Below are positions 1-59,303 of a stretch of DNA of 59,303 nucleotides, in pieces. Positions within the stretch are counted from its first letter, which is position 1. Every line of letters starts with the position of its first letter. The translations under genes and the position numbers were made by a program. The notes beneath the pieces are model-generated. The model saw nothing but the letters and a program-made list of their open reading frames with translations, searched no databases and was not told the DNA's origin. Origin of the DNA: Ignavibacteriales bacterium (GTDB taxonomy: Bacteria > Bacteroidota > Ignavibacteria > UBA10030); NCBI GenBank assembly GCA_016207415.1, contig JACQPT010000093.1, positions 1 through 59,303 on the forward strand, given 5' to 3'.

Positions 1-1038
1 TGGGTTGTGAAAGCGCAGATTCATGCAGGGGGACGAGGGAAAGGAGGCGGGGTGAAACTTGCACGCAGTATTGATGAGGTGCGCCAGAGGTCGTCGGAAA
101 TTCTCGGGATGCGGCTGGTCACACATCAGACGGGGACCGAAGGCAGAATTGTAAAAAGGCTACTGATCGAAGAAGGCATGAACATAGCCCGAGAGTTGTA
201 TGTCGGTATTACGTTGGATCGCGCGCGATCACAGAATGTTGTCATGGCTTCGACAGAGGGCGGCGTGGAAATTGAGAAAGTTGCTGCTGAAACTCCGGAA
301 AAAATACTGAAAGAATACGTCGCTCCCGGTGTCGGCGTGCAGCAGTTCCAGGCTCGCAAACTGTGTTTTGGACTTGGTCTGACGGGTGATGCCTTCAAAA
401 ACGGCGTGAAGTTTCTCCTCGCTCTCTACAAAGCGTATGAAGCCAGCGACGCGTCCCTTGCAGAAATCAATCCGCTGGTCATTACTCAGGATGGCGGAGT
501 GCTGGCTCTTGACGCGAAAATTAACTTTGACGACAACGCCCTCTATCGACATCCCGAGTTCGCGGAAATGAGAGACCTCGACGAAGAAGACCCGCTTGAG
601 GTCGAAGCGTCATCTTCAAACCTCAATTATATAAAGCTTGACGGCAACGTTGGCTGCATGGTCAACGGCGCGGGTCTTGCAATGGCGACGATGGACATCA
701 TCAAGCTGGCGGGAGGAATGCCTGCGAATTTTCTCGACGTCGGAGGAGGAGCGAGCGCAAGAACGGTGGAAGCAGGATTCCGCATCATCTTGAAAGACCC
801 TCACGTCAAAGCAATTTTGATAAACATTTTCGGCGGGATCGTCCGTTGCGACCGCGTGGCGACAGGTGTCGTTGAAGCGGCAAAAAACATCGATGTTAAA
901 GTTGCAATTGTGATTCGACTTGCCGGGACCAATGCCGATCTTGCGGCCGATATTCTGAAAAACTCCGGTCTCAGCTTTCTTGTCGCTGCCAATTTGAAAG
1001 ACGCGGCGGAAAAGGTGACGAAGGCAATCGCCGCCTGA
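1..1038 (+). CDS. sucC: Succinate--CoA ligase (ADP-forming) beta subunit, 5'-truncated by the window edge
   Basis: The reading frame is open to nt 1. [30 protein letters not shown] and [10 protein letters not shown] are typical of the SucC ATP-grasp and CoA-ligase domains. Confidence 0.93.
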
Positions 1039-1040
1039 CG

Positions 1041-1075
1041 CTTCACTCTTCACCCTTCACAGTTCACTCTTCACT
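1041..1075. repeat. Five tandem 7-bp units (CTTCACT CTTCACC CTTCACA GTTCACT CTTCACT) in the sucC-gatB spacer
   Basis: Read directly from the sequence between the sucC stop (1036-1038) and the gatB ATG (1088). Confidence 0.9.
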
Positions 1076-1087
1076 CATATAACATAT

Positions 1088-2548
1088 ATGCAGTCGAACG
1101 AATACTACGAGCCCATCATCGGACTTGAAGTCCACTGCCAACTCCTGACAGAATCAAAAGCATTCTGTTCCTGTTCGACAAAATTCGGCGGGGAGCCCAA
1201 CTCCAATGTATGTCCGATTTGTCTCGGCATGCCCGGCGTACTGCCTGTCTTGAACAAAGAGGTCGTGGAATTTACGATTAAAATGGGGCTTGCGACGCAT
1301 TGCGAGATTTCGCCGAAGTCTATTTTCGCCCGAAAAAACTATTTCTACCCCGACCTCCCCAAAGGCTATCAGATTTCTCAGTATGAGGAACCGATTTGCT
1401 CGAACGGCTTTGTCGAAATAGAGTTCGAGGATGGGAAGAAAAAGAAAATCGGCATCACGCGTATTCACATGGAAGAAGACGCAGGCAAGTCTATCCATGA
1501 TCTCGATATCGATACTCTTGTCGATGTCAACCGCTGCGGTGTGCCGTTGATCGAAATCGTCAGCGAGCCTGATATTCGTTCTCCACACGAAGCGTATCTG
1601 TACCTTTACAAGATACGCCAAATCGTGACGTATCTCGGCATTTGCGACGGGAACATGGAGGAGGGAAGTCTGCGTTGTGATGCGAACGTTTCCGTTCGGA
1701 AGAGAGGCGAGTCAAAATTCGGGACGAAAACGGAAGTCAAGAATATGAATTCCTTCCGGTTCGTCGAAAAAGCGCTCGAGTACGAAATCGAAAGACAGAT
1801 CGCGCTTCTGGGAGACGGGCAGAAGGTGGTTCAGGAGACTCTGCTCTGGGATGCAAACCAGGACATCGCCGTTCCGATGCGCTCCAAAGAAGAGGCGCAT
1901 GATTATCGCTATTTTCCCGAACCCGACCTCGTTGCCGTTGCCGTGAATCAGGACTGGATCAACAATGCGAAAGCATCGCTGCCCGAGTTTCCCTCTGAAC
2001 GTAGAGACAGGTACATCAGAGAATACAAGCTCCCGAAGTACGATGCCGACGTTCTGACGACAGAAAAAGCTCTCGCGGACTATTTCGAAGGCGTGGTTTC
2101 CAGCCTGAACAAGAAGAATGAAGAAACGTACAAGCTTGCCAGCAACTGGACGATGACGGACGTCTTACGCGTGGTGAAAGACCGGCACATCGAGATTTCG
2201 GATTTTCCGGTTCCTCCACGGAATCTCTCTGAAATGATTAGCCTGATCGTTGACGGAACCATCAGCGGAAAGATTGCCAAGGATGTTTTTGAGGAAATGC
2301 TGGCCACGAATGACTCTCCAAAGGCTATCGTGGAGAAGAAGAGCCTCGTGCAGGTGAGTGATGAGGGGGCAATCGAAAAAGTTGTAGATGAGATCCTCTC
2401 AAAGAACAAAGAACAGGTTGAGAAGTATCGGAGTGGGAAGAATCAGGTATTTGGGTTTTTTGTCGGGGAGACAATGAAAGCAATGAAGGGCAAGGCAAAC
2501 CCGAGAATTGTCAACGAAATTCTCAGAAGAAAGCTCGACTCCATTTAA
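1088..2548 (+). CDS. gatB: Asp-tRNA(Asn)/Glu-tRNA(Gln) amidotransferase subunit B
   Basis: 486 aa. N-terminal IGLEVHCQL...[12 protein letters not shown] and [13 protein letters not shown] motifs plus a C-terminal GatB/YqeY tail. Confidence 0.95.
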
Positions 2549-2600
2549 GGAAGGCTCATCACAATAATCCAATTATCCATCAATCCAACAATCGATCTCT

Positions 2601-3374
2601 ATGCGTAGTAAAGTCATCGCCGGTAACTGGAAAATGAACAAAGACCTCGGCGAGTCCGAGAAGCTCATCAAGGATCTGAAGATGTCGCTGAATTTCGACC
2701 TCGGCGGTACACGAGTCATCATCTGCCCACCATATCCGTCGCTCGCTCTCGCGGCGAAGCTCCTGGAAGGGACCTCGATTGAACTCGGCGCCCAGAACAT
2801 GTACACAGAGAATGAAGGCGCGTTCACCGGAGAGGTGTCGCCCAAAATGCTGAAAGCCGCAGGATGCAAATATGTCATCCTGGGACATTCCGAACGTCGA
2901 CAGTACTTTGCAGAATCGAACGAATTCATCAACACGAAAGCCAGGAAAGCGCTTTCTTCAGGATTGATTCCGATTATTTGTGTCGGGGAGACACTCGAAG
3001 AACGCGAAAAGAACATTACCGACCAGATAGTCTCTGTGCAGGTCAAGGCTTGTTTGAAGGAGATCGCTGCTGCGGACATAGAAAGAGTCATAGTTGCTTA
3101 CGAACCTGTGTGGGCAATAGGAACTGGAAAAAACGCCACCCCTCAGCAAGCGCAGGATGTTCACCGGCTTATTCGAAAGCTCGTCTCTCAGCTGTATTCC
3201 ATCCAGGTGGCGGATCGGGTCATCATCCAGTACGGTGGGAGTGTGAAACCCGACAACTCAGCGGACCTACTTCATCAACCCGACATCGACGGTGCGCTCG
3301 TTGGGGGAGCATGTCTTAAAGCCGATTCTTTTGCCGGCATCATTCGGGCCGCGGCGTCATCCGGAAAAAAGTAG
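2601..3374 (+). CDS. tpiA: Triosephosphate isomerase
   Basis: 257 aa with VIAGNWKMN, ILGHSERR and AYEPVWAIGTG signatures. Confidence 0.95.
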   Translation: MRSKVIAGNWKMNKDLGESEKLIKDLKMSLNFDLGGTRVIICPPYPSLALAAKLLEGTSIELGAQNMYTENEGAFTGEVSPKMLKAAGCKYVILGHSERRQYFAESNEFINTKARKALSSGLIPIICVGETLEEREKNITDQIVSVQVKACLKEIAAADIERVIVAYEPVWAIGTGKNATPQQAQDVHRLIRKLVSQLYSIQVADRVIIQYGGSVKPDNSADLLHQPDIDGALVGGACLKADSFAGIIRAAASSGKK

Positions 3375-3588
3375 AGTCGCTCGCAGTTCGAAAGCTTTCC
3401 TTCCAACGAGACCTCGGAGTCTCTTACCTCTTTCTGCGCTCGTAAGCTATTGTAAATTATGAGCGTAACCGCTGTATTCCATTGATTTTCCTCAAGTTAT
3501 TCGTTGCATTCGCCTCGTTTTTGTGTTATATTCATCCACTTTAGCTGGGCCGTAACCCAGCCCTTTCTTAGCACTTTTTGCAAAAGAA

Positions 3589-6222
3589 TTGACAAAAAGA
3601 TCCGATAATCTACGACTTTTCGATACCCTCCTAATCTTGTTCTTGACGGTTTCTTCAGTCACCCCCGGTTTCTCCCAACCTCGGGTATTCGAAAACGGCC
3701 AACCGACACTGCAAGGGACGGATGTGGGGATTCACCTTGACAGTCCAAAAAGAAGAAAGATTGACCTCGCAGGACAATGGGCCTACACGTTGGACGAGGA
3801 GACATGGCACGCAATTAAGATACCCGGCTCAATTGACTACGAAGGCCGAATAGTTTTTCAGCGGAAAATTTCCATCGACGATACCCTTCTGAGCAATTTC
3901 GCTTTTAAGTTTGTGGGCCTCGGAATTAACAATGACGCCGAGGTGTATGTTAATGATGTCTTCGTCGGAAAACACACGGGAGGATACACAGCCGTTGAAC
4001 TCGATATTCCGGAAAACGTCCTTCAACTTGGGTCCGAGAATGTCATAAAGATTGTTGCGACCAATCAGCTTTCAGCTCGTTCAACGCTGCCGGTCAGGAA
4101 GCAAATATGGGGTTGGAAGAACTACGCTGGGATTCTTCGGGATGTTTATTTGCTTGCAACGCCAAAGTTGTGGATCGAAGCGATAACGGTAGGCGCGAAA
4201 CTTGGTGAGGGATTCCAGCAAGGAACCTTCCATGTGGAGGCGATCGTGAGTAATCGTGACTTTGAGCCTTTGAGCCGCGATTCCGCCCAGGGCAAGTCCA
4301 CAGCGGTGTCTTTCTTGTTTCATCTCGAAGTTCAGGAAAAGCTCTCCGAGGCTGTCGTTGCTCAGTCTGTTCCAATGCCGCTTAACCTTCAGGCGAATCA
4401 TGACCTCGAAGTACAGAGTTCCGTCGTTATTAGCGCACCGAGGCTCTGGAGTCCCGAAGCTCCGGAAATGTACCTCCTTCGGGCAGTCATTACCATGATA
4501 GACGGAAAACAGAGGGCGGTGATTGACCAGGTTGCACGGAACACAGGCTTGCGACAGGTGCACATTACGACGAACAGCATCGTTGTCAATGGAACGCGAC
4601 GGGTGCTGAAAGGGGTGGTGTGGCATGAAGATTCGCCTTCCTTTGGCGGTTCACTGACCTACGAGCAAATGGAAAAAGACATTGCGCTGATCAAAACGTT
4701 AGTAGCCAATGCTGTCAGGTTTGCGTTCCATCCGCCGCACGCGTATCTCCTCAACCTCTGTGCACGGTACGGGCTGTTCGCCCTGGTGGAGGTGCCGGTG
4801 TGGAACGTCGCCGCCGACGTGCTCTCCGGTGAGACTTTTCAGACACTTGCGGAGAACACGCTTCGTGAGATGGTTCAGAAATTCCAGGCTAACCCAGCTT
4901 TGATCGCGTGGGGAATTGGGAGTGATTTTGATTCTGCAGACCCGCGGGCAATGCTCTACGTCAACAGGATGACCAAAGTGGCAAAGTCTCTCGACAGCCG
5001 TCCGGTGTACTTTGGCTCTCGCATGATCGAGAACGACCTCTGCACGGATGCCGTCGATTTCGCGGCAGTCAGCTTGCCCAAACAGGAGTTAAAAGAATTT
5101 AAACAAACTCTCCAGGAATGGGAAAAAAAACATCCCGACAAGCCGGTTCTCGTTTTGGGCTATGGTAAGGAGGTGGAGCACGAGAACAGAAACGGATGGA
5201 GTGACCCGATGTCGCAGGAACATCAGGCGCGTTTTTTTCTCCAGTACTACGGTGCGTTGAAAGAAGCGGGAATTGCCGGTAGTTTCATCTCGTCGTTCGC
5301 CGACTGGAGAGGCGACCGGCCGATCCTCACTGTGAATTCCTCAGACCCTTATCTCCATCCGGTGGGTCTGATGAGTTCTGCGCGTGAAAAGCGACTGTCG
5401 TTCGAAATGGTGAAAGGGCTCTATAACGAAGAAAAAACAACGGCGATTCCCGTGGGGCAGCACCGCTCCTCTTTTCCGGTCGCCCATGTCGTCTCAGGTT
5501 TGTTTGTCATGATCCTGGGTGGATACCAGTACGCCTATAACCGGCGTTTTGGCGAGTCGGTGCGACGAGCGTTTCTGCGCTCGTATAATTTTTACGCCGA
5601 CCTCCGTGACATGCGCGCGGCATCTGTTGTGCACACGGTAACCCTCGGGGCGCTGATCTCGGTGACGTTTGCCGTCATGATTTCGAGCATCCTCTACCAT
5701 TATCGTGCGGATACGTTATTCGATTACACACTGACGTATTTTGTTGTTTCCGACGCAATAAAGGAACAGCTCATTTTTGCGACGTGGAATCCGTTCTCGG
5801 GAATCATCGGAGGCACAGTCGTTTTCTTTGTACTGTTCTGGGTCTTGGCTGCTTTTGTCAAGCTCTGTTCGCTTCTGGTCAAAGCGAAGGTGCGCTGGTT
5901 CCACGCCTACTCGGTGCCGGTATGGGGTGCTCTGCCAATCATTTTTCTCAGCCCGGTTGCGATGAGTCTGTTTAAAGTGATGGAGAACCCACTTTACGTC
6001 ATTCCTTCCCTTGTGCTCATCGCGGTATTCCTCTTGTGGGCGGTGTTACGAGTGTTTACCGGGATCTCGGTCATTTTCGATATCAGCCCTGCAAAATCGT
6101 ATGCAGGCGGGATTCTTGTGTGCGTGATTCTCGCCGGAGCTTTGTATCTCTATTATGACTCGGCTTTTGCCATCGGTTCGTATGTGAAATTCGCCGTCAA
6201 CGTCGCCAGGAGTCTCGGATAA
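3589..6222 (+). CDS. Secreted glycoside hydrolase family 2-like ectodomain fused to a C-terminal multi-pass membrane domain; probably non-catalytic
   Basis: 877 aa with a TTG start and a signal-like N-terminus (LLILFLTVSSVTPGFSQ). GH2 sugar-binding-like and TIM-barrel-like regions are present (VNDVFVGKHTGGYT, RLWSPEAPEMY, NAVRFAFHPPH). The last ~270 aa contain 5-6 hydrophobic helices. The positions expected for the catalytic Glu residues read WGIGSD and VLGYG. Confidence 0.65.
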   Translation: MTKRSDNLRLFDTLLILFLTVSSVTPGFSQPRVFENGQPTLQGTDVGIHLDSPKRRKIDLAGQWAYTLDEETWHAIKIPGSIDYEGRIVFQRKISIDDTLLSNFAFKFVGLGINNDAEVYVNDVFVGKHTGGYTAVELDIPENVLQLGSENVIKIVATNQLSARSTLPVRKQIWGWKNYAGILRDVYLLATPKLWIEAITVGAKLGEGFQQGTFHVEAIVSNRDFEPLSRDSAQGKSTAVSFLFHLEVQEKLSEAVVAQSVPMPLNLQANHDLEVQSSVVISAPRLWSPEAPEMYLLRAVITMIDGKQRAVIDQVARNTGLRQVHITTNSIVVNGTRRVLKGVVWHEDSPSFGGSLTYEQMEKDIALIKTLVANAVRFAFHPPHAYLLNLCARYGLFALVEVPVWNVAADVLSGETFQTLAENTLREMVQKFQANPALIAWGIGSDFDSADPRAMLYVNRMTKVAKSLDSRPVYFGSRMIENDLCTDAVDFAAVSLPKQELKEFKQTLQEWEKKHPDKPVLVLGYGKEVEHENRNGWSDPMSQEHQARFFLQYYGALKEAGIAGSFISSFADWRGDRPILTVNSSDPYLHPVGLMSSAREKRLSFEMVKGLYNEEKTTAIPVGQHRSSFPVAHVVSGLFVMILGGYQYAYNRRFGESVRRAFLRSYNFYADLRDMRAASVVHTVTLGALISVTFAVMISSILYHYRADTLFDYTLTYFVVSDAIKEQLIFATWNPFSGIIGGTVVFFVLFWVLAAFVKLCSLLVKAKVRWFHAYSVPVWGALPIIFLSPVAMSLFKVMENPLYVIPSLVLIAVFLLWAVLRVFTGISVIFDISPAKSYAGGILVCVILAGALYLYYDSAFAIGSYVKFAVNVARSLG

Positions 6223-9200
6223 TGTATCTCTCAAAACTGGACATCTTCGGGTTCAAGTCATTCGCCCAAAAAGTCGGTCTGACATTTGATGCAGGGATGA
6301 CGTCGATTGTAGGGCCGAACGGCTGCGGCAAAACCAACGTGGTGGATGCAATCCGGTGGGCATTGGGAGAACAACGGCCGACCACGCTTCGAAGCGACAA
6401 GATGGAAGACGTCATTTTCAACGGAACGAAATCCCGCAAGCCGTTGAGCATGGCCGAAGTCTCCATCACGATTGAGAACACCAAGGGAATTCTTCCGACG
6501 GAATACTCCGAAGTGACGATCACGCGGAGGGTGTACCGGTCGGGCGAGGGCGAGTACTTTCTGAACAAAACCCTCTGCCGCCTCAAGGACATCCGTGACC
6601 TCTTTATGGATACGGGAATGGGCTCGGATGCCTACTCGGTGATCGAGTTGAAAATGGTTGAGAGCATTCTTAGTGACAGCTCAGACGAGCGGCGCCGACT
6701 TTTCGAAGAATCAGCGGGCGTAACGAAGTACAAGCACCGACGGCGAGAAGCCTACCGTCGGCTGGATACGGTACGAGTAGATCTAACGCGGGTGAACGAT
6801 ATCGTCAGGGAAGTCCAAAAGGCGGTCAACTCCCTCGAGCGGCAGGCACAAAAAGCTCAACGGTACAATGAGTTCGTGAAGACATTGTCGGAAAAGGAAA
6901 TTGATCTGCTGTCCAGGGAATACGCGAGCGTTGTTTCGAAGATTTCTCCGTTGAAGGACCAACTGGCTCAAGCCGTAACGAAAAAAAACCGGGTCGACGT
7001 TGAGGTAAAACAGGAGGAAACCCTACTGGAAGTGCTGAGGAAGGAAATGGAAGAACTTGAGGATCAGCTCACGGCTGCGCAATCAGACCTCTCCTCCCAG
7101 CAATCAAGGATTCACGAATTCGAGCAGCGCCTGGCGACATCCCGAGAACGCCGCAGGTCGCTCACGGCAAATATCGAACGCTTCGAACAGGAAAAAGTCG
7201 AACTGCTGAGACATCAAAAGGAACTCCGGCTAAAACAGGGGGGCATGACGGAAGAACTGCGGACGGTGAAAAAGAAGGTCGTTGAGGCGGAACAAGTCTA
7301 CGGAGTCAAGAAGTCTGGGCTCGACGAATTAGACAAGCAGGTTAACGCGAAAAAATCGGGGCTCAAAAGCCACCAGGACCAGGTTATTGCCCTGCTTCAT
7401 GAAATCTCCGAACTGAGGCAGAAGGAATCGCAGGCGAAAGCGCGTATTGAAAACATTCGTGGCCGCATCAGCTACACGTCCGAAGAAAGCGAACAATACC
7501 GCCGCGACATCGCCGGGAACGAAGAGTTGATTTCCCAAATGACGGCCGAGGACAGAGAATTGCGCCGGAGGTTTGCTGAGGCGGAAGTGCGTGTGCACCA
7601 GATGGAGGACTACAAGCAGAAACTTCAGAAGGACATCGAGCACCTACGCCATCAGGATATGGATCTTCGTGGCGAGATTGAACGCAAGCAGGCCCGTGTC
7701 GATTTCCTGAAGAGCCTCGTTGAGAGTTTTGACGGATACTCGGAGGGAGCCCGGTATTTGATTACGAGCAGCGAGTGGGGCTCCAGGATCCAGACTCCGG
7801 TTGGCGACGCTCTGACGACCGACTCCAGGCACCGAGTGGCTGTCGAGACGGCGCTTGGAGATGCGGCAGGCTATGTTGTCGTCGAGAGTGTTGAACAAGC
7901 CTATGCTGCAATGGACTTTCTCAAACAAAGCCAGAAAGGAAAAGCGACGTTCATCTGCCTCGACCGCTTGCCCATGATTCACAATCACCGGCCTCGCGTG
8001 ACCGAGGATGGTGTTGTTGGGTGGGTGATGGATGTTGTCCGTTTCGATGAACGATACGACCGGCTCTTCGGTTTTCTTTTTGATGAAACGCTCATCGTGC
8101 AGAATGTCCGTGTTGCGAACGAGATCGTTACGAAAGAACCGAACATTCGATGCGTTACCGTTGAGGGCGAAATCGTCACCGGCAAAGGGGTCGTGCGTGG
8201 CGGCAGTATGCGACAGGATGAAGGGGGTCATATCGGGAAAAAGTCCCAGCTCGATGAGCTAGCGGAAGACCTGAAAAAACTTGCCGCGCAAAAAGAAAAA
8301 GTTTTGAAGGAGATCGAGAGAAGAAGCGAGGAACTTGAAGGTATCAACCTTAGATCGCTTGTTGACGAGGCCCGGGAGATTGAGCAGGCAAAGACCTCGA
8401 TTGAAGTGAGAATCGCCCAGCTCGAGTTTGAAAAGAAACGCGCGCAGGAAAGCATCGAGCGCAATCAGGCGGAAGCCGAAAGGCAACAACAAGAAGTCGT
8501 CTCCCTCGCGGGAGATCTGGAAACGCTGACTCCAGCGATCGCACAACACGAGCGCCAAAAGGCAGAGGCGGAGCAGCAGGTGGGGGTATCTTCAAGCGCG
8601 CTCGCATCAATGGAAGCCTTGTGGAACGAGCATGCAAAGATTGCCACCGATGCGCACCTGCAAGCACTCGCGCTGAAATCGGAGGAGCGGAGCGTTCAAC
8701 AATCGATTGAACACGCAGAGTCCACACTCGTCTCCATTGCATCAAACCTCGATCAGCGGACGCAGGAGGTCGGTTCGGCAAAGGTGGAAATCCGCACGAT
8801 CGCTGACGGGATCGGGGAGGCGGAAGTGGCGCTGCTCGCGGCAAAAAAAGAGTTTGAAGCGCTCCTCGAACGAAAAAAGGCCGTCGATAGTGAATTTGTC
8901 ACAAAGCGCGCCAACATTCACGAGATTGAGCTGAAACTCAAGGATGAGCGCTTAAAGCAGGAGGGCTCGCTCCAAGCGGCGCACGACCTGGAATTCAAAA
9001 TCCAGGAGCTCTCGATGAAATCCGAGAACCTGAAGACGCGGGCGAAAGACGAGTTTGAAATCGAGTTGGAATTGAAGGAATACACAGATGAGGAGCAATT
9101 CGATTTCAATGCGGCGCGAGAAGAAATCCGCGAGAAAAAGGAAAGAATCCGCAACCTGGGCAACATTAACTTCGCTGCTTTCGAAGAGTACAAGAGCGAG

Positions 9201-9770
9201 AAGGAACGACTCGATTTCGTTGCTGCGCAGCGTGATGATTTAGAGGAATCGGAGAAAACCCTTCTGGCGACGATCGACGAAATCAACACCACGGCCCAGA
9301 AGCTCTTCCTCACGACGTTCGAGAAGATTCGGGACAACTTCATCATGATTTTTAAGGAGCTTTTCGACGAGGGAGACGAGTGCGACTTGACGCTCGAAAA
9401 GGACGTCGACCCTCTCGAGGCGAGGATCGAGATAACGGCGAAACCGCGGGGTAAACGCCCGACGTCCATCGACCTTCTTTCCGGCGGGGAGAAAACGCTG
9501 ACGGCGATAGCTCTCCTCTTCGCCATTTATCTCGTCAAACCGAGTCCCTTTTGCATTCTTGACGAAGTCGATGCGCCTCTGGACGATTCCAACATCGACC
9601 GCTTCACACGCATCCTGAAAAAATTCTCCGATAACACGCAGTTCGTTGTCGTAACGCATAACAAAAGGACGATGGAGTCTGCGAACGCGTTGTACGGCGT
9701 CACGATGGAAGAAGAGGGAGTCTCGAAACTCGTTTCGGTCCGTCTGATGGAACCAGTGGGCAAGGAGTAG
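6222..9770 (+). CDS. smc: Chromosome segregation protein SMC
   Basis: 1182 aa with Walker A GPNGCGKTNVVDAIRW, long coiled coils, a hinge, signature LSGGEKTLTAIALLFAI and Walker B FCILDEVDAPLD. The start overlaps the upstream stop (TAATG). Confidence 0.97.
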   Translation: MYLSKLDIFGFKSFAQKVGLTFDAGMTSIVGPNGCGKTNVVDAIRWALGEQRPTTLRSDKMEDVIFNGTKSRKPLSMAEVSITIENTKGILPTEYSEVTITRRVYRSGEGEYFLNKTLCRLKDIRDLFMDTGMGSDAYSVIELKMVESILSDSSDERRRLFEESAGVTKYKHRRREAYRRLDTVRVDLTRVNDIVREVQKAVNSLERQAQKAQRYNEFVKTLSEKEIDLLSREYASVVSKISPLKDQLAQAVTKKNRVDVEVKQEETLLEVLRKEMEELEDQLTAAQSDLSSQQSRIHEFEQRLATSRERRRSLTANIERFEQEKVELLRHQKELRLKQGGMTEELRTVKKKVVEAEQVYGVKKSGLDELDKQVNAKKSGLKSHQDQVIALLHEISELRQKESQAKARIENIRGRISYTSEESEQYRRDIAGNEELISQMTAEDRELRRRFAEAEVRVHQMEDYKQKLQKDIEHLRHQDMDLRGEIERKQARVDFLKSLVESFDGYSEGARYLITSSEWGSRIQTPVGDALTTDSRHRVAVETALGDAAGYVVVESVEQAYAAMDFLKQSQKGKATFICLDRLPMIHNHRPRVTEDGVVGWVMDVVRFDERYDRLFGFLFDETLIVQNVRVANEIVTKEPNIRCVTVEGEIVTGKGVVRGGSMRQDEGGHIGKKSQLDELAEDLKKLAAQKEKVLKEIERRSEELEGINLRSLVDEAREIEQAKTSIEVRIAQLEFEKKRAQESIERNQAEAERQQQEVVSLAGDLETLTPAIAQHERQKAEAEQQVGVSSSALASMEALWNEHAKIATDAHLQALALKSEERSVQQSIEHAESTLVSIASNLDQRTQEVGSAKVEIRTIADGIGEAEVALLAAKKEFEALLERKKAVDSEFVTKRANIHEIELKLKDERLKQEGSLQAAHDLEFKIQELSMKSENLKTRAKDEFEIELELKEYTDEEQFDFNAAREEIREKKERIRNLGNINFAAFEEYKSEKERLDFVAAQRDDLEESEKTLLATIDEINTTAQKLFLTTFEKIRDNFIMIFKELFDEGDECDLTLEKDVDPLEARIEITAKPRGKRPTSIDLLSGGEKTLTAIALLFAIYLVKPSPFCILDEVDAPLDDSNIDRFTRILKKFSDNTQFVVVTHNKRTMESANALYGVTMEEEGVSKLVSVRLMEPVGKE

Positions 9771-9772
9771 CG

Positions 9773-10489
9773 ATGGTTCGAGTGTTCTGCGATTTTGACG
9801 GCACCGTGGCAGCTGAAGACGTGGGCAATCGTTTGTTCCGGCATTTTGCCGGGCCGAAGGCCGAAGAGATTGTCAAGGGATATCTCGACGGAACCAAGTC
9901 GGCGGTCGAATGTCTCAGTCAGGAGTGTGCGGCAGTCGGCGCGGTGAGCGTGGCGTCGCTGGAGACGTTTGTGGACCAATTTTCTCTCGATCCTTATTTT
10001 CCCGGTTTTGTCGAGTTTTGCCGCGGGCGGGGAATGCCGATAACGATTCTGAGCGACGGCCTCGATTTTTATGTGGGGCGTCTTTTACGAAAATATGACC
10101 TGAATGACCTGCCATGGTTTGCCAATCATGCAACCTTCGAAAAACAAGGAACACTTGCACGGCTTGTTCCAGAATTCCCTTACGCGGATTCCGAATGTCT
10201 CCAGTGCGGAAACTGCAAACGCAATCATATGCTGACGATGAGCGGAGACGATGACATTCTTGTCTACGTGGGAGACGGGATTTCAGATCGATGTCCCGTT
10301 CGTTATGCCGACGTTGTGTTTGCTAAACGTGGCCTGATTAAGTATTGCCAGTCGGAGAATATCACGTTTTACGAATTCTCCACCTTTCTCGACGTTCAGC
10401 AGAGGGTTGAAAAAATCCTGCTACAGAAACGCATTCGGAAGCGTCGGGAGGCGGAAATGGCTCGCAGAGAAGTCTATTTGCAGGGCTAG
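9773..10489 (+). CDS. HAD-IB family phosphatase (MtnX-like)
   Basis: 238 aa with the DFDGT nucleophile motif at the N-terminus, ILSDGLDFY, and a late YVGDGISD motif. Confidence 0.7.
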   Translation: MVRVFCDFDGTVAAEDVGNRLFRHFAGPKAEEIVKGYLDGTKSAVECLSQECAAVGAVSVASLETFVDQFSLDPYFPGFVEFCRGRGMPITILSDGLDFYVGRLLRKYDLNDLPWFANHATFEKQGTLARLVPEFPYADSECLQCGNCKRNHMLTMSGDDDILVYVGDGISDRCPVRYADVVFAKRGLIKYCQSENITFYEFSTFLDVQQRVEKILLQKRIRKRREAEMARREVYLQG

Positions 10490-10509
10490 CATAGTCACGG
10501 GGTCGGTGC

Positions 10510-11088
10510 TTGTTGAAACTGCGCGAACAACTTTTTCGCTATAGAAGTTACACACCGCTTCCATTCCTTGCAGTCATGCTCTGGTATGCCGATCCCACAA
10601 CGCAGACGTTCTTTGTTGGAGGAATCGTTGCCGTTGCTGGCGAGCTCGTCCGCTACTGGGGTGTGGCGTACGCGGGGGGGTTAACACGGGTGACGACCGT
10701 TGGCGCGCCCGAAATCGTCGTCGCCGGCCCTTATGCCTATGTGCGAAACCCCTTATACATCGGCAACATGCTGATGTATCTTGGCATTGGCATCATGGCG
10801 AATGCGTTGATGCCCTGGCTGCCTCTGGTAGCGGGCGCGTATTTCGCATTTCAATATTCGATGATTGTCTCCCTCGAGGAGGAATTTCTCGAAAAAGAGT
10901 TTGGCGCGGCGTTTCTTGAGTTCAAGAAGAATGTTCCCCGCTTCCTTCCGCGTCTTGTTCAGTATGAGAGCCAGGCGCAGGAGCATCAAAAGCCCGATTG
11001 GTCAACGGCTGTTCGGTCTGAACGGCGCACACTGCAGGCGTTGGGGTCTGTTACAGTCGTTCTTCTTGTTCTCTGGGTGGCGGGATAA
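10510..11088 (+). CDS. Isoprenylcysteine carboxyl / phospholipid methyltransferase family membrane protein
   Basis: 192 aa, multi-TM. GPYAYVRNPLYIGNMLMYLG and a following EE..L...FG motif are typical of the ICMT/PEMT family. TTG start. Confidence 0.7.
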   Translation: MLKLREQLFRYRSYTPLPFLAVMLWYADPTTQTFFVGGIVAVAGELVRYWGVAYAGGLTRVTTVGAPEIVVAGPYAYVRNPLYIGNMLMYLGIGIMANALMPWLPLVAGAYFAFQYSMIVSLEEEFLEKEFGAAFLEFKKNVPRFLPRLVQYESQAQEHQKPDWSTAVRSERRTLQALGSVTVVLLVLWVAG

Positions 11089-11091
11089 GTC

Positions 11092-12213
11092 GTGGTACAT
11101 CGAGTGATGATGATTGCGGGAGAGGCGTCGGGGGACCTGCACGGCGCGGGTGTGGTGCGGGAACTCAAAAGAGCTCAAAAGCAGGTGGACGTGTACGGCG
11201 TTGGGGGCGAGAACATGCGCCGCGCGGGCATGCACCTCATTTTTCACATCAACGAGCTGGGTTTCATGGGATTCGTCGAAGTGCTCAAGCATTTGCCGTT
11301 TATCAAAATCATGGAACGGACACTCGAGCAAATCCTGAGGTTCAAAAAACCTGACGTCCTGGTACTCATCGACTATCCTGGATTTAACCTGCGTTTTGCA
11401 AGGATCGCAAAAAAATACGGCGTCAAAATCATCTACTACATCAGTCCGCAGGTGTGGGCATGGCACAAGTCACGGGTGAAACACATCCGCGAACTCGTCG
11501 ACAAAATGCTTGTCATTTTTCCTTTCGAAGTTGACTTCTATGAAAAGGAAAACGTCGATGTGGAATTCGTGGGGCATCCGCTGCTGGAAGTACTCGAATC
11601 GAAGATGAGCCGCAAAAACTTCTGCAAGAGATACGGGATTGATGGAACAAAAAAGATCCTCGGATTGCTTCCCGGGAGTCGGCGCCAGGAGATTGAAAAC
11701 ATTCTCCCCGTCATGTTGACCGCGGCAAAACACATTGCGTACGAATTGGATATGGAGATAGCCCTTGGCGTTGCCCCGACTCTGGAAGAGAAATATTTTA
11801 GAACGTTCTTTCCGCTCGACGGCATTCACCTCGTGTCCGGAGCTAGCTACGATGTGATGGAACACGCGGACTTTGCCATGGTCACGTCGGGGACGGCGAC
11901 CATTGAAACGGCCTGCTTTGCCACGCCGATGTTCGTTGTGTACAAAACTTCCTGGCTGACGTACCTGATCGGCAGGTTGCTCGTAAACGTGCGCAACATC
12001 GGCATGGTGAACATTGTTGCCGGAAAGGAAATCGTTCCTGAGTTCGTCCAGCACAGCGCGTCGGCAAAGAAGCTCGTTCGGGAAGCTTTGCGGCTTCTTG
12101 GAGATGAGACGCGGCTGGCCGACATGAGGCAGCAGCTCTCCAAAGTGAAAACTCTGCTTGGCGAAGTCGGCGCCTCGAGGCGCGTAGCCAAGCGCATTCT
12201 GCAAATGGCGTAG
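11092..12213 (+). CDS. lpxB: Lipid-A-disaccharide synthase
   Basis: 373 aa. The N-terminal MIAGEASGDLHGA motif and the YISPQVWAW motif are characteristic of LpxB. The start could be GTG 11092 or ATG 11107. Confidence 0.9.
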   Translation: MVHRVMMIAGEASGDLHGAGVVRELKRAQKQVDVYGVGGENMRRAGMHLIFHINELGFMGFVEVLKHLPFIKIMERTLEQILRFKKPDVLVLIDYPGFNLRFARIAKKYGVKIIYYISPQVWAWHKSRVKHIRELVDKMLVIFPFEVDFYEKENVDVEFVGHPLLEVLESKMSRKNFCKRYGIDGTKKILGLLPGSRRQEIENILPVMLTAAKHIAYELDMEIALGVAPTLEEKYFRTFFPLDGIHLVSGASYDVMEHADFAMVTSGTATIETACFATPMFVVYKTSWLTYLIGRLLVNVRNIGMVNIVAGKEIVPEFVQHSASAKKLVREALRLLGDETRLADMRQQLSKVKTLLGEVGASRRVAKRILQMA

Positions 12214-12218
12214 AAGCC

Positions 12219-13271
12219 GTGTCCGCGCGAAGATTGTTGTTGCCGTTTTCGGGGCTTTATGGAATGGGCGTCGCGGCGAGAAACTGGTTCTTTGACGCAG
12301 GGTTGCTGCCCGTCCGGAAGGTGGGCGCGCCAGTGATTTCAGTCGGCAACATTTCGGCGGGTGGAGTGGGAAAGACTCCGCTTGTCGAGTTTCTAGCGGA
12401 GAAACTGAGAAGAAACAATAAGGTCGCCGTCATAAGCCGGGGCTATGGCCGAAAAAGTAAGAGCTACCTTGTCGTCAGTAACGGAAGGCAACGTTGCGCG
12501 GAAGCGTGGAAGGCTGGAGACGAGGCCAGTCAGCTTGCGGAGAAGTTGGATGGCGTTGTCGTCCTTGTGGACGAAAGACGGGCGAGGGCAGCTGAGAATG
12601 CTGTGCGAGACTTTCAAGCCACGGTGATTATTCTGGACGACGGTTTTCAACATCGATATTTGCACAGGGATGTCGATATTGTTGTTCTCACTTACGAAGA
12701 GATTATGAATGGCGATTTCCTTCTCCCGGCCGGAAATCGGCGCGAACCCATGTCCGCACTCAGGAGAACTGATATTATAGGGATTTCAAGATGCGAGAAT
12801 AAGGATGGATTTGAGAGAGCTCGGGCAATCCTAAGCCGAAAGTGGGATAAGCCTCTGTTTGCGTTCCGATCTCGAGTGAAAGCGGTCAGATTGGCGGAAA
12901 CAAGAAAAGAAATGCAGCAAACATGGAATAACGTCATTGCCTTCTCGGGTATCGGTCAGCCTTCGGCATTCCAAGAAACTCTGAAATCGAGCGGAATACA
13001 CGTTGGCACGCATATCGTCTTTCGAGACCATCATTGGTATTCCGACGCAGATTTGGAAAGCATCCGGGAAGTTGTTCGTGATTCTCATGCAAACGCCATC
13101 ATGACGACTGAAAAAGATGTCGCCCGCCTGAATGGAGGCAGCGGGGGCGGACAGACCTTTCTCAGGGAAAATCCGGTGTACTACATCGAAATTGGACCCG
13201 AGATCATCGCCGGTGAAAAGGTGCTTGAAGAAAAACTCCAGAGTTTTGGATATGCGAATCGGAATAACTGA
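12219..13271 (+). CDS. lpxK: Tetraacyldisaccharide 4'-kinase
   Basis: 350 aa with the P-loop VGNISAGGVGKTP, SRGYGR and LDDGFQH motifs. It follows lpxB directly. Confidence 0.88.
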   Translation: MSARRLLLPFSGLYGMGVAARNWFFDAGLLPVRKVGAPVISVGNISAGGVGKTPLVEFLAEKLRRNNKVAVISRGYGRKSKSYLVVSNGRQRCAEAWKAGDEASQLAEKLDGVVVLVDERRARAAENAVRDFQATVIILDDGFQHRYLHRDVDIVVLTYEEIMNGDFLLPAGNRREPMSALRRTDIIGISRCENKDGFERARAILSRKWDKPLFAFRSRVKAVRLAETRKEMQQTWNNVIAFSGIGQPSAFQETLKSSGIHVGTHIVFRDHHWYSDADLESIREVVRDSHANAIMTTEKDVARLNGGSGGGQTFLRENPVYYIEIGPEIIAGEKVLEEKLQSFGYANRNN

Positions 13272-13959
13272 CTGTTTGAAAGAGGGCAAGTACAACCTCT
13301 ACGTCCGATGGATTCAGGGTGTTGAGCCGGATATTGAAATTCTTAAGCTCTCGCATAAAACGAAGAATGCCTCCTCCGTTTCACAATTGGACGGCTTGCT
13401 CCTGACCGGGGGAGGCGATGTCCATCCGCGTTTCTACGAGAAGAAAGAGTATCTTCCAAAAACTGAAGGCGTAGATGAGGAGAGGGACGCTTTCGAGCTT
13501 GACGTCATCGACAAGGCACTCGATGCCGATATTCCCATCTTTGGAATTTGCAGAGGAATGCAGGTCATGAACGTTTATCTCGGCGGCGAACTTATCCCGG
13601 ACCTTCGGAGCGAAGGGTTTGAGAGTCACACGAGCACAAAAGATGCGGAGACAACACATTCGCTGACGATTCATCCGCATTCGTTGCTGAAAGAGATAGT
13701 AGGGAACACCGAAATCACGGTGAATTCCTCCCACCATCAGGCAGCAAGGACTCTCGGGCGAGGCCTTCTCGCAACTGCGCTCTCGCCGGACGGTGTGACA
13801 GAAGCAGCGGAGTGGGCAATAAAGGAAGGAATGCCCTTCCTTCTGGTTGTTCAATGGCATCCTGAACGCATGGATGAAGACGGTGCATCGAGGAATCTCG
13901 CAAGTTTTTTTTTACGGGAGGTTCAACATTCCAAACGACAAAAAGCAACAACGTACTGA
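13252..13959 (+). CDS. Class-I glutamine amidotransferase / gamma-glutamyl-GABA hydrolase-like (peptidase C26)
   Basis: The ORF-track frame starts at 13132, inside lpxK. I use ATG 13252 (MRIGITD...). The nucleophile elbow is FGICRGMQ, and HHQA and QWHPE motifs are present. Confidence 0.8.
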
Positions 13960-13979
13960 GAGAAAGGAAGTTTTCTAAA

Positions 13980-16748
13980 ATGGCAACGAAAGCGAAATAC
14001 GTCTATTTCTTCGGCGGCGGCAAGGCCGAAGGAAAAGCGGAGATGAAAAACCTGCTCGGCGGCAAAGGAGCAAACCTTCATGAAATGACGAACATCTGGT
14101 TACCGGTTCCACCAGGGTGCACCATTACCACAGAAGTCTGCACGTATTACTACGCTCATGGACGGCAATACCCCAAAACATTGGACAAAGACGTTCTAGC
14201 GGCGCTGGGAAAAGTGGAGAAGGCAATGGGTGCAAAGTTTGGTGACGTGACAAATCCGCTCCTTGTGTCCGTCCGGTCTGGAGCAAGAGCATCGATGCCC
14301 GGGATGATGGACACTATCCTGAACCTCGGCCTCAACGACAAAACCATTGTCGGAATTATCCAGAAGACAAAGAACGAGCGGTTTGCGTACGATTCGTATC
14401 GCAGGTTTGTGCAGATGTATGGTGACGTCGTTCTTGGGTTGAAGCCGGAAGGAAAAGATGCCATCGACCCCTTTGAAGAAATCATCGAGCACAAGAAGAA
14501 AGAAAAAGGCGTCAAGCTTGATACAGAATTGACGGCGGATGACCTTAAAGACCTTGTAATGAAATTTAAAGGGGCAATCAAGCAGAAGACCGGCCACGAT
14601 TTTCCTGAAGATCCGCTCAAGCAGCTCTGGGGCGCTATCGGGGCGGTGTTTGGCTCGTGGATGAATGAGCGTGCAATCGCATATCGAAAACTCTACGACA
14701 TCCCCGAATCGTGGGGAACAGCAGTCAATGTTCAAACGATGGTGTTCGGAAACATGGGAGAAGACTCAGGGACGGGCGTGGCGTTTACTCGAGATGCTGC
14801 CACAGGCGAAAACGTGTTTTACGGAGAGTTCCTCATGAACGCCCAGGGCGAGGATGTTGTTGCCGGTATCCGCACGCCGCTGCCCATTGCTCAACTGGCT
14901 GCGTCAGACCCGAAAATCTACAAGCAACTTGACGGAATCAGAAAAACCCTGGAGAAACACTACCGGGACATGATGGATATCGAGTTCACGATTCAACAGG
15001 GCAAGTTGTTCATGCTGCAGTGCCGTGTTGGAAAACGAACTGCTTTTGCCGCAATCAAAATCGCTGTAGACATGGTGAGCGAAAAATTGATTTCGGAAAA
15101 AGAGGCGCTAATGAGGATGGAGCCGGATCAGTTGAACCAGCTGCTCCGCCCGATCTTTGACCTTCACGAAAAAGAAGCTGCCGTGAAAGGGGGAAAGCTT
15201 CTGGCAAAAGGATTGAACGCTGGCCCCGGTGCTGCTACAGGCAAGGCAGTCTTCAACGCGCATGATGCGGAAGAATGGGCGAAGCGTGGCGAACACGTCA
15301 TCCTGACCCGCATTGAAACGTCGCCGGAGGACATTAGGGGAATGGATGCCGCCGACGGAATTCTCACCGCCCGCGGAGGAATGACCTCGCACGCAGCGCT
15401 TGTCGCCAGGCAGATGGGCAAAGTATGCGTTGCCGGCTGTGGTGACCTTGACATCGATTATTCCAGCCGCACTATGAGAGTGAATGGACAGGTTGTGAAA
15501 GAAGGCGATTGGCTCTCCATCGACGGAACAAGCGGACAGGTCATTCTCGGCAAACTTGACACGAAACCTTCCGAAGTATTACAGGTGCTTGTTGACAAGA
15601 CACTCGAGCCCAAAGACGCCCCCGTATACCGTCAATTTGCAAGAATCATGCAATGGGCGGATAAATATCGCAGGTTGAAGATCAGGACGAACGCCGACCA
15701 GCCAGACCAGTCAGCAAACGCAGTCGCGTTTGGCGCTGAGGGAATTGGATTGTGCCGAACCGAGCACATGTTCTTCGGCGAAGGGAAAATCGGGCCCATG
15801 CGTGAAATGATTCTCGCAGACACGATAGAAGAACGACGAAAAGCGCTTGCAAAACTCCTGCCTCTTCAGAGACAGGATTTTGTCGGTATTTTTGAAGTCA
15901 TGGATGGCCGGCCGGTGACGATTCGAACCATCGACCCGCCGCTCCACGAGTTTCTTCCGCACGAGGAGAACGCTCAACGCGAGCTTGCACAACAGATGGG
16001 AATAGCGTATGAGAAAGTGAAACAACGCGTCGAATCGCTGCACGAGTTCAATCCCATGCTCGGCTTCCGCGGTTGTCGGCTGGGCGTCATCTACCCAGAA
16101 ATCACGGAGATGCAGTCCCACGCGATTTTTGAAGCCGCCGCTGAGGTGGAGAAAAAAGGAATTCCCGTGGAACCGGAAGTGATGATTCCATTGGTTGGAA
16201 ACATAAAGGAACTGGAACACCAGGAGAAGATCGTGAGGCAAGTCGCCTCCGACGTGATGAAAGAGCAGGGAGTGAAATTCCCGTATCTCGTTGGAACGAT
16301 GATCGAAGTCCCGCGCGGCGCCGTTACCGCAGACGAAATCGCTCATGTGGCCGAGTTCTTCAGCTTCGGCACCAACGACCTGACGCAAACGACACTCGGC
16401 GTAAGCAGAGACGACGCTGCTCGATTCCTGATTCCTTACGTCGAGAAAGAGATTTACGCAAAGGATCCTTTTGAAGTCATCGACAGGCCCGGCGTGGGCT
16501 TGTTAATGAAAGTTGCAGTGGAAAAAGGCAGAGCAACAAGGCCGACGCTCAAGATTGGGATTTGCGGCGAGCATGGAGGAGATCCGTCGAGCGTGGAATT
16601 CTGCCACCAGATAGGCTTGAATTATGTCAGCTGCTCGCCGTTCCGCGTTCCGATTGCGCGACTTGCCGCCGCACGTGCGGCGCTGTCGCCAAAAGGCTCA
16701 AAAGCAAAGGGAGTACGGAAGGGAAAGCGGCAAGGTCGAAAGAAGTGA
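13980..16748 (+). CDS. ppdK: Pyruvate, phosphate dikinase
   Basis: 922 aa with N-terminal [12 protein letters not shown], the phosphohistidine region [15 protein letters not shown] and the PEP-utilizer C-terminus [11 protein letters not shown]. Confidence 0.97.
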
Positions 16749-16755
16749 ATCTTCA

Positions 16756-16781
16756 GTGCCACGACTTGAAAGTCGTGGCAC
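16756..16781 (+). terminator. Perfect 11-bp hairpin (GTGCCACGACT tgaa AGTCGTGGCAC) after ppdK
   Basis: Read directly. It lies 8 nt after the ppdK stop. There is no clear U-tract, so intrinsic termination is uncertain. Confidence 0.45.
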
Positions 16782-16851
16782 ATTCAAGGAAGATTCGGCA
16801 GAAGCGGTAAGAGAAGAACCTAAGACAAACAAAGCGTGAGGCAATGAGCAC

Positions 16852-17889
16852 ATGAAACTCTCCGATTTTCGCTACCCGCTCCCCCGGAATCTGATCGCAA
16901 AGAAACCCGTACACCCGCGGGACCAGGCGCAGATGATGGTGCTGAACCGCGCGGATGAATCCATGGTCGACCGAAAATTCCGGGATCTGACAGACTATGT
17001 GAGCAAAGGCGACTGTCTCGTCATCAATGAAACAAAGGTTTTTCAGGCCCGGTTGTTTGGCAAAAAAGAAAAAACGAACGCGAGGATCGAAGTCTTTCTT
17101 CTTCGTGAGTTGAACGCTGAGGAGAATATCTGGGATGTGATTGTCGATCCTGCCCGCAAGGTGCGCATAGGAAACAAAATCTTCTTCGATGACGGGAAGC
17201 TCTGGTGTGAAGTCATTGACAATACCACTTCCCGCGGACGGACAGTACGGTTCAATCATAAGGGGGATTTTTTCAAAATCATCGAACGCATCGGCCTGAC
17301 CCCGCTCCCGTATTACATCAAACGCGAGCCCACGCAGAGGGATAAAGAACATTATCAGACCGTCTATGCCCGTGTCCTCGGTGCCGTGGCGGCACCAACA
17401 GCCGGCCTTCATTTCACAAAGCAGCTGCTGAGGAGAATGCAGGCAAAGGGAGTGAAGCTTGCACCTGTCATACTCCATGTCGGCCTCGGTTCCTTCCGTG
17501 CAGTGGAAGTCGAAGACCTGACGAAGCATAAGATGGATTCAGAATATTTCGAAATCCCCGAAGAGTCTGCCCATGTCATCAATAAAACCATCGACAACAG
17601 GCACAACGTGTTTGTCATAGGTACGAGCAGCTGCCGCGCTGTAGAGTCTAGCGTGACCGCAGACGGCCATGTCAAACCGGCAAAAGGTTGGACGGATAAG
17701 TTCATTTTTCCGCCGTATGATTTCAAGGTCACCGACAGGCTTGTCACGAATTTCCATCTCCCCGAATCCACTTTGCTGATGCTTGTGAGTGCGTTCGCCG
17801 GACATGATTTCCTGATGCGCTCGTACAAGCGTGGGATCAAAGAAGGTTACCGCTTTTACAGCTACGGAGATGCGATGCTGATTTTGTAG
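16852..17889 (+). CDS. queA: S-adenosylmethionine:tRNA ribosyltransferase-isomerase
   Basis: 345 aa with MKLSDFRYPLP, VINETKVFQARL, AAPTAGLHFT and NFHLPESTLLMLVSAF. Confidence 0.95.
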   Translation: MKLSDFRYPLPRNLIAKKPVHPRDQAQMMVLNRADESMVDRKFRDLTDYVSKGDCLVINETKVFQARLFGKKEKTNARIEVFLLRELNAEENIWDVIVDPARKVRIGNKIFFDDGKLWCEVIDNTTSRGRTVRFNHKGDFFKIIERIGLTPLPYYIKREPTQRDKEHYQTVYARVLGAVAAPTAGLHFTKQLLRRMQAKGVKLAPVILHVGLGSFRAVEVEDLTKHKMDSEYFEIPEESAHVINKTIDNRHNVFVIGTSSCRAVESSVTADGHVKPAKGWTDKFIFPPYDFKVTDRLVTNFHLPESTLLMLVSAFAGHDFLMRSYKRGIKEGYRFYSYGDAMLIL

Positions 17890-17897
17890 GCCGAGAC

Positions 17898-18617
17898 ATG
17901 ACCCGATCTCGCTCAAAAGTCTTTGCCATTATTCCAGCCGCCGGCTCCGGAACGCGCCTTGGCGCGGAGGTGAGAAAGCAATTCCTGCCGCTCCAGGGAA
18001 AGCCGGTGCTTATCCACACGTTAAGGCAATTCGAGTTTTGCCCGGATATCGACGAAGTCGCCGTGGCCGTGCCGGAATCTTCGATCGTCGAAATGGAGAG
18101 GCTTGTTTCGGAGCATCGGCTTCACAAAGTGAGCAAAGTTCTGGTGGGAGGCGAGCGACGTCAGGATTCTGTCAGCCGTGTGCTGGGCCGGCTTGTGCTA
18201 AAGGATTCGGATATTGTTCTCGTGCATGACGGCGTGAGGCCGTTTATTACTCCGAAGAAAATCAGCCAGGTGATCAAAGCTTGCAGGTCGCATGATGCGG
18301 CGGTTCTCGCGGTTCAACCGAAGGATACCATTCGACGGTCAAACGGCGGCGGCTTCTTCGACAAGACGCTTGACCGAACAGCGCTTTGGCTTGTGCAGAC
18401 ACCTCAGGCTTTCAAGGCGTCGCTGTTGAAAAAGGCGTTTGACAAAGCGCGGAAAGAAAAATTTTACTCGACGGACGAGGCCGCGCTTGTCGAGCGCTGT
18501 GGCGTGAGGATAAAGATCGTCGAAGGGAGTTACGACAACATCAAAATCACGACGCAGGAAGACCTGGACCTCGGTATGCTCATTTTAGAGCGCTGGAAGC
18601 TGTCTTCCCTGCATTAA
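17898..18617 (+). CDS. ispD: 2-C-methyl-D-erythritol 4-phosphate cytidylyltransferase
   Basis: 239 aa with AIIPAAGSGTRLG, VLVHDGVRPF and QTPQAF. Confidence 0.92.
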   Translation: MTRSRSKVFAIIPAAGSGTRLGAEVRKQFLPLQGKPVLIHTLRQFEFCPDIDEVAVAVPESSIVEMERLVSEHRLHKVSKVLVGGERRQDSVSRVLGRLVLKDSDIVLVHDGVRPFITPKKISQVIKACRSHDAAVLAVQPKDTIRRSNGGGFFDKTLDRTALWLVQTPQAFKASLLKKAFDKARKEKFYSTDEAALVERCGVRIKIVEGSYDNIKITTQEDLDLGMLILERWKLSSLH

Positions 18618-18695
18618 AGTGGTTCATTTCTTGCTTTTGTTCATCGAAGTTCCTATTTTGGCAAACGTTCATTCTGAATCGAAAGGTATAACAGC

Positions 18696-19382
18696 ATGGT
18701 CAATATGACCATCGTCGTCATACTCAGTTACATTGTAGGATCCATCCCCACCAGCGTGATGTTGTCGAAGTGGAGACACGGCTTCGATATCCGCACAAAG
18801 GGGAGCGGCAACGCAGGTGGCACGAATGTGTTTCGCGTTCTTGGGTGGAAATCCGGTTTGTTTGTGATGGCCGTTGATGTTATGAAAGGAGTCATTGCGA
18901 CGACGATCGCAGCCAGGTTGTTCTGGGATCCGACGCTGCCTTTCTACAACCGGACACCTTTCGACGATTTCACTATTATTCAGATGATTTGCGGCGCAGC
19001 TGCCATCGTCGGACACATCTGGACGGTGTTTGCCGGGTTCAAAGGTGGAAAAGGAATTGCCACCGCCGCCGGCATGCTCATCGGCATTGCGCCGACGGAA
19101 TTCGCAGTTTCGGCGCTCGTGTTTTTTGCAGTCTTCTTCGCGTGGAAATACGTTTCTCTGGGATCTATCGCGGCTGCCATCGCTTTCCCTTTGTCCATTA
19201 TCATCCGTCACAACATTCTCTCGGATGAAATCCATAGTTATCACACTCTTGTGTTCTTCAGCCTCGGAGTGGCTGTTGTCCTGGTGTATTCCCACCGAAA
19301 AAACATCAAGCGTCTCCTCGAAGGAACGGAAAACAGAATGGTTTTCCCCCCTCGAAAAGAAATGGAGTCGGCCAAAGGATAA
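18696..19382 (+). CDS. plsY: Glycerol-3-phosphate acyltransferase PlsY
   Basis: 228 aa, multi-TM, with GSGNAGGTN, DVMKG and GHIWTVFAGFKGGKGIATAAG motifs. Confidence 0.9.
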   Translation: MVNMTIVVILSYIVGSIPTSVMLSKWRHGFDIRTKGSGNAGGTNVFRVLGWKSGLFVMAVDVMKGVIATTIAARLFWDPTLPFYNRTPFDDFTIIQMICGAAAIVGHIWTVFAGFKGGKGIATAAGMLIGIAPTEFAVSALVFFAVFFAWKYVSLGSIAAAIAFPLSIIIRHNILSDEIHSYHTLVFFSLGVAVVLVYSHRKNIKRLLEGTENRMVFPPRKEMESAKG

Positions 19383-19441
19383 GCTCCCTGGTCCCATAGC
19401 CCCGGGGCGGGCTTCTTGTCCCACGATACACACATTCCCGT

Positions 19442-20440
19442 ATGAAAGTCACCGTTCTTGGCGCCGGCAGTTGGGGGACGACCCTGGCGCTTGTGCTGTT
19501 TGAGAACAAGCACGACGTCAACCTCTGGACCTACAAGCCGAACCAGGCTGAATTGATGAGGAAGACGGGAGAGAATAAGGCCTTCCTTCCCGGCATTCCC
19601 CTCCCCCCACAGCTGAACATCATAACTGACATCGAGGGAGCATGCCACAAAAGGGATATGATTGTGGCGGCGGTACCCTCGCAGTTTCTCAGGTCGGTTA
19701 TTGAGAAGATCGCCCATCTGCGCCTCGAGCACACGATTATCTGCAATGTAGCGAAAGGGATCGAAAACAAATCCCTGATGACGATGTCCGAAGTGCTGGA
19801 GGACGTGCTGAAACATGAGCGGAAGGAGAACCTTGCCATACTTTCGGGGCCCAGTCACGCAGAAGAAGTTTCTCGAAGAATCCCGACGGCGGTCGTCTCG
19901 TCTGCTTACAAGGATAAAACGGCCAAAATGGTCCAGGACGCCTTTATGACGCGGTATTTCCGAGTCTACGTCAATGAAGATATTCGCGGAGTGGAGCTTG
20001 GCGGCGCCATCAAGAACATTATCGCTATCGGAGCGGGGATAAGCGACGGAGCCGGCTTCGGGGATAACACAAAAGCGGCGATCATGACGCGTGGTATCTA
20101 TGAGATTACACGGCTTGGCGTCAAAATGGGCGCACAGCCTCGGACGTTTGCCGGATTATCGGGAATCGGGGACTTGATTGTGACGTGCATGAGCCGTCAC
20201 AGCCGCAACCGGCATGTGGGAGAAGAAGTCGGCAAGGGCCGCAAGCTCCAGGATGTTTTGAAAGAAATGGTGATGGTTGCAGAAGGAGTTGCCACGTCGC
20301 AATCTGTGCATGAGCTATCTCAGAAACATAATGTTGAAGTCCCCATCGTCAGCGAGGTCTATCGCGTTTTGTATGAAGGAAAAGACCCTCACAAAGCCAC
20401 GGAGGACCTGATGACCCGAGACGCTCGGGGAGAAACGTAA
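19442..20440 (+). CDS. gpsA: NAD(P)H-dependent glycerol-3-phosphate dehydrogenase
   Basis: 332 aa with the N-terminal Rossmann motif VLGAGSWGTTLA, plus NVAKGIE, GPSHAEEV and GVELGGAIKNIIAI. Confidence 0.95.
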   Translation: MKVTVLGAGSWGTTLALVLFENKHDVNLWTYKPNQAELMRKTGENKAFLPGIPLPPQLNIITDIEGACHKRDMIVAAVPSQFLRSVIEKIAHLRLEHTIICNVAKGIENKSLMTMSEVLEDVLKHERKENLAILSGPSHAEEVSRRIPTAVVSSAYKDKTAKMVQDAFMTRYFRVYVNEDIRGVELGGAIKNIIAIGAGISDGAGFGDNTKAAIMTRGIYEITRLGVKMGAQPRTFAGLSGIGDLIVTCMSRHSRNRHVGEEVGKGRKLQDVLKEMVMVAEGVATSQSVHELSQKHNVEVPIVSEVYRVLYEGKDPHKATEDLMTRDARGET

Positions 20441-20442
20441 TG

Positions 20443-20568
20443 TCCTTCCGAAGGATCCATTAGCCGCCCGATAATCCTTCGGAAGGATTACTTAGCCAAC
20501 CCCGATCAGCTCGAAAGATCACTTGGTCGCCGGCTAGTCCTTCGGAAGATCATGCCGAGCTTCCTTGC
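20443..20568. repeat. About four degenerate tandem copies of a ~32-nt unit, each starting with a TCCTTC(C)GGAAGGAT-like mini-palindrome
   Basis: Read directly. R1 is 20443 TCCTTCCGAAGGATCCATTAGCCGCCCGATAA. R2 is 20475 TCCTTCGGAAGGATTACTTAGCCAACCCCGATCAGC. R3 is 20511 TCGAAAGATCACTTGGTCGCCGGCTAG. R4 is 20538 TCCTTCGGAAGATCATGCCGAGC. The repeat fills the gpsA-plsY2 spacer. Confidence 0.75.
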
Positions 20569-21236
20569 TTTCCCACCCTCTTTTCCGTAATTTTCACCAG
20601 GAAAACCCGAAGAAACCCAGTTTGCTTTACATCATCTCTCTCGTATGCGGGTATGTCATTGGCTCTCTCCCAACGGCTTACCTTGTCGTAAAGCAGAAAA
20701 CGGGAGCCGACATTCGTGAGTCCGGAAGCGGCAATGTCGGCGGGTTTAACGCTTTTCGTGTCACAAACTCAAAGCTGATAGGTTATCTCGTCGGTGTGCT
20801 CGACGGACTTAAAGGTCTTGTGGTCGTCCTGCTTGTTGAGGTTTTCGTCGGAGAGGATTTCTGGTTGAAAGCTGTTGGGTTGTTCGGCTCAGTTCTCGGA
20901 CATAATTACCCGGTTTGGCTTGGATTCAAGGGCGGCAGAGGTTTGGCAACAGCATGCGGGGGGCTGTTTCTGATCGGCGTCAGCTACACCATTGTTTGGT
21001 GCTCCATGTGGATGCTCGTGTATCGCCTCAAAAAAGACATCCTCTTAGCGAACGTTTTTTGCGTTATAGTAACGCCGATAATACTTGCGGTCATACCAGG
21101 AACGGCAATCCAGGCCGTGATGGTCACCACATCTGAAGCTTCGATATACGTTCAGTTCTCCATCTTTCTGAGCATTATCTTGCTTTTTAGTCATATTGAC
21201 GTGCTGAAGACTTTTATTAAACAAAAAACCGCTTGA
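20565..21236 (+). CDS. Second PlsY-family acyltransferase paralog
   Basis: 223 aa with GSGNVGGFN, DGLKG and GHNYPVWLGFKGGRGLATACG. The start is uncertain: TTG 20565, or TTG 20622, which would give a more typical short N-terminus. Confidence 0.8.
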   Translation: MLSHPLFRNFHQENPKKPSLLYIISLVCGYVIGSLPTAYLVVKQKTGADIRESGSGNVGGFNAFRVTNSKLIGYLVGVLDGLKGLVVVLLVEVFVGEDFWLKAVGLFGSVLGHNYPVWLGFKGGRGLATACGGLFLIGVSYTIVWCSMWMLVYRLKKDILLANVFCVIVTPIILAVIPGTAIQAVMVTTSEASIYVQFSIFLSIILLFSHIDVLKTFIKQKTA

Positions 21237-21244
21237 GGAGGACG

Positions 21245-22432
21245 ATGCAGCGCGCATACTTGAAGTTTGCTCTCATTCTGTTGATCCCGGTAATAATAGG
21301 CGTTTGGATTGGATTCTCGCTAGGTTCGGGCGACTCCCCGCAAGCGCTCGATGAGTCTTTTCAGAAATCTTTTCCTTCGGTCCAACAGACCTCTCTTCAG
21401 GATCAGATTACTTCATCCCGGCGGAATGCAATTACACAGGCCGTGGCGTCTGTGAGCCCGGCGATTTTGGGAATCAATGTCACCGAAGTGCGAGAGTTTC
21501 GGGATCCGTTTTCAAGGTTTTTTGGCGACGATCCGTTTTTCCGTCAGTTCTTTGGCGACAGGACGTATCGTCAGGAAGTCAAGGGGTTAGGCTCGGGCTT
21601 CTTCATTTCTCCGGACGGCTATATTGTCACGAACGACCACGTCGCCGGCAACGCAACAGAAATTACTATAACCCTTACGGGCGGTAAAAGGATGAGTGCT
21701 CAGCTTATCGGCACCGATCCGGCGACAGACGTAACACTCCTCAAAGTTGATGGCAAGGATCTTCCATACGTTAAGCTGGGGAATTCCGATGACATCGTCG
21801 TCGGCGAATGGGCGATAGCGCTGGGAAATCCGTTCGGTCTTTTCGAAATCAACGACAAGCCAACAGTCACGGTGGGAGTAATCAGCTCAACGGGCATGAA
21901 CCTTGGACGCATTGGCGAACACTTTTATAAAGACATGATCGAAACGGATGCCGCAATCAACGGCGGAAACAGCGGCGGTCCTTTGGTGAACAGTCTCGGC
22001 GAGGTCATCGGTGTCAATACGCTCATTTACACGGCGGGGCAGAGCTCAACATTCGTCGGCTACGGTTTTGCGATCCCCATCAATAAGGTGAAGAAGATTG
22101 TCACCGAATTGAAAAACAAGGGCAAGATTGTCCGCGATGTCTGGGTTGGGTTTGAGGCGCAACAAGTCGATAACCGCATCGCACGTTATTTCGGGTTGTC
22201 CAAAGTGGAAGGCATCATCCTGAGCGAGATTCAGTTGAAAAGTCCGGCAGAGAAGGCGGGTTTGAAGGTGGGAGACATCATTGTGGAAATCAACGGAGAC
22301 AGAATCAATGCCACGGAAGACCTTAGCTCGATTCTCGTGGATGCGAATGCAGGCGACGTATTGAATATCAAGTTTTATCGCGAACGCAAGACACTGACTG
22401 CACAATTGAAGCTTGAAAGGCAGCCGTCTTAG
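21245..22432 (+). CDS. htrA: HtrA/DegP-family periplasmic serine protease with a PDZ domain
   Basis: ATG 21245 is preceded by GAGGAGG. The N-terminus has a TM/signal segment, and the catalytic triad context is TNDHV / DVTLLKV / GNSGGPLV. A C-terminal PDZ domain is present (GLKVGDIIVEING). Confidence 0.88.
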   Translation: MQRAYLKFALILLIPVIIGVWIGFSLGSGDSPQALDESFQKSFPSVQQTSLQDQITSSRRNAITQAVASVSPAILGINVTEVREFRDPFSRFFGDDPFFRQFFGDRTYRQEVKGLGSGFFISPDGYIVTNDHVAGNATEITITLTGGKRMSAQLIGTDPATDVTLLKVDGKDLPYVKLGNSDDIVVGEWAIALGNPFGLFEINDKPTVTVGVISSTGMNLGRIGEHFYKDMIETDAAINGGNSGGPLVNSLGEVIGVNTLIYTAGQSSTFVGYGFAIPINKVKKIVTELKNKGKIVRDVWVGFEAQQVDNRIARYFGLSKVEGIILSEIQLKSPAEKAGLKVGDIIVEINGDRINATEDLSSILVDANAGDVLNIKFYRERKTLTAQLKLERQPS

Positions 22433-22470
22433 AAAAAGTTGTTCAAAAATTGCCCGGTGAAGACATACAA

Positions 22471-22520
22471 GCCGACCCCTTTCTTTCCCCCTTCGGAAGG
22501 GAAATGAAATAGGGGTCGGC
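22471..22520 (+). other. Long imperfect hairpin: outer stem GCCGACCCCT/AGGGGTCGGC, with an inner arm containing CCTTCGGAAGG
   Basis: Read directly. It lies 39 nt after the htrA stop and 70 nt before purB. No U-tract follows. Confidence 0.5.
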
Positions 22521-22589
22521 CGATAGACTTGAAATATTGCAGTGACTCATAATTCAAGATAAAAGAAAACTGGTTCGAAGCAGCTAAGT

Positions 22590-23885
22590 ATGATTGCAAG
22601 ATACACACGGCCCGAAATGGGCAAGATCTGGGAAGACGAAAACAGGTTTCGCATCTGGCTGGATATAGAACTCTACGCATGCGAAGCCCAGTCCAAGTTG
22701 GGACTCGTGCCTTCTGACGCTCTCGATGTAATTAGGTCGAAAGCAAAGTTCGATGTCGCTCGCGTGCTGGAAATCGAAGAAGAAGTGAAGCACGATGTCA
22801 TCGCGTTTCTCACGAATGTAGGTGAATACGTCGGCCCCGAGTCAAGGTTTATTCATCTTGGCATGACATCATCGGATGTGCTTGACACATCCTTAGCGGT
22901 TCAGCTCAAGCAATCGGCCGAGTTGCTGCTCAAAGACCTCGAAAATCTTAAGTCAGTCCTCGCAAGACGGGCGAAGGAGTTCAAGAACACGCTGATGATC
23001 GGCAGGACACATGGAGTACACGCGGAGCCGACGACGTTCGGCCTGAAACTGGCTCTCTGGTATGCTGAAACGTTGCGGAATATCGAAAGACTGGAAGTGG
23101 CAAAAAAGTCGATTTCAGTGGGGAAAATTTCGGGCGCCGTGGGGACATACCAGCATCTTGATCCAAGTGTGGAGCGGCATGTGTGCAAGAAACTTGGGCT
23201 AGAGCCTGATTCCATCTCGACGCAGGTTGTGCAGCGGGACCGTCACGCGGAATTTGTCAACGCACTTGCCGTCTGTGCCAGTTCTCTCGAGAAATTCGCA
23301 ACGGAAATCCGTCACCTTCAGAAAACAGAAGTGCTCGAAGTCGAAGAGCAGTTCACCAAGGGACAGAAAGGCTCTTCGGCTATGCCTCACAAGCGGAACC
23401 CAATCATTTGCGAAAGGGTCGCCGGCTTGGCGCGCGTTATTCGCGGAAATGCAATAGCGGGAATGGAGAACATCTCTTTGTGGCACGAGAGAGATATTAC
23501 GCACTCTTCTGTAGAACGAGTGATCATGCCGGATAGCTGCATACTCCTGGATTACATGATTGCGCAGTTTACAAAAGTCATGGAGAACCTGGCTGTTTAT
23601 CCGGAACACATGCAGCGGAATCTCGATGCTACACGAGGTCTGATTTTTTCGCAGGAGGTTTTGCTTGCACTTACAAAAAAAGGTATGAAACGGGAAGATG
23701 CATATCGGCTTGTGCAGGAGAAGGCGATGAAAGTCTGGCAGAACGGCCAAGATTTCAAAAACCTGATCAAGTCTGCAGAAGAAGTGAAAAAAGTCTTGAG
23801 CGACAGCGAAATCGAAGAGCTCTTTGATGCAAAAAGAAGTTTGAAACAGGTGAATTACATTTTTGAAAAAGTCGGTCTGAATTGA
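22590..23885 (+). CDS. purB: Adenylosuccinate lyase
   Basis: 431 aa with [19 protein letters not shown] and the fumarate-lyase signature [11 protein letters not shown]. Confidence 0.95.
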
Positions 23886-23899
23886 ACGAGGAGAGAGCT

Positions 23900-24109
23900 A
23901 TGAGACACACTTTCACGTTGGATTACTGGAAAGATGGAAGGTGGTATGTGGGAAAACTGCAAGAAGTTCCGGGCGTGTTCAGTCAAGGCAAGAGCTTGAG
24001 CGAACTTGAAAAGAATATTCGCGAAGCATACAAACTTATGCTGCAGGAGAATAGCGAAAACGTGTCAAAGGCAATCATCAAGACAAAAAGCCTTGCCATT
24101 GCAGTTTGA
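23900..24109 (+). CDS. hicB: HicB-family (UPF0150) type II antitoxin
   Basis: ATG 23900 is preceded by GAGGAG. The 69-aa product MRHTFTLDYWKDGRWYVGKLQEVPGVFSQGKSLSELEKNIREAYKLML fits the small HicB/UPF0150 fold pattern. Confidence 0.75.
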   Translation: MRHTFTLDYWKDGRWYVGKLQEVPGVFSQGKSLSELEKNIREAYKLMLQENSENVSKAIIKTKSLAIAV

Positions 24110-24295
24110 AACGGCGAGAGTTCATTCGAGAGTTGGAGCGAAGAAGGTGTTTTTTTGAAGCGTCACGGGACAAATCACGATATTTATCACAATCCTCTTT
24201 CAAAGAAGAGCGCCCCCGTTTTTCGCCATTCAGAGATCCCAGATTCACTTTGTGCCTTGATACGTAAACAGCTTGACATGGAGAAACAGGAGTAA
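24106..24295 (+). pseudogene. hicA: HicA/YcfA-family mRNA-interferase toxin gene interrupted by a single-nucleotide frameshift near 24139
   Basis: From TTG 24106 (TTGA overlap with the hicB stop), frame 1 reads LKRREFIRELE. After ~24139 the homologous sequence continues in the +1 frame as EGVFLKRHGTNHDIYHNPLSKKSAPVFRHSEIPDSLCALIRKQLDMEKQE, ending at TAA 24293-24295. Neither frame alone encodes a full HicA. Confidence 0.7.
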
Positions 24296-24298
24296 ACA

Positions 24299-25786
24299 AT
24301 GGCTCAGAAGTTTCAGAACTTTATTAACGGCAAGTGGGTTGACGCAAAGTCCGGCAGGGCGTTTGAGAACCGCAATCCCGCAAACTGGGAAGAAGTCGTC
24401 GGCACTTTCCCGAAATCGGGCAAAGAAGATGTTGATGAAGCGGTAAAAGCTGCCCGAGCTGCTTTTGAGAAATGGCGCCTCGTTCCCGCTCCGGCACGAT
24501 CTGACATTATGCGAAAACTGGGCGACTTGATGGCGCGGAGGAAGGAAGAGCTCGCGCGCGAAATGACCCGGGAGATGGGCAAAGTGCTGGCCGAAACTCG
24601 TGGCGATGTGCAGGAGGGAATTGACACAGCATACTACGCTGCTGGAGAAGGACGAAGACTCTTTGGTAAAACCGTCCCGTCTGAACTGCCGAACAAATTC
24701 GCAATGTCCATGCGAGTACCCATTGGAGTGGCAGGGGTGATTACTCCGTGGAATTTCCCCATGGCGATCCCGACATGGAAAATCTTCCCGGCGGTTTTGT
24801 CCGGCAACACTGTGGTCTTCAAACCAGCGCAGGATACTCCCAAGACGGCAACGACACTGGTAGAAATCATGATGGAGGCCGGCATCCCCGAAGCTGTCGT
24901 CAATATCGTACACGGCGGCGGTTCGGAAGTCGGAACCGCAATTGTCGGCCATCCCGATGTTGATTTGGTTTCCTTCACCGGCTCAACAGTGGTGGGAAAA
25001 CAAATATCAAAGGACGCGGCCGAAACCTTGAAGCGTGTGTCGCTTGAGCTTGGGGGCAAGAACGCTCAGATTGTTATGGACGACGCGGACCTCGACCTTG
25101 CGCTTGACGGCGTTCTGTGGGGCGCATTCGGCACGACCGGGCAGCGCTGCACGGCCACCAGCAGGCTGATTCTCCACGACAAGATCTATGAAAAGTTTAT
25201 GTCGATGCTCGTGGACAGGACAAAGAAGCTGAAACTCGGTGATGGCCTCAAGGCCGGCACCGATGTTGGGCCGTGCGTGAATGAGAGTCAGAGGAAAACT
25301 GTGGAAAGCTATGTTGAAGTCGGCAAGAAAGAGGGAGCAACATTGGTCGTTGGGGGTGCAGCAGCGAAGGGAGACGGACTGAGCAAGGGTTGGTTCCACG
25401 AGCCTACGATTTTTACTGACGTGACCCCAGCCATGCGAATAGCAAAAGAGGAGATCTTTGGGCCTATACTTTCCGTGCTCCGAGCGAAATCGCTGGAGGA
25501 TGCAATAAGGACTCTCAATAACACGATTTACGGGCTATCGTCATCCGTTTATACCAGAGATGTTAACAAGGCCTTCACTGCTATGAGAGATATTCAAGCC
25601 GGAATAACGTACATTAATGCATCAACAATCGGCGCTGAGGCGCATTTGCCGTTCGGTGGCGTGAAACAAACCGGCAATGGCCATCGTGAAGGCGGCTGGA
25701 CGGTTTACGATTTCTTCACGGAATGGAAAACCGTATACGTCGACTACAGCGGAAAGCTGCAAAGAGCGCAAATCGATAACTACTGA
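24299..25786 (+). CDS. NAD(P)-dependent aldehyde dehydrogenase; by context, a candidate piperideine-6-carboxylate / 2-aminoadipate semialdehyde dehydrogenase
   Basis: 495 aa with [22 protein letters not shown] and the catalytic Cys context GQRCTA. It lies adjacent to lat. Confidence 0.85.
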
Positions 25787-25905
25787 GACGTCAATGGAGG
25801 GCAGACCCTATATCACATCGTTGTATGAGCACCAGGAGTTCTTTTGAGTGTTTGCATCCCACTCAGTTACGATGAATTCTCAACTTATAAACTACATGGT
25901 GCTCT

Positions 25906-27324
25906 ATGTCTCAGAAGACGAAAGATGTAATCGACAAATCCAAATCCAACGGTTCGGGCGACAAGGCCGTTCTAGAGAAGCCCACCACGAAAAAACCCGT
26001 CAAGGTTCTCCCAACCGAAGTTCACTCATCCCTTTCCAGCCACATGCTTGTCGATGGCTTCGATCTCGTCGTCGACCTTCGGCGAAGCCAGGGTGCGTAC
26101 CTTTACGATTCACGCTATAACAAACGCTATCTCGATTTCTTTACGTTTTTCGCCTCTGGTTCGATTGGGTTGAACCATCCCAAAATGGTGACGCCGGAGT
26201 TTCTGGAAAAACTTGGGAGAGCCGCCGTGAACAAGCCATCTAATTCGGATGCGTACACGGTTGAGATGGCGGAATTCGTGGAAACATTCGCCCGTATTGC
26301 AAAGCCGGCTCATTTCCAGTATTTGTTTTTTGTTGACGGCGGGGCGTTGGCAAACGAGAATGCCATCAAAACGGCGTTTGACTGGAAAGTGAGGAAAAAC
26401 TTTGTCAAGGGATATACGGAAGAACGAGGGCGCCAAGTCATCCATTTCCGAAGGTCTTTCCACGGACGTAGCGGATATACACTTTCGATGACGAACACCG
26501 ACCCGACGAAGACGAACTATTTCCCGAAATTCCGCTGGCCCCGCGTTCATAATCCGGCAATTCACTTTCCTGTGAATGATGCCAGCCTTGAACAAGTGCA
26601 GAAGGAAGAGGCTCTCGCAGTGGAACAAATCAAACGCGCCATCATCAACAACGCCGATGATATTGCTGCTTTGATCATTGAGCCTATTCAAGGAGAAGGC
26701 GGGGACAATCATTTCCGCAAGGAATTCCTTGTGCAACTGAGGAACATCTGCGATGAAAACGAGATGCTCCTCATCTTTGATGAAGTTCAAACCGGCGTCG
26801 GCATCACGGGCAAGTTCTGGGCCTACGAGCATTTTGTCAAGCCGGACATGCTGACCTTCGGCAAGAAGACGCAGATCTGCGGGTTCATGTGCAGCACCCG
26901 AATCGACGACGTTCTCGAAAACGTGTTCCACAAATCGAGTCGAATCAACTCCACGTTTGGCGGCAACCTGATCGACATGGTTCGTTTCACAAAGATACTC
27001 GAAATCATCGAAGAAGACGGCCTCGTGGAGAATGCGAGAAGTATCGGTGAGCACATGATGCGTCAGCTGCAATCGCTGGAACAGGACTTCCCGGACCTTG
27101 TATCAAATGCACGAGGAAGGGGCTTGTTCTCCGCAATCGACCTCGATTCCTCTCAAAGTCGCGACCTCTTGAAACAAAAAGCGTATGAAGCCGGGTTGAT
27201 TCTGATTGGTTGCGGAGACCATTCAATCCGCTTCCGACCGCCGTTGACGCTGAAGAAAGAAGAGGTCGATGAAGGGTTCAGCATTATCCGGAAAGCGCTA
27301 AAAGAAATGATGGACGGAGAATAG
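25906..27324 (+). CDS. lat: L-lysine 6-transaminase (class III PLP aminotransferase)
   Basis: 472 aa. The long stretches HMLVDGFDLVVDL...YLDFFTFFASGSIGLNHP, NKPSNSDAYT.EMAEFVETFARI, AFDWK, FHGRSGYTLS.TNT, EPIQGEGGDNHF, IFDEVQTG, FGKKTQICG and IRFRPPLT closely resemble the actinobacterial and flavobacterial Lat sequences as I recall them. Confidence 0.9.
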   Translation: MSQKTKDVIDKSKSNGSGDKAVLEKPTTKKPVKVLPTEVHSSLSSHMLVDGFDLVVDLRRSQGAYLYDSRYNKRYLDFFTFFASGSIGLNHPKMVTPEFLEKLGRAAVNKPSNSDAYTVEMAEFVETFARIAKPAHFQYLFFVDGGALANENAIKTAFDWKVRKNFVKGYTEERGRQVIHFRRSFHGRSGYTLSMTNTDPTKTNYFPKFRWPRVHNPAIHFPVNDASLEQVQKEEALAVEQIKRAIINNADDIAALIIEPIQGEGGDNHFRKEFLVQLRNICDENEMLLIFDEVQTGVGITGKFWAYEHFVKPDMLTFGKKTQICGFMCSTRIDDVLENVFHKSSRINSTFGGNLIDMVRFTKILEIIEEDGLVENARSIGEHMMRQLQSLEQDFPDLVSNARGRGLFSAIDLDSSQSRDLLKQKAYEAGLILIGCGDHSIRFRPPLTLKKEEVDEGFSIIRKALKEMMDGE

Positions 27325-27388
27325 CTGTCGGACGTCCGACTGCTCGCCGGGGAAGAGAGGTAGAAGTCGGACTTCTTACTATAAGGTC

Positions 27389-28234
27389 ATGGAAACAGCC
27401 AGAGTTGACCACAAGGAAGCTCTCAAACTCAACGCTGAGACAGTGACAAACTTGCTCGTCCAGTTCATCAAGGATGAGACGCAAAACGCAGGTTTTTCAA
27501 AAGGAGTCATCGGCGTATCAGGCGGCGTTGATTCAGCGGTTTCGGCTTATCTCACTGCCAAAGCATTGGGGACGGGCAACACATATGCCGTCATTTTGCC
27601 GTACGAAACAGGTTCCCCGCAAAGTGTCCGAGATGCGGAACAGGTTGTTCGAGAATTAGGCATAAAGTCTGAAACAATTGACATCTCGCCCATGGTCGAT
27701 GCGTATTGTGAGAAACACAAAGTGTCAGATAAGGTCCGAAAGGGCAACGTCATGGCGCGGGTACGAATGATCGTTTTGTATGATGTTTCCGCCCGGGAAA
27801 AAGCCCTTGTTATAGGGACAAGCAATAAGACAGAACTGTTGCTCGGGTATGGAACTCTCTACGGCGACACGGCGAGCGCTATCAACCCCTTAGGCGATCT
27901 TTACAAAACCCAGGTGTGGCAGGTTGCGGAATTTCTCGGTGTGCCGAAAGGAATCGTTAGCAAGAAGCCAACGGCTGATCTCTGGGCAGGCCAAACAGAC
28001 GAGGGCGAGTTGGGGTTTACCTACCGAGAGGTTGACCAGCTTCTTTTTCAAATGATTGACGAACGTCGCTCCGATGAGGAACTCGGCAAGATGGGATTCT
28101 CGAAAGATTTCGTCAAAAAAGTCAGGTCGCTTATTCGCAAGAACCAATTCAAGCGCCGCCCGCCGGTTATCGCCAAAGTTTCCTACCGCACGCTCAATGT
28201 TGACTTCCGATATGTCCGGGATTGGGGAATCTGA
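27389..28234 (+). CDS. nadE: NH3-dependent NAD+ synthetase
   Basis: 281 aa with the PP-loop GVSGGVDSAV, GTSNKTELLLGY and TADLWAGQTDE. Confidence 0.9.
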   Translation: METARVDHKEALKLNAETVTNLLVQFIKDETQNAGFSKGVIGVSGGVDSAVSAYLTAKALGTGNTYAVILPYETGSPQSVRDAEQVVRELGIKSETIDISPMVDAYCEKHKVSDKVRKGNVMARVRMIVLYDVSAREKALVIGTSNKTELLLGYGTLYGDTASAINPLGDLYKTQVWQVAEFLGVPKGIVSKKPTADLWAGQTDEGELGFTYREVDQLLFQMIDERRSDEELGKMGFSKDFVKKVRSLIRKNQFKRRPPVIAKVSYRTLNVDFRYVRDWGI

Positions 28235-28955
28235 CCGACCTTTCGAAGGTCAAAGGAGATCCCAGGAAGAGCTTCGAAAGACCGCAGGTACCCTCTATAT
28301 CGTTGCAACACCCATCGGAAACCTCGAAGACATTAGTTCCCGCGCAGTCAAAGTCCTTTCCTCAGTTGACTTGATAGCCGCCGAAGACACGCGCAAATCG
28401 AAGATCCTTCTCGACCACTATAGGATATCCAAGCCGATGCTGAGTTACTTCAGTTATAATGAAAAAGCTCGCGCACCGCAACTCATCGAAAAACTGCTGG
28501 CCGGACAATCCGTCGCGCTCATCTCTGATGCGGGAACGCCGGGAATCTCAGATCCCGCTTACCACGTTGTCACGCAAGCCATTGCAAACAGAATACCGAT
28601 TGTTCCCATCCCCGGACCCTCGGCTTTCCTCAGCGCTCTCATTGTGAGTGGATTGGACATGCGAGGATTTGCGTACGAAGGATTCTTGCCGCAGAAAAAG
28701 GGACGAAAAACACGTCTGGAATCCCTCAAAACGGAACCCCGAACAATAGTTTTCTATGAATCACCTTACAGAGTCTTGAAGACCTTAAAGGAAATCCATG
28801 AAACTTGGGGGGATCGGAAGATCGTGGTTTGTAGAGAATTGACCAAAAAGTTTGAGGAAATCGTCCGCGGAAGAGTCTCATCAGTCCTTAAGGAACTCTC
28901 CAAAAAGCCCACACGGGGTGAGTATGTTATCCTCGTGGGCGGCTCCCCCTCTTGA
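28212..28955 (+). CDS. rsmI: 16S rRNA (cytidine1402-2'-O)-methyltransferase
   Basis: The ORF-track frame starts at 28056, inside nadE. I use ATG 28212. Motifs are LYIVATPIGNLEDIS, AEDTR, SDAGTPGISDPG-like and FYESPYR. Confidence 0.88.
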   Translation: MSGIGESDRPFEGQRRSQEELRKTAGTLYIVATPIGNLEDISSRAVKVLSSVDLIAAEDTRKSKILLDHYRISKPMLSYFSYNEKARAPQLIEKLLAGQSVALISDAGTPGISDPAYHVVTQAIANRIPIVPIPGPSAFLSALIVSGLDMRGFAYEGFLPQKKGRKTRLESLKTEPRTIVFYESPYRVLKTLKEIHETWGDRKIVVCRELTKKFEEIVRGRVSSVLKELSKKPTRGEYVILVGGSPS

Positions 28956-28980
28956 CAAAGAGCCTTTTCTGCCGTATATT
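28952..28980 (+). promoter_or_regulatory. Sigma-70-type promoter for groESL (TTGACA, 17 nt spacer, TATATT)
   Basis: Read directly: -35 at 28952-28957, a 17-nt spacer, and -10 at 28975-28980. It straddles the rsmI stop and abuts CIRCE. Confidence 0.6.
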
Positions 28981-29005
28981 AGCACTCACAAACGAAGAGT
29001 GCTAA
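28979..29005 (+). promoter_or_regulatory. CIRCE operator (HrcA binding site), TTAGCACTC-N9-GAGTGCTAA
   Basis: Exact match to the CIRCE consensus inverted repeat, 56 nt upstream of the groES ATG. Confidence 0.92.
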
Positions 29006-29060
29006 TCTCTCTTAGCCCCACAAGTCATTCAATATCAATACCTTAAAAGGAGGTCATTTT

Positions 29061-31005
<1,945 letters not shown>

Positions 31006-31020
31006 GCACCAAACACCAGG

Positions 31021-31051
31021 AAACAGCCTCTGCGCGGAGCTGTTTTCTTTC
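31021..31051 (+). terminator. Intrinsic terminator 1 after groEL (9-bp bulged stem AAACAGC(C)TC/GAGCTGTTT followed by TCTTTC)
   Basis: Read directly, 16 nt after the groEL stop. Confidence 0.6.
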
Positions 31052-31062
31052 AAGACTCAGGA

Positions 31063-31098
31063 CCCCTTCACAGCTCATCGTGAAGGGGTTTCTCTTTC
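31063..31098 (+). terminator. Intrinsic terminator 2 after groEL (CCCCTTCAC agctcatc GTGAAGGGG followed by TTTCTCTTTC)
   Basis: Perfect 9-bp GC-rich stem followed by a T-rich tract. Confidence 0.7.
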
Positions 31099-31254
31099 TG
31101 GCACTCCTCGAGCTCATCCTAATCGCCATCCTCCAGCGGCGAGTGGAATTTACGCTGCCGTGGCTCTGATTACCTTCCTCCATCAAGTTCTGTAAGAACC
31201 CTCATACGAGAACTGTAATCTGAAAATTACCACTCTTGCACGATTGCAATCCTG

Positions 31255-31294
31255 ATGCGCCGTCGTTATTCTGGGCGCATTGTTTTTCTGTTTC
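31255..31294 (+). terminator. Orphan terminator-like hairpin (ATGCGCC N12 GGCGCAT followed by TGTTTTTCTGTTTC) in a gene-free region
   Basis: Read directly. The polarity (T-tract 3' on the + strand) indicates a + strand transcript, but no supported CDS ends here. Confidence 0.45.
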
Positions 31295-31366
31295 TGAAAT
31301 AACGATGGCTTCGTGATAAGTCAGACCCGACGAGAGAAAAAGAATCCCTGATTCAAAAGTGTCGCA

Positions 31367-32389
31367 ATGAGCAGTCCTCCAACAATAATTCGGCCGGACA
31401 GAAGCCATTTCTGGGGCGTCATCCTTGCGGGAGGTGACGGTAAGCGTGTGCAGGGGTTTCTCAGAAACGAGTTTGGGTTTGACCGGCCCAAACAATTCTG
31501 TGCACTTTCAGGGAAACGCTCGATGCTGAGACATACCATCGACCGCATATCGTCGGTGATCATGAGATCGCATGTCATAACAGTGATAGGCCGCAGGCAT
31601 TATTCTTACGCGCTGGAAGATCTATATGACGAGGAAAGAAGGAACGTGGTTCTACAACCCTTTAATTGTGAAAGGGCGCCGGGTATTCTTCTTCCCCTTG
31701 TTCGCATTCAAAGGGTCGACCCTCAAGCCATTGTGGCCATTTTTCCTGCCGACCATTTCATTCTGGAAGAGCGTCGTTTCATGGAATATGTAGATGCGGC
31801 GTGTGCGTTTGTGGCGAAAACCCTGGGATATGTCGTTACACTTGGGGTCCGGCCGGCATGCCTGCAGCCCGGTTACGGCTGGATTGAAAAAGGGGATATT
31901 GTCGCCCACGTGAAAGGCACTGACATTTTCCAAGTGAGAAGGTTCTGGGAAAAACCCTCGGGCGATGTTGCCGAGCGGGTTTTCAGGAACGGCTGCCTCT
32001 GGAATACGATGACGATGGTTGGCAGGTTGGAATTGTTTATTCGTTTGTTCAAAGAATTCACGCCGGAGATGTTCGGTTCTTTCCAGAGAATCTGGCAGTC
32101 GGTTGGCACGCCGAACGAGGAAAACGTGACCGACGAAGTGTTCAGGTCACTGCCCCGGGTGAATTTTTCGCATGCAGTTCTTGAGCGTGCAATTCAATGT
32201 CTGTGCGTTCTCACCGTGAGGGGTGTCTACTGGAGCGATTGGGGGGATGAAAACAGGATCCGCGCTGACCTTGCCCACCTGACTCATCACAAACCCCAGA
32301 CTCCGCGATGGTCCGTTCGCGTTCATGCTCTGACGAATAATGAACAAGAACCAAGCGAAACCGCAACACATGGAGTTATTAACAACTGA
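31367..32389 (+). CDS. Sugar-phosphate nucleotidyltransferase (mannose-1-phosphate guanylyltransferase-like)
   Basis: 340 aa with WGVILAGGDGKRV, PKQFC, FPADHFI, QPGYGWIE, FWEKP, LWNTMTMV and YWSDWGD. The order matches the ManC/NTP-transferase family. Confidence 0.75.
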   Translation: MSSPPTIIRPDRSHFWGVILAGGDGKRVQGFLRNEFGFDRPKQFCALSGKRSMLRHTIDRISSVIMRSHVITVIGRRHYSYALEDLYDEERRNVVLQPFNCERAPGILLPLVRIQRVDPQAIVAIFPADHFILEERRFMEYVDAACAFVAKTLGYVVTLGVRPACLQPGYGWIEKGDIVAHVKGTDIFQVRRFWEKPSGDVAERVFRNGCLWNTMTMVGRLELFIRLFKEFTPEMFGSFQRIWQSVGTPNEENVTDEVFRSLPRVNFSHAVLERAIQCLCVLTVRGVYWSDWGDENRIRADLAHLTHHKPQTPRWSVRVHALTNNEQEPSETATHGVINN

Positions 32390-32401
32390 AAGGGTCAAAA
32401 C

Positions 32402-32527
32402 ATGGTGGACGTCATCCTCTTCATGCTCGGAATTACGGCCTTTATCATTATCCTCGAGGCCATCACCTTCCTGAAAAAAAGCGACAGCGCTGAAACTGGG
32501 CACACAAGGCGAACAATGCGCACATGA
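32402..32527 (+). CDS. Candidate 41-aa single-pass membrane peptide (MVDVILFMLGITAFIIILEAITFLKKSDSAETGHTRRTMRT)
   Basis: This ORF is not in the supplied track because it is under 60 aa. It has a hydrophobic helix followed by a basic tail. Its TGA (32525-32527) overlaps ATG 32524 of the next ORF (ATGA). Confidence 0.3.
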   Translation: MVDVILFMLGITAFIIILEAITFLKKSDSAETGHTRRTMRT

Positions 32528-33414
32528 CGCGAATCGGTATGTTCTCGAAGCTCCAGTATATGGCAAGGCTCAGGCCAATGGCTGCAAAGGATAGATGCCG
32601 CAAGATGTGGAAGAAGTTGTTCCTGCTTGCGTGCATCTTCCATGTCGGTTGTTTTGAGCCCGTAACGAGTTTCTCGTTTCTTCGCAAAAAACAATTCCAG
32701 ACTGAAGTGCAGGTGGCGGCTTTTGGCTTTGAGGCCATGGCCGCGGAGAACCATGACATCGACGAGGCAGGGATACTGTATGTACCCCTGATCCAAAAAT
32801 ATTCTGAACAATACCAGTTTGATTGGGTGCTGATCATGTCCATGATTCGTCAGGAGTCGGCGTTCAGGCCGAACGCTGTCAGCAACAAGGGAGCTTATGG
32901 GTTGATGCAGATCATGCCCTCGACTCAGTCGATGCTGAGGTATCAGCTCGGCATGAATGAAACGAAGTCACCGGATAACAACATCAGAGCCGGGATTTTC
33001 CACCTGCGATCGCTTTATCATGTCTTTCGGGATTCTGAGAGAGACGACCGCATTCGGCTGGCTCTTGCCGCCTATAACGCGGGTATTGCACGCGTCCTAG
33101 ATGCGAGACAGCTCGCTGCGTACCTGGGGAACGATCCGAGCCGATGGAGCTCTGTAAGGGACGCTATGCCCTTGCTCTCCAAACAGTATTACACCCTCCA
33201 TCTGGGATTTTGGCAACAGGACCGACCGCCGAATGGATATTTCGCGGGTTGGAAAGAAACGGTCTATTACGTTGAGAGAATCATGAGGAATTACGATAAC
33301 AGCGTTGGGACGATGGCGTATACAACCACACGCGTGTTTGAAAATCCAATCCGGATGATTGAGAAAAAGGCATTGATTGCTTCGACGCGGCAGGGAGGGC
33401 AAGTCTCAGACTAG
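32524..33414 (+). CDS. Lytic transglycosylase (SLT domain), probable lipoprotein
   Basis: The SLT catalytic motif is present (IRQESAFRPNAVSNKGAYGLMQIMPST, AYNAG). A signal/lipobox-like segment (KKLFLLACIFHVGC) suggests the real start may be ATG 32605. Confidence 0.85.
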   Translation: MTRIGMFSKLQYMARLRPMAAKDRCRKMWKKLFLLACIFHVGCFEPVTSFSFLRKKQFQTEVQVAAFGFEAMAAENHDIDEAGILYVPLIQKYSEQYQFDWVLIMSMIRQESAFRPNAVSNKGAYGLMQIMPSTQSMLRYQLGMNETKSPDNNIRAGIFHLRSLYHVFRDSERDDRIRLALAAYNAGIARVLDARQLAAYLGNDPSRWSSVRDAMPLLSKQYYTLHLGFWQQDRPPNGYFAGWKETVYYVERIMRNYDNSVGTMAYTTTRVFENPIRMIEKKALIASTRQGGQVSD

Positions 33415-33443
33415 ACATTTCGCATTAAAAAACATTTCGCGTG

Positions 33444-33473
33444 GCCCCTTCACCAGCGTGAAGGGGCTTTTTT
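33444..33473 (+). terminator. Intrinsic terminator (GCCCCTTCAC cagc GTGAAGGGGC followed by TTTTTT)
   Basis: Perfect 10-bp stem, a 4-nt loop and a T6 tract, 30 nt after the SLT gene stop. Confidence 0.85.
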
Positions 33474-33502
33474 GTTGTGACTTCTTTGCCTACATTCGAC
33501 AA

Positions 33503-35350
33503 GTGAGAATCCCCGATTTCAAAATCGACGAAGTCCGTTCCTCGTCCGATATTGTCGACATTATTGCTTCACACGTTCGCCTCAAGAAAAGGGGCAAGAA
33601 TTTTATCGGCTTGTGCCCTTTTCATCAGGAAAAAACTCCTTCGTTTGCAGTGAGCGCTGAAAAACAGATGTACCACTGTTTTGGCTGCCACAAAGGTGGA
33701 AACGTGTTTACGTTTGTCATGGAGTATGAAAAAGTCTCGTTTGTTGAGGCTGTTCGATCGCTCGCCGGCAGGGCTGGCATTGTCCTCCCGACAGAAGAAA
33801 TCCCTTCAGGGCAGCAGACAGAGATCGAGGCGCTCTACAATGCTTGCAGATTCGCCGGTTTACACTTCTATAACAATCTTACAAAAACCGACGAAGGCCG
33901 GTCGGCACTTGAGTACTTCCATTCAAGGGGGTTCTCCGATGAAACTATCCGCTCGTTCGGCCTCGGCTATTCAAGTCAGTCGTGGGATAGTCTGTTAAGA
34001 AAAGGTCTGGAAGAAGGAATAAGCAAGGAACAACTGCTTAAAGCCGGGCTCGTTCGGTCTCGTGAGGATGGCACGCATTACGACTATTTTCGCGGTCGAG
34101 CGATGTTTCCTATCTTTGCGACAACGGGTCGTGTGATTGCCTTTGGCGCTCGTAAAATGAGGGACGATGACCCCCTTGGCAAATATATCAATTCTCCCGA
34201 GACTCCGATCTACAACAAAAGTCGCGTTCTGTTTGGACTCTTTCATTCCAAGGATTCGATTCGCGGGGAAGATCGGGCATATATGGTCGAAGGCTATGCG
34301 GACCTTCTTTCATTGTATCAGGCCGGCGTTCAAAACGTCGTCGCATCGAGCGGGACTGCGTTGACAGAAGACCAGCTTCTGCTTCTCGCCCGATACTCAA
34401 AGAAACTGAACCTGGTCTATGATGCAGACTCGGCAGGCTCGAGCGCGACCTTGAGGGGAGTGGACCTTGCGCTTGAGCAGGATTTCGACGTCAAAGTGAT
34501 TGATCTGCCGGAAGGAGATGACCCTGATTCGTTTGTGCGCAAGCACGGCGCAAAAGAATTCCGGAAATTGGCAGAACAGGCAGTTTCCTTCATCGACTTC
34601 AAAGCACGGCAGTTCCAGAAAACCGGCGCTTTTTTGACTCCTGAAGGAAAGTCCGATGCCGTGCGCTCGATAGTACAATCGATTGCAAAGATGAAGGATG
34701 AACTCAAACGCAACTTCTATATCAAGGAGGTCGCTGAAAAATACGAGATATACGAGTCGGTGCTGTATCGCGAATTGGACAGGTGGTTGTCGAGAGACAG
34801 ACCTCCGCGACGAGAAGGAGCCGGATCACAGCGAGTCCCGGTCTATGACGTTCCATTATCGGATGTCACGATACCAAAAGGAGGCGAAATCCCTGCGGCT
34901 GAAAGAGACCTCTTGAAGCTTCTGCTGGAAGGCCAGCCAGACATCGTTGACCTTATTTTCAAGAATCTCACGGTAGAGCAGTTTGCGGATCAGCGAGCGA
35001 AGAGATTGGCAGAGTTATTGCAGTCCCGTTGGCGGGACCTCGGCGAGATCAACGCGGTGTCTGTTTTGAACGAAACGGACGACACAGATTTAAAAGGTAT
35101 GATCACGGATATTTCTCTCAGCAAATACGAGTTGAGCAAAGGATGGGTGGACAAGGAAATTGACGAGCCCGACGCACGACAGATCGCCGCTGATGCTCTT
35201 GCTCTACTCAGGAAGCGAGCTTTGCAAAAGGCTATTGAGGAAAATCAGCGCATGCTGAAAGAAGCAGCGCAACGCGGCTCGGACAAGATGCCTTTTGTAG
35301 TGCGACATCAAGAGTTGATGCGCCAAATGAAAGAGTCGGAAAAAGCGTAA
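33503..35350 (+). CDS. dnaG: DNA primase
   Basis: The ORF-track frame (33377) runs through the terminator, so I use GTG 33503 (VRIPDFKIDEV...). The zinc finger CPFHQEKTPSF...YHCFGCHKGGN is present, together with TOPRIM (MVEGYADLL, YDADSAG). Confidence 0.92.
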   Translation: MRIPDFKIDEVRSSSDIVDIIASHVRLKKRGKNFIGLCPFHQEKTPSFAVSAEKQMYHCFGCHKGGNVFTFVMEYEKVSFVEAVRSLAGRAGIVLPTEEIPSGQQTEIEALYNACRFAGLHFYNNLTKTDEGRSALEYFHSRGFSDETIRSFGLGYSSQSWDSLLRKGLEEGISKEQLLKAGLVRSREDGTHYDYFRGRAMFPIFATTGRVIAFGARKMRDDDPLGKYINSPETPIYNKSRVLFGLFHSKDSIRGEDRAYMVEGYADLLSLYQAGVQNVVASSGTALTEDQLLLLARYSKKLNLVYDADSAGSSATLRGVDLALEQDFDVKVIDLPEGDDPDSFVRKHGAKEFRKLAEQAVSFIDFKARQFQKTGAFLTPEGKSDAVRSIVQSIAKMKDELKRNFYIKEVAEKYEIYESVLYRELDRWLSRDRPPRREGAGSQRVPVYDVPLSDVTIPKGGEIPAAERDLLKLLLEGQPDIVDLIFKNLTVEQFADQRAKRLAELLQSRWRDLGEINAVSVLNETDDTDLKGMITDISLSKYELSKGWVDKEIDEPDARQIAADALALLRKRALQKAIEENQRMLKEAAQRGSDKMPFVVRHQELMRQMKESEKA

Positions 35351-35518
35351 ATGGTTCTCCTCAAGGCGTCTTGTAGAAATTCTCAAAGGCCATATTAGCT
35401 ACGCGACGCCCGGCTTTGGCAACCTTTCGAACGTCTTGATCCAAGGAGAAAACCCTCGGAAGGCCTTTTCCCCTCACATTGCTTTTCTAGCCTTCTCTCT
35501 CTACCTTAGCTCAACACC

Positions 35519-35770
35519 ATGCCTCGTACCACCCCCCTTATGATCCACATTGTCCCCGGCAAATGCGACTTCTGCGGTTGCTGCGTAGGCGTGTGCCCGG
35601 AAGATGCCATTGAGCTGATGGAATCGAGGATCGCCATCATTGACGAACGTTGCACAAATTGCAAGAAATGCGTCTGGGCGTGTCCCTGGGAGGTTATTGA
35701 GTTCCATCGGGATGGCGTGGCAAGTCTGCCCAACGAACAGCCGTTATTCTTGAACTCCATGGACGCATGA
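35519..35770 (+). CDS. Small 2x[4Fe-4S] ferredoxin-like protein
   Basis: 83 aa with two CxxCxxCxxxCP motifs (CDFCGCCVGVCP and CTNCKKCVWACP). The stop overlaps the next ATG (ATGA). Confidence 0.8.
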   Translation: MPRTTPLMIHIVPGKCDFCGCCVGVCPEDAIELMESRIAIIDERCTNCKKCVWACPWEVIEFHRDGVASLPNEQPLFLNSMDA

Positions 35771-36936
35771 AGGAGGCTTACGATATCGTTGTCGTGGGCG
35801 CCGGCCCGGCAGGGTCGAACTCAGCGAGATATGCCGCTTCTGCGGGAGTATCTGTCTTGATGCTGGAGAAAGACCGCGATGTTGGATATCCGGTAAGGTG
35901 TGGTGAGGCTGTGAGTCATGAAGGGCTTATTCAGTTTATTGAGCCCGATTCGAAATTCATCGGTTCCACGATCACCAAATTTCGCCTTGTGTCGCCCGAC
36001 GGGAAATCAGTCGTTCCGAGGCTTGACGGCAAAGGGTATGTGCTTGAACGGAGGATTTTCGACTATGAGCTCGCCAAGATTGCCGCGAAGGAGGGGGCAG
36101 AGGTTGTCACGAAGGCCTATGCGTATGACCTTCTCAGGAATGAAAAAGGCGAGGCAGTGGGCGTCAGGGCTCTAATCAAGGATCAGGAGACAGAAATCCG
36201 CTCCAAAGTTGTCATCGCCGCCGACGGCGTGGAAAGTCGCGTCGGCAAGTGGGCGGGGATAGATACAACATGCCATATCAAAGATATGGAAAGCTGCGCC
36301 CAAGTGACACTGTCGGGCATTGAAGTGGAAGACGACACGCTGGATTTCTATTTTGGTGACAACGTGGCCCCGGGCGGGTATTTATGGGTCTTTCCCAAAG
36401 GCAAGGATACGGCAAACGTCGGCCTGGGCATTAGCGTGGAGGCCGCCAAAAAAAAATCGGCGATCAAGTTTCTCGAGAAGTTTGTCGAAAAGAAATTTCC
36501 GAACGCTGCTGTGCTCACGCGTATTGCGGGTGGCGTTCCGTGCGCGAAGACTTCTGCCACGGTTGTCAAGAATAACGTGATGCTCGTTGGCGATGCGGCG
36601 CGTCAGGTAAACCCGACGTCGGGAGCCGGCATTATCAGTGGCATGATCGGTGGAATGATCGCGGGACAGGTGGCCGCCGAGGCGGTGAAGATGAACAAGC
36701 TTTCTCACCTGACAGAATACGAGAAGCGCTGGCACAAACGCCTGGGCTGGAGGCACGAAGTGTTTTACAAGATCAGAGAGGCGGTCAACAGTTTTTCCGA
36801 CGATACGTTTAACAGCATCGCCGAAAGCGCGCAGAAACTTCCCGAGAATAAACGAACGCTTGGCGGAATCTTTCGCGCCGCCCTGTGGAATCGACCTTCC
36901 ATGCTCCTGGAAGTAGCCAGAGTATTCGTTTCGTAG
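35767..36936 (+). CDS. FAD-dependent geranylgeranyl reductase family protein (archaeal GGR-like)
   Basis: 389 aa with YDIVVVGAGPAGS, the PVRCGEAV motif, VIAADG and LVGDAARQVNP. The length and motif order match digeranylgeranylglycerophospholipid reductases. Confidence 0.82.
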   Translation: MKEAYDIVVVGAGPAGSNSARYAASAGVSVLMLEKDRDVGYPVRCGEAVSHEGLIQFIEPDSKFIGSTITKFRLVSPDGKSVVPRLDGKGYVLERRIFDYELAKIAAKEGAEVVTKAYAYDLLRNEKGEAVGVRALIKDQETEIRSKVVIAADGVESRVGKWAGIDTTCHIKDMESCAQVTLSGIEVEDDTLDFYFGDNVAPGGYLWVFPKGKDTANVGLGISVEAAKKKSAIKFLEKFVEKKFPNAAVLTRIAGGVPCAKTSATVVKNNVMLVGDAARQVNPTSGAGIISGMIGGMIAGQVAAEAVKMNKLSHLTEYEKRWHKRLGWRHEVFYKIREAVNSFSDDTFNSIAESAQKLPENKRTLGGIFRAALWNRPSMLLEVARVFVS

Positions 36937-36994
36937 TCCCTTCACACGCAGTTACCTTGCAAGTCAGGCCTTCAACGAGTATATTTCTGGCCGA

Positions 36995-38068
36995 TTGATT
37001 CATACCAGGAGTGCAAGAACGGATCAGTTTCAAAATATTCTTATCGTTCGCACAGATCGCATCGGCGACGTCCTCTTCTCCCTGCCGATGGTTCCGTTGC
37101 TGCAATCCGCATTCCCCCGAGCAAGCGTTTCCATGCTCCTGCGAACCTACACAAAGGATCTCGCTGCGGGATACGACGGCCTTTCGGAAATCCTTACCTA
37201 CGACCACGAAGGGAATCCAAAATCATTCCTGGAGGTGCTGCGTGAATTGAAGAGAGGGGATTATGACCTTGCCATCGTGGCGTTCCCGAGGTTTCGAATC
37301 GCTCTTTTGCTCCTTCTTGCCGGCATATCCGTTCGTGTGGGTACAGGGTTCCGTTGGTATTCGTTTCTCTTTAACAGGAGAGTATACGAACACCGGAAAA
37401 CAGGTGAGCGGCATGAAAGTGAATACAACTTGGGACTCCTGAGAGCCGTCGGGGTTCAAAGCCGGCTTCCCATGAGGCCGCTGCTCAAAGTTTCTGAGGA
37501 AGATCAGCTTGCCGCCCTGGCAGTGATGCATGAAATCGGCATCCAGCGAGGAGAACCGTGGGCTATACTCCATCCGGGAAGCGGTGGTTCCGCGAGAGAC
37601 TGGAAGGCCGAAAACTTCGGCCGCTTGGCCAATGTTCTTTCTCAGGAAGGATACAAGGTTGTAGTTACAGGCGGGCCTGGAGAAAGTGAAATCGTCCGCC
37701 GGACGGTGCAATCTTCTGAAAACAAGGGAATCGCAGTCGTGGGACGCCTTCGCCTTAAAGAGCTTGCCGCCTTCATCAGTCGGGCAGACTTTCTTGTTGC
37801 CAATTCCACGGGGCCGCTTCATATTGCTGCGGCAGTCGGTACGCCCGTGATTGCTTTCTATCCGGACATTCCCGCCTGCAGTGAAAAACGATGGGGGCCT
37901 CTGACCGAACGAAAAAAAGTGTTTGTCCCCGAAAGGTCGAAATGTTCTTTGTGTCAGGGCCGGGAATGCCGCTCGAATGTTTGTATGGATCAAATAGAAG
38001 TCAGCAACGTGATGCAAGGAATCCATGACCTGGTGGGAACGCTAAAAGAAACCGCCGTCGAGACATGA
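36995..38068 (+). CDS. Glycosyltransferase family 9 (LPS heptosyltransferase-like)
   Basis: 357 aa with ILIVRTDRIGDVLFSLP, HPGSGGSARDW and NSTGPLHIAAAVGTP. TTG start. Confidence 0.85.
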   Translation: MIHTRSARTDQFQNILIVRTDRIGDVLFSLPMVPLLQSAFPRASVSMLLRTYTKDLAAGYDGLSEILTYDHEGNPKSFLEVLRELKRGDYDLAIVAFPRFRIALLLLLAGISVRVGTGFRWYSFLFNRRVYEHRKTGERHESEYNLGLLRAVGVQSRLPMRPLLKVSEEDQLAALAVMHEIGIQRGEPWAILHPGSGGSARDWKAENFGRLANVLSQEGYKVVVTGGPGESEIVRRTVQSSENKGIAVVGRLRLKELAAFISRADFLVANSTGPLHIAAAVGTPVIAFYPDIPACSEKRWGPLTERKKVFVPERSKCSLCQGRECRSNVCMDQIEVSNVMQGIHDLVGTLKETAVET

Positions 38069-38901
38069 AGAGACGCCTGACATACTCTCTTATGCTCGTG
38101 ATCATGAGTGTGAACATGAAAGCTCAGGATACCCTCTCCGCTCGCGGGTTGAAATCGGCCATCTCCGGCGACATCGTTCCCATGGATACCCTTCGAGTCA
38201 TCTCGCAATCAGCGTTTGCGGTGGGGGAAAGGCTCGTGTTCGACGTCGGATACAGCTTCATAACGGCTGGCGAGGCGGTCTTTGCCATTCCGAAGATCGA
38301 TACGGTCAACGGTCGGGAATGCTACCAGGTTCTCTTTACGGTAAACTCAACGCCCTCGTTTTCGTGGATTTACAAAGTCGAAGACCGATATGAAACAATG
38401 CTGGACACAAAGGGATTATTTCCCTGGCGGTTCACCCAGCGGATACGCGAGGGAAAATACAGCCGCGACTTCAATGCAGAGTTCGACCACGTCAAACTGG
38501 TTGCGAGAACTTCAGAAGGTGAACATCCCATCCCCCCCTATGTTCACGATATTGTCTCAGCATTCTACTATGCACGAGCGCTTGACTTTTCCCAGTCCCG
38601 TCCGGGGGATAAAATTTACCTTCAAAATTTCTACAAGGACTCAACCTACCAGCTGGCGATCAAATTCCTCGGCCATCAACAGGTGAACGTCGGTGCCGGC
38701 ACGTTCAACTGCATTATTGTGGAGCCGCTGATTAAAGAAGGCGGTCTTTTCAAGAGTGAAGGCCGGGTGCTGATTTGGATGACGAACGACGAGCTCAAGA
38801 TTCCTGTGAAGGTCAGTACGAAGGTTGTCGTGGGTTCCATCGATGCGGAGCTTCGCGAGTACTACGGCTTGGCCGGTCCCCTGAGAGCGCGAGTGAAATA
38901 A
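38065..38901 (+). CDS. Secreted DUF3108-like protein
   Basis: 278 aa with a signal peptide. The repeated beta-rich pattern and GLFPWRF..R.REGKY resemble DUF3108. ATGA overlap with the GT9 gene. Confidence 0.5.
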   Translation: MKRRLTYSLMLVIMSVNMKAQDTLSARGLKSAISGDIVPMDTLRVISQSAFAVGERLVFDVGYSFITAGEAVFAIPKIDTVNGRECYQVLFTVNSTPSFSWIYKVEDRYETMLDTKGLFPWRFTQRIREGKYSRDFNAEFDHVKLVARTSEGEHPIPPYVHDIVSAFYYARALDFSQSRPGDKIYLQNFYKDSTYQLAIKFLGHQQVNVGAGTFNCIIVEPLIKEGGLFKSEGRVLIWMTNDELKIPVKVSTKVVVGSIDAELREYYGLAGPLRARVK

Positions 38902-39855
38902 ATGTCCAGATTCAGGCAGCTTGAACTGTCCCGCATCCGCACCGTTTCAATCAAATCCCGAAAAAGCAAAGTTACGCCTGGGGCATTCGCAAAAGTTGTG
39001 AATGCCAGGAGCGCGGACCTGAAGGATTTTGTCGAATCGCTCCCCCGAATCCTTGCAGCGGAAGAATTGCGCGAAGTGGTCGATGATATCGCTGGCGCAC
39101 GCAGGCGTATGAAACCGGTCATTCTCATGCTGGGCGCACACGTGATCAAAGTCGGCCTGTCTCCCATCGTCATTGACCTCGTGAAGCGTGGTGTCGTCAC
39201 GCACGTGGCGATGAACAGCGCCGCAGCAATCCACGACGTCGAAACTGCCATGTGGGGGAAAACGTCGGAGGATGTTGCCGTGAACATTGTCGACGGGAAA
39301 TTTGGGATGTCGAAGGAAACGGGTGATTTCATCAACAAGGCGCTCGTGAAAGGGTTCTCAGAGTCTTCAGACGGCTACGGTGAGGCACTCGCAAAGAAAC
39401 TCATCGCACTCAGGGCAAAAAACCGAAACGTCAGCATTCTCGTAAGCTGTTTTGATCGGAAGGTGCCGGTAACGGTCCACGCAGCGATCGGGACAGATAT
39501 CGTCCATCAACAGGCGACGATGGACGGCGCGGCCACGGGCGAAATGAGCTTTCGCGATTTTAAGGTCATGGCGCACAGTGTCAAAGATCTGAGGGGAGGA
39601 GGAGTTGTGCTCAACATCGGTTCAGCGGTCATCCTGCCCGAAGTATTTCTGAAGGCTCTCACAGTTGCCCGCAACCTCGGATACAAAGCGCAGGGCTTCA
39701 CCACGGCGAATTTTGATATGATCCGTCACTACCGTCCTCAGGTCAATGTGGTTGAACGTCCGACGCGAAACCAAGGTCGGGGTTACCATTTCACCGGCCA
39801 CCACGAAATCATGGTGCCACTCCTGGCGGCAATGATCAAGCTAAAGCTGTCTTGA
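38902..39855 (+). CDS. Deoxyhypusine-synthase-like (DS family fold) protein of unknown function
   Basis: 317 aa. The segments MLGAHVIKVGLSPIVIDLVKRGVVTHVAMNSAAAIHD, PVTVHAAIGTDIVH and VVLNIGSAVILPEVF line up in order with the eukaryotic DHS blocks as I remember them. The similarity is weak. Confidence 0.4.
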   Translation: MSRFRQLELSRIRTVSIKSRKSKVTPGAFAKVVNARSADLKDFVESLPRILAAEELREVVDDIAGARRRMKPVILMLGAHVIKVGLSPIVIDLVKRGVVTHVAMNSAAAIHDVETAMWGKTSEDVAVNIVDGKFGMSKETGDFINKALVKGFSESSDGYGEALAKKLIALRAKNRNVSILVSCFDRKVPVTVHAAIGTDIVHQQATMDGAATGEMSFRDFKVMAHSVKDLRGGGVVLNIGSAVILPEVFLKALTVARNLGYKAQGFTTANFDMIRHYRPQVNVVERPTRNQGRGYHFTGHHEIMVPLLAAMIKLKLS

Positions 39856-39862
39856 CCCGCCG

Positions 39863-40789
39863 ATGAGTTCTCCCGAAACGGTTTTGTCGCCGTCACCGCC
39901 CGCTGCACAGGCGTCGTTCGTAGAACGTTTCGATGTTCACCCACTCCTGTTTGTCGCCATGTGTCTTGGAGCGGTTTTCTTTCTGTATCACATCGTCGGC
40001 AGCGGAATCGCGTTCATCGTCGTGGGTGCCAAGATCACCCGTGAAAATGCAGCGGCGATGAGGTTGATCACGACCGCGGGTCAGCTTGCATTCATGTTTG
40101 TTCCAACGCTGGTCTTTGCCAGACTTCTCAGTGGACGTTTCAGGAATGTTTTTCCATTGCGCGTTCCATCACTGCGGGAGTCTGCTTTCATGTTTGTTGC
40201 GCTCATCTCGCTTCAGCAGCTGCTCGAAGTGTACATGTTCTTGCAGGATCTTATTCCTCTTCCGGAATTTCTACGGCAGATCATGCAGCCAGCGCGGGAG
40301 ATGTTTCGGAACATGATGAAAATCGTTGTTAAAGCCGAGACCGTTCCGGAATTGCTTTTTGTCATCGTCATCGCCGCCGTCGTCCCTTCCGTCGTCGAGG
40401 AGTTGTTGTTCCGCGGAGTAGTTCAGAAAACGATGGAGCGCATGTTTCAACCGTTGCTTGCGGCATTGCTCACAGGAATCGTCTTCGGCGTGTTCCATCT
40501 GGACCCCTTTAACGTCGTCCCGCTGGTGGTCATCGGCTGCTTCCTGGGAGTGCTGCGGCTCAGGTCGAAAAGCATCATTCTCCCCATTACGGCGCATTTT
40601 GTGAACAACCTGGTCGCCGTCGTGGCTGTGTACCTGGGTATGGGGTTTGAAACGAAGCTCAGTACCACGGAATTCGGATTCTCTGAAACGGTTGCAGTCT
40701 TTACCCAGTTGATAGGTTTCGGCGCGTTGTTGTTCATTTCTCTCCGTGCATATCTGCATTCTACGAAATCAGTGCAGGATTCAACATGA
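39863..40789 (+). CDS. CPBP-family (CAAX) intramembrane metalloprotease
   Basis: 308 aa, multi-TM, with the EELLFRG motif, FGVFH, and a late HFVNN motif. Confidence 0.85.
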   Translation: MSSPETVLSPSPPAAQASFVERFDVHPLLFVAMCLGAVFFLYHIVGSGIAFIVVGAKITRENAAAMRLITTAGQLAFMFVPTLVFARLLSGRFRNVFPLRVPSLRESAFMFVALISLQQLLEVYMFLQDLIPLPEFLRQIMQPAREMFRNMMKIVVKAETVPELLFVIVIAAVVPSVVEELLFRGVVQKTMERMFQPLLAALLTGIVFGVFHLDPFNVVPLVVIGCFLGVLRLRSKSIILPITAHFVNNLVAVVAVYLGMGFETKLSTTEFGFSETVAVFTQLIGFGALLFISLRAYLHSTKSVQDST

Positions 40790-41247
40790 CTTTGCTCTCT
40801 TGTACTGCATGCGGCCGAACGCTCCAAGGCAGGGATTTGTTTTGCTCGTTTTGCGGCACAACCACTCCCGCAAGCCGGTTGGAGTGTGAAAAACATTTTG
40901 GGGAGCGCGCAATCGGCGTTTGCTCGGTGTGCGGAAGACCGGTCTGCGGAGACTGTGTGGTCACTGTTGAGAAAGTCTTGTATTGTAACGATGCTGACCA
41001 CCGGACGATGCGGGAATCCTGGACAGTCATTTTCACTACGCGCTCCGAATTCGAGGCCGATGCCGTGTACCGGAACCTGGAGTACGCGGGGATTAAGGCA
41101 AGAGTCTTCACGATGCGGGAACATGTTGCAGTATTCTGGTTCGACGAATTCGCAATCGTCCGTGTCTTAGTTCGTCAGGATGATCGGGAGCGGGCTCTGT
41201 CGATCCTCTCAGAGCTTCAACTGATCCACGATTCCGAGGACGAGTAA
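40786..41247 (+). CDS. Zinc-ribbon / B-box-like protein with a DUF2007-like C-terminal domain
   Basis: 153 aa with the Cys pairs CTACG...CSFCG and CSVCGRPVCGDC. The C-terminus (FEADAVYRNLEYAGIKARV) is like the putative signal-transducing DUF2007. Confidence 0.5.
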   Translation: MTLLSCTACGRTLQGRDLFCSFCGTTTPASRLECEKHFGERAIGVCSVCGRPVCGDCVVTVEKVLYCNDADHRTMRESWTVIFTTRSEFEADAVYRNLEYAGIKARVFTMREHVAVFWFDEFAIVRVLVRQDDRERALSILSELQLIHDSEDE

Positions 41248-41249
41248 CG

Positions 41250-42218
41250 ATGGAGAATGAAAGCACAAAAAAATCGAGGTTTTCGTCGCTTCCCACACGG
41301 GTCGCTGTTGCCGCCGTGGCAATCCCGGCTATCGTGGTTCTCGCTCTCGAGGGGGGGTACTGGTTTTTTGGTCTTGTCGCCCTCATCTCGTCTCTTTCAC
41401 TTGCGGAGTTCTATAAATTGTCGGAGAAGAAGAATGTCTTCCCGCTGGCGAGCCTTGGTCTCTTTTTCGGCATTCTGATGAACCTCGCCTTTATTTACGA
41501 GCGGCTGCAGCTTGACCTGTACCAAATTCTCTCCGATGCCGGGATTCGTCTTTCCATGTTTTCCCAACTCCAATTCTTTCTTGTTGTCGTTCTCCTCTTC
41601 ACGCTGACGGTGTTGTTGACCGAGCTTTTTCGCGACAAGGGATCTCCAACGCTGAATATTGCCGTAACTGTTTTCGGCGTCCTTGGCATATCTGTTTTTT
41701 TTGGAACGCTTATAGGGCTTCGGGAAATCTTTCCCTACGGGTTTCCCGTCTATAAATTCTTCTCGGTCGCCGTGGCAGACACGGTTCAGCTCGATCGGAT
41801 CAATCGTTGGGGAGGCTACACAGTCGTTTCGCTTTTGGCGGCCATCTGGGTTTGCGACACGGCAGCGTATTTTGGGGGAGTGACTTTCGGCAGGCACAAG
41901 CTTTTGGAACTGGTCAGCCCCGGTAAAACGTGGGAGGGCGGTGTCTTTGGCTTCGTATTTGCCGTTGCAACGATGGTGGTCGCTCAAAGTACGGTTCTCG
42001 ATTACCTTGAATTCCACCACGCAATCGTGATTGGCGTCTTCGTGGGAATCTTTGGACAACTCGGCGACCTGGTGGAATCACGCTTCAAGAGGGATGCCGG
42101 TGTCAAGGATTCATCGTCGATTATTCCCGGCCATGGAGGAATGTACGACAGGTTCGACAGCCTGGTATTTCTTTCACCTATTGTGTATCTTTATATAGAT
42201 TTTGTTGTTTTATCGTAG
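41250..42218 (+). CDS. cdsA: Phosphatidate cytidylyltransferase (CDP-diglyceride synthase)
   Basis: 322 aa, multi-TM, with the C-terminal signature SRFKRDAGVKDSSSIIPGHGGMYDRFDS. Confidence 0.9.
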   Translation: MENESTKKSRFSSLPTRVAVAAVAIPAIVVLALEGGYWFFGLVALISSLSLAEFYKLSEKKNVFPLASLGLFFGILMNLAFIYERLQLDLYQILSDAGIRLSMFSQLQFFLVVVLLFTLTVLLTELFRDKGSPTLNIAVTVFGVLGISVFFGTLIGLREIFPYGFPVYKFFSVAVADTVQLDRINRWGGYTVVSLLAAIWVCDTAAYFGGVTFGRHKLLELVSPGKTWEGGVFGFVFAVATMVVAQSTVLDYLEFHHAIVIGVFVGIFGQLGDLVESRFKRDAGVKDSSSIIPGHGGMYDRFDSLVFLSPIVYLYIDFVVLS

Positions 42219-42225
42219 GACGAGA

Positions 42226-43518
42226 ATGCAGGGAAAAAGGCAAAGAATAAGTGTTGTAACACTCGGCTGTGCCAAGAACATTGTGGACAGCGAGGTCCTC
42301 CTCGGACAGCTGAAAACCGAACGCGGCGTCATGGTCACGGATATCGACGATGCAGAGGTGGCCGTTATCAACACCTGCGGCTTTATCGACGCGGCAAAAC
42401 AGGAGTCCATCGATGCAATCATGGAAGCCGTCGAAAGGAAAAGCAAGGGCACTTTGAAAAAGGTTGTGGTGATGGGATGTTTGTCGGAGCGCTATGCGAG
42501 AGAACTCGCTACCGAAGTCCCCGAAGTGGATGCATTCTACGGGTCGAATCAATTGAAGGATGTCTTGTGCGAAGTCGGAGTTGATTTCAAGCAAGAGCTG
42601 CTCGGTGAACGGCTTTTGTCGACCCCGTCTCACTTCGCCTATCTGAAAATCTCCGAGGGGTGCGACCATCCTTGTTCGTTCTGTGCGATTCCTCTGATGC
42701 GTGGATTGCACAGGTCAAAACCTGAAGAGGATATCTTGCTGGAAGCGCGTTCCCTCGCTGCACGAGGAATCAAAGAACTTATCGTCATTGCCCAGGACAC
42801 AACGTATTACGGCCTGGACCTCTACGGCGAAAGACGGTTGTCCCGGCTGGTAGGGAAGCTGAGCGAAATCGACGGCGTTGAGTGGATCCGGCTCATGTAT
42901 GCCTACCCGTCAAAATTTCCGCTCGACCTCATTGATGCTATGGCGTCCAGCAGGAAGGTCTGTCGTTACCTCGACATACCCATCCAGCATGCTTCGGACC
43001 CCGTCTTAAAATCCATGAGACGCGGGATCACCAACCGGGCCACCCGCCAACTTATCGAGACGTTGAAATCCAAAATCCCGGATATCGCATTAAGGACCAC
43101 TCTTATTGTCGGCTACCCCAATGAGTCCGAGACGGATTTCCAAGTTCTGTATGATTTCGTCAAGGAGACTGAGTTTCATCGATTAGGCGTGTTTCCATAC
43201 TCACAAGAAGAAGGCACGTTCGCCTATGACCTGGGCGACCGAATCCCAGCCGAAATCAAAGAGGAGAGAAAGAAGGCATTGATGGAGGTTCAAAAGGCCA
43301 TTTCGCAAAAAAGGAACGAGTCCCTCGTCGGCTCGACGGTAAGGGTCCTCGTCGACCGGAAGGAGAAAGGTCATGCCGTCGGCAGGACTGAGTGGGATGC
43401 GCCGGAGATCGACCAGGAAGTTTTTGTGGAGAATCATGAGGGTCTGGGTATCGGGCATTTTTTTGATGTCAGAGTTGTTGATGCTGTGGAATACGACTTG
43501 TACGCAACAAGTCTATAA
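42226..43518 (+). CDS. rimO: Ribosomal protein S12 methylthiotransferase (radical SAM, TRAM domain)
   Basis: ATG 42226. Motifs are VVTLGCAKNIVDSE and the radical SAM CDHPCSFCAIP, with a C-terminal TRAM domain. Confidence 0.87.
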   Translation: MQGKRQRISVVTLGCAKNIVDSEVLLGQLKTERGVMVTDIDDAEVAVINTCGFIDAAKQESIDAIMEAVERKSKGTLKKVVVMGCLSERYARELATEVPEVDAFYGSNQLKDVLCEVGVDFKQELLGERLLSTPSHFAYLKISEGCDHPCSFCAIPLMRGLHRSKPEEDILLEARSLAARGIKELIVIAQDTTYYGLDLYGERRLSRLVGKLSEIDGVEWIRLMYAYPSKFPLDLIDAMASSRKVCRYLDIPIQHASDPVLKSMRRGITNRATRQLIETLKSKIPDIALRTTLIVGYPNESETDFQVLYDFVKETEFHRLGVFPYSQEEGTFAYDLGDRIPAEIKEERKKALMEVQKAISQKRNESLVGSTVRVLVDRKEKGHAVGRTEWDAPEIDQEVFVENHEGLGIGHFFDVRVVDAVEYDLYATSL

Positions 43519-43556
43519 GGATAAGGAGGGAGGGAAGGATTACGAAATCACAACTG

Positions 43557-44852
43557 ATGGCAAAGCTTCCGCTGTTTCTTCTCTTGACGGCTCTTAGTCT
43601 CCCGCTCTCTGGCATCGATGCACAACCCGTTTTACGAAACATCAATGCCGATGCTGTACCCACATTTTTCTTCGAAGCAATAAGTTTTTCATCGGAACAG
43701 GTGAATAAGTCGCATGTCGATATCTATCTCCAGGTTCCGCACGAGGAACTCCGATTTGTCAAGGAAGGAGACATCTACCTCGCGCGTTATGAAGTCAACG
43801 TGGGCGTTTATACACCGGAGAAAGAGCTTGTGCAGGACCGCTCGTGGACTGTGGAGGTGCGGGAGAAAGACTTCGCTCAAACGACGTCAAGCCGTCAGTC
43901 AAGCCTTACGCAACGGGGCATTGAACTGGAGGCCGGCAATTACGAGTTCGTCGTTAAGATGGAGGACCAGGATTCGCGTCGGAGCGCGCAGATCCGTCGG
44001 TCAATGCTCATTTCGAACTATGCGAAAGACACGATGACAGTGAGTGACATTATGCTCGTGAGCCGGTTAACGACCGAGGGTGAGAAGAAGAAAATTGTCC
44101 CCAACATTTCCGGCAACGTCGGCCATCTTTCCGAAGGATTTTTCCTTTTCTTTGAAATCTATAATGCCGGCACCGAGGATTCACTCGAACTCGTATGCCG
44201 CGTGTATAATTCAAAGAAAGAACAAGTGTATGAAAGGCTGGAACGACATGCTTCCCTTGGACTGAAGACGCAGTCGTTTTTCAAAGTGGAAAACCTTCAC
44301 CTTCCCGTGGGTACCTACCTAGTTGCTATGGAAGTCTCACCCGTGCGGAAAGACGCCGCGGCTGGAATCCTCGCAACGACAACGCGCACGTTTACCGTTC
44401 GATGGTCGGACATACCCGCTTCCGTTACCGACCTTGACAAAGCGATTGACCAAATGCGTTACATCGCACGCGACTCGGAGCTGGAAGAGATCCGTTCTTC
44501 GGGCGACCTCGAAGAAAAACGAAAGCGCTTTCTGGATTTCTGGACAAAGCGGGATCCCGACCCTACGACGCCAAGAAACGAGTTATTGGATGAGTACTAC
44601 CGCCGCGTAGAGCTCGCCAACAAAAGTTTTACGCATTATCTTGAAGGATGGAGGACCGACCGGGGGATGGTCTACATTCGCCTCGGACCTCCCGAGAATA
44701 TCGAACGTCATCCCTTTGATATTAATACCAAACCATACGAGATATGGTATTACTACCAGCTGCAACGGGAGTTTGTGTTCGTCGATGAGACGGGTTTTGG
44801 CGATTACCGGCTGAAGTACCCGACAACCGACTTGTGGGGAAGGATTCGCTGA
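43557..44852 (+). CDS. GWxTD domain-containing secreted protein
   Basis: 431 aa with a signal peptide. The C-terminus has the literal GWRTDRG motif, plus YEIWYY and FVFVDETGFGDYRL. Confidence 0.8.
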   Translation: MAKLPLFLLLTALSLPLSGIDAQPVLRNINADAVPTFFFEAISFSSEQVNKSHVDIYLQVPHEELRFVKEGDIYLARYEVNVGVYTPEKELVQDRSWTVEVREKDFAQTTSSRQSSLTQRGIELEAGNYEFVVKMEDQDSRRSAQIRRSMLISNYAKDTMTVSDIMLVSRLTTEGEKKKIVPNISGNVGHLSEGFFLFFEIYNAGTEDSLELVCRVYNSKKEQVYERLERHASLGLKTQSFFKVENLHLPVGTYLVAMEVSPVRKDAAAGILATTTRTFTVRWSDIPASVTDLDKAIDQMRYIARDSELEEIRSSGDLEEKRKRFLDFWTKRDPDPTTPRNELLDEYYRRVELANKSFTHYLEGWRTDRGMVYIRLGPPENIERHPFDINTKPYEIWYYYQLQREFVFVDETGFGDYRLKYPTTDLWGRIR

Positions 44853-44866
44853 GTTTGTCTCTGCGT

Positions 44867-46642
44867 ATGTTTCTCAAGAAGGCCAGCGTGAAAACTTTTT
44901 CCGCTGGTTTTTTTTGTCTGTGGTTGATGCAGTCCGGCCGCATGGCCGCCCAGAGCTCCCTGAGGGTTGCATCTCTCACCGTGGTCGGGGCCACCACAGG
45001 AACCCTCCTGGAAATCCCGGACAATGTCCAAACAAAGCCCCAAGGTATTTTCGACGAAGCCGTTCTTCACAGGGATCTCACCAGGCTCATCGAGCGATAT
45101 GCGGCCGACGGTTTTGTGTATGCGCGCATCGACTCCGTCACCATTATCCCGGCTGGCGGAGACTCAGCTGTGGACATTTTTGTCAGAATTCACGAGGGCA
45201 AGCCTGCTCTTCTAAAATCCATAGACGTTGAAGGCGTGCGAGCAGTGAAAGAGGAAGATCTGAAAGCACGTTTCGAGCTTGCTCCGGGCGGTTTGTTTAG
45301 CCCGTCCGCGCTGGAATCTGATATTCAAAGGGGGCTGACGTTTTGTGAACAATCAGGATATCCTTTCGCAAAATTGGCCGTAAAGGACGTTTCCTTTTCA
45401 GAGGCAGCTGACGCGATTCTGACTTCGGTCATTTTATCTGTCGATGAAGGCCAACGAGTAACGATTTCGGAGTTGCGTGTTGAAGGCAACAAATCCACGA
45501 AGGAATATGTCATCCTCAGGGAGGCAAGGCTCCAGCCTGACGAGATTTTCGACGGTCGATTGCCCGAAAGAATCAAGCGGCGTTTGGAAAGGCTGGCCCT
45601 CTTTTCGTCCGTTTCTCTGCCCGAACTGTACCTGACAGAAAGTGGGCACGGCGGTTTGCTCGTGCGAGTCGCGGAAGGCAGTCCCAATTCCTTCGACGGT
45701 CTCATTGGATACGTCCCGACGCGGCAGCAAGAAAGCGGATTCTTCACCGGGCTTGTGCATGTGCAGTTCCGAAATTTGTTGGGGACAGGACGAAAGCTCT
45801 CGACGCGATGGTACCGCGAAAACCAGCTCACCCAGGAGGTCGAGATTCGTTATTTTGAGCCATGGATCGCTTCGTATCCCTTCAACGGCCTCGTCGATTT
45901 TTTTCAGCGCAGACAGGATTCAACTTACGTCAGGAGGAATTACGGGCTGAGTCTGGAGTTCATGGTAAGCGAAGTACTGATGTTCGGTGTCGCCTACAGC
46001 CAGGCAAACGTTATCCCTTCTGAAGGATATGCAAGGTCGATCCTTGCCGAGAGCCGCCAATGGTCCGTCGGCGGCCATGTGCGCTACGATACGCGGGACG
46101 ACCCTGTGACGCCGACCGGAGGTGTTCTGTATCGCACTGAATATCGTTCGGGCGTGAAGAACACGTTGAACAATCTCACGAACGCGCCCGCTGCGAGAAG
46201 TTCCACCAGACTGGTTACGATGGATCTCTCCCAATATTTCCCATTCTTCAGCCGCCAGGTCCTGGCCACTGAATTTCACCTGAGGGATTTTCGTGCAGAC
46301 AGAATCGAAGTTGCCGACTTGTTCAAACTGGGGGGAGCAACGAGCCTGCGCGGATACAAAGAGGGACAATTTCAGGGCTCGACATTGTCATGGATGAATG
46401 CAGAGTACAGGTTCCTGGCGGGTTCGCGGTCGTTCTTCTACATCTTTGCTGATGTGGGCTATGTTGTTGTGCCCGAGAACGTTGCTGGGGGTCTCTCAAA
46501 ATCGGAACAGACCAAAGCGGGTTTTGGCGTCGGCGTGCGGATGGAATCGGGACTAGGCCTGATTGGGGTCAACCTTGGGTTTGGGGAGGGAGACACGTTC
46601 AGTACAGCGAAGCTTCATGTCCGGCTGGTCAATGAATTCTGA
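44867..46642 (+). CDS. BamA/Omp85-family outer membrane protein (POTRA repeats plus surface-antigen barrel)
   Basis: ATG 44867 gives a signal peptide (MFLKKASVKTFSAGFFCLWLM). POTRA-like repeats are present (I..I.VEG....), and the C-terminal barrel ends in ...LHVRLVNEF. Confidence 0.8.
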   Translation: MFLKKASVKTFSAGFFCLWLMQSGRMAAQSSLRVASLTVVGATTGTLLEIPDNVQTKPQGIFDEAVLHRDLTRLIERYAADGFVYARIDSVTIIPAGGDSAVDIFVRIHEGKPALLKSIDVEGVRAVKEEDLKARFELAPGGLFSPSALESDIQRGLTFCEQSGYPFAKLAVKDVSFSEAADAILTSVILSVDEGQRVTISELRVEGNKSTKEYVILREARLQPDEIFDGRLPERIKRRLERLALFSSVSLPELYLTESGHGGLLVRVAEGSPNSFDGLIGYVPTRQQESGFFTGLVHVQFRNLLGTGRKLSTRWYRENQLTQEVEIRYFEPWIASYPFNGLVDFFQRRQDSTYVRRNYGLSLEFMVSEVLMFGVAYSQANVIPSEGYARSILAESRQWSVGGHVRYDTRDDPVTPTGGVLYRTEYRSGVKNTLNNLTNAPAARSSTRLVTMDLSQYFPFFSRQVLATEFHLRDFRADRIEVADLFKLGGATSLRGYKEGQFQGSTLSWMNAEYRFLAGSRSFFYIFADVGYVVVPENVAGGLSKSEQTKAGFGVGVRMESGLGLIGVNLGFGEGDTFSTAKLHVRLVNEF

Positions 46643-47471
46643 TAAACTCAAAGCCCTTGGCGAACTCACCCGTCCGGTGAACTGCCTCATCGCATTTCTT
46701 TCCATTGCGGCCGCGTCTGTATTGGCAGCCGGGGGAGTGGAGCAGTGGTTCCAGATTCTCATCGCGGCACTCGTTGGTGCGCTTGTTGCCGGAGGCGCAA
46801 ATGCCATCAATGATTATTTTGACGTCGAGATTGACCGCATCAATCGCCCCGAGAGGCCGATTCCGAGAGGCACCGTTAGCAAAGTAGAAGCTCGCTTGCT
46901 CTGGTTCATTCTCTCTTTTCTTGGGCTCAGCTTGAATTTTCTCCTCACCAAGGGCGCTCTCGCCATTGCGTTTCTTGCAGTCGTCTCCTTGTTTATTTAC
47001 AGCATGGTCCTGAAGAAAACCGTCCTCACCGGAAATCTCGTTGTCGCTCTAATGACGGCGATGGCGTTCGTGTATGGGGGAATTGTGGTCGGCAAGCCGG
47101 AACGGTCCATAGTGCCCGCACTTTTCGCATTTCTTGTCAATTTTGCAAGGGAAGTTGTGAAAGATGTGGAAGACGTGGAAGGCGACGCGGGCAACCGCGC
47201 CGTAACATTGGCGGTGAAGTATGGTCCCGAGACGAGCATCATGGTAGCGAGTGTCGTCATTGTTGTGCTCATCGGAACAACCATGGCGGCGTACGTACTT
47301 GGATTATACAATACGATCTATTTGGTTCTCGTCCTGGTCCTCGATATGATTCTCCTGTATATTGTTATTTCGATGTGGACCGATCACTCGCCGGTACACA
47401 TGAGAAAAATGAGTAACCTCCTCAAATTGAACATGGCGATTGGTCTCGTTGCAATTTTTGCGGGTTCATAA
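46632..47471 (+). CDS. UbiA-family prenyltransferase, digeranylgeranylglyceryl-phosphate synthase-like
   Basis: ATG 46632 overlaps the BamA-like stop by 11 nt. The protein has ~8 TM helices. The first Asp-rich motif is NAINDYFDVEIDRINRPERPIPRG and the second is KDVEDVEGD...RAVTLAV. Confidence 0.78.
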   Translation: MNSDKLKALGELTRPVNCLIAFLSIAAASVLAAGGVEQWFQILIAALVGALVAGGANAINDYFDVEIDRINRPERPIPRGTVSKVEARLLWFILSFLGLSLNFLLTKGALAIAFLAVVSLFIYSMVLKKTVLTGNLVVALMTAMAFVYGGIVVGKPERSIVPALFAFLVNFAREVVKDVEDVEGDAGNRAVTLAVKYGPETSIMVASVVIVVLIGTTMAAYVLGLYNTIYLVLVLVLDMILLYIVISMWTDHSPVHMRKMSNLLKLNMAIGLVAIFAGS

Positions 47472-47476
47472 ACGCC

Positions 47477-48088
47477 ATGCCTTTCTTGCGCATCGAACGA
47501 AAATTGTGGCAGCAGGGCGTCAAACTAATCGCCGGCGTGGACGAGGCTGGAGTCGGCCCTCTGGCCGGGCCGGTGGTTGCCGCGGCCGTGGTTTTCCCAA
47601 AACACCTGCAGATAGCAGGAGTCGATGATTCGAAAAAACTCACGCAAGGCAAACGAGACGAGCTTTTAGAGGTGATAAAGAACAAGGCACTCAGTTGCGG
47701 CGTCGGCGTCGTGGATCACAACGAGATCGACAGAATCAATGTCCTTCAGGCGTCCATCCTCGCCATGAAGAAAGCGCTGTCGAATTTGAACGTCACTCCG
47801 GGATTCATCATCGCCGACGGCCGCGCTTTCTTTCATGAAACGATACGATATCGGAACATCATTGACGGAGACGCACGTTGCTTCACGATCGCCGCCGCCT
47901 CGATCATCGCCAAGGTCACACGCGACAGACTCATGATGGAGTATCACGAGCGTTTTCCACTCTATGGTTTTGACCAGCACAAGGGGTATGCAACGAAGCA
48001 ACACCTTGCTGCGATCAGGCAATACGGATTGTGTGAAATTCACCGCAAGAGTTTTCGGCGACAGCTTCAACTGTTCGAGGAAGTCTGA
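47477..48088 (+). CDS. rnhB: Ribonuclease HII
   Basis: 203 aa with GVDEAGVGPLAGPVV, DDSKKL and SIIAKV. Confidence 0.93.
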   Translation: MPFLRIERKLWQQGVKLIAGVDEAGVGPLAGPVVAAAVVFPKHLQIAGVDDSKKLTQGKRDELLEVIKNKALSCGVGVVDHNEIDRINVLQASILAMKKALSNLNVTPGFIIADGRAFFHETIRYRNIIDGDARCFTIAAASIIAKVTRDRLMMEYHERFPLYGFDQHKGYATKQHLAAIRQYGLCEIHRKSFRRQLQLFEEV

Positions 48089-48146
48089 GGAGTCGATCTC
48101 ATGCCTCAATTGATTTTCCCTGCTTGTTTTGGTACCTTCGCATCGC

Positions 48147-48503
48147 ATGGCATTGACCAATCGACAACGCGGCACTATCGGCGAGGAATTGGCGGCCGAA
48201 TACCTGATGAACAAGGGTTACCAAATCCTTGAGAGGAATTATCGCTTTGAACACGGCGAAATCGATTTGATTGCCCAGGACGGCGAAGAGCTGGTGTTCG
48301 TCGAGGTAAAGTCGAGGAAGTCAAAATCTTTCGGTGAGCCCGAAGAGAGCATCACCGAGGTGAAGGAAGGTCGCCTCCGGGACGCGGCCGAAGGATACCT
48401 GTACGAGAAAGACATTGAAAACCGCACATGTCGCTTCGATGTCGTTGCGGTGGAATTCCTGGACGGCATCGTAAAGATTCGCCACACAGTGGACGCATTC
48501 TGA
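48147..48503 (+). CDS. yraN: YraN-family (UPF0102) endonuclease-like protein
   Basis: GEELAAEYL..KGYQILERNYR...GEIDLIA..GEELVFVEVKSR is the characteristic pattern. I prefer ATG 48147 over the ORF-track start at 48129. Confidence 0.85.
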   Translation: MALTNRQRGTIGEELAAEYLMNKGYQILERNYRFEHGEIDLIAQDGEELVFVEVKSRKSKSFGEPEESITEVKEGRLRDAAEGYLYEKDIENRTCRFDVVAVEFLDGIVKIRHTVDAF

Positions 48504-49928
48504 ATGACGTTGCTCGCTCCCCACACCGCCCTCTACACGGATTATTATCAGCTGTCGATGTCCCAGGGCTTTTTTCTCTCCGGACACGCGAAGGTCAAAG
48601 CCACGTTTGACTATTTCTTTCGGGAAAACCCTTTCAAAGGCGGGTTCGTTGTGTTTGCTGGTCTCGGGGATCTGCTGGAAATCCTGGAGGACTATTCTTT
48701 CGAGAATGATGATATTGAATACTTGCGGAAAGTGGGTTTTGACAACCGTTTTCTGGAGTATCTCTTGACCTTCCGTTTTCGCGGCACGCTGAGATCAGTC
48801 CGCGAGGGTGAGGTCGTGTTTCCGCTCGAGCCGCTCGTTCGCGTGGAAGGCGATATCGCCGAGGTTCAGGTCATCGAGACCGTGCTCCTCAACATGCTCA
48901 ATTTTGAATCGCTGATTGCTACGAAGGCGGCGCGCTTGCGCATGGTTGCGCCCGATAAGCGGCTCGTGGACTTCGGCCTCCGGCGCGCACAGGGGTTCGG
49001 AGGGATCCATGCCAGCAAAGCGGCCATCATTGGCGGTCTCGATGCAACGTCCAACGTTTACAGCGCATTTCAGTTCGGCCTGCAAGCAACAGGTACGCAA
49101 GGACATTCCTGGATACAGAGTTTTGATGATGAGCTGGAGGCCTTTCGGAAGTTTGCGGAGTTTTATCCCGATAAATGCGTCCTCCTGGTGGACACGTACA
49201 ATACGCTTCGCAGCGGCATCCCAAACGCTATTATCGTAGCAAAAGAACTTGAGGCGAGGGGCCACCGCTTGCTCGGCATCCGGCTCGACAGCGGAGACCT
49301 GGCTTACCTCAGCAAACATGCGCGCGAGATGCTGGACCAGGCCGGCTTGAAGTATGTAAAGATCGCTGTCTCAAACCAGCTTGACGAGTACATCATCCGC
49401 AGTCTGTTGCAGCAAGGAGCGCCGATTGATATCTTTGGTGTGGGGACGAGACTCGTCACGGGGCAGGATTCGCCTGCGCTTGACGGTGTGTATAAACTCA
49501 GCATGTACGACGGTAAACCGAGGCTGAAGTTCTCCGAGAACTACGAGAAAACAACGCTCCCGGGAACCAAGAAAACCATTCGTTTTCTGAACGACGACGG
49601 AACCTTTTATGCTGACGGAGTTACACTGGAAACGGAGTCCTCGATTGAATACATCCTTCACCCATTCCAACCCGGACAGCGAAGCACGGTGAAAAACCTC
49701 CATGGTGAGGAGCTGTTGAGCGTCGTGATGAAAGACGGCCGACGCCTCAGCGACGGGTTTTCACCGGAGAACAGCGCACGGTATGCAAGGGACCGTCTGG
49801 CAAAGCTTGCGCCGGAACACAAGCGCTTCGAGTTTCCGCACACATACAAGGTCGGAATCAGCACGGAGCTCATGCATCTTCGTTCACGGCTGATGGAAGA
49901 CCTTCAACACGGTCAGAGAAAGCAATAG
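48504..49928 (+). CDS. pncB: Nicotinate phosphoribosyltransferase
   Basis: 474 aa with [18 protein letters not shown] and GIRLDSGDL. It starts immediately after the yraN stop. Confidence 0.9.
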
Positions 49929-49942
49929 GAGGAAAGAGAATC

Positions 49943-50491
49943 ATGAGAGGACTTCTGGTTGTCGATGTTCAGAATGATTTTTGTCCGGGCGGGGCGTTGG
50001 CCGTCCCCGAAGGAGACAAGGTCGTTCCGGTGATTAACAAATTAATGGATGGATTTCCTGTGGTTGTTGCATCCAAGGACTGGCATCCGCAAGAGACAGT
50101 CCATTTTCAGAAATGGCCCGTGCATTGCGTCCACAACACCAACGGCGCTGATTTTCATCCGGAGATCGTCAGCACAAAAATCGAACAGGTATTCCTGAAA
50201 GGCACAGGGAACAAAGATGACGGTTATTCTGCTTTTGAAGCCACGAACCTCGACCTTGCCCAATATCTCAGGCAGAAAGGGGTGGACGAATTGTATGTCA
50301 CCGGGCTTGCGACGGACTATTGTGTTAGGGCTTCGGCCATCGATGCGGCAAAGAAGGGATTCAAAACATGCGTCGTGACGGACGCGATTGCTGCGGTCAA
50401 TGTCCATCCGGGCGACGACAAAAAAGCGTTGGAGGATATGAAAAAGCAGGGTGTTGAGCTCCTTTCCTCAAAAGAAGTAACCAACCTGTAG
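49943..50491 (+). CDS. pncA: Nicotinamidase / pyrazinamidase (isochorismatase family)
   Basis: 182 aa with LLVVDVQNDFCPGGAL, the WPVHCV metal-site context and the catalytic Cys in GLATDYCV. Confidence 0.88.
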   Translation: MRGLLVVDVQNDFCPGGALAVPEGDKVVPVINKLMDGFPVVVASKDWHPQETVHFQKWPVHCVHNTNGADFHPEIVSTKIEQVFLKGTGNKDDGYSAFEATNLDLAQYLRQKGVDELYVTGLATDYCVRASAIDAAKKGFKTCVVTDAIAAVNVHPGDDKKALEDMKKQGVELLSSKEVTNL

Positions 50492-50512
50492 ACGAACCCT
50501 TCACGAAAGAAA

Positions 50513-52366
50513 ATGAACGCTCTCCCATTTATACTCGGTGCGCTGTTGGTGATGGCTATTGCCTATCGTTACTACAGCGCGTTTCTGGCAGCAAAAGTCG
50601 TTGCGCTCGACGATAGCCGCCAAACTCCCGCGCACACCATGAACGACGGCCAGAATTACTATCCCACCAACAAATGGGTGCTTTTTGGTCATCACTTTGC
50701 TGCTATTTCTGGAGCCGGCCCCTTGATCGGCCCTGTTCTGGCGACACAATTCGGATTCTTGCCCGGATTCCTGTGGCTGCTGATCGGTGTTTGCCTGGGT
50801 GGGGCGGTCCATGACTTCATGATCCTCGCCGCATCCATCCGGAGGAAAGGAAAATCATTGGCGGAGATCGCAAGAAGCGAAATAAGCCCGTTGGCAAGCA
50901 TCATTGGCTCCGTAGCGATCCTCATCATCGTTATTATCGCTCTGGCGGGATTAGGTTTGGCAGTCGTTAATGCTTTACGGGAAAGTTCGTGGGGCACCTT
51001 TACGATAGCCATGACGATTCCCATTGCGCTTTTTGTCGGCCTGTGGATGTACAAGATTCGACCCGGGAAAATTGCAGAAGCAAGTCTCATTGGCGTCGTC
51101 GGCGTTTTCGGCGCAGTGTTCGTCGGGAGCTACATCCCTACCTCAACGCTCGCTGAATATTTTACGCTCTCGCGCGAGGGTATTATTTTTTCGATTGCAG
51201 CATACGGATTCATCGCCTCTGTCCTTCCCGTCTGGTTGTTGCTTTGTCCGCGGGACTATCTCAGCTCGTATATGAAAATCGGGACCATCGCGGCGCTTAT
51301 ACTCGGCGTTGTCATCGTTGCGCCGGAGATCAAGATGCCGGCGATAACAGAATTCATCCACGGCGGCGGCCCCATCATTCCAGGTAAGATTTTTCCGTTT
51401 GTGTTTATCACGATTGCCTGCGGAGCTATTTCCGGATTTCATGCTCTCGTCTCTTCGGGAACGACGCCAAAAATGCTCAACAAAGAATCTGACGCGCGCA
51501 TGATAGGCTATGGAGCTATGCTCATGGAAGGTGTTGTGGGGATTATATCGTTGATTGCCGCAAGCTCGCTGTTTCCAGCAGATTATTTCGCGATCAACCT
51601 TTCAGCAGAGAAATTTGCGCAACTCGGCCTCACCCCCGTCAACCTTGAGGAGCTTTCCCGCGAAGTCGGCGAGACGATTGCCGCGCGGCCGGGGGGCGCC
51701 GTTTCATTAGCCGTTGGGTTTGCACAGATCTTTGCGGGCATCCCGGGGATGAAGAGCTTGATGTCCTACTGGTATCACTTTGCCATCATGTTCGAGGCGC
51801 TTTTTATTCTCACCACAATTGACACTGGGACGAGAGTCGCGAGATTCCTCGTTCAGGAATTCGGAGGCAGGGTTTGGAAACCGTTTGAAAAAACCGACTG
51901 GATGCCCGGAACAATGATTTCGACGCTGTTGGTCGTTTTTGCCTGGGCGTATTTCATTTGGACGGGAAGCATCTCCACCATCTGGCCGATGTTTGGAACG
52001 GCAAACCAGCTGCTCGCCGGTGTCGCACTTGCGGTGGCAACGACGGCGATCATTAATTCAGGAAAAGTACGCTACGTTTGGGTGACCCTCGTTCCGATGC
52101 TGTTTGTTTCCGTCACCACTCTCACCGCCGGTTGGATCAACATTACCGACAACTTCTGGCCGCTCACAGCAAATCCCGAAACTTCCGCACAGGGATACGT
52201 CAACTCCATATTGACTGCCATCATGATGGTGTGCGCTGTGATTATCATTGTTGAGGCATTTCGAAGGTGGTATAAGGTTCTTGTGAACAAGCAGTATGCA
52301 ATTGCCGGACAGATTGTTTCCGCAACAGAGCGCGATTTCTCTCCTCCCGCTTACGGCTGCTGTTAG
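50513..52366 (+). CDS. cstA: Carbon starvation protein A (peptide/pyruvate transporter family)
   Basis: 617 aa, polytopic, with the N-terminal [35 protein letters not shown], and the [13 protein letters not shown] motif in the central region. Confidence 0.95.
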
Positions 52367-52639
52367 ACAGACAGAGCTTTATTGACATCTCGAAGCTGGC
52401 TCGGGTGCTTTTACGACTGACCACTTGTGTGCCCAACAGGGGGAAACTTTTATTGTACGAGGCATTCAAACTAGTTCTTCCGCGTTGACAGCAATTCCTA
52501 CTTGTGACAAAACAATACTGGTAGTTACTACAAATAAGAACTTCCAACAGTCCTAGAAATACGCCCCTCTAAAATCCGACAATTTCCTCTGTATTTGGGT
52601 GTTTGTTATATGCTGGCCGGACACTCAGATTTACCAAAT

Positions 52640-52655
52640 TGGCACGAACGTTGCA
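52640..52655 (+). promoter_or_regulatory. Sigma-54 (RpoN) promoter, TGGCACGAACGTTGCA
   Basis: Exact match to TGGCACG-N4-TTGCW with correct -24/-12 spacing. It lies 46 nt upstream of ATG 52701 and follows a ~270-nt gene-free region. Confidence 0.8.
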
Positions 52656-52700
52656 ACAAGAGCTTCCATCGCCCAATCCGGAGCTTCTCGAACGGCGTCC

Positions 52701-55169
52701 ATGTACGACCTGAACAAGATATTCCCCTGGCTGTCTATTCGCAGCAAGCTCATCATTGCCTTCACGGGGCTTTCCATCATTCCCGTTGCTTTGGTTGGCC
52801 TGCACGGTATTTTTTCGAATGTCAAAATGATGAAGGACATCGCTTACGAGAATCTCTCTCACGATGTCCACATCATTCGCAGAAACACGTCGAATTTTCT
52901 TTCGGGAGTTGACGCCGACCTTCGACTGATTCGGAACTTCTCTTCATTCCGTCGTCTCGAACTTGTTCTTGAACGTTCTCCTTTTCCTGTCGAACACCGT
53001 TCCCTTCAGCAATTGACCGATGAACTCCTTGCGTTTGCAGAGTCGAAGAACATTTATTATCAGGTCCGGCTTCTGAATGGCCAGGGGGACGAATTGTTAA
53101 GGGTTGAATCCGAGAGCTCTTCAGACCAACGTCGCGTGTATCGCTCTGCCGAACGCTCCGACCTTAACCAAAGCCGTGAAAGCTACTATTCTCTCCTTGT
53201 GGAGAATTTGCGCCAGGATGAAATTATCTTTGCCGCTGCCGAGCTTTCAGACCGAAACAACAACCGGGTTCCGGTCATTAGTTTTGCAATGCCAATAAAT
53301 GGCGCAGAGAGGCGTTTGGGAATTCTGATTGCAAATGTTTACGCGAAAGACCTCTTTCAGGCAGTGGAGGCGGGCCGGCATCTTGACGTGAAAGGCAAAG
53401 TAGTGCTCGTGAACAACGAAGGGCACTATCTCTATCATTCAGACAAGAAAAAAGAATGGAATAAGTTGCTTGCTTCCCGGGAAGAAGACAACCTCGCGCG
53501 GGATTACCCATCAGAAGTTACTGCTGCGATTCTGTCGGGAAAGGAAGGCATTTTTACAGATGCGGGCGGCGAAATTATTTCGTATGGCCCGCTCTTTTAT
53601 GAACAAAAAGCTTTGTTGAATAATGAGGGAGTTGCTGGCCTGTCGCTCCCATTCTTTGTTTTCGAGGCTCTCCACGAGGACGTGGTATTAGGTCCCGCAT
53701 GGTCGTTTGCCTGGACGTTCGGAGGTTTTCTGGTTTTGTTTCTCGGCACGTCCGTCGGGCTTGGATTGCTCGCCACGCGCCAATTCACAAGGCCCATCGC
53801 CGACCTCCAACAAGGAGCAGAGATCATTGCGCGGGGGAACTACGGCCATCGATTGGATGTGAAAACGCATGACGAGATTGAGAAGCTTGGGGAACAATTC
53901 AACCTTATGGCCCGCTCCCTTGAGGAACACGAACGTGAAATACAACGACACAGACAGGGGCTTGAAGTGCTCGTGCAACAGCGTACGCGGGAGTTGACGG
54001 AAGAGAAGACAAAACTCAAGGCAATTCTGGATAATGTTCCGAACGCGTTTGTCCTTTTAGATGAGGAATACCGCATAGTGACCGCAAGCGCCACGTTTGC
54101 GGCCGTTACAGGTCTTCAAATCCAGGACGTGAGGGGCAAGGATTGTGCCGATGTGTTTTGCAAGAATGGGTTTTGCAAAAAGTGTGTGTCGAGACAGGCG
54201 GTTTCCACCGGACGTATTGCGAGTCACATCGATATGGTCGCCAGTGATCACGGCGCAGAGCGGTTTATCGAGCACACAGCGATCCCCCTGCATGAAGACG
54301 GGCACATCAAGTCTATTCTTGAAATCATTACCGACGTAACGGAGCGCAAACGATTTGAGCAGCATCTTCTCCAAACCGAGAGGCTTATGGCCACGGGAGA
54401 AATGTCGGCTCTCATTGCACATGAATTTCGTAACTCGTTGACCTCCGTGAAGATGATTTTGCAGCTTCAGAGCGAGTCGAAAAGGCGCAATGCCTCCGAG
54501 AAAAAATCACTGACGGTGGCATTGAATTCAATTCATCACATGGAACAAATCGTGGCTGAACTGTTGAGCTTCGCAAGGCCCACACCGCTTCAATTTCAGG
54601 CGACGAATGTGACTTCGGTTATTCATGAAAGCCTCAGCTTTGTGGAACCTCATTTTATGAGACAGCGTATCCAGTTAAGCAAATCTCTTGACTCCAGCCT
54701 TCCTCTCCTGCTGCTTGATTCGCAACGGTTCAAAGAAACGTTGGTCAATATTCTTCTGAACGCCGTTCAAGCAATTGAAACCAAGCCGGAGCGGCAGAAG
54801 CAGGAAGTTGTGTCCGTCACCGCAAAAAGGACATTTTTGCGGGAAACCCTTCGTGATTTCACGTTCAACCATCTTCTTGATGGCCAAAGGACGAACAACA
54901 GGGAGGACGGTCGGGAAATTGTGCTTTTGAAAGGAAGTGAGTGCGCCGTTGTCAGTATCAGCGATTCCGGCCCGGGAATCTCAAAAGGCCTTAGGGAGCG
55001 CATTTTTGACCCATTCTTCACGACGAAAGCGAATGGAACCGGCCTTGGGTTGCCGATGGTAAAGCAGACGGTGCACGCTCACGGGGGCATCGTGAACGTG
55101 AAATGTTCGAGGGGGCAGGGAACTACGTTCAGTATCTTCTTACCTCTTTCAAATGGAGCGAGACGATGA
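52701..55169 (+). CDS. Sensor histidine kinase (TM, ~300-aa extracytoplasmic Cache-like domain, TM, HAMP, Cys-rich PAS, HisKA, HATPase)
   Basis: I chose ATG 52701 because the ORF-track start at 52599 lies upstream of the sigma-54 promoter. Two TM segments flank a large loop. HAMP is RPIADLQQGAEIIARGNYGHRL, PAS is ILDNVPNAFVLLD, the H-box is IAHEFRNSL, and the G-boxes are DSGPGI and GTGLGLPMV. Confidence 0.9.
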   Translation: MYDLNKIFPWLSIRSKLIIAFTGLSIIPVALVGLHGIFSNVKMMKDIAYENLSHDVHIIRRNTSNFLSGVDADLRLIRNFSSFRRLELVLERSPFPVEHRSLQQLTDELLAFAESKNIYYQVRLLNGQGDELLRVESESSSDQRRVYRSAERSDLNQSRESYYSLLVENLRQDEIIFAAAELSDRNNNRVPVISFAMPINGAERRLGILIANVYAKDLFQAVEAGRHLDVKGKVVLVNNEGHYLYHSDKKKEWNKLLASREEDNLARDYPSEVTAAILSGKEGIFTDAGGEIISYGPLFYEQKALLNNEGVAGLSLPFFVFEALHEDVVLGPAWSFAWTFGGFLVLFLGTSVGLGLLATRQFTRPIADLQQGAEIIARGNYGHRLDVKTHDEIEKLGEQFNLMARSLEEHEREIQRHRQGLEVLVQQRTRELTEEKTKLKAILDNVPNAFVLLDEEYRIVTASATFAAVTGLQIQDVRGKDCADVFCKNGFCKKCVSRQAVSTGRIASHIDMVASDHGAERFIEHTAIPLHEDGHIKSILEIITDVTERKRFEQHLLQTERLMATGEMSALIAHEFRNSLTSVKMILQLQSESKRRNASEKKSLTVALNSIHHMEQIVAELLSFARPTPLQFQATNVTSVIHESLSFVEPHFMRQRIQLSKSLDSSLPLLLLDSQRFKETLVNILLNAVQAIETKPERQKQEVVSVTAKRTFLRETLRDFTFNHLLDGQRTNNREDGREIVLLKGSECAVVSISDSGPGISKGLRERIFDPFFTTKANGTGLGLPMVKQTVHAHGGIVNVKCSRGQGTTFSIFLPLSNGARR

Positions 55170-56560
55170 GCCAGCCAACCGTCATGGTTGTGGATGATGA
55201 TCCCAAAATTCTCTTCGCCTTTCAAGAGGTTTTGCGAACTGAGGGATACAAGAGTGTGATGGCAAAGGATGGTGAGGAGGCACTGGGCAAAATTGCAGCC
55301 AGGAACCCCAATGTTATTTTTCTCGATGTCACCATGCCAAAGCTGGACGGCCTCGAATTGTTGAAACGGATAAAGGAAAACAAAGAACTTGCTCCCGTCA
55401 TCATAATTACGGGTTATGGAACGATGCAGACGGCGATCAAGGCGATGCAGCTCGGCGCTTTTGAGTATCTCACCAAGCCACTCGACGTGGCGAAGATCAG
55501 AGAGGTAACGCAGAAAGCCCTGGCGAGCACGCAGAGTTCGAAGATATCCGGGCATCAATCGCTCTACGTTGGAGATATGGTTGAACCGTATGAGCTGGTA
55601 GGGAGCAGTCCAACAATGCAGGAAGTGTACAAGCTGATCGGCTCTATTTCAACGACGCCGAACCATACGTCGGTGATGATCCTTGGGGAAAGCGGGTCGG
55701 GGAAAGAGCTTGTTTCGAGAACAATTCACAAAACAAGCGCGAATGCCAATCAACCTTTTGTTCCCATCAACTGCACAGCACTGCCGGAGCCGCTGCTTGA
55801 ATCTGAGCTCTTCGGCCACGAGAAAGGAGCGTTCACCGGGGCAGTTGAGCGCAAGCTCGGCAAGTTTGAAATCGCCCACACGGGAACAATCTTCCTTGAC
55901 GAAATCGGGAATCTCTCCCCTCCGCTGCAGCAAAAGCTTCTGCGTGTTTTGCAGGAACGTGAGTTTGAGCGGCTTGGTGGAAACGCGTCCATCCGCGTTG
56001 ATGCCCGCTTCATTGCTGCAACAAACCGGGACATTGCTGCCGATGTCAAAAAAGGGAGTTTTCGGGAGGATTTGTTCTTTCGGCTGAACGTTGTGACGGT
56101 GAGCCTGCCTCCGCTTCGTGAGCGCGGAGAGGACATCCCGCTGCTTGCCAACTACTTCATGAAAAAATACAATGAGCAGCTGAAGAAATATATCAAAGGT
56201 TTTTCCCATGAAGCGATGACCCTCCTCCAGAGACATTCATACCTTGGCAATGTCCGCGAGTTGGAAAATCTGATTGAGCGCGCTGTGATGTTAACAAAAG
56301 GTGAGGTGGTCCTTCCGGACTCGATTGGCGAACCGCATCCTCCGGCCCATGACAGAGTCTCTCTTCCAATCACCAGCCAGACATTCAGCAAATCGCGGAT
56401 CGATCTGCTCAATATGTTTGAACGACAGTTTGTTTCAGAGCAACTCGTCAAACACCACGGCAATGTCACGGCTGCCGCAAGAGCCTCGAAAATGACCCGC
56501 CAGAATTTTCAGCGGTTGATGACCAAGCATCGCCTTCACGCCAAGCAGTTCCGCAGCTAA
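55166..56560 (+). CDS. Sigma-54-dependent response regulator (NtrC family enhancer-binding protein)
   Basis: ATGA overlap with the kinase stop. Receiver domain (VVDDDP...FLDVTMP...LTKP), an AAA+ domain with GESGSGKE and the GAFTGA loop, and a C-terminal Fis-type HTH. Confidence 0.93.
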   Translation: MSQPTVMVVDDDPKILFAFQEVLRTEGYKSVMAKDGEEALGKIAARNPNVIFLDVTMPKLDGLELLKRIKENKELAPVIIITGYGTMQTAIKAMQLGAFEYLTKPLDVAKIREVTQKALASTQSSKISGHQSLYVGDMVEPYELVGSSPTMQEVYKLIGSISTTPNHTSVMILGESGSGKELVSRTIHKTSANANQPFVPINCTALPEPLLESELFGHEKGAFTGAVERKLGKFEIAHTGTIFLDEIGNLSPPLQQKLLRVLQEREFERLGGNASIRVDARFIAATNRDIAADVKKGSFREDLFFRLNVVTVSLPPLRERGEDIPLLANYFMKKYNEQLKKYIKGFSHEAMTLLQRHSYLGNVRELENLIERAVMLTKGEVVLPDSIGEPHPPAHDRVSLPITSQTFSKSRIDLLNMFERQFVSEQLVKHHGNVTAAARASKMTRQNFQRLMTKHRLHAKQFRS

Positions 56561-56585
56561 GCCCACAAACACGAAGTGCCAATGA

Positions 56586-56608
56586 CCGCTTTGCACACTG
56601 TAAAGCGG
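56586..56608 (+). terminator. Hairpin CCGCTTT N9 AAAGCGG after the NtrC-like gene, followed by a moderately T-rich tract
   Basis: Read directly, 26 nt after the stop codon. Confidence 0.4.
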
Positions 56609-56699
56609 CGCTTGACAGTTCTTTCGTTTTTCTCACTTCGCCTTGCGCGCGATCCCTGATTTTTCATCCTTTTGAGTATCACCCGGAATCTTCCCGTTC

Positions 56700-56715
56700 T
56701 GGTATAGCCATTGAT
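56700..56715 (+). promoter_or_regulatory. Weak sigma-54-like element TGGTATAGCCATTGAT with correct GG/TTG spacing
   Basis: The GG at -24 and TTG at -12 are correctly spaced, but -12 reads GA rather than GC. It lies 29 nt upstream of ATG 56744. Confidence 0.3.
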
Positions 56716-56743
56716 TGACATTGGCTGACCAACATGAGAGACG

Positions 56744-57121
56744 ATGCATTTCCAGCCGAAAGTCCTCGTTGTCGATGACGACATAAACATTCTGGCGGCG
56801 TTTGAAGATTTTCTGAGAAAAGAGCATTGCTACATGCTTTCAGCAATGTCCGCCGAAGAAGCTCTCAAGAAATTGAAAGACGATCGCGTGGATTTACTCG
56901 TTACCGACGTGAGATTGAAGTTCCACTCCGGGATCACATTTCTCCTGGATGTCAAAAGCAGACTGCCAAAACTTCCTGTCATCGTTGTCACAGGTTATCC
57001 TGATCTCATCACCGAACAGGACGCGAGAGCTTGTGGTGCAGATTACTTTCTCTTAAAACCGCTGGAAATTGACAGGCTGCGGAGCGCAGTCAGAAAATGC
57101 TTACACCTAAACAACAATTAG
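56744..57121 (+). CDS. Stand-alone CheY-like receiver domain protein
   Basis: 125 aa with the VLVVDDD acidic pocket, the LLVTDVRL phospho-acceptor Asp context and LLKPLE. Confidence 0.85.
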   Translation: MHFQPKVLVVDDDINILAAFEDFLRKEHCYMLSAMSAEEALKKLKDDRVDLLVTDVRLKFHSGITFLLDVKSRLPKLPVIVVTGYPDLITEQDARACGADYFLLKPLEIDRLRSAVRKCLHLNNN

Positions 57122-57175
57122 CACTTCATGTTCAAAACTGCTCCAACCCACATTCACTAATTCATCGGAGGCTGT

Positions 57176-58423
57176 ATGAATAGGATTCTGCGTCTTTTCG
57201 CCGTAACACTGATCGCGGTTGTGCTGGTGGAAGTTGGCTACGCCATACCATCGTTTTCACGGAAGTACAAGACGAGTTGCAGCACGTGTCACTACGCTGC
57301 TCCAATGCTTAACGGATTCGGAAAAGCATTCAAAAACAACGGCTATCGTTATCCTGCCGGAACCGATCCAGAGATGACAAAGGAAGAGCCTGTCAGTTTG
57401 GGCTCGGAGGGCTACAAGAAGGTGTGGCCGGAAGCTATCTGGCCGAGTGATATCCCTGGAACCAGCCCCTTGTCTATTTGGGGTATTGGACGGATCAACT
57501 ATGCAGCGATGAATGACGTAAAGTGGGAGTTTGAGTTTCCGCACGAGGTTGAAATTCTGTACGCTGGTACGATTGGCGAGAATTTCTCCTTCTTTGGCGA
57601 ACTGGAATTCGAAAACGAGGATAATCAAAACGAGATTATGTACCCGTTTGCACTCCAGTATGATTGGAGTCCCGGATTGCACATTCGAGCTGGCATGGTC
57701 CATGCCGATCCGACGCCGAACCACCTGAAACTCACGCGCAATCACTACAATATCGCAAGCTTCCGAAGTCGTAATCGCTGGAGATTCCGTGATGAACAAA
57801 TCGGCCTGGAGGTATGGGGCGCGGGCAATGGGTCGGGTGAGCGTGGAGGCTATACCTATCGAGCTGGCGTTGTCAACGGTCAAGGGATCAACGATATGAA
57901 CAAAGAGAAGGATATCTACGGCAAGGTCACTTACAAAATTGGGGGACTTGGTGAGACTGGAGGAACCGCAGGAGCAGAAAGCCAAACTTCTGAGTTCTTC
58001 ATCGATAACAGCGTCACCGTCGGCGGATTTTTCTATAAAGGCACAGCTTCCAGGGCCGGTTTCAACGATGAAGACTTTACGATCTTCGGAGGCGACGTCG
58101 ATTACTGGTATGACCGGTTTATTGTCAACGGCGCCCTCATGTTCATGAATTCCGGGATGCCAGGGATTCCCGAGAGGAAATCCATGGTGTATTATCTTCA
58201 GGGCAACCACGTCATTTACCCGTGGCTCATAGGCCTTATCCGGTATGAATGGGAAGATGCGGATACCGATCAGGACGCTGTCAAGCCCGTGAACGCCTTT
58301 ATTCCTGGTGTCACTGTCATGGCACGTGCAAACGTGAAACTTGTCCTTGAGTTCAAGATGTTCCTGGACGATGTCAACAAGAAAAACGACACGTTTACGC
58401 TGCAAATGAATTTCGGCCTGTAA
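57176..58423 (+). CDS. Outer-membrane fused monoheme cytochrome c / beta-barrel protein (Cyc2-like candidate)
   Basis: A GGAGG sequence lies 5 nt upstream. The protein has a signal peptide and a single CSTCH at residues 35-39, followed by P-M-L. The remaining ~370 aa are Gly/aromatic-rich with alternating hydrophobicity, and the C-terminus is ...LQMNFGL. Confidence 0.6.
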   Translation: MNRILRLFAVTLIAVVLVEVGYAIPSFSRKYKTSCSTCHYAAPMLNGFGKAFKNNGYRYPAGTDPEMTKEEPVSLGSEGYKKVWPEAIWPSDIPGTSPLSIWGIGRINYAAMNDVKWEFEFPHEVEILYAGTIGENFSFFGELEFENEDNQNEIMYPFALQYDWSPGLHIRAGMVHADPTPNHLKLTRNHYNIASFRSRNRWRFRDEQIGLEVWGAGNGSGERGGYTYRAGVVNGQGINDMNKEKDIYGKVTYKIGGLGETGGTAGAESQTSEFFIDNSVTVGGFFYKGTASRAGFNDEDFTIFGGDVDYWYDRFIVNGALMFMNSGMPGIPERKSMVYYLQGNHVIYPWLIGLIRYEWEDADTDQDAVKPVNAFIPGVTVMARANVKLVLEFKMFLDDVNKKNDTFTLQMNFGL

Positions 58424-58439
58424 GAAAAAAGGAGTACAC

Positions 58440-59036
58440 ATGAACAGAATCAAAATTGTCGTTTCGATTTCTCTGCTGTTCCTTCTTTCGCAGCCTCTGT
58501 TTGCGGGCGATATCAAGGGAAAAGTGAAAGCGAAAGGCGTGAAACACAGCGGTGACGCGGTGGTCTACATCGAGAAAATCGACGGCAAGACGTTCGACGT
58601 CCCGAAAGATCATGCGAAAATGGACCAGAAGAATCTGACGTTCATTCCGCATGTGTTGCCCGTTCTTGCCGGAACGACGGTGGACTACCTCAACAGTGAC
58701 GAAGTCCTTCACAATGTCTTCAGTCCTGAAACTTGCGTGGACAAGTTCAACCTCGGCACGTGGCCGAAGGGCCAGATCAGGTCGTACACATTCAAAAAGT
58801 CGGGTTGCATACCGGTGATGTTATGCAATGTGCATCCGGAGATGGAAGCCTATGTGATCGTCCTTGAGACGCCATATCACGGCGTGACCGCGAAGGACGG
58901 CACGTATGAGATCAAAGATGTGCTTCCCGGAAAGTATGAGCTGAAGATTTGGCACGAAAAACTGAAAGGCGCATCTGTGGTAGTGGAGGTTCCGGAACAT
59001 GGAGAGGTTGTTGTCAACTTTGACATCAAAAGATAA
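58440..59036 (+). CDS. Secreted cupredoxin-like protein (candidate type-1 Cu site H91/C129/H132/M135) with a C-terminal CarboxypepD_reg-like beta-sandwich
   Basis: 198 aa with a signal peptide. HNVFS followed ~38 residues later by CNVHPEM gives C-x2-H-x2-M spacing, as in the amicyanin CTPHPFM. The C-terminus is DGTYEIKDVLPGKYELKIWHEKL. Confidence 0.62.
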   Translation: MNRIKIVVSISLLFLLSQPLFAGDIKGKVKAKGVKHSGDAVVYIEKIDGKTFDVPKDHAKMDQKNLTFIPHVLPVLAGTTVDYLNSDEVLHNVFSPETCVDKFNLGTWPKGQIRSYTFKKSGCIPVMLCNVHPEMEAYVIVLETPYHGVTAKDGTYEIKDVLPGKYELKIWHEKLKGASVVVEVPEHGEVVVNFDIKR

Positions 59037-59086
59037 GGTTCATCGGAAAATCCTGCTTTTCCTGGGTGCAAATGAGGTGAGGAACG

Positions 59087-59242
59087 ATGGAGAAAGCGAT
59101 CGTAGTTCGTGGATGGGCTGTCATGGGTTTTGTTGTGGGGCTCCTGTTTTTTCTGATGCAGACAGACTCACGGGTGAGGCCCCTCAGACGTTCAAGCTTC
59201 TTATGGAACCTAGTGCACTCGTACTGGCTGCCGGCGGGCTGA
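59087..59242 (+). CDS. Possible 51-aa membrane peptide; the frame assignment is ambiguous
   Basis: The ATG is preceded by GAGGTGAGG, and one TM helix is present (WAVMGFVVGLLFFLM). A second frame is open from at least nt 59029 (first plausible starts GTG 59077 / ATG 59113) to the window end. It encodes another TM helix (SALVLAAGGLMGVSCALFALSFL), so the true gene model is unclear. Confidence 0.2.
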   Translation: MEKAIVVRGWAVMGFVVGLLFFLMQTDSRVRPLRRSSFLWNLVHSYWLPAG

Positions 59243-59303
59243 TGGGAGTTTCTTGCGCATTATTTGCGCTCTCATTTCTCAAGATCAGCAAAAAGCACAA
59301 GAA

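What the first reader, a model, noticed from the sequence alone, without database searches (positions are those of the whole stretch)
57176..58423. Cyc2-like fused cytochrome-porin: candidate outer-membrane iron oxidase or electron conduit
The 415-aa product begins with a signal peptide (MNRILRLFAVTLIAVVLVEVGYA). It has exactly one heme c motif, C35-S-T-C38-H39 (nt 57278-57292), about 12 residues after the predicted cleavage site. This is followed by P43-M-L45, which corresponds to the PxL feature reported after the heme motif in Cyc2. The remaining ~370 aa are Gly/aromatic-rich with alternating hydrophobicity and end in ...TLQMNFGL, which is beta-barrel-like. This is the architecture described for the Cyc2/Cyt572 Fe(II) oxidases of Acidithiobacillus, Zetaproteobacteria, Leptospirillum and Chlorobium ferrooxidans. 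In what appears from gene content to be an FCB-group organism, it would imply lithotrophic Fe(II) oxidation or another form of extracellular electron exchange.
Basis: partly seen in the sequence, partly recalled or inferred. Interest (0 to 1): 0.75.

Follow-up and report, generated by a model that had tools for sequence, protein, structure and literature searches.

The report
Cyc2-type cytochrome-porin with blue-copper partner
[quoted passage not shown] This Ignavibacteriales bacterium can therefore probably exchange electrons with dissolved iron or a similar compound outside the cell, but the direction is unproven and such genes have been reported in this group before.

Summary
ORF 57176-58423(+) encodes a 415-aa protein with a signal peptide, one CxxCH (its only two cysteines) and PxL, followed by a confidently predicted 16-strand porin. 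The haem motif and a roughly 75-residue N-terminal region are invariant in 116 homologs.

It carries the published Cyc2 signature (AxPxF[A/S]RKY-x3-CxxCH-x3-PxL). It is homologous to Cyc2 of Zetaproteobacteria, Gallionellaceae and Acidithiobacillus (HHalign 99%). It falls outside the Cluster 1 and Cluster 2 proxies (100% bootstrap), in the heterogeneous "FARKY"/Cluster-3-like remainder, where function is least certain.

Sixteen bp downstream lies an amicyanin-like type-1 copper protein whose four Cu ligands are invariant. In syntenic loci the operon continues into an anammox-type Rieske/cytochrome b complex with an Nfn-like NAD(P) oxidoreductase, an octahaem and a monohaem cytochrome c. Eisenbacteria have a Qrc-like complex instead. 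A sigma-54 two-component system sits upstream.

Best reading: the outer-membrane end of a regulated electron path to the quinone pool, most likely oxidising dissolved Fe(II). Outward electron export is a serious rival.

FeGenie surveys already report Cyc2 in Ignavibacteriales, so this is a new member of a known kind. The conserved gene module is the fresher part.

The parts
57176..58423 (+). Cyc2-family fused monohaem cytochrome c / 16-strand porin (415 aa)
   Evidence: ORF; 499 word-indexed homologs and 3521 representative clusters; AF2 model; Foldseek porins; homology to Cyc2 proxies
57176..57244 (+). Signal peptide (aa 1-23), predicted cleavage after GYA
   Evidence: Read from the sequence: R3/R6, a hydrophobic core, small residues at -3/-1. 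The N-terminus is variable in sequence but always hydrophobic in all homologs. No dedicated predictor was available.
57242..57268 (+). Cyc2 signature A23-I-P-S-F-S-R-K-Y31 (AxPxF[A/S]R[K][Y])
   Evidence: Motif defined in Keffer 2021. The family consensus is AIPAFARKY. Counts among 267 retrieved proteins: FARKY 144, FSRKY 77.
57278..57292 (+). Haem c attachment motif C35-S-T-C38-H39
   Evidence: Invariant in 116/116 full-length homologs and in all 136 superfamily sequences aligned; these are the only two Cys in the protein
57302..57310 (+). P43-M-L45 (PxL, P is the 4th residue after His39)
   Evidence: P43 and L45 are invariant and 96% conserved across the superfamily. PxL is described for Cyc2.
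57380..57460 (+). Subfamily-specific, highly conserved linker (aa 69-95, KEEPVSLGSEGYKKVWPEAIWPSDIPG), modelled with low confidence
   Evidence: Invariant or near-invariant K69, P72, G76, K81, P85, A87, P90, G95. pLDDT <50 over aa 73-95. Gapped against the Cluster 1 and 2 proxies in HHalign.
57470..58417 (+). 16-strand beta-barrel (aa 99-414)
   Evidence: DSSP strands in the AF2 model. Foldseek hits: Omp32, OmpF, OmpT, OprP 2o4v, E 1e-9 to 4e-8, TM about 0.6 on the target.
58440..59036 (+). Co-transcribed periplasmic type-1 (blue) copper protein: amicyanin-like cupredoxin (aa ~40-141) plus a CarboxypepD_reg-like beta-sandwich (aa ~137-195). Cu ligands: H91 (58710-58712), C129 (58824-58826), H132 (58833-58835), M135 (58842-58844).
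   Evidence: 16-bp gap after the Cyc2-like stop codon, with AGGAG upstream. Pfam/NCBIfam hits are weak. PDB phmmer finds amicyanin and a CuNiR cupredoxin domain at 3e-4 to 8e-4 with the ligands aligned. The ligands are invariant in 5 orthologs and 42 homologs. AF2 pLDDT 86. Foldseek top hits are amicyanin and plastocyanin. The gene is adjacent to the Cyc2-like gene in L001-L004 and in 20/66 FARKY-type loci.
56744..57121 (+). Single-domain response regulator directly upstream (54-bp gap)
   Evidence: Pfam Response_reg 1e-22; present in L001 too
56700..56715 (+). Sigma-54-like -24/-12 element TGGTATAGCCATTGAT upstream of the RR/Cyc2-like/cupredoxin operon
   Evidence: TGGYAY-N5-TTG at the equivalent place in the window, L001 and L003. 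Weaker versions occur in L002 and L004. The -12 GC is not canonical, so this is tentative.
55103..56560 (+). Sigma-54-dependent response regulator (likely true start ATG 55166, overlapping the kinase stop codon)
   Evidence: Pfam Response_reg + Sigma54_activat 5e-67 + AAA_lid_14 + HTH_8; conserved next to the Cyc2-like gene in L001-L004
52599..55169 (+). Sensor histidine kinase (dCache-like sensor, HAMP, PAS, HisKA, HATPase; likely true start ATG ~52701)
   Evidence: Pfam; conserved in L001-L004
52640..52655 (+). Perfect sigma-54 promoter consensus TGGCACGAACGTTGCA upstream of the kinase gene
   Evidence: Single zero-mismatch match in the window, 0.04 expected by chance. Not conserved in the other loci.
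59087..59303 (+). Small hydrophobic ORF(s) between the cupredoxin gene and the window end. They correspond to an uncalled ~73-aa two-helix membrane protein in L001 that precedes the flavoprotein gene.
   Evidence: Translations of the window tail and of L001 11633-11906. The window copy changes frame midway relative to L001.

Best explanation
The gene encodes a Cyc2-family protein. An N-terminal domain of about 45 residues carries one covalently bound haem c and is fused to a 16-strand outer-membrane porin. It is the outer-membrane end of a sigma-54-regulated electron-transport module.

Proposed path: a small soluble redox species enters the pore and exchanges one electron with the haem. The haem exchanges it with the co-transcribed periplasmic amicyanin-like blue-copper protein and a lipoprotein monohaem cytochrome c. 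These connect through a membrane-anchored octahaem cytochrome c to a quinone-pool complex. In the close relatives that complex is an anammox-type Rieske/cytochrome b complex with an Nfn-like NAD(P) oxidoreductase subunit.

My committed reading of direction is inward. Dissolved Fe(II) is oxidised at the haem, as shown biochemically for the three characterised Cyc2 proteins. The electrons enter a high-potential copper/cytochrome c pool that feeds a terminal reductase encoded elsewhere. The Rieske/b-NAD(P) complex provides the link to quinol and NAD(P)H.

Shown here: the architecture, family membership, conservation, the cupredoxin partner and the gene linkage. Inferred: haem attachment, localisation, substrate and direction. 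The complexes beyond the cupredoxin gene are seen only in syntenic relatives, because the window ends 267 bp after that gene.

The confidence given (0.5) is for the whole statement including the Fe(II)-oxidising direction. For the core claim alone, a Cyc2-family outer-membrane haem-porin acting as an electron conduit, I would say about 0.9.
For: Architecture. Invariant CxxCH/PxL and a conserved N-terminal domain.

Family membership: the Cyc2 signature and criteria are in Keffer 2021. BLASTP hits all 94 signature-bearing proteins from named genomes, including Gallionellaceae 1e-10, Sideroxydans 2e-9, Acidithiobacillus 6e-7 and Zetaproteobacteria 2e-6. HHalign gives 99.0% / E 7e-18 against the Cluster 1 proxies and 99.1% / E 1e-18 against the Cluster 2 proxies.

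Partner: the cupredoxin with invariant H-C-H-M ligands is supported. This is the same pairing as cyc2 + rusticyanin in the Acidithiobacillus rus operon (my knowledge; the L029 cyc2-cyc1 order is).

Conserved module in L001-L004. Rieske closest to Kuste4569/Kustd1480 and flavoprotein closest to Nfn.

Published Cyc2 models place a periplasmic carrier between Cyc2, a terminal oxidase and complex III. Keffer et al. argue that a single haem in a narrow 16-strand pore fits a dissolved substrate such as Fe2+. Type-1 Cu proteins with axial Met are normally high-potential carriers (established knowledge), which suits electrons coming from Fe(II) rather than electrons going to Fe(III) oxides.
Against: The protein lies outside the clades holding the validated neutrophilic (Cluster 1) and Acidithiobacillus (Cluster 2) oxidases, with 100% bootstrap for those groups excluding it. 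Keffer et al. say function in the remaining diversity is the most uncertain.

The literal PxFAR motif is FSR in this protein.

No terminal oxidase or carbon-fixation gene is in the cluster or the window. What is co-encoded instead is a quinol-oxidising type of complex, whose closest named relatives include the Geobacter ExtOPQS proteins of a reductive pathway.

The Ignavibacteria literature read here calls them obligate heterotrophs and known iron reducers.

No conserved distal haem ligand was found. The haem domain and linker are modelled with low confidence. No redox potential can be read from sequence.
Confidence: 0.5

Rival explanations
1. Same hardware, opposite direction. Quinol is oxidised by the Rieske/b (or Qrc-like) complex. 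Electrons pass via the octahaem, the monohaem c and the cupredoxin to the Cyc2-like haem, which reduces a soluble extracellular or pore-entering acceptor such as chelated Fe(III), Mn(III)/Mn(IV), quinones/humics or selenite/tellurite. In the relatives with the Nfn-like subunit, this high-potential outlet would be the exergonic branch that pays for NAD(P)+ reduction by quinol bifurcation.
For: The cluster contains a complete path from a quinol-oxidising complex to the outer membrane and no terminal oxidase. The cytochrome b, SUIV-like protein and c-cytochrome come close to ExtP (281 bits against a 290 cut-off), ExtQ and ExtS of the Geobacter extHIJKLMNOPQS cluster. That cluster also contains a phosphate-porin-like outer-membrane protein and acts reductively. 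The anammox complexes of this type are proposed to need an exergonic acceptor reaction. Ignavibacteria are described as iron reducers, and Cyc2 homologs have been noted in Fe(III)-reducing taxa.
Against: All three biochemically tested Cyc2 proteins act as Fe(II) oxidases. A single buried haem cannot touch solid Fe(III) or Mn(IV) minerals. A Met-ligated type-1 copper carrier is expected to be too high in potential for most Fe(III) oxides (established knowledge, not measured here). In the Eisenbacteria locus the quinone-pool complex is closest to Qrc, which in Desulfovibrio reduces menaquinone from periplasmic cytochromes, i.e. runs inward (my knowledge).
Confidence: 0.3
2. It is a Cyc2-type oxidase for a different dissolved reductant, for example Mn(II) as proposed for Ca. 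Manganitrophus, reduced humics, or another metal ion, rather than Fe(II).
For: Cyc2 homologs occur in Mn(II)-oxidising and nitrite-oxidising Nitrospirota and are proposed there to take part in Mn lithotrophy. The FARKY-type Cyc2 + cupredoxin + monohaem c module is present in Nitrospira defluvii and other Nitrospirales. The subfamily has its own conserved 25-residue linker that could shape substrate access.
Against: No biochemical evidence exists for any non-iron substrate of a Cyc2 protein in the papers read. Nothing in the window or neighbouring genes points to Mn, for example no multicopper oxidase or PCC dodecahaem.
Confidence: 0.1
3. It is not a respiratory component. It would instead be a porin whose haem serves iron or haem acquisition, redox sensing or detoxification, for example oxidising incoming Fe2+ for uptake as in the cupredoxin-dependent Ftr systems.
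For: The L001 neighbourhood also holds FtrD-like, HMBD and DUF4198 genes a few kb away. Cupredoxins take part in Fe2+ uptake systems (my knowledge).
Against: Those genes are not conserved in L002-L004, whereas the Rieske/b or Qrc-like complex and the octahaem and monohaem cytochromes are. The tight operon structure with respiratory complexes across four phyla argues for electron transport to the quinone pool.
Confidence: 0.05

Closest known systems
Cyc2 of Mariprofundus ferrooxydans PV-1 and other Cluster 1 Cyc2 (Zetaproteobacteria, Gallionellaceae, Chlorobium)
   Same: Signal peptide, one N-terminal CxxCH, the AxPxFAR[Q/K][T/Y] signature with the same 3-residue spacing to CxxCH, PxL, roughly 400-470 aa and a 16-strand OprP/OmpF-like barrel. 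HHalign 99% over the cytochrome domain and the first two strands.
   Different: FSRKY/FARKY rather than FARQTG. An extra conserved ~25-residue linker. Separated from the Cluster 1 proxies with 100% bootstrap. BLASTP identity is confined to about 35-55 residues for the Zetaproteobacteria. The cupredoxin partner is absent from the Cluster 1 proxy loci.
Acidithiobacillus ferrooxidans Cyc2 and the rus operon (cyc2-cyc1-cox-rus)
   Same: An outer-membrane Cyc2 genetically linked to a periplasmic type-1 copper protein and c-cytochromes (my knowledge of the rus operon). The Acidithiobacillus MAG proxy L029 shows a cyc2-like gene followed by a dihaem c. BLASTP 27% over 130 aa, E 6e-7; HHalign 99.1%.
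   Different: Different clade (the Cluster 2-like group excludes the target, 100% bootstrap). The copper protein here is amicyanin-like with an added beta-sandwich domain, not rusticyanin. An aa3 oxidase is not co-encoded; instead there is a Rieske/b or Qrc-like complex. The organism is neutrophilic and belongs to the FCB group.
Cluster 3 Cyc2 / Cyt572 of Leptospirillum and the second Cyc2 type of Zetaproteobacteria
   Same: By elimination the target belongs with this heterogeneous group. It shares the FARKY form of the signature with the Mariprofundus second-type Cyc2 (L007, L072) and with Nitrospirales sequences. FeGenie surveys report mainly 'cluster 3' Cyc2 at sites where Ignavibacteriales MAGs carry iron-oxidation genes.
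   Different: No Leptospirillum sequence was obtained, so the assignment is not anchored. The target's clade (with Eisenbacteria, Myxococcota and Planctomycetota) has only 58% bootstrap and is distant from L007.
Geobacter sulfurreducens extHIJKLMNOPQS cluster
   Same: A ~45-kDa phosphate-porin-like outer-membrane protein encoded with c-cytochromes, a Rieske protein, a b6-type cytochrome b, a small membrane subunit and a lipoprotein cytochrome c. L001 cytochrome b scores 281 bits against the ExtP model (cut-off 290), with weaker ExtQ and ExtS matches.
   Different: ExtI has no fused haem domain. The cluster has a rhodanese, a selenoprotein cytochrome and 10- and 12-haem cytochromes, and no cupredoxin or NAD(P) oxidoreductase. 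ExtI homology to the target was not tested.
Kuenenia stuttgartiensis Rieske/cytochrome b complexes Kuste4569-4574 and Kustd1480-1485
   Same: For the downstream genes seen in L001-L003: a split b6-type cytochrome b, a hexa- or octahaem c in place of cytochrome f, and an Nfn-like NAD(P) oxidoreductase subunit. The two anammox Rieske structures are the top PDB hits for the L001 Rieske protein. The NfnABC homolog reported for the anammox reductase (9bp5) shares its sequence entry with the second-best PDB hit of the L001 flavoprotein (9bov), after NfnA 9n5u.
   Different: No HAO-like protein. The complex is linked to an outer-membrane cytochrome-porin and a cupredoxin. It occurs in non-anammox FCB and other phyla. 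These genes lie beyond the end of the window.
MtrCAB / MtoAB / PioAB porin-cytochrome complexes
   Same: An outer-membrane barrel plus c-type haem used for transmembrane electron transfer.
   Different: Those use a 26-strand barrel with a separate decahaem inserted. Here the barrel has 16 strands and one fused haem, and no decahaem gene is adjacent.

Membership tests
Cyc2 fused cytochrome-porin (criteria of Keffer et al. 2021 / McAllister et al. 2020) | N-terminal signal peptide | tested here: met
   Read directly from the sequence: aa 1-23 with basic residues, a hydrophobic core and GYA. The equivalent region is hydrophobic in all aligned homologs. No SignalP was available.
Cyc2 fused cytochrome-porin (criteria of Keffer et al. 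2021 / McAllister et al. 2020) | Single CxxCH haem c motif near the N-terminus | tested here: met
   C35-x-x-C38-H39 is the only CxxCH and holds the only two Cys. Invariant in 116 homologs.
Cyc2 fused cytochrome-porin (criteria of Keffer et al. 2021 / McAllister et al. 2020) | AxPxFAR[Q/K][T/Y] motif upstream of CxxCH (the authors call it unique to Cyc2 and used it as a filter) | tested here: inconclusive
   The target reads A-I-P-S-F-S-R-K-Y. Eight of nine positions fit and the spacing to CxxCH is the same, but the literal 'FAR' is 'FSR', so a strict regular expression would drop it. The family consensus is FARKY (144 FARKY against 77 FSRKY among 267 sequences). The region aligns to the FARQT motif of the Cyc2 proxies with 99% HHalign probability.
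Cyc2 fused cytochrome-porin (criteria of Keffer et al. 2021 / McAllister et al. 2020) | PxL motif 4 residues after CxxCH | tested here: met
   P43-M-L45; P43 is the 4th residue after H39; invariant
Cyc2 fused cytochrome-porin (criteria of Keffer et al. 2021 / McAllister et al. 2020) | Length at least 365-400 aa | tested here: met
   415 aa; criterion given
Cyc2 fused cytochrome-porin (criteria of Keffer et al. 2021 / McAllister et al. 2020) | 16-strand beta-barrel porin structurally like OprO/OprP | tested here: met
   The AF2 model has 16 strands, pTM 0.83. Foldseek PDB gives Omp32, OmpF and OmpT at the top, with OprP 2o4v at rank 37, E 3.7e-8.
Cyc2 fused cytochrome-porin (criteria of Keffer et al. 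2021 / McAllister et al. 2020) | Detectable sequence homology to accepted Cyc2 proteins | tested here: met
   BLASTP is significant against all 94 signature proteins, including those from Gallionellaceae, Sideroxydans, Zetaproteobacteria and Acidithiobacillus. HHalign gives 99% against both proxy sets. The references are proxies taken from named genomes, not the type-strain proteins.
Cyc2 fused cytochrome-porin (criteria of Keffer et al. 2021 / McAllister et al. 2020) | Score above the calibrated cut-off of a FeGenie Cyc2 HMM | not testable with these tools
   The FeGenie models are not in any library offered. Pfam, NCBIfam and PDB have no Cyc2 model.
Cyc2 fused cytochrome-porin (criteria of Keffer et al. 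2021 / McAllister et al. 2020) | Covalent haem, outer-membrane location, Fe(II) oxidase activity | not testable with these tools
   These are biochemical properties and are only inferred here.
Cyc2 Cluster 1 (neutrophilic iron oxidisers) | Falls inside the well-supported clade of Zetaproteobacteria, Gallionellaceae and Chlorobium Cyc2 | tested here: not met
   In the NJ tree of 136 sequences, the Cluster 1 proxy clade excludes the target with 100% bootstrap.
Cyc2 Cluster 2 (Acidithiobacillus type) | Falls with Acidithiobacillus Cyc2 and its proteobacterial relatives | tested here: not met
   The FARQT half, and the Cluster 2-like group within it, exclude the target with 100% bootstrap.
Cyc2 Cluster 3 (Leptospirillum Cyt572, second Zetaproteobacteria type) | Falls with Cyt572 and Zetaproteobacteria Cluster 3 sequences | tested here: inconclusive
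   The target sits in the same FARKY half as the Mariprofundus second-type Cyc2 (L007), but not close to it. No Leptospirillum sequence was recovered. The target's own clade has 58% support.
MtrAB/MtoAB/PioAB porin-cytochrome complexes | 26-strand barrel enclosing a separate decahaem cytochrome | tested here: not met
   16 strands and a fused single haem. No decahaem is adjacent in the window or in L001-L004.
Type-1 (blue) copper cupredoxins (for the partner ORF 58440-59036) | Cupredoxin fold with His...Cys-x2-His-x2-Met copper ligands | tested here: met
   H91, C129, H132 and M135 are invariant and align to the amicyanin ligands. The AF2 model with Foldseek gives amicyanin and plastocyanin. 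Copper binding itself was not tested.
[quoted passage not shown] | Rieske + split b6-type cytochrome b + multihaem c in place of cytochrome f + NAD(P) oxidoreductase subunit in one cluster | tested here: met
   The Rieske protein is closest to 9rk4/9rk3. The flavoprotein is closest to Nfn. These genes lie outside the window and are inferred for this genome by synteny only.

The most novel reading that the evidence does not exclude
The conserved module is a single machine. It comprises the FARKY-type Cyc2, the amicyanin-like cupredoxin with a beta-sandwich domain, the octahaem c and the lipoprotein monohaem c, joined to an anammox-type Rieske/b complex carrying an Nfn-like NAD(P) oxidoreductase. 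In this machine, electron exchange with an extracellular species through the outer-membrane cytochrome-porin is the high-potential branch of a quinol-bifurcating complex that makes NAD(P)H. This would give non-anammox bacteria in several phyla (Ignavibacteriota, Eisenbacteria, Planctomycetota, Acidobacteriota) a previously unrecognised way to couple extracellular redox chemistry directly to the production of low-potential reductant. It would also identify a physiological partner reaction for a class of Rieske/b complexes whose exergonic half-reaction is still unassigned in Kuenenia (Kustd1480-1485).
Probability: 0.15. Interest if true: 0.8.

Novelty: new member of a known kind. Interest (0 to 1): 0.5.

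Why it matters
Cyc2 is the main genetic marker used to infer microbial iron oxidation in metagenomes. Yet most of its diversity lies outside the clades with biochemical support, and this gene is part of that diversity.

This gene shows that a groundwater Ignavibacteriales lineage, a group the literature read here describes as heterotrophic and iron-reducing, carries a full regulated module linking an outer-membrane cytochrome-porin to the quinone pool. That module includes a blue-copper carrier.

The recurring gene neighbourhood offers concrete, testable handles for deciding what the large uncharacterised part of the Cyc2 family does and in which direction it runs. The neighbourhood consists of the cupredoxin, the octahaem c, an NAD(P)-reductase-type Rieske/b complex or a Qrc-like complex, and a sigma-54 two-component system.

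It also cautions against reading every FeGenie 'Cyc2' hit as lithotrophic iron oxidation.

Tried and rejected
- **Library scans of the target.** Pfam, NCBIfam and PDB sequence searches found nothing meaningful. These libraries have no Cyc2 model, so the absence is uninformative.
- **Exact-sequence look-up.** The window protein is not on record in the contig index. Context had to come from homologs.
- **Genome scan.** The accepted pattern required FAR rather than F[A/S]R, so the target's own FSR subclade is under-sampled. The type-strain Cyc2 proteins and Leptospirillum Cyt572 were therefore not recovered, and MAG or genus-level proxies were used instead.
- **Barrel alignment.** HHalign could not align the barrel beyond the first two strands to the Cluster 1 and 2 proxies. 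Barrel homology rests on the fold, not on sequence.
- **Sigma-54 promoter.** A strict consensus upstream of the Cyc2-like gene was not found in any locus. Only a relaxed TGGYAY-N5-TTG element appears, in three of five loci.
- **Alternative Complex III label.** I first read the Eisenbacteria complex as Alternative Complex III. NCBIfam places it nearest Qrc, though below the cut-offs, so I call it Qrc/ACIII-like.
- **MtrAB-type conduit.** Considered and rejected, because the barrel has 16 strands and no decahaem is adjacent.
- **Plain diffusion porin with a chance CxxCH.** Considered and rejected, because the motif and the surrounding ~75 residues are invariant.
- **Literature.** Searches found no description of this gene cluster in Ignavibacteria. 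They did find prior reports of Cyc2 in Ignavibacteriales/Ignavibacteriaceae MAGs.
- **Tree method.** The tree is neighbour-joining on a trimmed MAFFT alignment, because no maximum-likelihood program was available.


Full report
**Observation.** Residues 1-23 look like a Sec signal peptide. C35-S-T-C38-H39 (nt 57278-57292) is the only CxxCH, and its two cysteines are the only cysteines in the protein. P43-M-L45 follows. The mature chain is 11% Gly and 14.5% aromatic and ends ...TLQMNFGL. The motif is not a chance occurrence. In an alignment of 116 full-length homologs reaching down to 49% identity, C35, C38, H39, P43 and L45 are invariant, and residues 25-95 are the best-conserved stretch of the protein.

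**How large the family is.** The word-indexed search found 499 homologs. The identical protein is an NCBI 'hypothetical protein HY562_05140' from an Ignavibacteriales MAG whose contig has the length of this window. The others come from Ignavibacteria, Bacteroidota, Calditrichaeota, Latescibacteria and Eisenbacteria, and none has a functional name. An exhaustive profile search found 3521 representative clusters at E<=1e-3 and 321 at E<=1e-30. Every full-length member of the best 150 has A.P.F[A/S]RKY.TSC.TCH...P.L..FG at the same position. Pfam, NCBIfam and the PDB sequence set contain nothing that matches.

**Structure.** AlphaFold2 with the 116-sequence alignment gives mean pLDDT 83.4 and pTM 0.83. 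It predicts 16 beta-strands between residues 99 and 414, counting the kinked 151-155/158-165 pair as one strand. Low confidence is confined to residues 20-33 and 73-95. Foldseek against the PDB returns the 16-strand general and specific porins: Omp32, OmpF, OmpT, PorB and OprP 2o4v, with E 1e-9 to 4e-8 and TM about 0.6 on the target. OprP/OprO is the structural match reported for Cyc2.

**Is it a Cyc2?** Keffer et al. 2021 define the family by several features: a signal peptide; one CxxCH; an AxPxFAR[Q/K][T/Y] motif just upstream, which they call unique to Cyc2 and used as a filter; PxL four residues downstream; a length of at least 365 aa; and a 16-strand porin. The target has A23-I-P-S-F-S-R-K-Y31. 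Eight of nine positions fit and the register is right, but Ser replaces the Ala of 'FAR'. The family consensus is FARKY.

To get real comparators I scanned one genome per GTDB species for the back-translated signature. All were ~400-500-aa (where complete) single-haem proteins with the signature near the N-terminus. They came from named genomes including Mariprofundus and other Zetaproteobacteria, Sideroxydans, Gallionellaceae, an Acidithiobacillus MAG, Chlorobiaceae, Nitrospira defluvii, Ignavibacterium album and Melioribacteraceae. In the Acidithiobacillus locus the gene is followed by a dihaem c, as in cyc2-cyc1.

- The target gives significant BLASTP matches to all 94 full-length proteins: best Eisenbacteria 32% over 425 aa; Gallionellaceae 1e-10; Acidithiobacillus 6e-7; Zetaproteobacteria about 2-6e-6.
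- Its family profile aligns to the Cluster 1 proxies at 99.0% (E 7e-18) and to the Cluster 2 proxies at 99.1% (E 1e-18), over the cytochrome domain and the first two strands.
- The rest of the barrel is too divergent to align, as the authors report for the family in general.

So it is a member of the Cyc2 superfamily.

**Which part of the family?** A neighbour-joining tree of 136 sequences splits a 'FARQT' half from a 'FARKY' half. The FARQT half contains a Cluster 1 proxy clade (Zetaproteobacteria and Gallionellaceae) and a Cluster 2-like clade (Acidithiobacillus and many Proteobacteria). All three of those groupings have 100% bootstrap and exclude the target.

The FARKY half holds the second Cyc2 type of Mariprofundus, Nitrospirales, Acidobacteriota, a short (~390-400 aa) Bacteroidales/Ignavibacteria type (93% support), and the target's clade together with Eisenbacteria, Myxococcota and Planctomycetota (58% support). 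McAllister et al. state that Zetaproteobacteria have Cluster 1 and Cluster 3 genes. By elimination the target is therefore 'Cluster 3-like'. I had no Leptospirillum sequence to anchor that assignment. Keffer et al. regard function in this part of the tree as the most uncertain. Relative to Clusters 1 and 2, the target's subfamily has an additional, strongly conserved ~25-residue linker (aa 69-95), which AF2 cannot place.

**The neighbourhood.**
- *Upstream in the window:* a sensor kinase, a sigma-54-dependent response regulator and a single-domain response regulator. Everything further upstream is housekeeping.
- *Downstream in the window:* sixteen bp after the stop codon starts a 198-aa secreted protein. 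Its central domain aligns to amicyanin and to a nitrite-reductase cupredoxin domain, with the four type-1 copper ligands in register. H91, C129, H132 and M135 are invariant in orthologs. An AF2 model (pLDDT 86) hits amicyanin, plastocyanin and pseudoazurin. JGI calls its homologs 'plastocyanin'. The window ends 267 bp later.
- *Syntenic loci:* contigs carrying homologs at 78%, 57% and 52% identity have the same kinase, regulator, Cyc2-like and cupredoxin order. They continue with a ~620-aa Fe-S flavoprotein, a Rieske protein, a split cytochrome b, an octahaem cytochrome c (8 CxxCH) and a monohaem lipoprotein cytochrome c.
- *Eisenbacteria locus:* the Rieske/b set is replaced by a multihaem c, a molybdopterin-like protein, a 4Fe-4S protein and an NrfD protein. 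These are closest to Qrc, below the NCBIfam cut-offs. The octahaem and monohaem cytochromes remain.
- *Wider distribution:* the cupredoxin lies within the fetched 8-kb block of 20 of 66 FARKY-type loci but only 2 of 53 FARQT-type loci. The FARKY loci include Nitrospira defluvii.

**What the downstream complex resembles.** The L001 Rieske protein's two best PDB matches are 9rk4 and 9rk3. These are Kuste4569 and Kustd1480, the Rieske subunits of the two Kuenenia complexes that carry an NAD(P) oxidoreductase and a hexa- or octahaem c, and that are proposed to bifurcate quinol electrons to make NAD(P)H. The flavoprotein's best matches are NfnA (9n5u) and the NfnABC subunit (9bov/9bp5). 9bp5 is the homolog reported for the Kuenenia reductase. 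NCBIfam also places the cytochrome b just under the cut-off of ExtP, and the partners near ExtQ and ExtS. These belong to the Geobacter extHIJKLMNOPQS cluster, which pairs a phosphate-porin-like outer-membrane protein with cytochromes and a Rieske/b core and is implicated in selenite/tellurite reduction.

**Regulation.** One perfect sigma-54 consensus (TGGCACGAACGTTGCA, 52640-52655; 0.04 expected by chance) lies upstream of the kinase's probable start. It is not conserved in the other loci. A relaxed TGGYAY-N5-TTG element lies just upstream of the operon holding the Cyc2-like gene in the window (56700-56715), L001 and L003. This fits control by the adjacent activator but remains tentative.

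**Mechanism.** The parts define a path from the outside of the cell to the quinone pool: pore-embedded haem, then blue copper and monohaem c, then membrane-anchored octahaem, then the Rieske/b (or Qrc-like) complex.

*For the inward, Fe(II)-oxidising direction:*
- All three biochemically tested Cyc2 proteins oxidise Fe(II).
- A single haem in a narrow pore suits a dissolved substrate.
- A Met-ligated type-1 copper carrier is normally high-potential.
- The cyc2 + cupredoxin pairing recalls the rus operon.

*For the outward direction:*
- No oxidase is co-encoded.
- The co-encoded complexes are of the quinol-oxidising kind.
- The cluster resembles the Geobacter Ext cluster.
- The Ignavibacteria literature read here describes them as heterotrophs and iron reducers.
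- The anammox-type complex needs an exergonic acceptor branch.

I commit to Fe(II) oxidation at about 0.5, outward transfer at 0.3, another reductant such as Mn(II) at 0.1, and a non-respiratory role at 0.05.

**Novelty.** Cyc2 homologs have already been reported in Ignavibacteriaceae/Ignavibacteriales MAGs and in other unexpected phyla. The protein is therefore a new member of a known kind. I found no paper describing the FARKY-Cyc2/cupredoxin/octahaem module or its link to an NAD(P)-reductase-type Rieske/b complex. The library searched is incomplete, however.

**Limits.** The references are proxies, not type-strain proteins. The tree is neighbour-joining. The FeGenie HMMs could not be run. 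The complexes downstream of the cupredoxin are inferred for this genome from synteny only. Nothing about haem attachment, localisation, potential or substrate is measured.

Noticed in passing
window 52640-52655 (+): A perfect sigma-54 -24/-12 consensus, TGGCACGAACGTTGCA, is the only zero-mismatch match in the window (0.04 expected). It lies ~45 bp upstream of the probable true start (ATG ~52701) of the histidine kinase, whose mechanical ORF starts earlier at GTG 52599. It suggests autoregulation of the two-component system, but it is not conserved in L001-L004.
   Followed up: partly
window 59087-59303 (+); L001 11633-11906: Between the cupredoxin gene and the flavoprotein gene, L001 has an uncalled ~73-aa ORF with two hydrophobic helices. 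The window tail encodes the same two segments but in two different frames (51-aa ORF 59087-59242, then a frame with no stop running off the end). This is either a frameshift or assembly error in one of them, or a real difference.
   Followed up: partly
window 57257-58516 (-): A 419-aa ORF on the opposite strand overlaps the whole Cyc2-like gene. I presume it is a shadow ORF of the coding strand; it was not searched against anything.
   Followed up: no
L036, L042, L062, L098 (Ignavibacterium album MAG), L016, and Bacteroidales loci L037, L076, L099, L119: Ignavibacteria, Kapabacteria and Bacteroidales carry a second, shorter (~390-400 aa) Cyc2-like type (FARKY..C.TCHSPFP.LK.YGDEFAGNGF). It forms its own clade (93% bootstrap), is only ~25% identical to the target, and has no cupredoxin next to it in the fetched blocks.
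   Followed up: partly
P0112 aa 249; P0251 aa 201; P0257 aa 157: A few family members have a second possible haem site inside the barrel or loop region: a CGHVACH (Cx4CH) within a 20-residue loop insertion in P0112, and extra CxxCH motifs in P0251 and P0257. These could be dihaem variants of the cytochrome-porin.
   Followed up: no
L015 (Candidatus Nitrospira defluvii FP929003.1, 784-792 kb); also L017, L068, L113: The nitrite oxidiser N. defluvii and other Nitrospirales have a FARKY-type Cyc2-like gene with the same cupredoxin and a monohaem cytochrome c nearby, although they are not known to oxidise iron.
   Followed up: partly
window 57380-57460 (aa 69-95 of the Cyc2-like protein): This ~25-residue linker is nearly invariant within the subfamily, is absent from the Cluster 1 and 2 proxies, and is modelled with pLDDT <50. 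Across the whole superfamily no Met or His other than H39 is conserved, so the distal haem ligand is not evident.
   Followed up: partly
L078 (Zetaproteobacteria MAG JAJRVG010000001.1): Two Cluster 1-type cyc2 genes with nearly identical N-termini lie ~3.3 kb apart on the same strand (tandem duplication).
   Followed up: no
L001 14307-14669: A 120-aa Cys-rich ORF lies between the Rieske and cytochrome b genes in L001. It has no Pfam hit and has no counterpart called in L002 or L003.
   Followed up: no
L059, L026, L060 (Acidobacteriota); L117 (Binatia); L094 (Desulfobaccales); L082 (Planctomycetota); L014 (Eisenbacteria): The Nfn-like flavoprotein recurs next to Cyc2-like genes in several other phyla, and the Rieske/cytochrome b genes accompany it in some of these loci. 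The linkage is therefore not peculiar to the Ignavibacteria-related loci L001-L003.
   Followed up: partly
window 18696-19382 and 20565-21236 (+): Two PlsY-type glycerol-3-phosphate acyltransferase paralogs flank the gpsA gene. This is unrelated to the finding.
   Followed up: no

Follow-up and report, generated by a model that had tools for sequence, protein, structure and literature searches.

Which periplasmic protein exchanges electrons with the Cyc2-type cytochromes of uncultured bacteria, and in which direction do the electrons move? Cyc2 is the most widely used genetic marker of microbial iron oxidation. The Cyc2 homologues of uncultured, seemingly heterotrophic phyla are often placed in 'cluster 3', and both their function and their periplasmic partners are unknown (PMC8406198, PMC9769843). 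In this study, the window, that is the whole stretch of DNA analysed (59,303 nt), carries a Cyc2-like gene with a gene for a small cupredoxin close behind it. The features of this region are listed in Table 1.

Table 1. Positions of the genes, protein parts and sites around the cupredoxin gene in the window.
Feature	Position	Strand	Basis
Sensor histidine kinase (periplasmic Cache-like sensor, HAMP, PAS, HisKA, HATPase)	52599..55169	+	Pfam
Sigma-54 promoter consensus TGGCACGAACGTTGCA, 0 mismatches	52640..52655	+	Pattern match; function inferred
Sigma-54-dependent response regulator (receiver, AAA+ sigma-54 activator, HTH_8)	55103..56560	+	Pfam, conserved synteny
Weak sigma-54-like site TGGTATAGCCATTGAT, 3 mismatches, 44 nt before receiver gene	56700..56715	+	Tentative
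Stand-alone response-regulator receiver protein, 125 aa	56744..57121	+	Pfam Response_reg (E 1e-22), conserved synteny
Cyc2-type fused monohaem cytochrome-porin, 415 aa, signal peptide	57176..58423	+	Published motifs, AF2, Foldseek
Shine-Dalgarno site AGGAG of cupredoxin gene, within the 16-nt spacer	58429..58433	+	Sequence
Secreted cupredoxin / CarboxypepD_reg-like two-domain protein, 198 aa, ATG start	58440..59036	+	ORF, homology, predicted model
Signal peptide, residues 1-22, predicted cut after LFA	58440..58505	+	Inferred from sequence features and predicted helix 3-15
CarboxypepD_reg-like sandwich, strands one and two, residues 23-50 (GDIKGKV...VVYIEK)	58506..58589	+	Strands 23-32 and 41-44 in model; spliced construct; Caballeronia homologue
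Cupredoxin domain, inserted, residues 51-142	58590..58865	+	Copper-bind profile, amicyanin alignment, Foldseek, conservation
Codons of the type-1 copper ligands	H91 58710-58712; C129 58824-58826; H132 58833-58835; M135 58842-58844	+	Translation count
Rest of CarboxypepD_reg-like sandwich, residues 143-198, and stop codon	58866..59036	+	Pfam PF13620, residues 137-195, E 1.4e-5
Small two-helix membrane protein gene, found after the cupredoxin gene in some relatives too	59087..59303	+	'small77' in several loci

Translation of the cupredoxin gene gave H91 (in LHNVFS) and C129-N-V-H132-P-E-M135 as the earlier note had read them. The ATG lies 17 nt past the stop of the upstream ORF (57176..58423; TAA at 58421-58423), and no terminator-like site was found between the two genes or just after both. 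The short spacer, the Shine-Dalgarno site and the lack of a terminator make the co-transcription of both genes likely, as had been suggested from the spacing. Secretion, also claimed before, fits a typical Sec signal (MNRIK, a hydrophobic stretch, and LFA followed by GD) and a predicted N-terminal helix, and no signal-peptide predictor stands behind this claim. The window stops 267 nt past the cupredoxin gene, inside the small membrane-protein gene, whose frame shifts near 59170 (a frameshift or a sequencing error).

The AF2 model of the 198-aa protein had a pLDDT of 86.4 and a pTM of 0.80. Its best fold matches in the PDB were amicyanins (Foldseek, E 3e-5, TM ~0.65 on the target), followed by the Nitrosopumilus cupredoxin and then plastocyanins, and pseudoazurins were also matched. 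A cupredoxin is expected to form a Greek-key beta-sandwich and to carry an upstream His and a Cys-xn-His-xm-Met at homologous positions. The predicted model met the first expectation. The second was met in the phmmer search against the PDB, in which all four ligands were aligned both with amicyanin 1id2 (E 6.5e-4) and with the C-terminal cupredoxin of NirK type in 9cck (E 3e-4). In the alignment to 1id2, H91 falls on the pHNV histidine and C129, H132 and M135 fall on CtpHPfM. The earlier note had proposed a cupredoxin with an amicyanin-type copper loop, and the predicted fold, the top match and the aligned ligands all support it. The ligand positions were taken by homology from the solved amicyanin, and no distances were measured.

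All Pfam and NCBIfam scores of the protein were under the curated cut-offs. The Copper-bind profile (PF00127, cut-off 21.2) gave 16.2 bits (E 0.015) for the whole protein and 18.9 bits (E 0.002, profile positions 5-97 of 99) for the excised cupredoxin domain. Some close homologues carry a precomputed PF00127 match. Judged by its sequence, the protein is a divergent member of the Copper-bind family that scores below the curated threshold. The four proposed ligands proved to be conserved in the orthologues: H91, C129, H132 and M135 are kept in 122, 120, 122 and 120 of 123 diverse family representatives, respectively, and N92, which follows H91, in 109. The His-Asn pair is classical in plastocyanin and amicyanin. 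Among the Cyc2-adjacent copies (35-80% identity), the ligands are kept in 72-73 of 74, and all intact copies have four. The homologues form more than 4,600 clusters at 90% identity and 11,238 representative clusters at 50% identity (E<=1e-3). With thousands of homologue clusters and four ligands nearly invariant among the representatives, the observation stands far above chance. The type-1 copper site itself is inferred, and there is no biochemical evidence of copper binding, colour or redox potential.

The earlier note had also described a C-terminal carboxypeptidase-regulatory sandwich. The sandwich is real, but it is not solely C-terminal, since the cupredoxin splits it. In the native protein, residues 137-195 align with positions 17-80 of CarboxypepD_reg (PF13620) at 25.8 bits. 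After the cupredoxin was spliced out (residues 22-50 joined to 141-198), the match covered positions 2-80 of 82 at 29.9 bits, against a cut-off of 32.3. Residues 24-48 of a Caballeronia homologue fall on profile positions 1-25. The predicted architecture, a cupredoxin inside a split CarboxypepD_reg-like sandwich, is thus clear although the profile scores are sub-threshold. No description of a domain insertion of this type was found for cupredoxins in the literature.

Amicyanin of Paracoccus (1id2, 1aac; TIGR02657) shares the cupredoxin fold and is the best PDB match by sequence and fold. The spacing His...Cys-x2-His-x2-Met, the HNV at the first His and the HP after the second are also shared. 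However, the identity is only ~26-30% over ~90 residues, and amicyanin lacks the CarboxypepD_reg sandwich into which the window domain is inserted. The NCBIfam amicyanin model gave E 0.004 and 17.5 bits against a cut-off of 110.2, and by this score the protein is not an amicyanin orthologue. No mau (methylamine dehydrogenase) genes were found in the window or in 160 related loci, and a role as amicyanin or in methylamine metabolism was rejected on this absence. Proteobacterial relatives of the cupredoxin are named 'methylamine utilization protein' by NCBI. We consider this name a label and not a function because of the sub-cut-off score, the lack of mau genes and the inserted domain.

Rusticyanin was absent from the PDB sequence matches at E<=10 and from the top 50 fold matches. 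No homology was detected beyond the common fold, and a rusticyanin orthologue was ruled out. The ligand loop of rusticyanin is also longer. The earlier note had compared the gene order with the rusticyanin arrangement. The comparison holds for the clustering with cyc2 and a bc-type complex, but not for the protein, which matches rusticyanin neither in sequence nor in fold. In the rus operon of Acidithiobacillus ferrooxidans, a periplasmic cupredoxin shares one transcription unit with cyc2, and the Cyc2 gene, the cupredoxin and a Rieske/cytochrome b complex are clustered in the relatives of our locus. This is an analogy of working, not of membership. The window cupredoxin gene adjoins cyc2, whereas the rusticyanin gene lies at the far end of its operon. 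The hosts here come from neutral-pH samples, the Rieske/cytochrome b complex has its own NfnB-like subunit, and no oxidase genes were found in the cluster. In the A. ferrooxidans model, rusticyanin takes the electrons of Cyc2 and feeds an 'uphill' bc1 branch and a downhill oxidase branch (PMC10654088).

The assignment of the upstream gene to Cyc2 was examined against the published signature, which places AxPxFAR[Q/K][T/Y] shortly before CxxCH and PxL four residues behind it (Keffer 2021, PMC8406198). The haem region of the 415-aa protein reads A-I-P-S-F-S-R-K-Y, KTS, C35-S-T-C-H39, YAA and P-M-L, and its spacing equals that of the canonical Methylocystis copy (AVPSFARQT-GQP-CATCH-TAF-PEL). The haem domain is 38% identical to this Methylocystis Cyc2-like protein, which bears the canonical motif. 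The Methylocystis copy was the one match of a tblastn search against plasmids and served solely for the motif comparison. The N-terminus is hydrophobic, and the single CxxCH begins at residue 35. The AF2 model (pLDDT 75.9) has ~16 strands over residues 99-414, and its top Foldseek matches are the 16-strand porins OmpT/OmpF/Omp32/PorB (E ~1e-10). As in the fused cytochrome-porins described before (McAllister 2020; Keffer 2021, PMC8406198), a signal peptide, one N-terminal CxxCH with motif and PxL, a length of at least 365 aa and a predicted 16-stranded barrel are present. The window copy has Ser for Ala (PSFSRKY), while the family consensus is AIPAFARKY. A strict PxFAR screen would therefore miss the window copy for one conservative change. 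Pfam and NCBIfam profile searches of this protein gave no match, so membership was judged by the published motifs and the predicted fold. By these criteria the gene is a Cyc2 homologue, in agreement with the earlier assignment, and there are no data on its Fe(II) oxidase activity. Cyc2 homologues have already been reported in MAGs from the studies behind loci L035/L049 (PMC9769843) and L012/L014 (PMC8478452). FeGenie calls in comparable MAGs are mostly 'cluster 3', whose function is least certain (PMC8478452, PMC8406198).

Synteny of the pair was conserved in both directions, and with it every check proposed in the earlier note that could be run came out in its favour. In species genomes under at least 10 phylum-level labels, 70 of 74 Cyc2-like loci had the cupredoxin gene directly downstream, and the spacers were usually very short. 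In metagenomes, a Cyc2-like gene was directly upstream in 55 of 67 cupredoxin loci, and the other 12 were without Cyc2. The pair was found in at least 316 species genomes. The expectation that such a pairing is unusual outside the acidophiles is true of the searchable literature, in which no paper describing it was found, but not of the genomes. According to their record titles, the host genomes were recovered from groundwater, soil, fens and vents at neutral pH. Some 'binchicken'/TPA MAGs bear taxon labels (Bifidobacteriaceae, Bacteroides, Chitinophagales, Alphaproteobacteria) that seem unreliable, and these labels were excluded as evidence of distribution. Unlike here, c-type cytochromes typically come next after Cyc2 genes in Proteobacteria, as in Methylocystis. 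The paired Cyc2 subfamily is about ten times smaller than the cupredoxin family, whose Cyc2-free members include a homologue on S. meliloti pSymA that adjoins SCO and one in Caballeronia that adjoins DUF3034 and a truncated haemoglobin.

Downstream of the pair, the relatives encode either an NfnB-like subunit with an ExtOPQ-type Rieske/cytochrome b complex or a Qrc/ACIII-like module, and then an octahaem and a monohaem cytochrome c. Of the 46 loci whose downstream sequence extends over 8 kb or more, 40 have the NfnB-like, Rieske, cytochrome b and octahaem genes. The Qrc/ACIII-like (Mo-pterin-FeS-NrfD) variant is a minority of 8-9 loci. The membrane-anchored octahaem cytochrome and the monohaem lipoprotein are constant members of the cluster. 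In the relatives, the NfnB/GltD-like subunit is a 627-aa protein that also carries a two-[4Fe-4S] domain. Cytochrome b is split (b6 and subunit-IV type) and comes near the NCBIfam ExtP cut-off (283.6 vs 290), the c-type cytochrome comes near that of ExtS (97.8 vs 100), and the subunit-IV-like protein also scores close to cut-off on models of the ExtP/ExtS type. The Rieske protein scores best on b6f PetC models. The inner-membrane complex of the window organism is inferred from the genes of these relatives, the closest of which (L003) has a Cyc2 83% identical. A nitrite or N2O reductase partner was rejected, as the neighbours identified in the related loci and, past 41 kb, in the window include no N-oxide reductase.

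Based on these data, we propose, with a probability of about 0.7, that the 198-aa protein shuttles electrons in the periplasm by means of a type-1 copper site and links the outer-membrane Cyc2 with an inner-membrane complex that interacts with quinone; its copper binding and its physical partners are inferred. As a blue copper carrier it would have the amicyanin-type loop C-x2-H-x2-M, the shortest of the natural ligand loops, and it would be made together with the Cyc2-type outer-membrane monohaem porin-cytochrome. Single electrons would be carried by it over the periplasm, with the Cyc2 haem at one side. At the other side would stand the membrane-anchored octahaem cytochrome and the monohaem lipoprotein as c-type subunits of the quinone-interacting complex. 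This complex would usually be the ExtOPQ-type Rieske/cytochrome b complex with its NfnB/GltD-like NAD(P)-FAD-FeS subunit, and in a minority the Qrc/ACIII-like Mo-pterin-FeS-NrfD module. In two loci (L104 and L105), a haem-less 746-aa porin replaces the outer-membrane part while the cupredoxin is kept, and L105 adds an 11-haem cytochrome. Modules are thus swapped around a constant cupredoxin, which is the pattern expected of a soluble shuttle.

The direction of flow is unresolved. We tentatively favour inward flow, without giving it even odds: electrons of extracellular Fe(II) would pass through Cyc2, the copper protein and the c-haems to a reversed or bifurcating complex and reach quinone or NAD(P)H. 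We lean this way because Fe(II) oxidation is the sole activity demonstrated for Cyc2 proteins (PMC8406198) and because the high potential of type-1 copper suits the uptake of electrons from Fe(II) at neutral pH. Among characterised systems, the Rieske/cytochrome b complex is closest to Geobacter ExtOPQS, which belongs to a metal reducer, and inward flow should therefore not be assumed. A bolder form of this idea, which we regard as improbable, makes the pair the entry port of a self-contained NAD(P)H-making machine fed by extracellular Fe(II). From Fe(II), electrons would then reach the ExtOPQ-type complex by way of the copper protein and the two c-type cytochromes, octahaem and monohaem. The complex would work in reverse or by bifurcation, and its own NfnB-like FAD/FeS subunit would reduce NAD(P)+ directly, bypassing complex I. 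If this were true, many 'heterotrophic' Ignavibacteriota, Calditrichota, Zixibacteria, Acidobacteriota and Gemmatimonadota would have a hidden lithotrophic or mixotrophic capacity, and the Qrc/ACIII-like module would be an interchangeable alternative.

Outward flow has to be taken seriously as an alternative, although we give it somewhat lower odds. Electrons of quinol, or of NAD(P)H through the NfnB-like subunit, would pass from the Rieske/cytochrome b or NrfD-type complex over the c-haems and the cupredoxin to Cyc2 and an extracellular acceptor; high-potential Mn(IV), chelated Fe(III), oxidised humics and selenite/tellurite are envisaged. The closeness of the cytochrome b, the subunit-IV-like protein and the c-type cytochrome to the ExtP/ExtS cut-offs speaks for this direction. 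Plastocyanin acts as the acceptor of its complex, too. A cupredoxin likewise accepts the electrons of a complex-III analogue in the pair described in PMC10873879. The hosts are mostly described as heterotrophs, some of them relatives of Fe(III) reducers (PMC6344600, PMC9769843). However, apart from the demonstrated activity of Cyc2, the expected potential of the copper site is an obstacle. Type-1 copper typically has a potential of ~+200 to +400 mV, and at so high a potential Fe(III) oxides could not be reduced at pH 7. In addition, the variant module resembles Qrc by its NCBIfam names, and Qrc reduces menaquinone with periplasmic electrons.

It may also be that the cupredoxin is chiefly a redox partner of the inner complex and has no direct contact with Cyc2, with both in one regulon and other cytochromes bridging them. 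In L035, the cupredoxin gene heads a Qrc/ACIII-like operon and Cyc2 is on the opposite strand, and in L025, Cyc2 is without an adjacent cupredoxin. Because of these two arrangements, the inner complex may be the tighter partner. The cupredoxin stays with the inner genes where Cyc2 is absent, replaced or on the opposite strand (L035, L090, L104, L105, L121, L125, L130, L153), and the octahaem and monohaem proteins, constant in the cluster, could serve as the bridge. This reading nevertheless seems unlikely to us, as the cupredoxin gene immediately follows Cyc2, usually after a short spacer, in nearly all Cyc2-like loci, and L026 and L069 have separate Cyc2-cupredoxin pairs with no inner complex alongside. 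That the protein carries no electrons at all, and is a copper chaperone or sequestration protein, a structural or adhesive CarboxypepD_reg protein or a catalytic site (as in nitrosocyanin or the Nitrosopumilus cupredoxin), is very improbable: the S. meliloti homologue adjoins an SCO copper chaperone, the 'purple cupredoxin' of Nitrosopumilus (5fc9) is the third-best fold match and an extra beta-sandwich is odd for a soluble shuttle, but a full set of His, Cys, His and Met, with Asn conserved next to the first His, marks electron-transfer type-1 sites, the gene context is wholly respiratory, and an SCO neighbour is equally expected for copper loading into a cupredoxin.

The proposed shuttle between Cyc2 and the inner membrane resembles several known systems in part. 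The Geobacter extHIJKLMNOPQS cluster also encodes an outer-membrane porin-like protein beside a complex of Rieske protein, cytochrome b, membrane subunit and c-type lipoprotein (PMC5877670). However, its porin is haem-less, it has the multihaem cytochromes ExtKL, ExtM and ExtN, and it has neither a cupredoxin nor an NfnB-like subunit. The anammox clusters Kuste4569-4574 and Kustd1480-1485 combine Rieske/cytochrome b with multihaem cytochromes c and with a subunit that binds NAD(P) and carries FAD and several FeS clusters, and these complexes were proposed to couple quinol oxidation to NAD(P)+ reduction (PMC12954380). They contain no Cyc2 and no cupredoxin, and there are no data on the homology of the subunits. 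Cupredoxin partners of complex-III analogues are known from photosynthetic or aerobic respiratory chains, which have no outer-membrane conduit. Plastocyanin is the partner of b6f. Plastocyanin and auracyanin are single-domain cupredoxins, and auracyanin is membrane-tethered. Auracyanin is the partner of alternative complex III (PMC10873879), and the likeness to our protein lies in a small blue-copper protein that serves a complex-III analogue as its soluble partner. Both pairs, and rusticyanin between Cyc2 and the bc1 and oxidase branches, are precedents for the partnership proposed here. Cupredoxins also figure in published accounts of electron uptake by Tenderia (UetF) and Sideroxydans (Slit_1816-1818). 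These proteins were rejected as precedents, as they are larger, multicopper-oxidase-like or multi-domain and are not described next to cyc2.

The pairing offers the Cyc2 homologues of uncultured phyla a specific and conserved candidate partner, a type-1 copper protein, together with a conserved path by which this protein would connect to the quinone pool or NAD(P). It gives a testable wiring diagram for the exchange of electrons with extracellular iron or other substances in hundreds of uncultured neutral-pH bacteria. Misleading family names such as 'methylamine utilization protein', 'carboxypeptidase regulatory-like' and 'plastocyanin' can be corrected. The proteins of the pairing are small and soluble enough for expression.

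The sensor kinase is the first gene of the conserved unit and lies upstream of the Cyc2-like gene in most related loci. The kinase and the sigma-54 activator encoded upstream appear to turn the unit on, and the stimulus that they sense could reveal the substrate. The kinase probably starts at nt 52701 (Met35 of the listed ORF), as inferred from the L001 orthologue, and the perfect sigma-54 consensus TGGCACGAACGTTGCA is found 46 nt upstream of this start. Directly upstream of cyc2 or the receiver gene, no convincing sigma-54 promoter was found in the window, only the 3-mismatch site TGGTATAGCCATTGAT at 56700. Window-wide, 25 matches with at most 2 mismatches were observed and 28 expected, no more than chance. 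Sigma-54 control is a tentative conclusion, supported solely by the perfect site at 52640 and by an enrichment in the relatives: in the interval before the receiver gene, where the window has TGGTATAGCCATTGAT, 14 of 82 related loci have a sigma-54 site with no more than 2 mismatches, while the background is 0.068 per kb.

The translated cupredoxin ORF gives a 198-aa product, in which H91 lies within LHNVFS and C129, H132 and M135 lie within C-N-V-H-P-E-M when counted along the translation (see the table). Its ATG is separated from the end of the upstream ORF by 16 nt, and the spacer contains AGGAG. This confirms the arrangement described in the earlier note, a proposed copper-ligand set of one His plus C-x2-H-x2-M encoded just after a Cyc2-like stop codon. 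No terminator-like hairpin was found between the two genes or just 3' of the cupredoxin gene.

The Cyc2-like alignment was used to scan one genome per GTDB species, and relatives were found in at least 316 genomes. The best 80 of these were all MAGs. Their samples came from groundwater, soil, fens, deep mines and vents, and their labels are Ignavibacteriota/Bacteroidota, Calditrichota, Latescibacterota, Zixibacteria, Eisenbacteria, Fidelibacterota, Glassbacteria, Acidobacteriota, Gemmatimonadota and Desulfobacterota. Neighbouring genes were scored with custom HMMs and phmmer references. Of the 74 loci whose downstream sequence was long enough, 70 have a cupredoxin gene directly 3' of the Cyc2-like gene and on the same strand; L045 is a 71st locus, where the cupredoxin has an over-extended ORF. 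Every intact Cyc2-adjacent copy keeps H/C/H/M (72-73 of 74 aligned, the remaining copies being gapped at the ligand columns); these copies share 35-80% identity with the window protein. The converse scan covered the 80 closest metagenome cupredoxin loci, 67 of which have at least 500 nt upstream, and a Cyc2-like gene was directly 5' in 55 of these 67. Conservation of the gene neighbourhood, on which the proposed pairing depended, is clearly present. In some genomes there is an additional Cyc2-cupredoxin pair, or the cupredoxin genes occur in tandem, which indicates that the two-gene unit duplicates as a module.

Coordinates and order of the features discussed (window, this contig; L numbers, related loci)
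Feature	Location	Strand	Remarks
Perfect sigma-54 promoter consensus, TGGCACGAACGTTGCA	window 52640-52655	+	46 nt before likely true kinase start, nt 52701
Cyc2-like ORF	window 57176-58423	+	415 aa
Cupredoxin ORF	window 58440-59036	+	198 aa
H91 codon	window, starts 58710	+	from sequence
C99 codon	window 58734-58736	+	
C123 codon	window 58806-58808	+	
C129 codon	window, starts 58824	+	from sequence
H132 codon	window, starts 58833	+	from sequence
M135 codon	window, starts 58842	+	from sequence
Gene 1 after pair: small two-helix membrane protein	window 59087-59303		frameshifted in window
Gene 2: 627-aa NfnB/GltD-like protein	relatives		Fer4_20, FAD/NAD(P), extra two-[4Fe-4S] domain
Gene 3: Rieske protein	relatives		b6f PetC models score best
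Gene 4: 118-aa Cys-rich protein	L001 13273-13629		Ignavibacteria only, between Rieske and cyt b
Gene 5: split cytochrome b	relatives		
Gene 6: octahaem cytochrome	relatives		N-terminal anchor
Gene 7: monohaem cytochrome c	relatives		lipobox
Conserved cluster	L001 10871-17526		
Haem-less 746-aa porin in place of Cyc2	L104 255-2495		metagenome
Haem-less 746-aa porin in place of Cyc2	L105 425-3988		metagenome
Second pair or tandem cupredoxin genes	L026 1-1806		
Second pair or tandem cupredoxin genes	L069 18361-20599		
Second pair or tandem cupredoxin genes	L027 11258-12822		
Cupredoxin relative, Caballeronia grimmiae plasmid p1	L084 3503-7836		order DUF3034, truncated haemoglobin, cupredoxin relative, EAL

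Keffer et al. 2021 (PMC8406198) define Cyc2 by AxPxFAR[Q/K][T/Y] immediately preceding CxxCH, by PxL four residues beyond it and by a porin of 16 strands; their screen required at least 365 aa. The upstream protein has a single CxxCH, at residue 35, within A-I-P-S-F-S-R-K-Y-KTS-CSTCH-YAA-P-M-L, one Ala-to-Ser change from the Cyc2 motif; the consensus over 48 homologues is AIPAFARKY. A canonical Methylocystis plasmid protein (AVPSFARQT-GQP-CATCH-TAF-PEL) is 38% identical to it across the haem domain and has equal spacing. Three c-type cytochrome genes come after the Methylocystis gene, which illustrates the usual pairing. The AlphaFold2 model (pLDDT 75.9) places approximately 16 strands between residue 99 and the C-terminus and gives the haem domain low confidence; its Foldseek matches were the 16-strand porins OmpT, OmpF, Omp32 and PorB. 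Cyc2 homologues have been reported in two studies that supplied some of the related loci, in Dive96 Eisenbacteria and Gemmatimonadota MAGs (PMC9769843) and, mostly as "cluster 3", in DeMMO Ignavibacteriales and Zixibacteria MAGs (PMC8478452). The motif with one substitution, CxxCH, PxL and the porin model bear out the Cyc2-like assignment. We accept the upstream gene as a Cyc2 homologue, by homology only, without cluster or activity data.

Profile matches of the cupredoxin were weak, with Pfam Copper-bind at E 0.015 (16.2 bits; curated cut-off 21.2) and NCBIfam amicyanin at E 0.004 (17.5 bits; curated cut-off 110). The top PDB sequence matches were the NirK-type C-terminal cupredoxin 9cck (E 3e-4) and amicyanins (1id2, E 6.5e-4), and the alignments place H91 on the pHNV histidine and C129-N-V-H-P-E-M on C-T-P-H-P-F-M. 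The AlphaFold2 model, built from 60 homologues, had a mean pLDDT of 86.4 and a pTM of 0.80. Amicyanins ranked first in Foldseek against the PDB (E 3e-5, TM approximately 0.65 normalised on the target), followed by the Nitrosopumilus cupredoxin 5fc9, plastocyanins and pseudoazurins. Among 123 full-length family representatives, the ligands are near-invariant (H91 122, C129 120, H132 122, M135 120), and 109 of them retain the Asn that follows the first His. Both structure prediction and ligand conservation agree with the amicyanin-type loop proposed earlier. The argument on copper-site geometry rests on homology to solved copper sites; no distances were taken from the model. The N-terminus, MNRIK, a hydrophobic run and LFA/GD, is predicted as a helix in the model and looks, from its sequence, like a Sec-type signal. 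C99 and C123 are invariant among 60 aligned close homologues and kept in 58/74 and 43/74 Cyc2-adjacent copies; both are rare in the family at large. A disulfide confined to this subfamily may join them.

The earlier note placed a carboxypeptidase-regulatory sandwich at the C-terminus. The sandwich is present but is split around the cupredoxin. The native CarboxypepD_reg match (E 1.4e-5, below the curated cut-off) spans only profile positions 17-80, at residues 137-195. When residues 22-50 were joined to 141-198, the Pfam match covered the profile end-to-end, at positions 2-80 of 82, and scored 29.9 bits instead of 25.8, still under the curated cut-off. In the model, an N-terminal hairpin (strands 23-32 and 41-44) precedes the cupredoxin domain, and residues 24-48 of a Caballeronia homologue match profile positions 1-25. 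This indicates that the cupredoxin domain (approximately residues 51-142) interrupts a transthyretin-like sandwich at one of its loops.

The window ends at 59303, and the gene order further downstream was read from relatives. Compared with the intact 77-aa orthologue of L001, the small membrane protein gene reads in frame 1 to approximately 59170 and then in frame 3, which reflects a frameshift or else a sequencing error. The best PDB matches of the NfnB/GltD-like protein were NfnA 9n5u (E 6e-90) and NfnI 5jca. The NfnB-like/Rieske/cytochrome b/octahaem set was found in 40 of 46 loci with at least 8 kb downstream, and the cluster conserved in L001 is also present in most of L003-L082. On the NCBIfam models of the Geobacter proteins, the cytochrome b scored 283.6 bits (ExtP) and the octahaem cytochrome 97.8 bits (ExtS), just under the cut-offs of 290 and 100. 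In composition, the cluster resembles the anammox Rieske/cytochrome b complexes with a FAD/FeS NAD(P) reductase subunit, for which NAD(P)H production was proposed (PMC12954380). The 118-aa protein has eight cysteines and no Pfam match, and is absent from clusters of other phyla.

In eight loci (L011, L012, L024, L036, L041, L045, L047 and L074), the pair is followed by another module in place of Rieske/cytochrome b, made up of a pentahaem cytochrome, Mo-pterin, 4Fe-4S and NrfD proteins and one more multihaem cytochrome. The NCBIfam models that fit this variant module best were QrcA/B/C and DsrP/QrcD, all under cut-off; on contigs that reach far enough, it is followed by the octahaem and monohaem cytochromes of the other clusters. 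In L035, the cupredoxin is the first gene of a Qrc/ACIII-like operon, with Cyc2 on the opposite strand. L104 and L105 have a haem-less porin 5' of the cupredoxin, preceded in L105 by an 11-haem cytochrome gene; both retain the cupredoxin and NfnB-like genes, and L104 also Rieske and cytochrome b. Their outer module looks like an MtrAB/PCC-like replacement.

Across loci, the cupredoxin and two c-type cytochromes are constant, while the outer module (Cyc2 or a porin-cytochrome complex) and the inner module (Rieske/cytochrome b with NfnB, or Qrc/ACIII-like) are interchangeable, as would be expected if a soluble shuttle worked in the periplasm. Plastocyanin works with b6f. Rusticyanin connects Cyc2 to the bc1 and oxidase branches (PMC10654088), and auracyanin works with ACIII (PMC10873879). 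From the module swapping and these precedents, we believe, with a probability of about 0.7, that the cupredoxin is a type-1 copper carrier between the Cyc2 haem and the c-haems of a quinone-interacting complex. The direction of electron flow, inward or outward, is inferred only. Inward flow fits the high potentials of type-1 copper and class-I haem, and Qrc is generally known to reduce menaquinone. Fe(II) oxidation, the demonstrated activity of Cyc2 (PMC8406198), also points inward. Outward flow is supported by the relationship to ExtOPQS of a metal reducer, the b6f/ACIII precedents, the heterotrophic hosts and Fe(III)-reducing relatives.

Cupredoxins as a kind of protein, Cyc2 as the neighbour and the concept of Cyc2 to cupredoxin to bc complex are already known from A. 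ferrooxidans. What is new is an amicyanin-like lineage distinct from that system, with its domain insertion; strict adjacency to Cyc2 across many neutral-pH, non-proteobacterial lineages; and a modular cluster with an NfnB-bearing ExtOPQ-type Rieske/cytochrome b complex or a Qrc/ACIII-like complex. No published description of the pairing was found in the full-text literature searched; since most subscription journals lay outside this coverage, a prior description remains possible. The nearest precedent is a Zixibacteria cluster that combines homologues of MtrAB with monohaem cytochromes and PetAB, and for which iron oxidation was suggested (Castelle et al. 2013, PMC3903129).

A Cache/HAMP/PAS histidine kinase and a sigma-54 activator, often with a stand-alone receiver, are conserved upstream of the pair. 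The perfect sigma-54 site 5' of the kinase suggests that the kinase is autoregulated by the adjacent activator. Sigma-54-like sites are enriched before receiver/cyc2 genes (present in 14/82 relative loci, the background rate being 0.068 per kb).

The cupredoxin family extends far beyond the Cyc2 pairing: it comprises over 4,600 clusters when grouped at 90% identity and, at E<=1e-3, 11,238 representatives at the 50% level. Close homologues are named "plastocyanin" by JGI, and proteobacterial members "methylamine utilization protein" or "carboxypeptidase regulatory-like domain-containing protein". No mau genes lie near the "methylamine utilization protein" relatives in L083 and L084; the one on S. 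meliloti pSymA (L083) adjoins a SCO copper chaperone. The family also includes tandem two-repeat members and one protein of 3178 aa in which seven stretches matched (among P0241, P0254, P0266, P0294 and P0328), and in some repeats of these multi-repeat members Met or other ligands are replaced.
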